Positions 1-33,734 of a DNA stretch of 33,734 nt are shown piece after piece. The DNA lies in assembly GCA_034670305.1 (NCBI GenBank), contig JAXMNT010000071.1, forward strand, positions 1 through 33,734. Reading direction: 5' to 3'. This DNA is from Deltaproteobacteria bacterium. GTDB taxonomy: Bacteria > Myxococcota_A > Polyangia > Polyangiales > Houyiibacteriaceae. A program made the translations under genes and the position numbers. The notes beneath the pieces were generated by a model. The model was not told the origin of the DNA. It saw nothing but the letters and a program-made list of their open reading frames with translations, and did not search any database. Position 1 is the first letter of the stretch. Each line of letters begins with the position of its first letter.

Positions 1-121
1 GAGCAAGGTTGCCCTGACAGCTGTCGCCCGGAAGCTACTCACCGTCCTCAACGCCATGATCCGCAGCGGCACCGACTGGTCACCCGAGGTGACTTGAGTC
101 GCGGCTGCGAATACAGTTGCT
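1..121 (+). mobile_element. Right end of IS110-family insertion sequence
   Basis: Short 24-nt tail after the transposase stop ending ...ATACAGTTGCT, resembling IS110-group right ends that finish in a CT core. Exact boundary is inferred. Confidence 0.65.
2..97 (+). CDS. IS110-family transposase/recombinase, C-terminal fragment (truncated by window edge)
   Basis: Manual translation from base 2 gives SKVALTAVARKLLTVLNAMIRSGTDWSPEVT*, matching the typical IS110 C-terminus (KxAxxAxxRKLLxxLxAMxRxxxxW). TGA at 95-97. Confidence 0.85.
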   Translation, partial: SKVALTAVARKLLTVLNAMIRSGTDWSPEVT

Positions 122-125
122 GCTA

Positions 126-190
126 GGGCAAGGGCAAGGGCAGGGGCAGGGGCAAGGGAGCAGGTCGCCGCCTTCGGCGGCTCCTGCTAC
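126..190 (-). repeat. REP-like family A copy 1: GTAG-hairpin plus CCCTTG tract
   Basis: Minus strand reads GTAGCAGGAGCCGCC-GAA-GGCGGCGACCTGCT-CCCTTGCCCCTGCCCCTGCCCTTGCCCTTGCCC; homologous to 31247-31307 and 33611-33670. Confidence 0.85.
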
Positions 191-867
191 AGCCCGTGGT
201 AGGCGGCGGTGAGGCGGGCGAGTTCGTCTTGGAGTTTGCGCCGCTCGGCGGGGGTCGCATTCGGATTGCGGTCCGGGTGCAGGCGCATGGCCGCGGAGAC
301 GAGCTGCTGTCTCGTCACGCATCGTTCGGTGGTCCCACGCGGCCTCGCCCGGCGCTCTCGTGCGCGCTGACGGTTCGCTTCGCCGTTCATCGGCACGACG
401 ACGTTGTCGCTTCGCTTCGGGGACGGTTGCGAGACCCGCGGCATGACTTGCACGACCTCTCCGCTCGCGACGTTGCGGGAACGGAACGTGACCTTGGCGC
501 CGCTGCGGACCCGGCGCTCGAGCACTGCGAGCCGCTGGCGCATCTGCTGGGCCAGGGCTTCTTGCACAGCGGCCTTCGGCACCCCGAGCGCGGCCGCGAG
601 CTCGCCGCTTCGCCGTTCGCTGATCGCCAGGCGGGTGAGCGCGCGGTGGTAGCGCGTGGGATCGAGTTCGCCGGAGCGCTGCAGTCGATCGAGGAGCGGA
701 TCGAAGTGGGCCCGCAGGTCCACGCCAACCACGCGTCCCGCGCGCAGGAGCACGCGATCGACGCCGCGTTCGGAGTGCACTCGAAGCTCGCCTTCCGCGT
801 CTGCGGGAAGCGACGCGAGAAGAGATTCGATCCGAGCACCGCGCAGCGTCATGCGTCGAGTTCGCAC
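187..867 (-). CDS. DUF4388-like N-terminal domain plus C-terminal J-domain (HPD) protein
   Basis: C-terminus AMRLHPDRNP...LARLTAAYHGL resembles a J-domain. N-terminus (GELRVH...VLLRAGRVV) resembles DUF4388/PATAN. Start is 867 (GTG) or 852 (ATG). Confidence 0.7.
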   Translation of the reverse strand: MRTRRMTLRGARIESLLASLPADAEGELRVHSERGVDRVLLRAGRVVGVDLRAHFDPLLDRLQRSGELDPTRYHRALTRLAISERRSGELAAALGVPKAAVQEALAQQMRQRLAVLERRVRSGAKVTFRSRNVASGEVVQVMPRVSQPSPKRSDNVVVPMNGEANRQRARERRARPRGTTERCVTRQQLVSAAMRLHPDRNPNATPAERRKLQDELARLTAAYHGL

Positions 868-897
868 GGCTTGCCCTCGAGGGTCAATTTTCCTGCG

Positions 898-935
898 CTA
901 CGGGCCTGGCTCGCTTCGCGAGACTGGCGGCCCTA
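898..935 (-). repeat. REP-like family B copy 1 (38 bp)
   Basis: Exact reverse complement of 13352-13389: TAGGGCCGCCAGTCTCGCGAAGCGAGCCAGGCCCGTAG. Confidence 0.9.
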
Positions 936-1361
936 GTCCTCGGGGAAGAAGTTCTCGAGGTCGGCCGAGAGCGGGACGAGCTCGTCGCCCGGGATGCCAT
1001 CTTCCACGCAGGCGTTGGACCGGCTGCCGCCTTCGGGCGCGCATGGGTCGTTCCGGTTGTACACCCGGTCGTCGAGCAGGAACTCGCAGTCGTCCACGGT
1101 GGCGAGGCACTCGAACTCGAGTCGGGCCTTGCGCCCACATCGATCGCCCTTGCTCTGCCGCCACTCGATCGCGGCCAAACACGCCCACATGCAGCCACCG
1201 TCGCCGGAACCTCCGCCCGCGCCACAGAGTTCGATGTTGTCGCAGAAGTCGGCGCACACCGTCTCGCCGCTCGGCGCGCCACACCCCGCCAGCGCGAACG
1301 AAGCCACCAGGACCGTGGAGGCCCCCAGAACCGTGGAGGAAAGAAAGTCGCGAAGGGTCAC
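933..1361 (-). CDS. Cys-rich lipoprotein, hypothetical
   Basis: Signal peptide with LAGC lipobox, CxxxC pairs, and TATGTT -10 box 6 nt before the GTG. Confidence 0.7.
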   Translation of the reverse strand: MTLRDFLSSTVLGASTVLVASFALAGCGAPSGETVCADFCDNIELCGAGGGSGDGGCMWACLAAIEWRQSKGDRCGRKARLEFECLATVDDCEFLLDDRVYNRNDPCAPEGGSRSNACVEDGIPGDELVPLSADLENFFPED

Positions 1362-1416
1362 GGCGTCAACATACCAGGCCCGAAGCCAAGTGAGGAGTAG
1401 ACAGCGTCGGTACAGC

Positions 1417-1543
1417 CTTCGGCTTCGGGCTCTTCGGCTTCGGCTTCGGCGTCGGCTTCGGCTTCGGCTTCGGCGTCGGCTTCGACTTCGGAGTCGGCTT
1501 CAGCTTCGGGCTCGGCGTCGGCGTCGGCGTCTGTTTCGGCTTC
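1417..1543. repeat. Intergenic hexamer tandem tract (TTCGGC)n
   Basis: Visible degenerate TTCGGC/GTCGGC repeats between two minus-strand genes. Confidence 0.9.
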
Positions 1544-1580
1544 ATGTCTCGCCCGCTTCCGCCAGCGGATCCGGAAGCAC

Positions 1581-2270
1581 TTACTGAAGCGCGGGCGGCC
1601 GCTCGTCGTCCTGGTAGTCGTCTTCGTAGATGTTGGGCGGCGGCGCGTTGGCGTCGTCGTCCTCGTCCACGACCCGAATCTCCGCGCGCGAAGCCTCGGG
1701 CAGGAAGTTGCCGGCCGGGAAGTCCACGTAGACGTACTGATAGCCGCCCTCGCCCGCCGAACTCGTGACCGACGGAACCGAACCAGCGCGCAGGTGGAAT
1801 ACGAAGGCAAGATCGTTCCGGCCGCGCCGTTCGACCCGCGCCCGCTGAACCGGGGTGTTGAAGTGCTGGGTGCGCAGCCAGCGCCGGGTGTTGCGGAGGT
1901 GCGTGCGCACCCCGTGCAGGACCACCTCGAACTTGCCGTCGCTGCTGTGGGTCTCGTGCTGGGCCGGCCCGGAGAGCTGAAGGAAGAACCGGCTCGTGCC
2001 GTCGGCCCGCGGTTCGAAACCAGGCCACGTGATCAAGGTCGCCGGCCGCCGGGCGGCTCGCGCGCGGGTCACGGCGCGGGCACGCGGCGGAGCCTGGGCG
2101 GAGCCGGAGCGCACCCCGGCGTACTCGCCCACGCGGCGGGTCGGGGAGACGCTCGCATGCGAGTCGCCGTCCGTCTGTGCCTGGGTCCTCCCCGTCGCCA
2201 CGAGGGCGGCCAGGCCCACGGCCAGGCCCAGGAGGAGCGCAACGGAGAGCACGACGGAACGGTTCTTCAT
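1581..2270 (-). CDS. Secreted AMIN-like domain protein
   Basis: Start at [15 protein letters not shown] (ATG 2270) with signal peptide. Beta-rich TWPGF...SRFFLQLS...FNTPV domain and acidic tail. Confidence 0.65.
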
Positions 2271-2329
2271 GGCGCAAGCATACCGAGGCTGCCGGCAGAC
2301 CACCAAAAAGCGGGCTGGTCGAGGGCGGG

Positions 2330-3796
2330 CTAGTCGTCGTAGTCGCGGGCGACGCGGTACCCAGGGCGGTCGCGTTCTGCGATGTCTGGCCGCATCTCGG
2401 TCTGCATGCGGGGGGGCGCGTCCGCACGCATGGTGCTGTCCATGGCGGCCTGCATGACCGAGGGTTGGACCTCGACCGGTTGTTCCGTGGGGTCGACCCG
2501 ATCGGGGGCTTCTTCGACCGGGCCCTCCGCGCGTTCGGCGAGAACGGCCGCGACCGGCTCCGGCGGAGGCAACGCCGGCGCCTCGGGTTGTGCGGCGGCC
2601 ACATTCAGGGACTCGCGCCGGATGGGCTCGCCGCGCATCGCGTTCACCGCGTAGAACCCACCCGCACCCGCGAGCAGCCCCACCGAGATCGCCACGACCC
2701 ACGGCAAGGCGGAGTGGCGTCGTCGCCGCGGGGTGGCCGGCCGCTCCGAGGGGGACTGGACGGTCTCCTCACTCAGTGGCGATGGGGTCGGTATCGCGTC
2801 GTCGCCCCACGCGGGCATGTCCCCCCGCGCGACCTGTTCCATCGTGAAGTCGCCCAGCAGCGCATCGCGCATCGTCTCGGCGGAGGCCCACCGGTCCTCG
2901 CTCTTGCGCCGGAGCGCCCGGTCGATGACCACCGCGAGTTCGCGCGGCACCTCGGGGCTCACGTGTTGGACCGGCGGCACGTCTTCGCGCAGCAGCCGCG
3001 CCATCAACTCGGCCACGTTGTCCTCGTCGAATGGGGTGCGCCCGATCACGAGGCGGAAGAGCACCGCGCCGAGCCCGTAGACATCGGCGCGGCCGTCGAG
3101 CGGTTTTCCGCGCGCCTGTTCTGGGCTCATGTAGCGCGGGGTGCCCACCACGATCCCGCTCGCCGTGAGCTGGGTCGCGCCTTCGAGCTGTCGCTGTTTC
3201 GCGATGCCGAAGTCCAGCACCCGCACCGCCCTCGACCCGTCCGGCAGATCGACCAAGAACAGGTTCGCCGGCTTGATGTCGCGGTGCACGATGCCGTTTT
3301 CATGGGCGGCGACCAGCGCGTCGAGGGTTTGGATCGCGAGCCGCCACACATCGCCAAGGTGGAGCTGCTCGGTGACCATCGCGGTCTCGAGATCGACCCC
3401 GCGGAGCAGCTCGTACACCAGGAACCAACGTCCGCGGGTGTCTTTGCCGAGGTCCAGCATCTTCACGATGCCCGGGTGTTCGATGGCCATCACGGCCCGG
3501 GCTTCGCGCAGAAGCCGGGCTTCGATGTCTTTGTCGCCGTCGCGGCTGGCCCGGAGCCGTTTGACCGCGACCTTGCGGCCCTGCTGCAGATCCTCGGCTT
3601 CCCAGACCGCACCCATGCCGCCCCGCCCGAGAATCCGAATCAGGCGAAACCGACCATCCAAGACCTTGCCGGCGCCGGTTTCGTCCTCGAACTCGGGGGC
3701 CGAGAGCGCGTCCAGCTTGCGGGAAAGCGCGGGCCGGTTGGACTCGACTTCCGGCGGCGGGGGAGGATCCTCCACGGCATCGATCGTCGTATCCAC
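2330..3796 (-). CDS. Hanks-type Ser/Thr protein kinase with transmembrane helix
   Basis: [21 protein letters not shown] and GTPRYMSPE motifs; [21 protein letters not shown]. Start GTG 3796 preferred (ATG 3808 alternative). Confidence 0.95.
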
Positions 3797-3841
3797 GGGA
3801 CAGAACATAGCACCGGCGGATGGAAGAGGCGCAATTCGCCG

Positions 3842-4134
3842 GCCGAAGCCGACGCCGAAGCCGAAGCCGAAGCCGAAGCCGAAGCCGAAGCCGACGCCGA
3901 AGCCGATCCCGACGCCGAAGCGGAAGCCGAAGCCGGTCCCGAAACCGAAGCCGACCCCGAAGCCGACCCCGAAGCCGACGCCGACCCCGAAGCCGATGCC
4001 GAAGCCGACCCCGAAGCCGACCCCGAAGCCGACGCCGACCCCGAAGCCGAAGCCGACCCCGAAGCCGATGCCGACCCCGAAGCCGATGCCGAAGCCGATG
4101 CCGAAAGCCGACCGAAGCCGATCGCGAAACCGAC
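3842..4134. repeat. Intergenic hexamer tandem tract (GCCGAA/CCCGAA/GCCGAC/GCCGAT)n, about 290 bp
   Basis: More than 40 consecutive hexamers with a near-invariant CCGA core. Confidence 0.95.
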
Positions 4135-4146
4135 GAACCTCGAGTC

Positions 4147-6177
4147 TTAGGGGAGCCAGACGCGGACGACGCCAACGTCGATGGTGTCGCGTTCCGTCCA
4201 GTCGGATGTGCCGGTGCCGGTGAAGACGCGCATCGGGTCTGCGACATTGCGGTAGGGCGCGACGGCGACGCGGTCCACCGTGCCGTCCGCGTCGAGATCC
4301 AGGTCGCCGGCCACCACGTCGCCGAAGTACGCGTCGTCGAGCGGTGGCGTCGGTGGACGGGGGGAGACGACGCAGTCGGGGTTGCAGTCGTAGCGCAGGA
4401 CGTGGCCTTGGTGGGCGCCGGCGCCTTCGGGCACGTGGCGCTCGAACTCTCCGAAGCCTGCCAGGACGGCCCGTCGACCGGATTGGGCGTGCACGACGTC
4501 GCTGGGGAAGTTGCTGAACTCGGTGTCCGGCGACTCGATCTGGGGACTGCCCGCGGGCGCGGTCGACCCTTCGAAGAGGTAGAGCGCGCCGGGCGTGAGC
4601 GAGCCGGTGCCACCGGCGCCGCGTTCAAGCGGTGCGGTCGCCGCGATGCCCTCGAATCCGTCGGGGCTGGGACCGGTGCCGGAGACCCGGTACCCGAAGA
4701 GCGCGAGCGCGTGGCTGGTGGCAGGGGGGTCGATGCGGCGCATACCGCCCGCCCATCGGGCGATGAGGATGGCCTGCGCGGGACCCGGTGCATCGTAGTT
4801 GCCGCTGGCCTGACTGATCACTCCATCGAGCAGGCCATCGCCGTCGGTGTCGGCGAGCGCGACGTCGGATCCGGCCGCGCCCGCGACGCCCGAGACCAGA
4901 CGGCCGGCCTCGCCGTTGACCCAGAACTGGGCCTCGCCGCGGTCCGCGTATCCGAGCAGGAGATCGTCGCGTCCATCGGCGTCCACGTCTCCGGCCGCGA
5001 CCGCGGTGGGGTCTTCGGGCAACCACATCGCATCGACGACCGGCGCGCCGCCCACCCAGTCGACCCGTGCGCGGCCGACGACGACTTCGTCGTCTCCGTC
5101 TCCGTCCAGGTCCGCACAGGCCACCGGTCCTCCGACGGCGAGCCGCTCCGCGACGCCGTTGGAGAAGATCCATGTGCCGTCCGGGCTGCCGATCCAAGAC
5201 ACCACGATTTCCGAATCGCCGTCGCCGTCGAGGTCGCAGCGAGGACGCTGGGCGTGCAGGTAGCGTTCGGGGGAGCCGAAGCCGCACCCAGCCGCGTCGC
5301 ACGAGGCAACGGACCAGCGGTAGGTGCCGCGGGACCGGCTGACCGTCACCCGGGTCAGCGCACCTCCAGCGGCGGGCACCCGGAGGACCGGCCCGCCTTC
5401 CATGCGCAGCTCGTACTCGGTGGCCTCCGCCACGTTGGCCCAGACGAGCTCCACCGACTCGCCGATCTCGCGGTAGCCGTGGAAGGGGTAACGGAGTTCA
5501 GGGGCAGCGATGTCGCTCGTGGCGGTGTCGGGCGCAGTGTCTTGCGGCACCCCGCCGTCCTCGTTCGCGTCTGGCCCGCCGTCCCTCGCGCCGCCGTCCG
5601 TCAGACCTCCGTCGAGGCCGCGCGGGTCCCGGAACACAGGGTCGTCCAGGCGCGGCAAGAGGCGTGGATCGACCTCCTCGGGCACACACGCCTCGACGCC
5701 GCAGGTGAAGCCGGGCTCGCACTCCTCGACTGCCGTGAGGCACCGCTTCGCCAGGAAGACATCGAGTCGGATGGTCTGCTCGTCGATGAAGCTGCTGCGT
5801 GCGCTGGTCTCGAAGTCGAGCAGCTCACCGCCCGCTGCGGTTCGGCCCTCGACACGCGCGGCGACCCGGAAGCGACGGGTGGAGTCGCCGTCTCGAGGCA
5901 CGATGCCGAAGGTGCCAATCTCTTGAAACCCTTCGCCCGGCAGGATCTCGGCCAGGGCTTCGCTTGGGAGTTCGACCATGCGGACGACCTCGTCGTCGTC
6001 GTCCTGGATCGTGAGCGAGACCGCGACGAGGTGATCGATGTCGGACGCCAGCCGAACCACCACCTGGGTCGGTGGCGTACGGCAGGCCAGGAGCCCGAGC
6101 GAGAGCAAGAGCCCAGCGAGCACGTCGCGACCGCGCTGCGGCAGCGCATGGCGCGCCGAACTTCGCGTCTGGGTCAC
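4147..6177 (-). CDS. FG-GAP/VCBS repeat lipoprotein
   Basis: LLAC lipobox; repeats [51 protein letters not shown] start overlaps the upstream stop (GTGA at 6177-6174). Confidence 0.8.
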
Positions 6178-7199
6178 GGCGTCACCATCAGAACCGCCTG
6201 TGAGAAATCCAGGGTGCCGGTCTCGATCGGGAAGTCCTGGCGCAGTCCCAGGAACAACCCCGCGGCGAGCGCGCCGGCACCGACGAGGATCGCGGTCCAG
6301 AGCCACCAACGCTGTCGCAACGGCGTCGCGCCGACTTCTGCGAGCGCGACCGACACCCGCTCGTTCGCGCCTGGCCCGAGCGTGATTCGGCGCTCGTCGG
6401 TCTCGAAGCCATCCGCCCGCACGACGAGCTCGAACGCATGCGGCTCCCGCAAGACTTCCTCCACCGTGGCGTGACCAGCACCGACCACGCGCCCGGCCCA
6501 TTCGATCTCCGCGTGCTCGGGAGAGGTCTCGATGCGGACGCTGGCCGCGATGGGTGTCTCGTCGGCGCGGATCTCGATCGACGCGCTCTGCCCGGGCTCG
6601 ACGACCAGTTCGCGCAGCACCGGCTCGAAGCCCGCGCGCTCCACCCGAATCCGCACCGTGCCGGGGTCGACGCCAGCGGTCTGCGTTTCGTCCGGGTCCA
6701 GTGCCTCGTCGTTGACGGTGAGCGTATCGGCACCGCCCACAACCCGGATCTCCACGCGCGCGAGGGACTCGCGGAGTTCGTCCCGCATGCGGGTCGCTTG
6801 GGTTTGCAGATCACGGTGCCGGGCCGCTTGGGTCTGCTCGAGCACGAGTTCCAGATCCGCGAGTGCGGCGCGGTACCGGCCGGCACCGCGGAGCGCCAAG
6901 GCGCGATCGAAGCGCGCGATCGCCGACTCGCGGATCGCCAGCGACTGCGTGAAGAGCTCCGAGGCTTCCGCGTACCGTTGGTCGTCGAGGGCCTCGACCC
7001 CCCCTTCGAACAGCCGTCGCGCCTCCGCGCGATCCCCCGCTTCTGCGTCCTGCGCCGAACTCCACTCGGGCGTGAACGCCATGAACGCCAACACGGTGCC
7101 CAGGACAGCCCAGCCGTGGGACGCGTCTCGTGGAAGGACGCGTCCGATCGTGCTGCCGAAGCGCTCGCTCCAGCCGATCTCACTGAGGGGGGACCTCAC
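6174..7199 (-). CDS. TPR plus PEGA domain membrane protein
   Basis: EARRLFEGG...YAEASELF TPR helices, two PEGA-like repeats, C-terminal RWWLWT TM. Start approximate. Confidence 0.8.
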   Translation of the reverse strand: MRSPLSEIGWSERFGSTIGRVLPRDASHGWAVLGTVLAFMAFTPEWSSAQDAEAGDRAEARRLFEGGVEALDDQRYAEASELFTQSLAIRESAIARFDRALALRGAGRYRAALADLELVLEQTQAARHRDLQTQATRMRDELRESLARVEIRVVGGADTLTVNDEALDPDETQTAGVDPGTVRIRVERAGFEPVLRELVVEPGQSASIEIRADETPIAASVRIETSPEHAEIEWAGRVVGAGHATVEEVLREPHAFELVVRADGFETDERRITLGPGANERVSVALAEVGATPLRQRWWLWTAILVGAGALAAGLFLGLRQDFPIETGTLDFSQAVLMVTP

Positions 7200-7257
7200 C
7201 GCGACACCATAGATCAGCCGGCGGCGGAAACGCCCGTTCGTTTCGCTCCGCGTGGCC

Positions 7258-8163
7258 TTACTTGTCCGTCGCGAACTTCTTGGCGCCGCGGGGATGGTGG
7301 CGCTCGTGCACGTCCTGCAGTCGGCGACCGCTGACGTGCGTGTAAATCTGGGTGGTGGCGATGTCGGAGTGCCCCAGCATCGCTTGCACCGCCCGCAGAT
7401 CCGCCCCGCCGTCCAAGAGGTGGGTCGCAAAGCTGTGCCGCAGCTCGTGCGGGTAGACGTTCTTGGTGATGCCGGCGGCCGCCGCGTACTTCTTGACGAT
7501 CTTCCAGAACCCCTGTCGGGTCATCGGACCACCCCGCCGGGTCACGAACACCGCCCGTTCTCCAGCGCGTGCCCAAGCGCCCCGCACTTCGTCAAGGTAC
7601 TCGTGGATCCGGGCACAGGCGTACCCGCCCAGCGGAACCAGCCTGCGTTTGTCGCCCTTGCCGTGGGCCGCGAGGAACCCCGAGCTCAGGTTGAGACCAT
7701 CGAGATCCAGGGTGACCAGCTCCGTCACCCGCAACCCAGCGGCATACATCGTGTGCAACATCGCGCGATCGCGGACGTGGTGTTTGGAGGTTCCGCCCGG
7801 TGCTGCCAAGAGACGGAGGACCTCGTCGCGGGTGAGCACCGAGGGCAGGCGGCGTCCGAGCCGCGGCCGGTCGACCTGGCTGGTGGGATCCTCTTTGGTG
7901 TAGCGCTCGCGGGCCAAGAAGCGGTGGAGCGTTCGGATCGCGCTGAGTGTCCGCGCTTGGGAACGGGCGCTTAGACCAGACTCCGAGAGCTTCACGAGGA
8001 AACCGGCGATGAGCGTGCCGTCGACGTCGTCGAAACCGAGGCCGCCCGCTTCCAGAAATCCGACCCACCGCGCGATGTCGCGCGCGTACGCCTCGAGCGT
8101 GTTCGGGCTCAGCCCGCGCTCGGCCCGGAGGTGGTCCAAGTAGGTGTCGACGAGTACATCCAC
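7258..8163 (-). CDS. xerD: Site-specific tyrosine recombinase XerD
   Basis: ERGLSPNTLEAYARD, RDRAML..YAAGLRVTEL, GKGDKRRLVP, MTRQGFW, PHELRHSFATHLL, LGHSDIATTQIYTHV. Confidence 0.93.
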   Translation of the reverse strand: MDVLVDTYLDHLRAERGLSPNTLEAYARDIARWVGFLEAGGLGFDDVDGTLIAGFLVKLSESGLSARSQARTLSAIRTLHRFLARERYTKEDPTSQVDRPRLGRRLPSVLTRDEVLRLLAAPGGTSKHHVRDRAMLHTMYAAGLRVTELVTLDLDGLNLSSGFLAAHGKGDKRRLVPLGGYACARIHEYLDEVRGAWARAGERAVFVTRRGGPMTRQGFWKIVKKYAAAAGITKNVYPHELRHSFATHLLDGGADLRAVQAMLGHSDIATTQIYTHVSGRRLQDVHERHHPRGAKKFATDK

Positions 8164-8359
8164 CTACACACTCTCCAACCAATGCGGATCCCGCGCCAGT
8201 TCTTCACTGTGCCAGCGGGGAGTCGCGCTGCCGACTTCACTCGGGGGCACGGCCGAAGCGCAGTCTCCCGAGTTCGACGCGGGGACGCGTCTGTCGTCGC
8301 TGCGGTCCGCTTCGCCACGTCGATTCTCTGCTATCCTGGCGTGGGTTGGAGGCTTGAAA

Positions 8360-10612
8360 ATGACATTGCGTGGTTGGGTCGCGAGGCTGTGGACGTTGGG
8401 CTGGTGTGTTGGCGCGATGGCATTGGCTGGGTGCAGCGACACGCCCTCTTCGTCGTGCACGACCACCGCGGACTGCCCAAGCGGCACCCGCTGTGCCGAT
8501 GGGGTGTGTGAACGGCCCGACGCCGGTGGCGGCGCAGACAGCGGCCGCCTCGATGGCGACACGGCCGATGCGATGCCCGCAGGGGACGCGTCGATCGACG
8601 CGTTCTTCGAACCGGACGTCTTCGTGATCGAAGACGCAGCGTTCGATGCCGGCTTCGACACGCTCGGCGACAGCGACGGCGACAACATCTCGGACGCCCA
8701 AGAAGGCCGCCACCTCGACGTCGACACCGACGGAGACGGCATTCTCGACTACCTCGACGAAGACAGCGACGGCGACGGCATCCTCGACATCGACGAAGCG
8801 GGAGACACCGACGTCGCCTCGCGGCCGATCGACTCCGACTTCGATGGAACGCCCGACTTCCGCGACACCGACAGCGACGGCAACGGCGTGCCCGACGGCG
8901 TCGAAGGCCTTGGCGACCCCGACGGCGATGGGCGCCCGAACTTCCGCGACACCGACAACGACGGCGACTTCCTCTTCGACGATCTGGAGATCGGCCCGGA
9001 CCCGAGCATGCCGATCAACACGAGTGGCAGTGGCGAGCCGGACTACATGACGCCGGACAGCGACGGGGACACGATCCTGGACGGCACCGAGGACATCCTC
9101 GACACCGACGGCGACGGAACCGAAGACCGCCACGATCTGGACAGCGACAACGATGGCTGGACCGACGCGCAAGAAGCCGGCGACACCGATCTGTACACCG
9201 AGCCCGTCGACACCGACGGCGACGGCATCTACGACTTCCGCGATCCGGACAGCGATGGTGATGGCCTGAGCGACGCGGCCGAACGAACCGCGGGCACAAG
9301 CCGCATCCGCACCGACAGCGACGGAGACGGAGTCAGCGATCTCATCGAGGTCGGCGCCGGCACCGACCCGCTGGACGCCGGAGACTCGCCTCGGACCCGC
9401 GGTGACTTCGTGTTCGTCGTGCCCTTCATGGGCGCGCCGGATCCCACCGTCGACACGCTGCAGTTCGACACGACGCTGCAGAAGGCCGACGTGTACTTCT
9501 TGATGGACAACACCGGCTCGATGAGCGGCACCATCGCCGCGCTCCAGTCGGGTCTGACCAGCACCGTCATCCCGGACATTCGGACCCGCATCCCGGACGT
9601 GTGGTTCGGCGTCGGGGGATTCGACGACTACCCCATCGGCACCTACGGAAGCGCCTCGATCGGCACCGACAGCGTGGGCATCGTGCACGACCAAGCGTTC
9701 TTCCAGTACCAGATCATGACGAGCAGCACGGCGAGCGCGCAGGCGGGCGTGAACCGATACCGCACCAACGGTGGTTACGACGGACCCGAGTCCGGCGTGG
9801 CGGCGCTCTACGCGCTCGCGAGCCGCAACAACCTCGGCGGCTACGCCCGCTTTCCAGGCAACACCACCACCCTTCCCACCTGTCCGGGGGGTTACCGGGG
9901 CATGGCGTGTTTCCGGCCAGACGCGGTGCCGATCGTGGTCGTGATGTCGGACGTCGACCAGCACAACTCGCCGACGTGCGCGGGCTGCAACTACAACTCG
10001 AGCGTGCCGGGCAGTGGACCGACCTGGGCTCAGATGACGGCGGCGATGCTGGCCATCAACGGACGCACCGTGGGCATCAGCACCGCCGGCGGTTCTCGTG
10101 CGTTCCTCGAGCGCATGGTGACCGACACCACGCTCGCGGCCGGCGCCCCGGGCACCGCCGCGTCCTACGTGCTCAACGCACCGGGCGGCTCCGGTCTCTC
10201 GACCGCGGTCACCGATGCGGTGCGACGCGCGGCCGAGGTGCCGCTCGACGTGTCGGCGCAAGCGGTGGACATCGCGGTGCCGGGCGAGACGGTGGACGCG
10301 GTCGCCGCGTTCCTCGATCGGCTCGAGACCCGAAGCACCGCCGCGCCAGGGCTCACGTGCACGACGGGTCTCGCGGTCTACGACCGGGCCGGCATCGACT
10401 CCGATGCGGCGCCGGACACCTTCCGCGACGTGCCGCCGGGCAGCCCAGTGTGTTTCAACATCTTCCCGAAGATGAACACCACCGTGATGCCGACCACCGA
10501 CCCGCAGATCTTCGAAGCGCGGGTGAATGTGCTCGGCGACGGGTTCACGCCCCTCGACAACCGGCGCGTGTACTTCCTCGTGCCGCCGCGCATTCCAGAC
10601 CCGAACGAATAG
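8360..10612 (+). CDS. Lipoprotein with Ca-binding DxDxDG (TSP3-like) repeats and integrin-beta-like VWA domain
   Basis: GGAGG RBS before ATG 8360; LAGC lipobox; many D[ST]DGDG repeats; MIDAS-type DVYFLMDNTGSM; GGYDGPES. Confidence 0.85.
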   Translation: MTLRGWVARLWTLGWCVGAMALAGCSDTPSSSCTTTADCPSGTRCADGVCERPDAGGGADSGRLDGDTADAMPAGDASIDAFFEPDVFVIEDAAFDAGFDTLGDSDGDNISDAQEGRHLDVDTDGDGILDYLDEDSDGDGILDIDEAGDTDVASRPIDSDFDGTPDFRDTDSDGNGVPDGVEGLGDPDGDGRPNFRDTDNDGDFLFDDLEIGPDPSMPINTSGSGEPDYMTPDSDGDTILDGTEDILDTDGDGTEDRHDLDSDNDGWTDAQEAGDTDLYTEPVDTDGDGIYDFRDPDSDGDGLSDAAERTAGTSRIRTDSDGDGVSDLIEVGAGTDPLDAGDSPRTRGDFVFVVPFMGAPDPTVDTLQFDTTLQKADVYFLMDNTGSMSGTIAALQSGLTSTVIPDIRTRIPDVWFGVGGFDDYPIGTYGSASIGTDSVGIVHDQAFFQYQIMTSSTASAQAGVNRYRTNGGYDGPESGVAALYALASRNNLGGYARFPGNTTTLPTCPGGYRGMACFRPDAVPIVVVMSDVDQHNSPTCAGCNYNSSVPGSGPTWAQMTAAMLAINGRTVGISTAGGSRAFLERMVTDTTLAAGAPGTAASYVLNAPGGSGLSTAVTDAVRRAAEVPLDVSAQAVDIAVPGETVDAVAAFLDRLETRSTAAPGLTCTTGLAVYDRAGIDSDAAPDTFRDVPPGSPVCFNIFPKMNTTVMPTTDPQIFEARVNVLGDGFTPLDNRRVYFLVPPRIPDPNE

Positions 10613-10667
10613 GCAGCGCGCCTCACGTGGGCGCACAACCGGTCCTCACTGCTGGTAGACTCCGCGC

Positions 10668-11363
10668 ATGCGCACGGTATTCCTCGGCCGCACAGCCCCC
10701 GAACCCCGTCCCGAGGCTGCACGCCGTCGAATGTTCTCTCGATGGTGTGTGGCGATGGTGTTCGGGTCGACGCTCCTGGCGTTCGGCTGCGGCGACGACG
10801 ACTCGATGGTCGGCGTGGACGCAGGTCCCGGGCGGGACAGCGGGCCGAGGGCCGACACCGGGCCCAGGCCCGACACGGGTCCCCGCCCCGACACCGGGCC
10901 CGTCGAGGGATGCGAAGGCGGTCCGCTCGCCGAGCCCCTGCCCGACTGCACCCTGGCGCCCTTGCCTTCCACCGGCGACCTGCGCGAAGACTGCGTGCAG
11001 CGCATCAACCAATTCCGCGCCGAGTGTCAGTGCCTGCCGCCGCTCGAACGATGGGTTGACGGTGAAGCGTGCGCCGATGCGCACGCCGAGTACGACGCCA
11101 ACAGCGGCGTCGCGCACGACGGGTTCCGAAACATGATCTGCACGCCCGGTGGGCGAGGGCAGAACGAGTGCCCGGGCTACCGGAGCGAAGATCAGGTCAT
11201 CGGACTGTGCCTTCAGCAGATGTGGGACGAGGGTCCCGGTGAGCCGTTCAGCGAACACGGGCACTACATCAACATGACCAACCCCGCGCACGCGCGCGTG
11301 GCCTGCGGCTTCTTCACGACCTCGACCGGTGCGGTCTGGGCGATCCAGAACTTCTCCAACTGA
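10668..11363 (+). CDS. CAP/SCP-domain lipoprotein
   Basis: AFGC lipobox; INQFRA, AHDGF, GQNEC, MWDEG, GHYINM, VACGF, QNF motifs. Start is 10668 or 10731. Confidence 0.85.
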   Translation: MRTVFLGRTAPEPRPEAARRRMFSRWCVAMVFGSTLLAFGCGDDDSMVGVDAGPGRDSGPRADTGPRPDTGPRPDTGPVEGCEGGPLAEPLPDCTLAPLPSTGDLREDCVQRINQFRAECQCLPPLERWVDGEACADAHAEYDANSGVAHDGFRNMICTPGGRGQNECPGYRSEDQVIGLCLQQMWDEGPGEPFSEHGHYINMTNPAHARVACGFFTTSTGAVWAIQNFSN

Positions 11364-11505
11364 GCGTGCGCGTCGAGGCGGCCCAACAAATGGTCGGGCG
11401 GCGACCCGATGGCCGCTGGGCTGTGACAGAAGTTCCCACGCCCAGCGCCATCTCCCTCGGAAGCGCGGCGCCCCGCTTGGCCCGGGGATTGCTCGGTGGT
11501 GGGCC

Positions 11506-13354
11506 ATGAGCGTCGCGAGAAGTCTGTTCTGCGTGGGTTGTTGGTGCTGGGTCGGCTGTGGGGGCGGGACCCTCGGAGGCGGCGACAGCGGATCGGCGGA
11601 CGCGGACACCCGCCTGGATGCGGGGCTCGGCCGATGCGGTCGTGTCGGGGGACGCGGGGGACGATGCGGGGGTACCCCTCGACGCAGGTCCGACGGATCT
11701 CCGACCGGTCGACCCTCCGCCACCGGTCACGTTTCCGGACACCCTCGGCACCCTCAGCGTCGCCGTGCGAACCGCGGACGGCGCAAACGCTGGCACCGAC
11801 GATCCGATGGAATTCTGTCTGTCGGCCGAGCGCTGTTTTCGTCTGGACACGCCCGACGTCGACGACTTCCGGGTAGGCGAACTGGACATCTTCCACTTCG
11901 AGGGACTGTCGATCCCGCGCGACGAGATCACGCGCGTCGAGCTGCGCACCGCGAGCGTGGGCGACAACAACGACCGGTTCACCGCGGGCTGCCTCGAAGT
12001 GCGTTTCGATGGAGAGCCGGTCTACTGCAACGACGCGATTCCGGGGCACATCGGCATCGGACCGAGCGTCGGTGAGGTGCCTTCGTTCGTCGATCCCGCG
12101 GGGCTTCACGAGGTCTGCACCACCTGCCAGGTCGGCACGCTCACGCACGGTCCGATGCAAGGCGCGCCCACGGCGGGCGGCGCGCGGATCTGGGTGCGCA
12201 CCGACGCCACCCGGCGCGTCGGGCTGCGCATGGCGCGGCCAGGCGAACCGCTCGACGACGGACCGATCGTCGCGTGGGTGGACCCGAGGCCGGAACAAGA
12301 CTTCAACGCCGAGCTCACCCCGGCGACGCTCGAAAGCGACGTTTCGTATCAGGCACGGTTGGAGGTGGCTGGAGAAGTCCGCGGCGCGCCGTTCACCGTG
12401 CGCGCCGCACCCGAAGACCGGTCGACGGCGCTGCGCGTCGCGCTCGGTTCCTGCACCCGGTACGACGCACAACCCGCGTTCGCGCACGTCCACAGCCACG
12501 CGCCCGACACCTTCGTCTTCCTCGGCGACAACCACTACGGCAACACCAGCCACATCGCCGCGCACCGGCACCACTACCGCCGGTTTCGGGCCGTGCCCGA
12601 ACGCGCGATGACGGTGCGCGACGCTTGGACCCTCGCCACCTGGGACGACCACGACTTCGTCGGCAACAACGCCACCGCCACCTGCGCCGGACGGGACGAA
12701 GCCAAACGCGCATTCCTCGAGTTCTTCGCCACGCCCGTTCTGCCGCCCGGACCGGAAGGCATCTACCACGCGCAGCGCATCGGCCCCGTCGAGTTCTTCA
12801 TGATGGACTCGCGCACGTTCCGACCCGAAGTGGGCGACCCCGGGCGACGGTGCGACGAGGACCCGAGCGCGGTCGACCCCGGGCGCGCCGCTGGCATGTT
12901 CGGCCCCGTCCAGGTCGAGTGGTTGCTCGACGCGCTCGAAGCGTCCACCGCCCCGTTCAAGTTCGTCGCGAACGGAAGCCGCTGGACCGACGAAGGATCC
13001 CGCGACTCGTGGTCTTCGTTCTTGCCGGCGCGCAACGCCCTCTTCGACGCCATCGACGCGCGCGGCATCGAAGGCGTCGTGCTCTTGAGCGGCGACATCC
13101 ACCGCAGCAACCTCGCGTGGGTGGACCGCCCGAGCGGCTACCGGATGCCGGAGATCACCTCGTCACCCTTGGCGAACTCGAGCGGCAGCTGCCCCGACGA
13201 AGGACCGAACCAGCTCTTCTGCCACAGCGGCATCAGCTTCGCGGTGCTCGACGTCGACACCGCGCTCGATGACCCGATGCTCACCGTCTCGATCCGAGAC
13301 GACGCCAACGTCGAACGCTACAACTGGGTCATCCGAGCCAGCGAACTCCGGTAG
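11506..13354 (+). CDS. PhoD-family alkaline phosphatase with PLAT/LH2-like domain; apparent frameshift near 11622-11625
   Basis: PhoD motifs FLGDNHY, WDDHD, DSR, LSGDIH, EITSS in frame 11558..13354. The signal peptide/lipobox (MSVARSLFCVGCWCWVGC) lies in a different frame. Confidence 0.85.
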
Positions 13355-13389
13355 GGCCGCCAGTCTCGCGAAGCGAGCCAGGCCCGTAG
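13352..13389 (+). repeat. REP-like family B copy 2 (38 bp)
   Basis: Identical to the reverse complement of 898-935; begins with the PhoD TAG stop. Confidence 0.9.
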
Positions 13390-13399
13390 TGGCAATTGA

Positions 13400-15085
13400 T
13401 CAGAGCGTCTCGTCGCTGAGCATCTTGCGGGGGTTGAGGATGCCGGTGGGGTCGACCGTCTTCTTGGCGTCGCTGAGCAGGTCCACCGCGAGGGCGCCCT
13501 TCTCGGTCGCGAACCACTCCGCGTGATCTTTGCCGACCCCGTGGTGGTGGCTGATCGTGCCGCCGAGTTTCGAGATGGCCTCGGAGGCGGCGCGTTTCAC
13601 GCGGACCCACTGGGCGAGTTCGTCTTCGAGGTCGCGCGCGAAGATGTACGTGAAGTAGAGGGACGCACCGTCGGCGTAGCTGTGCGAGATGTGGGTGAGC
13701 ACCCCAGAGTTCGGTCCGAGTTCCGCGCGGATCGCGGCCCGCACTCCGTCGTAGAGGCGCGGGAGGTTGCCCCACTCGGTCGACGTCTCGAGGGTGTCGA
13801 TCCCGATGCCGCGATCGAGCATCGGATCGCGCAGGTAGGGCATCGCAAAACGCTGCTCGTACCAGGCGTGGCCGGGACCCTGGCCGACCGGCAGCCCGCC
13901 ACCGCGCGTCGCGGTCCAGAGCGTGCGACCGAGCGCGTGACGCACGTCGCTCTTGGCCCCTTCGAGCCCGATCATCAGCACGCATCGGCCGGCGCCGTAG
14001 CCGGCTTTGTCGAGCACCTTCTCCGCGTTCTTCTCGACGCGGCTCGGGGGCTTGATGAGGTTCTTGAAGGTGCCGAAGAAGTGGGTCTCCTCGGCGTCCG
14101 AGAGCCGCATCATCGCGACGCCGATGCCGGCCTGCACGATCTCGCGCACCACGGCCGCCCCGGCCTCGAAGCTCTTGAAGAGGTACGCGCGGTAGTCGCG
14201 GGTCTCGGGCAAGCGGTGGATCTTCACCGTCGCTTCGGTGATGACCCCGAGCACGCCTTCGCTGCCCGCGATGAGCTCGTTCATGTCCGGCCCGGCAGCG
14301 GACTGCGGGAACGGCAGCGTGCGCCACTCTCCAGTCGGCGTGGCGAGGCGCGCCGCGACCAACCACTTGTTCGCCGCGCCATAGCGGTTCGACTGCTGGC
14401 CCGCGCCGCGCGCGGCGATCCACCCGCCAAGGGTCGAGAACTCGAACGACTGCGGGTAGTGCCCGAGCGTCCAGCCTTCCGACTGCAAGCGGTCTTCGAG
14501 ATCCGGACCCCAGATGCCGCACTGGAAGGTCGCGGTGTGGGAGACCTCGTCGATCTCCAGGAGCTGCGCCATGCGCGTGGTGTCCACGGTGACGACCGCT
14601 TTGTGCTTCGGCCCGGCCAGCCCTTCGACCCCGCCGACCACACTCGAGCCGCCACCGAACGGGACCACGGCGGTCTTGTACTTCGCGCAGGCGGTGAGCA
14701 CCGCGAGCGTCTCGTCGTGGGACTCCGGGTACACGACCGCGTCCGGGGCGGTCTCGAGCTGACCGGCGCGCAAACGGATCAGATCCGGGTAGCTGCGTCC
14801 GCAGGCATGGGCGGCGCGCTCCAGGTCCGAGGTCTTCACCCGGTCCTCGGACGTGGCGGCCACAAGCGCCTCTTCCAGCTTGGCCGGCAGACGGGCGGGG
14901 CGGAGGGTGGACGCGTCGAGCTCCACCGGGGGGGTCTCGGGCAGGGTCGGCAGACCGATGGCGTCGCGCACGAAGTCCCAGACCCCTTGGTCGTTGCCTT
15001 TGAGATCAAACGTCTGGCGCCTGAGTCCCCACCCATTCCAACGAAGTTCCTCGCGGCTGTACGGCATGAAAGCGTTAGAGCGCAT
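13400..15085 (-). CDS. FAD-linked oxidase, alkyl-dihydroxyacetonephosphate synthase-like
   Basis: [56 protein letters not shown]. Start is 15085 or 15067. Confidence 0.85.
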
Positions 15086-15243
15086 CTGAGCCCGCTTGGC
15101 CAGCGGACCCCCCTGGCGTCGGCCTTCAACTTTGCGGGCCCAGTTGCTATAAGGCCCACCCCGTACCGCGACACCAGGACTTCCCCGTCGGGACGTCCGG
15201 GTGGCCGCAAGCGCTTGACCCACCACGGGAAGAGGACCCCCGA

Positions 15244-16428
<1,185 letters not shown>

Positions 16429-16437
16429 GGAACAACC

Positions 16438-17328
16438 ATGTCGATTTACGTCAACAAAGAAACCAAACTCCTCGTTCAGGGCATCACCGGTTCCGCCGGG
16501 TCCTTTCACGCGGGTCAATGCCAGGACTACGGCACCCAGCTCGTCGCGGGCGTCACCCCAGGACGCGGCGGACAGAAGTGGGAGAACCCGAGTGGCAAGG
16601 GCGGCGCGCCCGTGTTCGACACGGTCCGTGAAGCCAAAGAGAAGACCGGCGCCAACACGAGCGTCATCTTCGTGCCGCCGCCGTTCGCCGCCGACGCGAT
16701 ACTCGAAGCGGTGGACGCGGAGCTCGACCTCGTCGTCGTCATCACCGAGGGCATTCCGGTCATGGACATGCTTCGGGTGCGCCGGGTGCTGGACAGCCAG
16801 ACCGGCACGCGCGTCATCGGACCGAACTGCCCCGGCGTGATCACGCCAGACGAATGCAAGATCGGCATCATGCCGGGCCACATCCACCTGCGCGGCAACG
16901 TCGGCGTCGTCAGCAAGAGCGGCACGTTGACCTACGAAGCGGTGGGCCAGTTGACCGCGCTCGGTCTCGGGCAGACGACCGCCATCGGCATCGGCGGCGA
17001 CCCCATCAACGGCACCGGGTTCATCGAGGTTCTGGAGAAGTTCCAGGAAGACGACGAGACCAAGGGCGTCGTGCTCATCGGTGAAATCGGCGGCTCCGCG
17101 GAAGAAGAAGCCGCCGCCTGGATCAAGGACCACTTCACGAAGCCGGTCGCTGGGTTCATCGCGGGACGCACCGCGCCTCCCGGCAAACGCATGGGCCACG
17201 CCGGCGCGATCATCAGCGGTGGCAAGGGCACAGCGGACGCGAAGATCAGCGCGCTCGAGGACGCGGGCGTCAAGGTCGCGCCCACGCCGAGCGACATGGG
17301 CACCACCATGGCGACGCTGCTGAAGTAA
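16438..17328 (+). CDS. sucD: Succinyl-CoA ligase alpha subunit
   Basis: [27 protein letters not shown]. Confidence 0.98.
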
Positions 17329-17352
17329 GCGTCCCAAGGTGCGATCGCGCTG

Positions 17353-17380
17353 CGCCTCCGCCTCCGGGCGGGGGCGTTTT
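17353..17380 (+). terminator. Intrinsic terminator after sucD
   Basis: CGCCTCCGCC-TCCG-GGCGGGGGCG stem followed by TTTT. Confidence 0.65.
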
Positions 17381-17427
17381 GCGTGGTGCTGGTGTCTCGC
17401 CGGCCCCTGGGGCAGGCTTGGCGCTGG

Positions 17428-18285
17428 ATGCCTCTTCTCCACCGGCTGTGCCTGGAGCGCGTCTCCACTTTGGGGTTCGGCTGCGCGCTGCTCCTCTGCG
17501 TGCTCGGGTGCAAAGACGAGTCGGTTCCGGATCACCCGCTCGTCAACGAAGACCGAATGCAGGAGATCCTCGAGCGCTACCAAGACCCGGAGTACAGCCC
17601 CTTTGACATGTCGGGGCTTCCGCGCCGGCACCTCGAAGAACCTCCCGAGCGTGAGGTGCGGCCGCTGCGGGGACCGGCGATCGAAGCGATGGACGTGTAC
17701 CGGGAGCTCATCGAAGCGTACGCGGCCGGAGACGCCGACGCCTACCTCTCCGGGTTCACGGATCCGGTCGAGTGCTTCTACGACCGGCGCGGCATCCCAC
17801 GCGACCAGGTGCGCAACGCCCGCCAGGCCCAGCTGCGGCCCGGTCGCGGCATCATCCACCTGCAACCGATCTGGTCCGGACGCGATGCGATCGAGTTCGT
17901 CGAAGACGGCTGGTCGGGGCAAGCCCGCCACCAGACCGCCCTCCCCCAACGACTGCGGGTGCGGATGGCGAAGGCCGGCGGGCAGTGGCGGGTCTCCCAT
18001 GTGGCCAGAGACGACGGCGCGCTCTGCGGCGACCCCGTGACCGAGGTCCCGCCCGACGCGTTCTACGCGGCGCTCGAGAGCTCCTGGACCCGCCACGCAG
18101 CCCGCTGCGAGGGCCATCCCCCCGAGGGCCGCTGCGCACCGACCCGAGGCTTCCCAGACGTCGAAGCCCTCTGCCGCCCCCGCCTCGGCTGCCCCCTCGC
18201 CGCCGACATCCCCTGCCCCGGCCTCACCGCCTGCCGCACCCACCTCGAAGGCCTCCTCGCCGCCTTCCTGGGCCCAGACGACTGA
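17428..18285 (+). CDS. Hypothetical lipoprotein
   Basis: VLGC lipobox, possible NTF2-like segment ([14 protein letters not shown]) and Cys-rich C-terminus. Start uncertain (17383 alternative). Confidence 0.6.
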
Positions 18286-18291
18286 GTCGCG

Positions 18292-18560
18292 GTCGGCGTC
18301 GGGTTCGGGGTTCGGGGTCGGGTTCGGCTTCGGCTTCGGCATCGGCATCGGCTTCGGCTTCGGCTTCGGCTTCGGCTTCGGCCTCGGCTTCGGCTTCGGC
18401 TTCGGGGTCGGCTTCGGCTTCGGGGTCGGCTTCGGCTTCGGCCTCGGCTTCGGCTTCGGCTTCGGATTCGGATTCGGATTCGGATTCGGCTTCGGCGTCG
18501 GCCCTTCGGACTCGCACCAAGGGCACCTGCAAGGGCTCCTGCAAGGGCAAGGGCAAGGGG
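18292..18560. repeat. Composite tract (TTCGGC)n followed by (CAAGGG)n
   Basis: Between convergent genes. Junction GCACCAAGGGCAC (18514-18526) is the reverse complement of 28306-28318. Confidence 0.9.
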
Positions 18561-18581
18561 CGCTTGGCTTTGCCTTCGCGC

Positions 18582-19523
18582 CTAGAGGTCGGACTGCGGG
18601 AACGCGAGCACTTCGGCGATGTGCGTCTTGCCGAGCGCGAGCATCACGAGGCGGTCCACGCCCAGTGCGTTGCCGGCAGCTGGCGGGCAGAGGCCGAGCT
18701 CTTTCAAAAAGCGTTCGTCGAGTGGCGGGGTCTCGAGCCCGGCCTGGCGGCGGGCCGCCAGGTCCGCTTCGAAGCGGGCGCGTTGTTCCACCGGATCGGT
18801 GAGCTCGCCGAATCCGTTGCAGAGTTCGAGTCCACCGACGTACGCCTCGAAGCGCTCCGCCACCCGCGCGTCGTCCGGGTCCAGCCGCGCGAGCGAGGCC
18901 ATGCGCGCGGGCCAGTGGGTGAGGAAGGTCGGCCGCGTCTCGAGCGCGGGCTCGATCCGTTCGACGAGCGCCTCGAAGAACGCGTCGTCCGTGGTCGGGT
19001 CGTCGATGTCGACCTCCGGCGCCCACGCCGCAAACGCGTCGCGGACGGTCAGCCGGCGCCAAGGCAGCGCGGTGTTCAACGCGCCCACCGCTGCGGCACC
19101 GTCGGAGTCGATGGGACCGCCGGCGTGGAGCCGTCCATCGGGTCCACCCGCAACCTGCGCGACGTGATTCACCAGCGCTTCGGTGTCGGCGATCACGTCG
19201 CGCATCGCGCCCGGTCCCCGGTACCACTCGAGCATGGTGAACTCGCGTTCGTGGTGGGCCCCGACCTCTTCGCGGCGAAACGCTTTGGCGATCTGAAAGA
19301 CCTTGGTCGCGCCCCGCGCGAGCAGCCGCTTCATCTGGAATTCAGGGCTCGTCGCGAGCCAGCCAGCCCCGCCCACCTCGAACGGACGCAGATGCACGTC
19401 GAGCCCTGGGCACGGCACGATCGCGGGCGTCTCGACTTCCAGAAAACCCCGCGCACGAAAAAACGCGCGGATGGCGCCAAGCACCTCCGCGCGTCGTTCG
19501 AGCGTCTCGACGGTGGCGCTCAA
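18582..19523 (-). CDS. epmA: EF-P lysine--beta-lysine ligase
   Basis: LysRS2-like catalytic domain only: [49 protein letters not shown]. Adjacent to efp. Confidence 0.93.
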
Positions 19524-19527
19524 CGCC

Positions 19528-20091
19528 TCAGTTCTTGACGCGCTCGACGTAGCTCGCGGTGCGGGTGTCGATCTTCAGCCACTCGTTCTGGTTGATGAAG
19601 AGCGGGACGTTGACGATGAGTCCGGTGCTCATCTTCGCGTGCTTGGTCGTGTTGCCCGAGGTGTCGCCCTTGAACCCGGGTTCGGTCTCGACGACTTCGA
19701 GCTCGACGAACGTCGGAGGCGTGATGTCGATCGGCCGGCCTTCGAAGAGCATCACCGAGACGGTCATGTTGTCGACGAGGAAGAAGACGTTGTCGCCGAG
19801 TTGCTCTTTCGAGATGCGCATCTGCTCGTACGTGGTGCTGTCCATGAACACGTACTGGTCGCCCTCGGCGTACAGGTACTGCATGTCGACTTCTTCGGTG
19901 TCGGCTTTGTCGATGCTCTCGCCGCTCTTGAACGTGCGGTCGAGCTGCGCGCCCGTCTGCATGTTCTTGAGCTTCACCTTGAAGAGCGCCTGGCCCTTGC
20001 CGGGCTTCTTGAACTGGCTCTCGACGACGACGTACGGCTTGCCGTCCAGCAGCATCTTGTAGCCCTTCTTGAGGTCGGACGTGTCACCCAT
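19528..20091 (-). CDS. efp: Elongation factor P
   Basis: KPGKGQA loop, MQYLY, TEPGFKGDT, VPLFI, KIDTR...YVER. Confidence 0.97.
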   Translation of the reverse strand: MGDTSDLKKGYKMLLDGKPYVVVESQFKKPGKGQALFKVKLKNMQTGAQLDRTFKSGESIDKADTEEVDMQYLYAEGDQYVFMDSTTYEQMRISKEQLGDNVFFLVDNMTVSVMLFEGRPIDITPPTFVELEVVETEPGFKGDTSGNTTKHAKMSTGLIVNVPLFINQNEWLKIDTRTASYVERVKN

Positions 20092-20156
20092 CTGTCGCTC
20101 CTATTTCTTTCGCTGCGATCGACGCAGCCGCCCGCACCTGAGTGCGAGGTTGAATC

Positions 20157-20597
20157 TCAGTCTTCGTCGGCGCCGACTTCGCGGTCGGCCACGACCACGT
20201 CGGACGGGGCCACCGCGTTCCCGTCCGCTTCCGCCGTGATCTTCACCGTGAACCGGGTCATCGGCGTCGTCGCCATCATCGTGCCTTGGCGTGCGTCGGC
20301 GTCGTACTCGAGGTTGCCCGCCCGCTGGGGCTGCGCGCCCGCGCGGACGAACCACACGGAGTACTGGGTCATGCCGCTTCCGAGCCGGTCCGGCGGAGCG
20401 AGGTGCTGGATCGTGAGGGTCACCATGCGGTTGCCGCCCTCGATCTCTTCCACCTGAATCGTCCCATCGGCCCCCGCAGCGCGTGCGCTTCCGGCGAGCG
20501 CGTACTCCGCCGGTCCGCCGCAACCGAGCGCCATGCAAAGGAGGAGCGCAGCGAGGAAGGAGGGTGCGGAGGAGGCTTGGGCGAACATGGTCGGCAT
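20157..20597 (-). CDS. Small myxobacterial-type lipoprotein
   Basis: ALGC lipobox; HLAPP...YSVW...ITAE beta-sandwich-like pattern. Confidence 0.7.
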   Translation of the reverse strand: MPTMFAQASSAPSFLAALLLCMALGCGGPAEYALAGSARAAGADGTIQVEEIEGGNRMVTLTIQHLAPPDRLGSGMTQYSVWFVRAGAQPQRAGNLEYDADARQGTMMATTPMTRFTVKITAEADGNAVAPSDVVVADREVGADED

Positions 20598-20668
20598 GGC
20601 CGGGCGGAATAGGCGACCGGTGGGATTCGGTCAAGACGCCGACCGTCCACGGGCACCTGCCCCCCGGC

Positions 20669-21559
20669 TCACCCCCCGTTTTCGGACTGCCGGCCCCGGA
20701 TGGCCCGACGTGTGAGGTCGCGCAACTTGGGCCGGGCGTCGCGGGCAAGCGACGAGCGGGGCCAACGGCGAATCAGGGTGCGCAGCGCCTCGCGGGCGGT
20801 GTCGATGTCGTCCGAGTCCTCGGCGCAACGCGCGAGCAACCACGTCGCGTCGTCCTGAAGCTCGCGGTCGACCTGCTGTTCGATCACCTGACGCGCGTAG
20901 ACGATGGCTTCGCTCTGCCGACCCAGTTGTTCGAGGGCCTTGGCGAGCTGGAACTTCACCGCCGGGATGTGGGCGGCCTCGTCGCGCATCCGGATGGATT
21001 CCTGGAACTTCTCCGCCGCTTCGGCGTAGCGGCCGTTGCGGACCAACTCCAGACCGTTCTGGTAGGCGGCGATCGAGAGATCGAGCCGGAAGTGATCGTA
21101 GGTGTCTCGGAAGAAGTCCGTCTCGGCACGCGAGAGGTTCTCTTGGGTGATCTGCGGGTATTGCTCGACGACTTCGGCGCGCCGCTGCTGGCGGATGAGA
21201 TCGTAGAACTGGCTCGCCCGTGCTTCGGCGCGCGCCCGGTCCTCGGCGCGGCGGGTCTCTTCGGTCAAGTCCGTCTCGAGCTCCTCCACCTGGGTGCGGA
21301 GCTGATCCATGGTCGACTCGATCTCGCGGATGCGTGCGTCCGAGGCGAGTTTCAGGCCGAGAAACGACAGGGCCGCCACGGTCACGAGGAAGAAGGCCCC
21401 GTTCCAGTTGAAGCGCCGCTCGTACCCCGCCTGCCGCTTCGCGATCGACTTGATGTCGGCGCCGAGCGAGTTGACGAGGTTGTTCGTCCGGATCGTCAGA
21501 CCACGAGATTCGATGATCTCTTTCTTGATCTCGCGGATCTCTTCGTCGGCGTCTTGCAT
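20669..21559 (-). CDS. Membrane-anchored coiled-coil/TPR protein (CpoB/YbgF-like)
   Basis: Start MQDADEEIREIKK; TM; coiled coil; TPRs ending LIRRWPRSSLARDA. Confidence 0.75.
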   Translation of the reverse strand: MQDADEEIREIKKEIIESRGLTIRTNNLVNSLGADIKSIAKRQAGYERRFNWNGAFFLVTVAALSFLGLKLASDARIREIESTMDQLRTQVEELETDLTEETRRAEDRARAEARASQFYDLIRQQRRAEVVEQYPQITQENLSRAETDFFRDTYDHFRLDLSIAAYQNGLELVRNGRYAEAAEKFQESIRMRDEAAHIPAVKFQLAKALEQLGRQSEAIVYARQVIEQQVDRELQDDATWLLARCAEDSDDIDTAREALRTLIRRWPRSSLARDARPKLRDLTRRAIRGRQSENGG

Positions 21560-21745
21560 GACCAGCGGAGGAACTACCGCCGCGCGGCGTGTGAAGCAAA
21601 CCCCCGGCCGCTCGGGCGCCGTCCTTCGGACCCAAAACGAGTCTTCCGAGGACCCAACGAAGGGTCCAGGCACCGCCTCAGACTTGACGCGCTCGCAGCG
21701 GTCCTGTTTGCTGTGGTCTCCGGGGGGAGAATCGCGACGGAGAGC

Positions 21746-22660
21746 ATGGGTCGACCGAAAGTAGCGTTTGTAGGATCGGGCGGAGCCACCAAGGGCATCG
21801 CACACCTCGGGGTACTCAAGGCCATGCACGAACTCGGGTTGACCACGGACGTGTTCGTCGGTGCGTCTGCGGGCGCCGTCGCGGGGGCATTCGCCGCCCA
21901 GGGCGTGGGCGCCGACGAAATGGTGGACTGGTTCCGGCCGTTTTGGCGCCGCGACGCCGATCGGCCCCTCAAGGGTCGTCATTTCTTGGGACTTCCGAAC
22001 CGGGGCCAGTGGCTCAAACCCGGTTGGCTCACCAGCGGTTTGCTCAGCGCCGACCGCTTCGAGCGCTTTCTCGCCAAGCGGCTCCCCCACAACGACTTCC
22101 GCCAGCTGGACCGCGCGCTCTACGTGACCGCGACCGATGTCGACGGCCGAGGTCGGGTGGTGTTCGGCCGCAAACACATCGAAGACGTACCGATCAGCCA
22201 AGCTCTGGCGGCCTCGTGCTCCGTGCCGCTGCTCTTCCGGCCCTATCGCATCGGCGACCGCTACTACATGGACGGCGAAGTCGTACGGACCCTCAGCCTC
22301 GACGTCGCCGTCGAAGCGGGCGCGGACATCGTCGTCATCTCCAACGTCTACCGGCCGCACGTGACCCACGGCGGGCCGAGCATCGCCCACCAGGGACCGT
22401 TCGCGATGGGCCGCCAGACGCTCAACGTGATGCTGAGCGAGAAAGAGAAGCGCGGCATCGATCTTCTGCACCGCCGCTACCCGCACCTCACGGTGCTCAA
22501 CGTCTCGCCCGACCTCGGACGCTTCTCGTTCACGTCCCGCCGGGCCGCCCGCAAACTCCTGCTCCGCGGCTACCGCGAAGCCCTCCGCGTCCTCGCCCCA
22601 GCGAAGAAACGCGGCGTCTTCGACCACGCGCCGACCACCACCCACGTCGGCAAAGCGTAG
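21746..22660 (+). CDS. Patatin-like phospholipase
   Basis: SGGATKG oxyanion loop, GASAG nucleophile, MDGE catalytic Asp; GGAG RBS before ATG 21746. Confidence 0.9.
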   Translation: MGRPKVAFVGSGGATKGIAHLGVLKAMHELGLTTDVFVGASAGAVAGAFAAQGVGADEMVDWFRPFWRRDADRPLKGRHFLGLPNRGQWLKPGWLTSGLLSADRFERFLAKRLPHNDFRQLDRALYVTATDVDGRGRVVFGRKHIEDVPISQALAASCSVPLLFRPYRIGDRYYMDGEVVRTLSLDVAVEAGADIVVISNVYRPHVTHGGPSIAHQGPFAMGRQTLNVMLSEKEKRGIDLLHRRYPHLTVLNVSPDLGRFSFTSRRAARKLLLRGYREALRVLAPAKKRGVFDHAPTTTHVGKA

Positions 22661-22709
22661 TTTCCAGCGACGGCCGGCCGATAAGCACAGCCCCCTCGCC
22701 AACCGCGGT

Positions 22710-24554
22710 TCAGAAACCTCGGTCTAGGCTGAGTTCGATGCGGCGGTTGTCCGCCCTGCCCTCGGGCGTGGCGTTGTCGCCCACCGGCTGAGCATCGCCG
22801 TACCCGCGCGCCACGAGCCGCGCTGGGGCGATGCCGTTGGCGACGAGCACGTCCACCACGGCCCCTGCGCGCCGGCGGCTGAGCCCAAGATTCGCGAGGG
22901 AGTCGCCTACGTTGTCCGTGTGGCCCGCGACCTGAAGCCGCACGGTGTCGGGACAGAGTCCGATGAGGTTCGGCACCGCGGACAACTGACGCACGCTCTG
23001 TTCGGACAACTCGGCGCTCCCGGTTTGGAACTCGAGTCGGGTCTCCGCCTGGAGTTGCGCCAGTGCCGCGTCGCACGCGTTCGCCGCGTCGAAGTCGAGC
23101 AGCGCGATCGGCGCCGCCCAAGCGAACCCTTCGGGTGGGGTGCTCATCAACTCAGTCACCGCCGCACGACCCGCCTCGTCCGCCTCACCCGCGAAGCGCA
23201 GGGTCGGTCCGTCCGCCGCGTCGAAGTCGAACTGCGCCCGGCCCTGACTCACCGAACCGAACGCGGTCGCGACCTGAGTCAGCGCGGCGTCAAACGTCTC
23301 CGGGGTCTCGAAGGTCGCGCCGTCATGGACCACGAGGTAGTCGACGTTCACCCCGCGGAAGCGGCGACGCAGCAACGCGACCAGCGCAGCCTTCGACTCG
23401 TCCGACGGAACGAGGCCGCCCGCGAAGAACTGCGTGCGCCCATCGACGAGACGCTTCGTGACCTGGACGTCGTACGGAAGCGGCCGCAGGTAGAGGCGCT
23501 CCGGCGGGACTTCTTCGGCGGGCAGCACCGCATGCGCCGGGACCTCGCCGGTCAGCGCTTCGAGGAACGCGACCATCGACGCGACCTGCGCGTCGTCCAG
23601 TTCGAGCCCGAGCTGCACGTGGCCCATCGTCCGCACCGCACGGCCGAGATCGGTCTCGGATCCATCGTGGAAGTACGGCGCCGTGAGCGCGACGTTGCGA
23701 AGCGTCGGCACCTTGAAGAAGTGGCGGTGCCCCTCCTCGCCGGTGTGGTTGAACCGCCCGAGATCGGCTTCGGTGAGATCGCCGCCGCGCAGTGCGAAGT
23801 AGTCGTTCACCACGCCCATCTTCTGGAACATCGTGCCTCCGATCGACGGGCCCTGGTGGCAACTGGTGCACGCGCTGCGCACGAAGAGCCGGTAGCCGGC
23901 GACCGCCTCTTCGCTCATCGCGGTGTCGTCGCCCTGCACCCACGCATCAAACGGCGCGGGCGTGATGAGCGAGCGCTCGTACTCGGCGATCGCGTCCGTG
24001 ATCGTCTCCTTGGTCACGCCATCGTCGGGGTAGAGATCCGCGAACCGTTCCGTGTACCAATCGTCCGCTTCGATCCGCGGCACGACCTCCTCGAACGTCG
24101 CGCCCATCTCGATCGGGTTCTCGACCGGGCCCCCGGCCTGCTCCTGCAGATCCGCCGCGCGCCCATCCCAGAACTGCGCGACGTGGTTCCACGCATTGAA
24201 TGTGGTCGGCGCGTTGATGGGGCCGACCGCGTTCTCGATCCCGAAGGACGTCCGGCGCGGTTCCGCGCCGCCCGCATCGAGCGCGTGACAGCTCGCGCAC
24301 GAGAGCGAGCCGTCGCCGGAGAGGATGCCGTCGTGGTAGAGGCGCCGGCCGAGCGCCACCTTCTCCATGTCGATGTCGAGCTCCTCGAAGGCCGGCAGCG
24401 CGGGGATCGGGCCGGTCCATCGGCGCCCCGGCCCGTCTGCGTCTCGGGTCTGCAGGTGGAGGAACGCACCGACGCCGATCAGCACCAGCACCAGCACGAT
24501 GTAGCCGATGGTCTCGTCTTTCATGGGGTCGCGCATAGGAGAGGCGCCAACCAT
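22710..24554 (-). CDS. Di-heme cytochrome c peroxidase fused to C-terminal OmpA-like domain
   Basis: CASCH and CTSCH, FWDGRA, NPIEMG, FKVPTLRNVALTAPYFHDGS; C-terminal GHTDNVG...NLGLSRRRA...NRRIE. Start could be slightly downstream. Confidence 0.9.
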   Translation of the reverse strand: MVGASPMRDPMKDETIGYIVLVLVLIGVGAFLHLQTRDADGPGRRWTGPIPALPAFEELDIDMEKVALGRRLYHDGILSGDGSLSCASCHALDAGGAEPRRTSFGIENAVGPINAPTTFNAWNHVAQFWDGRAADLQEQAGGPVENPIEMGATFEEVVPRIEADDWYTERFADLYPDDGVTKETITDAIAEYERSLITPAPFDAWVQGDDTAMSEEAVAGYRLFVRSACTSCHQGPSIGGTMFQKMGVVNDYFALRGGDLTEADLGRFNHTGEEGHRHFFKVPTLRNVALTAPYFHDGSETDLGRAVRTMGHVQLGLELDDAQVASMVAFLEALTGEVPAHAVLPAEEVPPERLYLRPLPYDVQVTKRLVDGRTQFFAGGLVPSDESKAALVALLRRRFRGVNVDYLVVHDGATFETPETFDAALTQVATAFGSVSQGRAQFDFDAADGPTLRFAGEADEAGRAAVTELMSTPPEGFAWAAPIALLDFDAANACDAALAQLQAETRLEFQTGSAELSEQSVRQLSAVPNLIGLCPDTVRLQVAGHTDNVGDSLANLGLSRRRAGAVVDVLVANGIAPARLVARGYGDAQPVGDNATPEGRADNRRIELSLDRGF

Positions 24555-24578
24555 TGGCCAGCCGCCGCGTGAGCCTCG

Positions 24579-26291
24579 TCAGAGCTTCGCGAGCCACGCG
24601 TCCCGGTCGAGCGACTCCACCGGTTCCCGCGTCCGCAGCCGCCAGTTCGGCCGGGCGTGCGGCGAGGTGCCCGGCACGTTCTGCGGCACGGACTCACCGA
24701 GCAGATCCTCGAACGCCACCACCAGCCGGGCATGTGGTCGCGCGCCCAGCCGCGTGACCAGCGCGCGGTGCACTTCGATGGGCGCGTTCGAAGCCACGTC
24801 GAGCAGTGCGCAGAGCCGAGCCACTTGTTCGCGACGATCCGCGCGCTGACGCTCGGCGTCTTCGTCGTCCAGCAACCCGAGGCGCACCCACTCCAACAGG
24901 TCGTCCGCGTTCATCCACGCGGCGAACATCGGCAGGTCGTGGGTGCCCACCGAGACGAAGGCCGCGGCGTCTGCGTCGGACAGCCCATCCTCCGTCCATT
25001 CGAAGTAGGTCACGAAGCTGCGGAAGAGCCCGTGCGTGCGCATGGCCTCGGTCAACGCAAGCGGGACGGTCCCGAGGTCCTCTCCGACGATCGCGCAGCG
25101 GTGTTCGTGCGAAGCGAGCGTGAGCAGCGCGTAGAGTTCTTCCGGCCGCCGCTGCGCGATGTAGACGCCTTCCCGCGCATCGGCGCCGTCCGGCACCACG
25201 AAGGTCCGTTCGAGTCCGGCCGCGTGGTCGAAACGGAGCACGTCGGCGTGTTCGGCGTGGTGCGCGAGACAACGGCGCAGGTACGCGTACCCCATTTGGC
25301 GGTCGCGCTCCGGATGCATGGGCGGAAGCCCCCACGACTGCCCACTCGCGAAGAGCGGGTCGGGCGGCGCCCCGACGCTCAGCCCTTGGAGGAAGAGCGC
25401 GGGCCACCGCGCCACATCGAACGAGTCCGCAGCGACTCCGATCGGGAGATCGAGTTGCAGTCCGCCCTCCGCGCCGAGTCCCGCCATCTGCGCGCGCGCC
25501 CGGAGCTGGGCGAACCGAACCAACTCCGGCGACAACCAGGTCGGTCCACCCGAGGCGCGCTGCGACGCGTACCGGTCGAGATCCGGAACGACGTACTGCT
25601 CCAGGGACGTGTGCGCTTCGGGAGTGGTCCGGCCGCGGACCTCTGCGAGCGCGCGCCAGTGGGCCCGGGACCAGGCCGGCAGGTCGATCTCGCGCGACGC
25701 CGAGTCGACCGGCGGCACCAGGGCCGGCACGCCTTCGAGATCGACGAAGAGCTCGTTCCAGAACAGCCGACTGAAGGGCGCGTACGGACTCACGTCGCCG
25801 CGCTCATGCGCGACCGCCAGCAGCGGGAGCGTGGAGACGCCTCGCCCGCGCATCGCCCGCACGCGTTGCACGAGCCGCCCGAGCATCCCGAACGACGGCG
25901 ACGACGACGTTCGTTCATGCAACGCGTAGAGCGGGGCGAAGAGCGACCATCCGCCGAGCCCTTCTCCGTAAGCCCGTCGCGGCGCGGAGATGCACACGGT
26001 GCCCGCCACCGGGTGTACCCCAAACGGCACCCCCTCGATCTCCCCATCGCGGGCCTCGCGCACCCACTGGGTCTCGGCCGCAGGATCGGAGGAGACCGAG
26101 GCGACGTGCGCCGGCACCGCGCCCGCACCATCCCACAGCACGAGAGGCTCGGGCACCGTCTCGCGCGGACCGAGCGCCTCGAGGACCGCCCGCACCGAGG
26201 CCACCGGGGAGCGGCGGCGTTCGCCGAGCGCATCCCGGTACTCCAGGACGAGTCCGTGGTCCTCCGCTGCCTTCCGGTCCGCGTCCTGCAC
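24579..26291 (-). CDS. malQ: 4-alpha-glucanotransferase (GH77)
   Basis: SPYAPFSR, DLPIG, GAPPD, GQSWG, RFDH, VGEDLG, GTHD, NVPGT, NWR. Confidence 0.88.
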   Translation of the reverse strand: MQDADRKAAEDHGLVLEYRDALGERRRSPVASVRAVLEALGPRETVPEPLVLWDGAGAVPAHVASVSSDPAAETQWVREARDGEIEGVPFGVHPVAGTVCISAPRRAYGEGLGGWSLFAPLYALHERTSSSPSFGMLGRLVQRVRAMRGRGVSTLPLLAVAHERGDVSPYAPFSRLFWNELFVDLEGVPALVPPVDSASREIDLPAWSRAHWRALAEVRGRTTPEAHTSLEQYVVPDLDRYASQRASGGPTWLSPELVRFAQLRARAQMAGLGAEGGLQLDLPIGVAADSFDVARWPALFLQGLSVGAPPDPLFASGQSWGLPPMHPERDRQMGYAYLRRCLAHHAEHADVLRFDHAAGLERTFVVPDGADAREGVYIAQRRPEELYALLTLASHEHRCAIVGEDLGTVPLALTEAMRTHGLFRSFVTYFEWTEDGLSDADAAAFVSVGTHDLPMFAAWMNADDLLEWVRLGLLDDEDAERQRADRREQVARLCALLDVASNAPIEVHRALVTRLGARPHARLVVAFEDLLGESVPQNVPGTSPHARPNWRLRTREPVESLDRDAWLAKL

Positions 26292-26414
26292 GCGTGCGTG
26301 TTAGCCGGGTGGCCCGCCGGCAGCAACGTGCACGCCGTGGGTTCCATCCCATCCTGGGAGTTCCGCGGCACCCTGCTATACGCACCGCATGGATACGCAC
26401 CGCATGAGCACCGC

Positions 26415-27215
26415 ATGAGCACCGAACACCGCGGCGACAACCTCTCCGAACTCGTCGACATCATGCGCCGCTTGCTCGGTCCCGACGGATGCCCGTGGGA
26501 CCGTGAGCAGACCCTCGAGACGCTGCGCCCGTACGTGATCGAAGAAGCGCACGAGGTGGCCGATGCGATCGACCGCGGCGATCGCGACGCGCTGAGAGAA
26601 GAACTCGGAGACCTGCTGCTGCAGATCGTGTTTCAGGCGGAGCTGGCGCGCGCCGAAGGCTCGTTCGTCTTGGACGACGTCGTGACCGCGATCATCGAGA
26701 AGATGGTCCGCCGTCATCCGTGGGTGTTCGGGGACGAAGGGGTGGACGGCGCGGACGCGGCGCTCGATCGGTGGGAAGCGATCAAGGCGCAGGAGAAGGC
26801 GAAGAAGGGCGACGCCCCCAAAGGTGCGCTCGAAGGGGTGCCGGTGTCGCTGCCGGCGCTCCTGCGCGCGGTGCGGGTGGGGGAGAAGGCGAGCGCGGTG
26901 GGCTACGACTGGCCGGACGCAGGCGGGCCGCGCGCCAAGATCGACGAGGAGCTCCAGGAGCTCGACGAAGCGTTGGCGTCGGGCGACGCCGCCGCGGCGG
27001 AAGCTGAACTCGGCGACGTGCTCTTCTCGATCGCGAGCTTTGCCCGAAAGCAGAACCTCGACCCCGAGGCCGCGCTGCGCAAGGCGCTCGGCAAGTTCAC
27101 CGACCGGTTCGAACACGCCGAAGGATCCGCAGCCAAAGAGGGCCAAGGCCTCCGGGACCTCGATCCCGAACAACTCGACGCGCTCTGGCAGGAGGCCAAA
27201 CGGGCGCTGTCCTGA
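26415..27215 (+). CDS. mazG: Nucleoside triphosphate pyrophosphohydrolase MazG
   Basis: GCPWDREQT, EEAHEV, EELGDLL, RRHP, second domain ELGDVLF. Confidence 0.95.
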   Translation: MSTEHRGDNLSELVDIMRRLLGPDGCPWDREQTLETLRPYVIEEAHEVADAIDRGDRDALREELGDLLLQIVFQAELARAEGSFVLDDVVTAIIEKMVRRHPWVFGDEGVDGADAALDRWEAIKAQEKAKKGDAPKGALEGVPVSLPALLRAVRVGEKASAVGYDWPDAGGPRAKIDEELQELDEALASGDAAAAEAELGDVLFSIASFARKQNLDPEAALRKALGKFTDRFEHAEGSAAKEGQGLRDLDPEQLDALWQEAKRALS

Positions 27216-27241
27216 CCGGCGGGCGCGCTATCCTCCGAGGG

Positions 27242-28276
27242 ATGCGTTGCGACCACCCGCCGCGCGGCCCATCGCGGACCGCCCTGCTCGCACTCTTGTG
27301 GGGTGTGATCGGGTTTGCATGTGTCTCCGGTCCAACTGTGGTGGGCCGCATGCAGTACCCGGCGGCGGTGCCGCTGCGGACCTTCCCCTCGGTGTGGATC
27401 GCCAACGGCGGGGATCCCTCGGAGCGCCGACTCGCCATGGAGCTGGCCGCGCACTTGCGCAGCACAGACCGGCGGGTGGAGATCGTCGGGCGGGACCAGC
27501 TCGAACCGATGCGCCTCGCGGGGCGCATCCCGGCCGCGAGTGTGGTGGTGCTCCTCGAGCTCGACCTGCAGCGGCGGACCCAGACCCGAAGCACCACCCA
27601 GCCCGAGACCGTGTGTGGATCCACCGGCTGCACCACGCGGCACCGAACCGACTACTACGAGGTCCCCACGTTGCGCGCGCGGGTGCGGCTGACGGTGTTC
27701 GACGGACCGAGCGCTCGGATGCTGCAACGCGTGGCCCACGAGACTCTGGAAGAAGGGCGGCGGCCGGCGCAGATGGTGCAGCGCGCGCTCGTCGACCTGA
27801 GCCAGAAGATCCTCGCGAGCGTCGACCAGCGGGTGGAGCGGATCGAAGTTCAGCTCCTGTCGACCGAACACCCCGAGGTGCGTGCCGCGCTGGCGGACAT
27901 CGAACTCGGCGAATGGCGCGCGGGCCGGGTGCGTCTCGAGCAGTTCGTCGAGTCGGAGACGTGGGATTCACTGGAGCCGCAGGTGCAAGCCCGGGTGCTC
28001 TACGACCTCGGCATGGCCCGCCGCTTCGATCCCGTGGCCCGGCGCGACGACCCGGCCGCACAGTTCGCGGCGGCAGAGGAAGCACTTCAGCGCGCGGTTC
28101 GGCTCGACCCCCGCGAACGCTACGACAGCGCCCTGCGCGCCGTCCGGGCACACCAAGGGCAGCTGCGGCTGGTGATGGCCCAGCAAGAAGCCGCAACGCA
28201 CAACTACCAGGTCGCCACCCCCTCGGAGACGCCGAACGGCGAGGTCCCGCCGGTCCCGCCGAGCTACGCCCCCTGA
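27242..28276 (+). CDS. TPR-containing lipoprotein, hypothetical
   Basis: GFAC lipobox, C-terminal TPR-like helices, TATCCT 7 nt before the ATG. Confidence 0.7.
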   Translation: MRCDHPPRGPSRTALLALLWGVIGFACVSGPTVVGRMQYPAAVPLRTFPSVWIANGGDPSERRLAMELAAHLRSTDRRVEIVGRDQLEPMRLAGRIPAASVVVLLELDLQRRTQTRSTTQPETVCGSTGCTTRHRTDYYEVPTLRARVRLTVFDGPSARMLQRVAHETLEEGRRPAQMVQRALVDLSQKILASVDQRVERIEVQLLSTEHPEVRAALADIELGEWRAGRVRLEQFVESETWDSLEPQVQARVLYDLGMARRFDPVARRDDPAAQFAAAEEALQRAVRLDPRERYDSALRAVRAHQGQLRLVMAQQEAATHNYQVATPSETPNGEVPPVPPSYAP

Positions 28277-28291
28277 CAGCGATCGGCGTGT

Positions 28292-28405
28292 CCTTGCCCT
28301 TGCCCGTGCCCTTGGTGCTGTTCGAATTCGAAGCCGAATCCGAAGCCGAAGCCGAAGCCGAAACCGAAGCCGAAGCCGAAGCCGAAACCGAAGCCGAAAT
28401 CCGAC
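28292..28405. repeat. Composite tract (CCCTTG)n followed by (GCCGAA)n
   Basis: Between convergent genes; inverted architecture relative to 18292-18560. Confidence 0.9.
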
Positions 28406-28419
28406 TTCCGACCGATCCC

Positions 28420-29445
28420 TCAGTCGTCGACGCGGTCTTCTACTGGGCGGGGGAGCGTGACGGTGACGCTGCTGTCGGCGAAGGTGGCCTCACCGATGGT
28501 CACAGTGCGGGCGCCAGCGGGGGCGCCGATGGTGTAGGGGCGGAAGTAGAGGAAGCCGGGTGGGCTGCCTTCGAGTTGGGCGTAGAGTTCGGTGCGCCGG
28601 GCGCCCATCATGCCGGTCCCGCCGCAGCCGATGAGGCCGAGTTGAAAGCGGGTTCGGCCGACGTCGTTGTCGACGCTGCGACCGATCCACGTCGTGCTCG
28701 CGTGACTCATACCGATGCCGACCACGACCCAGGGCACACATCCGTTGCTGGGCAGTTGGGGCGGCGCGTAGGTGCCGGTGCCGCGTGCAGCGGTCACCTC
28801 TTCGAAGAGCACGTCGTCGCCCGGGGTCCAGCCCAAGGTCGCGAGCATGACCTCGGCTTCGGCGTGGCCGAGCAGGGCGTCGACCGGCGCGCCGGAGTCG
28901 ACCACCGCTTGTTCGGTCAGGCCGGGCATCAAGTAGACGCGCGTCTGGATGTCGCCGGTGCCGTGGCCCTCCGCCCGGACTTCGTCCGCTCCGCACGCGC
29001 CGATCGAAGCGGTGTACATGCTGCAGCTCGGGCGTTTCTCCGCGCCGAGGTCGGTGAGCACCATCCCCGGTTGGGCGCGCACCACGACGACGCCGCACGC
29101 GCCGTGCAGTTCTGGAAACGAGCGGGCCAACGGCAGCGGTTCGGGCGCGCCCCACTCGCCTTGGGCGGCGTAACCACGGGCGACCAACACATCGTGCAAC
29201 GCGTTGGCGGATTCGTCGGGGGTGCCGGTCGGCAAGCCGCAGTCGCGCCACCCGAGTTGGTTCAGTGCCGCCTCCGCTCCGACGAAGGGTTCGCGTTCTT
29301 CTTCCCGGTACGGATCTTCTTCGGTGGACTCCGAGGTCGCCCAGACGACGAGGAACGTCGCCAGCAGACACGCGGCACCGAACACCGCCCAGATCGCGAT
29401 CCCACTGCCCTTGTCCGAAACCTCGACCGATTCTCCACGTGCCAT
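28420..29445 (-). CDS. Hypothetical membrane-anchored protein with two Cys-containing repeats
   Basis: GGAGG RBS before ATG 29445; N-terminal TM; GACGVVVV / GCVPWVVVG duplicated pattern. Confidence 0.6.
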   Translation of the reverse strand: MARGESVEVSDKGSGIAIWAVFGAACLLATFLVVWATSESTEEDPYREEEREPFVGAEAALNQLGWRDCGLPTGTPDESANALHDVLVARGYAAQGEWGAPEPLPLARSFPELHGACGVVVVRAQPGMVLTDLGAEKRPSCSMYTASIGACGADEVRAEGHGTGDIQTRVYLMPGLTEQAVVDSGAPVDALLGHAEAEVMLATLGWTPGDDVLFEEVTAARGTGTYAPPQLPSNGCVPWVVVGIGMSHASTTWIGRSVDNDVGRTRFQLGLIGCGGTGMMGARRTELYAQLEGSPPGFLYFRPYTIGAPAGARTVTIGEATFADSSVTVTLPRPVEDRVDD

Positions 29446-29534
29446 CGTTGCCTCCAGCCTACCCCGCGCGCGCACCTTCGGTCATCCGCGATGGGCGCGG
29501 ACGTGCCTCATTCCACTCTGAGCTGCGATGCGCT

Positions 29535-29571
29535 TTGACCCACTCGGGCTACCCACGTACAAACCGTGGGT
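29535..29571 (+). promoter_or_regulatory. Sigma70-type promoter with overlapping palindromic operator
   Basis: TTGACC (29535-40), 17 nt, TACAAA (29558-63). Inverted repeat ACCCACG/CGTGGGT (29551-57/29565-71) straddles the -10. Confidence 0.65.
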
Positions 29572-30244
29572 GGGCTACAAGAAGTCCGAGTTCTCTCAAG
29601 CTCAAATCGTTCAGGCCGCGATCCGAGTGCTCGCACGCCAGGGGTATGCGCACACGAGCCTGATGGACATCGCCCGGGAAGCCGGGATGAGCAAAGGGGC
29701 GGTGCACTACCACTACCCCACCAAAGAAGCCCTCATCCAGGAGGTGCTCGAGACTGCCTGCGATGCGGTCCAGAAGCGCACGCTCGCGGCGTGGCCGACC
29801 GGGGATGCGTTTCAAGGACTCCGCAAGTCCCTCGAGACCCTGTGGGCCGTCCGCGCAGAGCGGAGCGACGAAGCGCTCGTCGTGGCGGATCTGATCGCGC
29901 AGGCGCTCTACGACGACAACCTGCGTCCGCGCCTGGCGGACTTCTACCGACTCGCCGCGGCGCAGATCGCCGAACACCTCGGCAAGGAACTAGACGCGGT
30001 CGGCATCCAGCCGAAGATCCCGATGAGCATCCTGCCGCGCCTGGTGATCGGTCTCTTGGACGGCCTCGTGATGCAGGCCTTCGTGGACCCGGATGTGCTC
30101 TCGCCCGAAGATGTCGTGCGCGCGATCGAGACCCTGGCACTCGGTCTGCTCGAACCGAAGCCGCCTGCTCGACAAGCCAGCACTGCACCGGAGAAGCCCG
30201 CAGCGGCAGCACCGGACGACACTTCGCCCGACGGCGTGTCTTGA
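29570..30244 (+). CDS. TetR/AcrR family regulator
   Basis: IVQAAIRVLARQGYAHTSLMDIAREAGMSKGAVHYHYPTKEAL HTH. GTG 29570 preferred over ATG 29528. Confidence 0.93.
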   Translation: MGYKKSEFSQAQIVQAAIRVLARQGYAHTSLMDIAREAGMSKGAVHYHYPTKEALIQEVLETACDAVQKRTLAAWPTGDAFQGLRKSLETLWAVRAERSDEALVVADLIAQALYDDNLRPRLADFYRLAAAQIAEHLGKELDAVGIQPKIPMSILPRLVIGLLDGLVMQAFVDPDVLSPEDVVRAIETLALGLLEPKPPARQASTAPEKPAAAAPDDTSPDGVS

Positions 30245-30262
30245 GCGTGGGGATCGTGCGTC

Positions 30263-31249
30263 ATGCCCGCTGATGTGCACGCGTTCGAGGGCATCGAAGG
30301 ACAGCACACGGCGATCGGTGTGCTCACCCGCGCGCTCGCAGCCAACCGACTGGCCAGCGCGTACCTCTTCGAAGGCCCGAGCGGGGTCGGCAAACAACTG
30401 GCCGCCATCGCACTCGCCAAGGCGGCGATCGGGGAAGCAGCCTGGCGCCGCATCGGCCTCGGCGTGCACCCGGACGTACGCGTCTTCGAACCGCGCGAAG
30501 ACGGTGCGCGGAACATCCGCGTCGAACGATTGCGCGAAGACATCCTGCCGCACGCGGAGTTCGCTCCGTTCGAAGCGCCGCATTCGTTCCTGATCTTTCC
30601 AGAGTGCGATGTCTCCTTCCCGCAGCAACACCAGCAGAGCGCCAACACGCTGCTCAAGACGCTCGAGGAGCCCAAACGCGGCGTGACCTTCCTGCTGCTC
30701 AGTGAGCGACCGGACCGGTTGCTGCCGACCATTCGAAGCCGCTGCCAACAACTGCGGTTCAACCGCCTCGAACCAGATGTCATCGAACGCATCTTGGTCG
30801 CACACGAGGTCCCGCCCGAGCGACGGGGTGCTGCGGCCGCACTCGCAGATGGCCGGGCCGATCGCGCGCTCCTTCTGGCCGAAGAGGGCTACGCCGATGC
30901 GCTTCTGGATCTCGCGCTTCGGGTTGACGAAGCGCTCGGGAGAAACCGCCCCGGCACCCTGATCGAGTTGGCGTCGGAGCTCGCCAAACACGACGACACG
31001 CCGCTCGCCCTCGACACGCTGTGTTTGTTCTACCGCGACGTGGCCGCCGCGGCGCTCGGACGCCCCTCGGAGTCCCTCGCGTTCCGGCACGTCGCCGACC
31101 TCGTGTTCGAGCGGGCCGCCAAGGTCGGCGCGCGGATCGCGAGCGAGCGGGTGGCGGCGGTTCAGCGGGTGTTGCGCGAAGACCTCCCGCACAACGCCAA
31201 CCCCGCCATCGCCATGGACGGACTGCTCTACCAGATGCAGTCGCTGTAG
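30263..31249 (+). CDS. holB: DNA polymerase III delta-prime subunit
   Basis: AYLFEGPSGVGK, HPDV, ANTLLKTLEEP, LLPTIRSRCQ; upstream of metG. Confidence 0.88.
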   Translation: MPADVHAFEGIEGQHTAIGVLTRALAANRLASAYLFEGPSGVGKQLAAIALAKAAIGEAAWRRIGLGVHPDVRVFEPREDGARNIRVERLREDILPHAEFAPFEAPHSFLIFPECDVSFPQQHQQSANTLLKTLEEPKRGVTFLLLSERPDRLLPTIRSRCQQLRFNRLEPDVIERILVAHEVPPERRGAAAALADGRADRALLLAEEGYADALLDLALRVDEALGRNRPGTLIELASELAKHDDTPLALDTLCLFYRDVAAAALGRPSESLAFRHVADLVFERAAKVGARIASERVAAVQRVLREDLPHNANPAIAMDGLLYQMQSL

Positions 31250-31307
31250 CAGGTCGCTGAAAAAGCGACCTGCTCCCTTGCCGTTGCCCTTGCCCGTGCC
31301 CTTGCCC
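31247..31307 (+). repeat. REP-like family A copy 2
   Basis: AGCAGGTCGCT-GAAAA-AGCGACCTGCT perfect 11-bp stem plus CCCTTG tract; starts at the holB TAG. Confidence 0.92.
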
Positions 31308-31423
31308 CCGAGTGGTCATTCGGTCGGTCGCCCCCGACGAACACCAATGCCGGCGCGGGTTCGACCACCCTTGGATAAGTGAAGGCGCATCGTGGACGTC
31401 AGTGACCATGACCGAACCGACAC

Positions 31424-31454
31424 AGGGCAAGGGCAAAGGCAAGGGCAAGGGCAA
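31424..31454 (+). repeat. (GGGCAA)n tract inverted relative to 31275-31307
   Basis: GGGCAAGGGCAAAGGCAAGGGCAAGGGCAAG. Confidence 0.85.
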
Positions 31455-31603
31455 GACGGGCCGCGTCGAATATTCTTGGGGGCACGGCCCCCAAACCCCG
31501 TCCGTGACACGGCTTGCTCGCTTCGCTCGGCTTCGCCGCGTCGGATATCAGCGACTCCTCGCGTGGCGTGCGCTCGGCCGGGTGGTTATACGATCGGCCT
31601 CCC

Positions 31604-33613
31604 ATGCGACCCTTCTACGTCACGACGCCGATCTACTACGTCAACGACGTGCCCCACATCGGGCATGCCTACTCCACCATCGCGAGCGATGTGTTGGCGA
31701 GGTACGCGCGGATGCGCGGGCGGCCGACGCGATTTCTGACCGGGACCGACGAGCACGGTCAGAAGATCGAACAGAAGGCGAGTGAGCTCGGCAAAGCACC
31801 GCAGGCGTTCGTGGACGAGATGTCGCCTCCGTTCCGCGAGGCGTTCGAGCAGCTCGACTGCTCGTTCGACGACTACATTCGAACCACCGAACCCCGGCAC
31901 GAGCAGAAGGTGGCGCAGCTCTGGAACACGCTGCGCGAGAACGGCGACATCTACCTCGGCGAGTACGAGGGCTGGTACTCGGTCTCGGACGAAGCGTTCA
32001 TCACCGAACACGAGATGTCGCTTCTCGACGAGGTGACCAAGAGCAAGGTCCAGAAGGTCAAGGAGTCGAGCTACTTCTTCAAGCTCAGCGCGTACACCGA
32101 CCGACTCCTCGAGTTCTACGAACAGCACCCGACCTTCGTGCAGCCGGAAGGCCGCTTCAACGAAGTGAAAGCGTTCGTGAAGGAAGGTCTGCGCGATCTC
32201 TCGATCTCCCGCACCACGTTCCAGTGGGGCGTGCCCGTACCCGGCGACGACAAGCACGTCATGTACGTGTGGCTCGACGCGCTGACCAACTACATCAGCG
32301 CGCTCGGCGGCCCGGCCGAACCCGGCGAAGCGCCGCTCTTCGATCAGTTCTGGGGCAAGGACGCCGACGTCATCCACATCGTCGGCAAAGACATCCTGCG
32401 TTTCCACGCCATCTACTGGCCGGCGTTTCTCCTCAGCGCCGGCATCGAGCCGCCTGGTCAGGTGTGGGCCCATGGCTGGCTGACCATCAACGGCGAGAAG
32501 ATGAGCAAGCGCCTCGGAAACTTCATCCCGCCTGGACCGCTCGCGGATGCGTTCGGCGTGGACGTCGTCCGGTACTACCTGATGCGCGAGGTCGGCTTCG
32601 GACAGGACGGCGACTTCGCGCACAAGAACGTGCTCGCCCGGTACAACGGGGAGCTGGCGAACGGGCTCGGCAACCTGCTCAACCGGATGGTGACGAGCAT
32701 CGTGAAGCGGAACCTGGGCGGCATCGTGCCGGCTGGAGACGGCGCGATCCTTCCCGAGGACCAGGCGCTCATCGACACCGCCAAGCGCGTCGCCGAGACC
32801 ACCGCGACGCACCTTCAGGCCATCGCACCGCACCGCGCGCTGGACGCGATCTGGGAGCTCGTCGGCGCGGGCAACCGGTACATCGACCAAACCGCGCCGT
32901 GGGCGCTTGCGAAGTCGGGCGACACCGAACGGCTCGGTCAGGTCGCGTACACGGTCCTCGAAACGCTCCGCTGGTTGAGCGTGCTCATCGCGCCGTTCAT
33001 GCCGACCAAATCCGCGGAGCTGCGCGCACAGCTCGGCCTCGAACCCTTGGCGCCGGCCGTTGGTGAGGACCAGTGGCCCGACGCCTGGGGCCAGCTGGCG
33101 GGCGGCACGGTCACCCAGCCCGCCGAAGCGCTCTTCCCCCGGCTCGACAAGAAGGCCGAAGCCGCCCTGCTCGAATCGCTCGGTGTGCACGAAACCACCG
33201 ACGCGCCCGCCAAGAAGAAGCAGGCCAAGAAGTCGAAGTCCAAGCCGACATCCGAGACGAAGAAGGGCCCCGCGGAGAGCAACGGGTTCGCCACGTTCGA
33301 CGACTTCATGAAGGTCGAACTCAAGGTCGGCCTGGTGCTCGAAGCCGAAGCGGTTCCGAAGAGCGACAAGCTGGTCAAACTCGCGATCGATCTCGGCGAA
33401 GACGCGCCCCGTCAGGTGCTCGCAGGCATTCGCAAGCACTACGCGCCGGAACAGCTCGTCGGCAAGCGGGTCGTGGTCGTCGCGAACCTTGCGCCGCGCA
33501 AGATCATGGGACTGGAGAGCCAGGGCATGGTGCTCGCCGCAAGCGACGACGAAAGCGGCCTGAGCGTCCTCGCCCTCGAAAAGCCCATCGCCCCGGGCAC
33601 CCGCGTCAGCTAG
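31604..33613 (+). CDS. metG: Methionine--tRNA ligase with C-terminal tRNA-binding OB domain
   Basis: FYVTTPIYYVN, HIGH, GTDEHG, YVWLDAL, GKDI, KMSK, C-terminal VVVANLAPRKIMGLESQGM. Confidence 0.97.
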   Translation: MRPFYVTTPIYYVNDVPHIGHAYSTIASDVLARYARMRGRPTRFLTGTDEHGQKIEQKASELGKAPQAFVDEMSPPFREAFEQLDCSFDDYIRTTEPRHEQKVAQLWNTLRENGDIYLGEYEGWYSVSDEAFITEHEMSLLDEVTKSKVQKVKESSYFFKLSAYTDRLLEFYEQHPTFVQPEGRFNEVKAFVKEGLRDLSISRTTFQWGVPVPGDDKHVMYVWLDALTNYISALGGPAEPGEAPLFDQFWGKDADVIHIVGKDILRFHAIYWPAFLLSAGIEPPGQVWAHGWLTINGEKMSKRLGNFIPPGPLADAFGVDVVRYYLMREVGFGQDGDFAHKNVLARYNGELANGLGNLLNRMVTSIVKRNLGGIVPAGDGAILPEDQALIDTAKRVAETTATHLQAIAPHRALDAIWELVGAGNRYIDQTAPWALAKSGDTERLGQVAYTVLETLRWLSVLIAPFMPTKSAELRAQLGLEPLAPAVGEDQWPDAWGQLAGGTVTQPAEALFPRLDKKAEAALLESLGVHETTDAPAKKKQAKKSKSKPTSETKKGPAESNGFATFDDFMKVELKVGLVLEAEAVPKSDKLVKLAIDLGEDAPRQVLAGIRKHYAPEQLVGKRVVVVANLAPRKIMGLESQGMVLAASDDESGLSVLALEKPIAPGTRVS

Positions 33614-33670
33614 CAGGTCGCTGAAAAGCGACCTGCTCCCTTGCCGTTGCCCTTGCCCGTGCCCTTGCCC
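33611..33670 (+). repeat. REP-like family A copy 3
   Basis: Identical to 31247-31307 except for one fewer loop A; starts at the metG TAG. Confidence 0.92.
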
Positions 33671-33734
33671 GCGTCGTGGACGCCGTGTGTTTCGCGACGG
33701 CGAGGCGCGAATCGGAGCGCGATGCCCAGCGGAC

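Follow-up and report, generated by a model that had tools for sequence, protein, structure and literature searches.

An IS110-family right end at the start of the window

The analysed window, a stretch of 33,734 nt, is contig C71 of a 7.93-Mb, 105-contig assembly (68% G+C; smallest contig 2063 bp) of the genome labelled G000 here, and its first base is the first base of that contig. The plus strand opens within a recombinase gene: positions 2-97, read in frame 2, hold the last 31 codons, translating to SKVALTAVARKLLTVLNAMIRSGTDWSPEVT, and a TGA stop codon at 95-97, with the remainder of the gene left of the contig end. The 31-aa peptide matches the NCBIfam model NF033542 ("IS110 family RNA-guided transposase") at model positions 320-342/343 (E 4.9e-5), in agreement with the IS110-like C-terminus recognized in a preliminary description of this DNA, and Pfam returned no match for the peptide alone. 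A non-coding right end of 22 nt follows (98-119, plus strand), the terminal segment of which (111-119, ATACAGTTG) is common to relatives. The right junction is formed by the core dinucleotide CT (120-121, plus strand), the insertion sequence (IS) finishing ...ATACAGTTG-CT at 111-121. This CT follows the right end here and precedes the left end on contig C99 (L049:476-477), an arrangement repeated in the related elements of G012, L047, L021 and L032.

Comparison with two of these relatives locates the boundary. The element of G012 (68% protein identity) ends TAA-ATACAGTTGCT and is followed by unrelated DNA, CCCCC(C) and hairpins whose sequences vary among copies by compensatory changes; the right end of L047 terminates in GAATACAGTTGCT, and the window's element likewise reads ...GAATACAGTTGCT, then GCTAG. 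Because the terminus common to G012, L047 and the window's element stops at CT and the DNA beyond it differs by element, the IS boundary lies at 120-121, confirming the earlier placement of the right end at about 121.

The adjoining GCTAG (122-126, plus strand), the right half of the target, is identical in all four known copies, which diverge directly after it: the right flanks beyond GCTAG in contigs C71, C85 and C55 and in the metagenome record L034 are unrelated, and contigs from the source sequencing runs stop exactly at its final G (126). Since these five bases are identical in four copies, with unrelated DNA beyond and a shared IS terminus reaching only to CT, GCTAG is assigned to target DNA. 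GCTA represents the final 4 nt of an interrupted terminal repeat of a family termed family A, including the flanking TA, and the G is part of a (C)TA(G) insertion site. A search for right ends with 2 mismatches allowed was too noisy except at C60:19153 and C3:89622, the former being a stray right-end-like remnant.

Units of family A recur within the window. Directly beside the IS, at 126-190 (plus strand), lies a diverged family-A-like solo unit composed of a hexamer tract (GGGCAAGGGCAA..., 126-158), a hairpin (159-188) and a tip (CCTGCTAC, 183-190), in line with the GGGCAA tract and hairpin previously described 4 nt after the right end. An unoccupied type-1 unit spans 31247 to about 31311 on the minus strand (tip TTCAGCGAC-CT-GCTAC), a partial unit in opposite orientation to it lies at 31424-31455, and the type-1 end of a high-copy family-A element occupies 33611-33734 on the minus strand (tip TTCAGCGAC-CT-GCTAG) and runs off the right contig end. 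The copies at 31247 and 33611 are IS-free, as already noted in the preliminary description. The right end of C71 is identical to that of C63 over 127 nt and belongs to a cluster of 58 contig ends.

Family-A tips often supply the TAG stop codon of the adjacent gene. Such stops belong to the ORF at 187-867 (TAG at 187-189, minus strand, within the tip of the 126-190 unit), to the plus-strand ORF upstream of the second unit (31247-31249) and to the ORF upstream of the last one (33611-33613), with a further case at L049:227-229.

Recombinase gene and copy number

Contig ends from one repeat have exactly 127 bases in common, as expected if the assembly used a final word size of 127 and a length filter of about 2 kb. 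In such an assembly a repeat shorter than 2 kb leaves only its last 127 bases, at contig ends. Positions 1-126 (up to 127) of the window are 100% identical to the ends of contigs C85 and C55, and only the last 121 nt of the IS are present in the window, since it begins at a contig end. These matches to contig ends, like the abundance of family A, are far more than chance would give.

When metagenome contigs were searched for exact matches to 25 nt of the right end, one record was returned, L034, a 99.7%-identical copy carrying the same right end behind a 316-aa ORF (L034:81-1031), with a fourth unrelated right flank. This ORF contains both domains that the preliminary description had expected of the upstream gene, PF01548 (DEDD RuvC-like, N-terminal; 72.3 bits) and PF02371 (Transposase_20, C-terminal; 68.4 bits), and near-identical contigs occur in the source runs. 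It scores 198.5 bits against NF033542 (cut-off 140) and aligns over nearly its full length to the solved bridge recombinases ISCro4 (E 2.8e-35) and IS621 (phmmer E 8.5e-33). Residues D16, E58, D100, D103 and S237-G238, counted by hand, fall in motifs conserved in the ISCro4 alignment; the catalytic set described for IS621 comprises D11, E60, D102, D105 and S241, with G242 (PMC11208158).

Profile searches of the whole G000 assembly with PF01548 and PF02371 detected neither domain. Given that the IS body was found in contigs of the source runs, these blank searches reflect its non-assembly, not its absence. Four runs of one study contain the window's DNA (0.97-0.99 of sampled words); three of the four may be the source of the assembly, so that the runs, used here as contigs, do not constitute independent support. 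One contig per run in all four runs (1206 nt; 1219 in X3) covers L034:1-1060 with 3 substitutions and no indels, and at two of the three substituted positions (943 and 945) the run contigs agree with the window. The organism's own samples thus contain an uninterrupted recombinase gene.

The depth of the IS contig relative to flank contigs of 11-12.5 kb was 2.7-3.1x (50.2/16.9, 38.8/13.8-14.4, 39.1/12.6 and 74.7/24.3). Contig depth is a rough guide only, and the ratio agrees with the three contig ends in indicating about three copies of the IS. Beyond this genome, a protein search of 300 same-order genomes gave matches in 27/301 genomes, G000 included, and a DNA search of 40 relatives returned only a degenerate fragment, in G019.

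Left junction and probable continuity of the element

Searching G000 for left-end motifs conserved in relatives identified one place, the last 102 nt of contig C99. At this locus (L049, C99:10200-10778), a gene ending GAC-TAG is followed by a family-A MITE of about 250 bp, comprising a type-1 end, a short interior and a type-2 end. The type-2 end finishes ...GCGTTCTTCAGCAGC-CT at 477, and the IS left end runs from 478 (TGTATGTG... / TGTATGTGCGCG...), its 102 nt having homologues in the left ends of G012 and L047. Placed before the window's GCTAG, the left flank ...TTCAGCAGC-CT restores an intact tip, TTCAGCAGC-CT-GCTAG; CAGCAGC-CT plus GCTAG is the tip TTCAGCAGCCTGCTAG, which is found unoccupied 26 times in the genome.

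The left end measures about 201 nt (102 nt from L049, a gap of about 19 nt and 80 nt from L034), against 22 nt for the right end, giving an IS of 201 + 951 + 22 = 1174 bp plus one CT (about 1176 bp). L049:478-579 and L034:1-80 do not overlap, and the roughly 19 nt between them were never seen. A gap of 19 nt is also obtained when both pieces are aligned to complete relatives, and a source-run contig extends 146 nt left of L034:1, equal to 102 nt of left end, 19 nt of gap and 25 nt of flank.

The last 127-mer of C99 begins at L049:453, one base past a substitution private to C99 (A at 452, against G in the family). Because the C99 path merges once this private base has been passed, the IS is preceded by the same 25 nt (453-477) in one or more of the other copies. 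One of the three left junctions is seen as sequence; from the contig stop points of the other two, we infer that all copies have at least 25 nt of left flank in common, a family-A tip.

Among the 210 contig ends, no other set of multiplicity 3 qualifies as a left end bordered by unique sequence. The only other three-copy sets have GTA(A/C)GTCCTCT inverted ends together with a C-terminus that we take to be IS66-like. Matching lengths, homology with complete relatives and the fit between guide and target suggest that the C99 left end and the window's right end are parts of one element.

Family A as a probable TA-flanked mobile element

Family A accounts for about 123 of the 210 contig ends, 65 of one type and 58 of the other; three variant clusters of 6, 2 and 2 ends add 10, and a further 141 tip-bearing units lie inside contigs, for more than 260 ends in all. 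The ends are 65-80 nt long, and both types carry a GGGCAA tract and a hairpin and finish in CCTGCTA. Each of the 21 inverted pairs that were assembled (180-713 bp) has TA at both outer limits (TA...TA), with C before the left TA in 16 and G after the right TA in 17. Longer copies carry an ORF annotated as 23S_rRNA_IVP or "four helix bundle protein" (PF05635, 67.1 bits, cut-off 33.8; TIGR02436, 73.7 bits, cut-off 24). No transposase was seen in these longer copies, and a DDE_3 (PF13358) search of the 96%-complete assembly, in which elements below 2 kb are not assembled, gave no match. Insertion at CTAG/TA is the habit of IS630/Tc1-like elements.

Inverted ends, TA bounds and an interior ORF in copies in which no transposase was seen thus mark family A as a probable non-autonomous mobile element and not a usual REP. 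Its sequence organization is that of the terminal inverted repeat of a transposase-less element or MITE with many deletion derivatives, for which TA duplication upon insertion is probable. The preliminary description had labelled family A a host REP; this REP/BIME reading is contradicted by the TA-bounded inverted pairs, the 65-80-nt ends, the PF05635/TIGR02436 ORF and the copy number, the approximately 60 near-identical copies being what breaks the assembly.

Predicted bridge-RNA guides and their sites

IS110-group elements are described as carrying their RNA in the long left end (PMC11208160). The left ends of the present group fold into two stem-loops, in which, across 5 sequences, 13 of 49 consensus pairs are maintained although both bases have changed; the RNAalifold covariation term, from only these 5 sequences, is small (-0.48 kcal/mol). 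In G000, the 5' loop strand of the first stem-loop reads ...GTTCAGC-CT-G, the sense of CAGC-CT, and the 3' strand, after a small hairpin, reads GT-CTAGC-AG, the antisense of CT-GCTAG; its CTAGCAG is the reverse complement of GCTAG plus the core. In the published strand logic, the LTG goes with the bottom strand and the RTG with the top strand, the core taking part in every one of the four pairings (PMC11208160).

The second stem-loop contains two conserved segments, both also present in L034: AACAGTTGC, the sense of the right end (L034:5-14), and CAAG, the antisense of CT-TG, the first left-end bases. The loop segment ACAGTTGC has the same sense as window 111-119 and corresponds to the right end ACAGTTG plus C, the second core position being C and not T; we regard it as a candidate counterpart of the left-donor site. 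The published donor loop is built like the target loop, with a 7-bp left donor and a 2-bp right donor (PMC11208160).

Folding of the left-end RNA, proposed earlier as a check on the element's target, yields a two-loop structure with a putative target loop (CAGC-CT/CTAGC-AG) that matches a family-A tip. The preliminary description had located the bridge RNA just left of the window; its predicted position is the opposite, left end of the IS, about 1 kb beyond that point, and its sequence was recovered in two pieces, from C99 and L034.

Guides were compared with junctions over nine variable positions. The G000 element carries the left guide CAGC-CT and the right guide CTAGC and occupies the site CAGC-CT/GCTAG (9/9); L047, from a Myxococcota MAG, combines CAAC-CT and CTAGC with ...CACCAAC-CT/GCTAG (9/9), and L021 (G267) combines CAGC-CT and CTAGC with ...AACACC-CT/GCTAG in a hairpin tip (8/9). 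G012, a one-contig Polyangiales MAG, holds five full copies and one truncated copy and provides the best complete relative; its five copies, entered as one row, pair AAAC-CT and GGGGG with ...GCAAAAC-CT/CCCCC (9/9). The truncated sixth copy, L045, with a truncated gene and no right end, was scored on 4 positions, its left guide AAGT-CT facing ...GAAAGT-CT (4/4) and its right guide being not scorable. L032 (G285) carries GACG-CT and GCGAC at ...CAACG-CT/GACGC (7/9). L034, whose record holds no target loop, is absent from this comparison, and L022 (G077) was left out because its left junction was not located and its right flank fits only partly.

Across these six elements, guides agreed with their own junctions at a mean of 94% of positions and with the junctions of other target classes at a mean of 35% (maximum 56%; 24 pairs). 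On the left, guide and site agree over just 3-6 nt in addition to the core, where IS621 has 7 nt. The relatives G012, L047, L021 and L032 have the same left-end RNA architecture as the window's element. The terminus (A/C)ACAGTTG-CT is common to G012, L047 and L032, whereas L021 ends ...GGTTG-CT, and the right end is 160 nt in L047 against 22 nt in the window's element.

The predicted targets differ among members of this group. The right guide and the GCTAG site of L047 and L021 are those of the window's element, which would aim at CAGC-CT-GCTAG; G012 would aim at AAAC-CT-CCCCC in a repeat family of its own, L045 at AAGT-CT-GTTAA (predicted) and L032 at ACG-CT-GACGC, next to a hexamer tract.

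Within G000, the guide-predicted site is concentrated in family A. Of the genome's 337 CTGCTAG sites, 226 are family-A tips, and the perfect 11-bp site CAGCCTGCTAG occurs 32 times against about 5.5 expected from base composition, 30 of these occurrences lying in family-A tips. The most abundant tips deviate from the guide by one position (TTCAGCAAC, 61 sites) or two (TTCAGCGAC, 106 sites). In the window, the unit at 33611 (CGAC-CT-GCTAG) is 2 positions off, the unit at 31247 (CGAC-CT-GCTAC) 3 positions, and the unit at 126-190 (GCTC-CT-GCTAC) 3 of the 9 variable positions. The junction CTGCTAGGGCAAG is found only once in the genome, and the 126-190 unit reads as a bystander neighbour, not as the occupied target.

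Two other candidates were set aside. The Rfam family RF02234 (sX15) scored 44.7 and 31.2 bits, below its gathering score of 55, on the strand opposite the recombinase gene (L017, L015), and is a lead only; the sRNAs sX15 and asX7 are complementary to each other and have 10 homologues in S. maltophilia. A donor-loop-like repeat on C20, C31, C59, C63 and C105 proved to be intergenic sequence conserved next to a divergent gene start and showed no trace of an IS.

Insertion model and alternative explanations

Taken together, window 1-121 very probably represents the right end of an IS110-group IS of about 1176 bp, present in about three copies, that integrates at the 11-bp site CAGC-CT-GCTAG, a site that in this genome lies almost exclusively in family-A type-2 tips. 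At the level of sequence, the element agrees with the IS110 group in every feature examined, supporting its earlier assignment to this group, with ends of unequal length (long on the left, short on the right) around a core of CT. Through the donor loop (ACAGTTGC, CAAG), the circularized right-end/left-end junction (...ACAGTTG-CT-TG...) would be recognized by recombinase and left-end RNA together, the target loop would recognize CAGC-CT-GCTAG, and strands would be exchanged at CT. Insertion would split a type-2 tip, leaving ...TTCAGCAGC-CT to the left of the IS and GCTA(G) to its right (122-126), with the IS placed 5 nt inside the outer end of the family-A terminal repeat; the empty-site allele would read ...CAGCAGCCTGCTAG plus the respective flank. 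Production of the RNA, RNA-guided integration and a circular intermediate are thus predictions of this model. Comparison of the source-run sequences with L034:1-1300 showed neither a circular junction nor an empty site, an outcome that for assembled contigs carries no weight in either direction.

The idea that the element is programmed against family A, advanced in the preliminary description, is upheld to the extent that the predicted guide matches a family-A tip; the occupied unit, however, lies left of the IS and outside the window. The unit at 126-190, then proposed as the target, would be a neighbour only, the window keeping just GCTA(G) (122-126) of the occupied unit, and the recognized site would be the outer tip CAGC-CT-GCTAG, not the GGGCAA tract. 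Unrelated flanks around other copies had been named as an observation that would speak against such targeting. The right flanks are indeed unrelated (C85, C55 and L034), but the left flank is common to the copies.

The shared left flank, at least 25 nt in all copies, could also be expected if a single IS110 insertion into a family-A element had been followed by multiplication of the composite through family-A machinery or segmental duplication, a history that would make the association uninformative on RNA guidance. Like the flanks of any family-A insertion, the four right flanks all start with TA-G/N, and beyond the IS the tip regains its outermost CTGCTA, both consistent with such a passenger. 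However, a SNP 26 nt before the junction separates the C99 host from one or more of the other hosts, and a terminal repeat carried along in this way would be split by 1.2 kb with 6 nt left at its outer end. Relatives elsewhere, moreover, occupy the same position of different tips, with the left guide shifting with the site (CAAC in L047, CAGC in G000), and G012, L045 and L032 have other sites altogether. Taken with these differences among hosts and relatives, multiplication as a passenger appears unlikely.

A C99 left end derived from a different IS110-type element than the window's right end, which would make the C99 guide inapplicable, is still less likely. The two pieces L049:478-579 and L034:1-80 are without overlapping sequence, and the genome contains other unassembled repeats as well as the right-end-like remnant at C60:19153; against this, the lengths fit exactly (25 + 102 + 19 = 146 nt, the 19-nt gap equalling that against complete relatives), the C99 guide CTAGCAG predicts the GCTAG seen at all four right junctions, the complete relatives L047 and L021 combine such a left end with such a right end and GCTAG, and no other contig-end set of multiplicity 3 suits a left end. 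The least probable reading is that the IS ends at CTAG (126) and inserts unguided, its resemblance to family-A tips being coincidental. The three G000 copies and L034 are identical to 126 and divergent after it, as this would require, but the G012 relative shares the terminus only to CT, the C99 junction joined to GCTAG restores an intact tip, and guides match their own sites in six elements; unguided insertion would also be contrary to the mechanism published for the family, as described in PMC11208160. We therefore retain guided insertion of a single element into family-A type-2 tips as the preferred reading, one that leaves knowledge of the mechanism unchanged.

Comparison with known IS110-family elements

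IS621 of E. coli, the reference bridge recombinase, resembles the present element in having a RuvC-like DEDD domain and a Tnp domain with Ser-Gly, together with a CT core, as described in PMC11208160 and PMC11208158. According to PMC11208160, it also shares a left end longer than the right, an RNA in the left end with a target loop followed by a donor loop, an LTG in top-strand sense and an RTG in antisense with the core in both, and a donor read of about 7 nt + 2 nt around the core, corresponding to ACAGTTG-CT-TG here. The two elements are distant in sequence, the present host belongs to Myxococcota, and the present target is the tip of a MITE terminal repeat. The guide is split differently as well, with about 4 nt left (3-6) and 5 nt right here against 7 + 2 for the wild-type 11-bp IS621 target ATCAGGCCTAC given in PMC11208160. 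The best solved match is the ISCro4 transposase (PDB 9t56), aligned over residues 7-311/316 with GxDV, EAT, KTDxxDA and SG conserved, a comparison of protein only.

Insertion of IS110-family elements into REPs (ISPpu9, ISPpu10) and into transposon terminal repeats (IS4321/IS5075) is already on record in the accounts consulted. IS4321/IS5075 likewise prefer a site within the terminal inverted repeat of another mobile element, but they belong to the IS1111 group, with subterminal inverted repeats and an RNA in the right end according to PMC11208160, and they differ in the class of host transposon and in the bacteria concerned. All copies of ISPpu9/ISPpu10 in Pseudomonas putida are described as lying in a multi-copy, hairpin-forming intergenic repeat, as here; their targets are given as REP or conserved intergenic sequence, whereas the repeat targeted here has inverted ends flanked by TA, encloses a gene and occurs in deletion derivatives. 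A literature search, supplements aside, returned nothing on IS110-family elements in Myxococcota or on MITE tips as their targets, and nothing pertinent on PF05635 genes inside inverted-repeat elements.

Implications

The analysis accounts for the poor assembly of this genome, where a single repeat family makes up about 123 of the 210 contig ends and no fewer than four elements below 2 kb are absent from the contigs. It also replaces the host-REP label of family A with that of a mobile element that additionally provides TAG stop codons to neighbouring genes. CAGC-CT-GCTAG would represent a natural bridge-RNA/target pair from a phylum outside the studied examples, and three more guide classes in close relatives (AAAC-CT-CCCCC in G012, AAGT-CT-GTTAA predicted for L045 and ACG-CT-GACGC in L032) could serve as orthogonal systems. 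An RNA-guided IS nested in the terminal repeat of another mobile element would occupy a safe harbour that multiplies with its host element.

More tentatively, and with somewhat less than even confidence, we suggest that a clade of small (316-aa) bridge recombinases of Polyangiales-type Myxococcota parasitizes another mobile element. Their bridge RNAs may be tuned to the hairpin tips of TA-flanked MITEs and "four-helix-bundle gene" elements and retuned as these tips diverge between genomes, using an unusually asymmetric guide of about 4 nt left and 5 nt right. If this reading is true, the clade would offer a natural series of orthogonal guide/target pairs, and an example of an RNA-guided IS co-diversifying with its host repeat.

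Family-A insertion sites and cargo

Family A, the terminal inverted repeats of an abundant TA-flanked, MITE-like element of the Polyangiales source genome, ends in a tip whose TA(G) supplied the TAG stop codon of the neighbouring gene in all four places examined (window 187-189, 31247-31249 and 33611-33613, and positions 227-229 of L049, the left junction on contig C99). These tip-supplied stops are consistent with (C)TA(G) as the insertion target of family A; such sites are scarce in this 68% G+C genome (3230 CTAG counts, both strands summed).

Longer family-A forms carry as cargo an open reading frame for a 23S_rRNA_IVP / TIGR02436 "four helix bundle protein" (C14:16222-16832, C1:298445-299113 and C9:103637-104350), and no transposase was seen in these forms. 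One end of such an element occupies window 33611-33734. The assembled part of the genome alone contains 47 PF05635 matches, 39 of them above the cut-off, and in the literature searched we found no high-copy TA-flanked element with a 23S_rRNA_IVP / TIGR02436 gene as its sole cargo.

IS-end-like sequences and other unassembled elements

An isolated internal CGAATACAGTTGCT-GCTAG-A at C60:19153 (locus L050) lacks both a recombinase gene and a left-hand family-A unit, and is possibly a relic of the right end of the window's IS110-group element. At C3:89622, a family-A-like unit comprises a GGGCAA tract and a long hairpin around a GCTTCGG tract, and its tip, ATGCAGTTG-CT-GCTAG, is similar to the right end of the IS joined to its target.

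A second unassembled element, "Y", present in four copies, adjoins family-A-like hexamer tracts, its ends falling at contig ends (L, left; R, right) C14_L, C2_R, C51_L and C88_L and at C11_R, C15_R, C21_R and C50_L. The sequence GGGCAAGG borders "Y" on either side in 4/4 copies, so the element interrupts the hexamer tract of family-A-like units, having inserted either site-specifically or with an 8-bp duplication. Another unassembled element, in three copies with inverted ends GTA(A/C)GTCCTCT, terminates at C25_R, C68_R and C72_R and at C50_R, C73_R and C83_L; the C-terminus preceding one of its ends is presumably IS66-like, and a GGAAGC hexamer tract adjoins one copy. A conserved intergenic segment of ~250 nt, with at least five occurrences (C20:46339, C31:84090, the minus strand of C59, and the ends of C63 and C105), adjoins a divergently oriented gene start and has no obvious relation to any IS.

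Left ends and target repeats of IS relatives

Matches to Rfam sX15 (RF02234) in two relatives lie on the strand opposite the predicted left-end guide RNA, both on the plus strand and below the gathering score of 55 (L017:2453-2616, score 44.7; L015:2465-2631, score 31.2). The two Xanthomonas sRNAs sX15 and asX7 are complementary to each other and have 10 homologues in S. maltophilia, so they may be markers of an IS110-type left end.

In L047, a Myxococcota locus with a complete relative, the first ~100 nt of the contig (within L047:1-240) are the reverse complement of the locus's own IS left end; the ~170 nt between the two are enclosed by inverted arms GGTGAGAAAGGCGAC...GTCGCCTTTCTCACC. This arrangement represents either two IS copies head to head, one in each tip of a small MITE, or an assembly artefact.

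All five full IS copies of the Polyangiales genome G012 (L035-L039) lie, at both flanks, within that genome's own repeat family, whose units run from a GCCTTCGG-type tract through hairpins to ...GGTTTTAGCAAAAC-CT-CCCCCCAAACTACGTTTGGGG... The units flanking these copies exhibit compensatory differences from one another, showing that the targeting of repeats is a trait of this IS clade.
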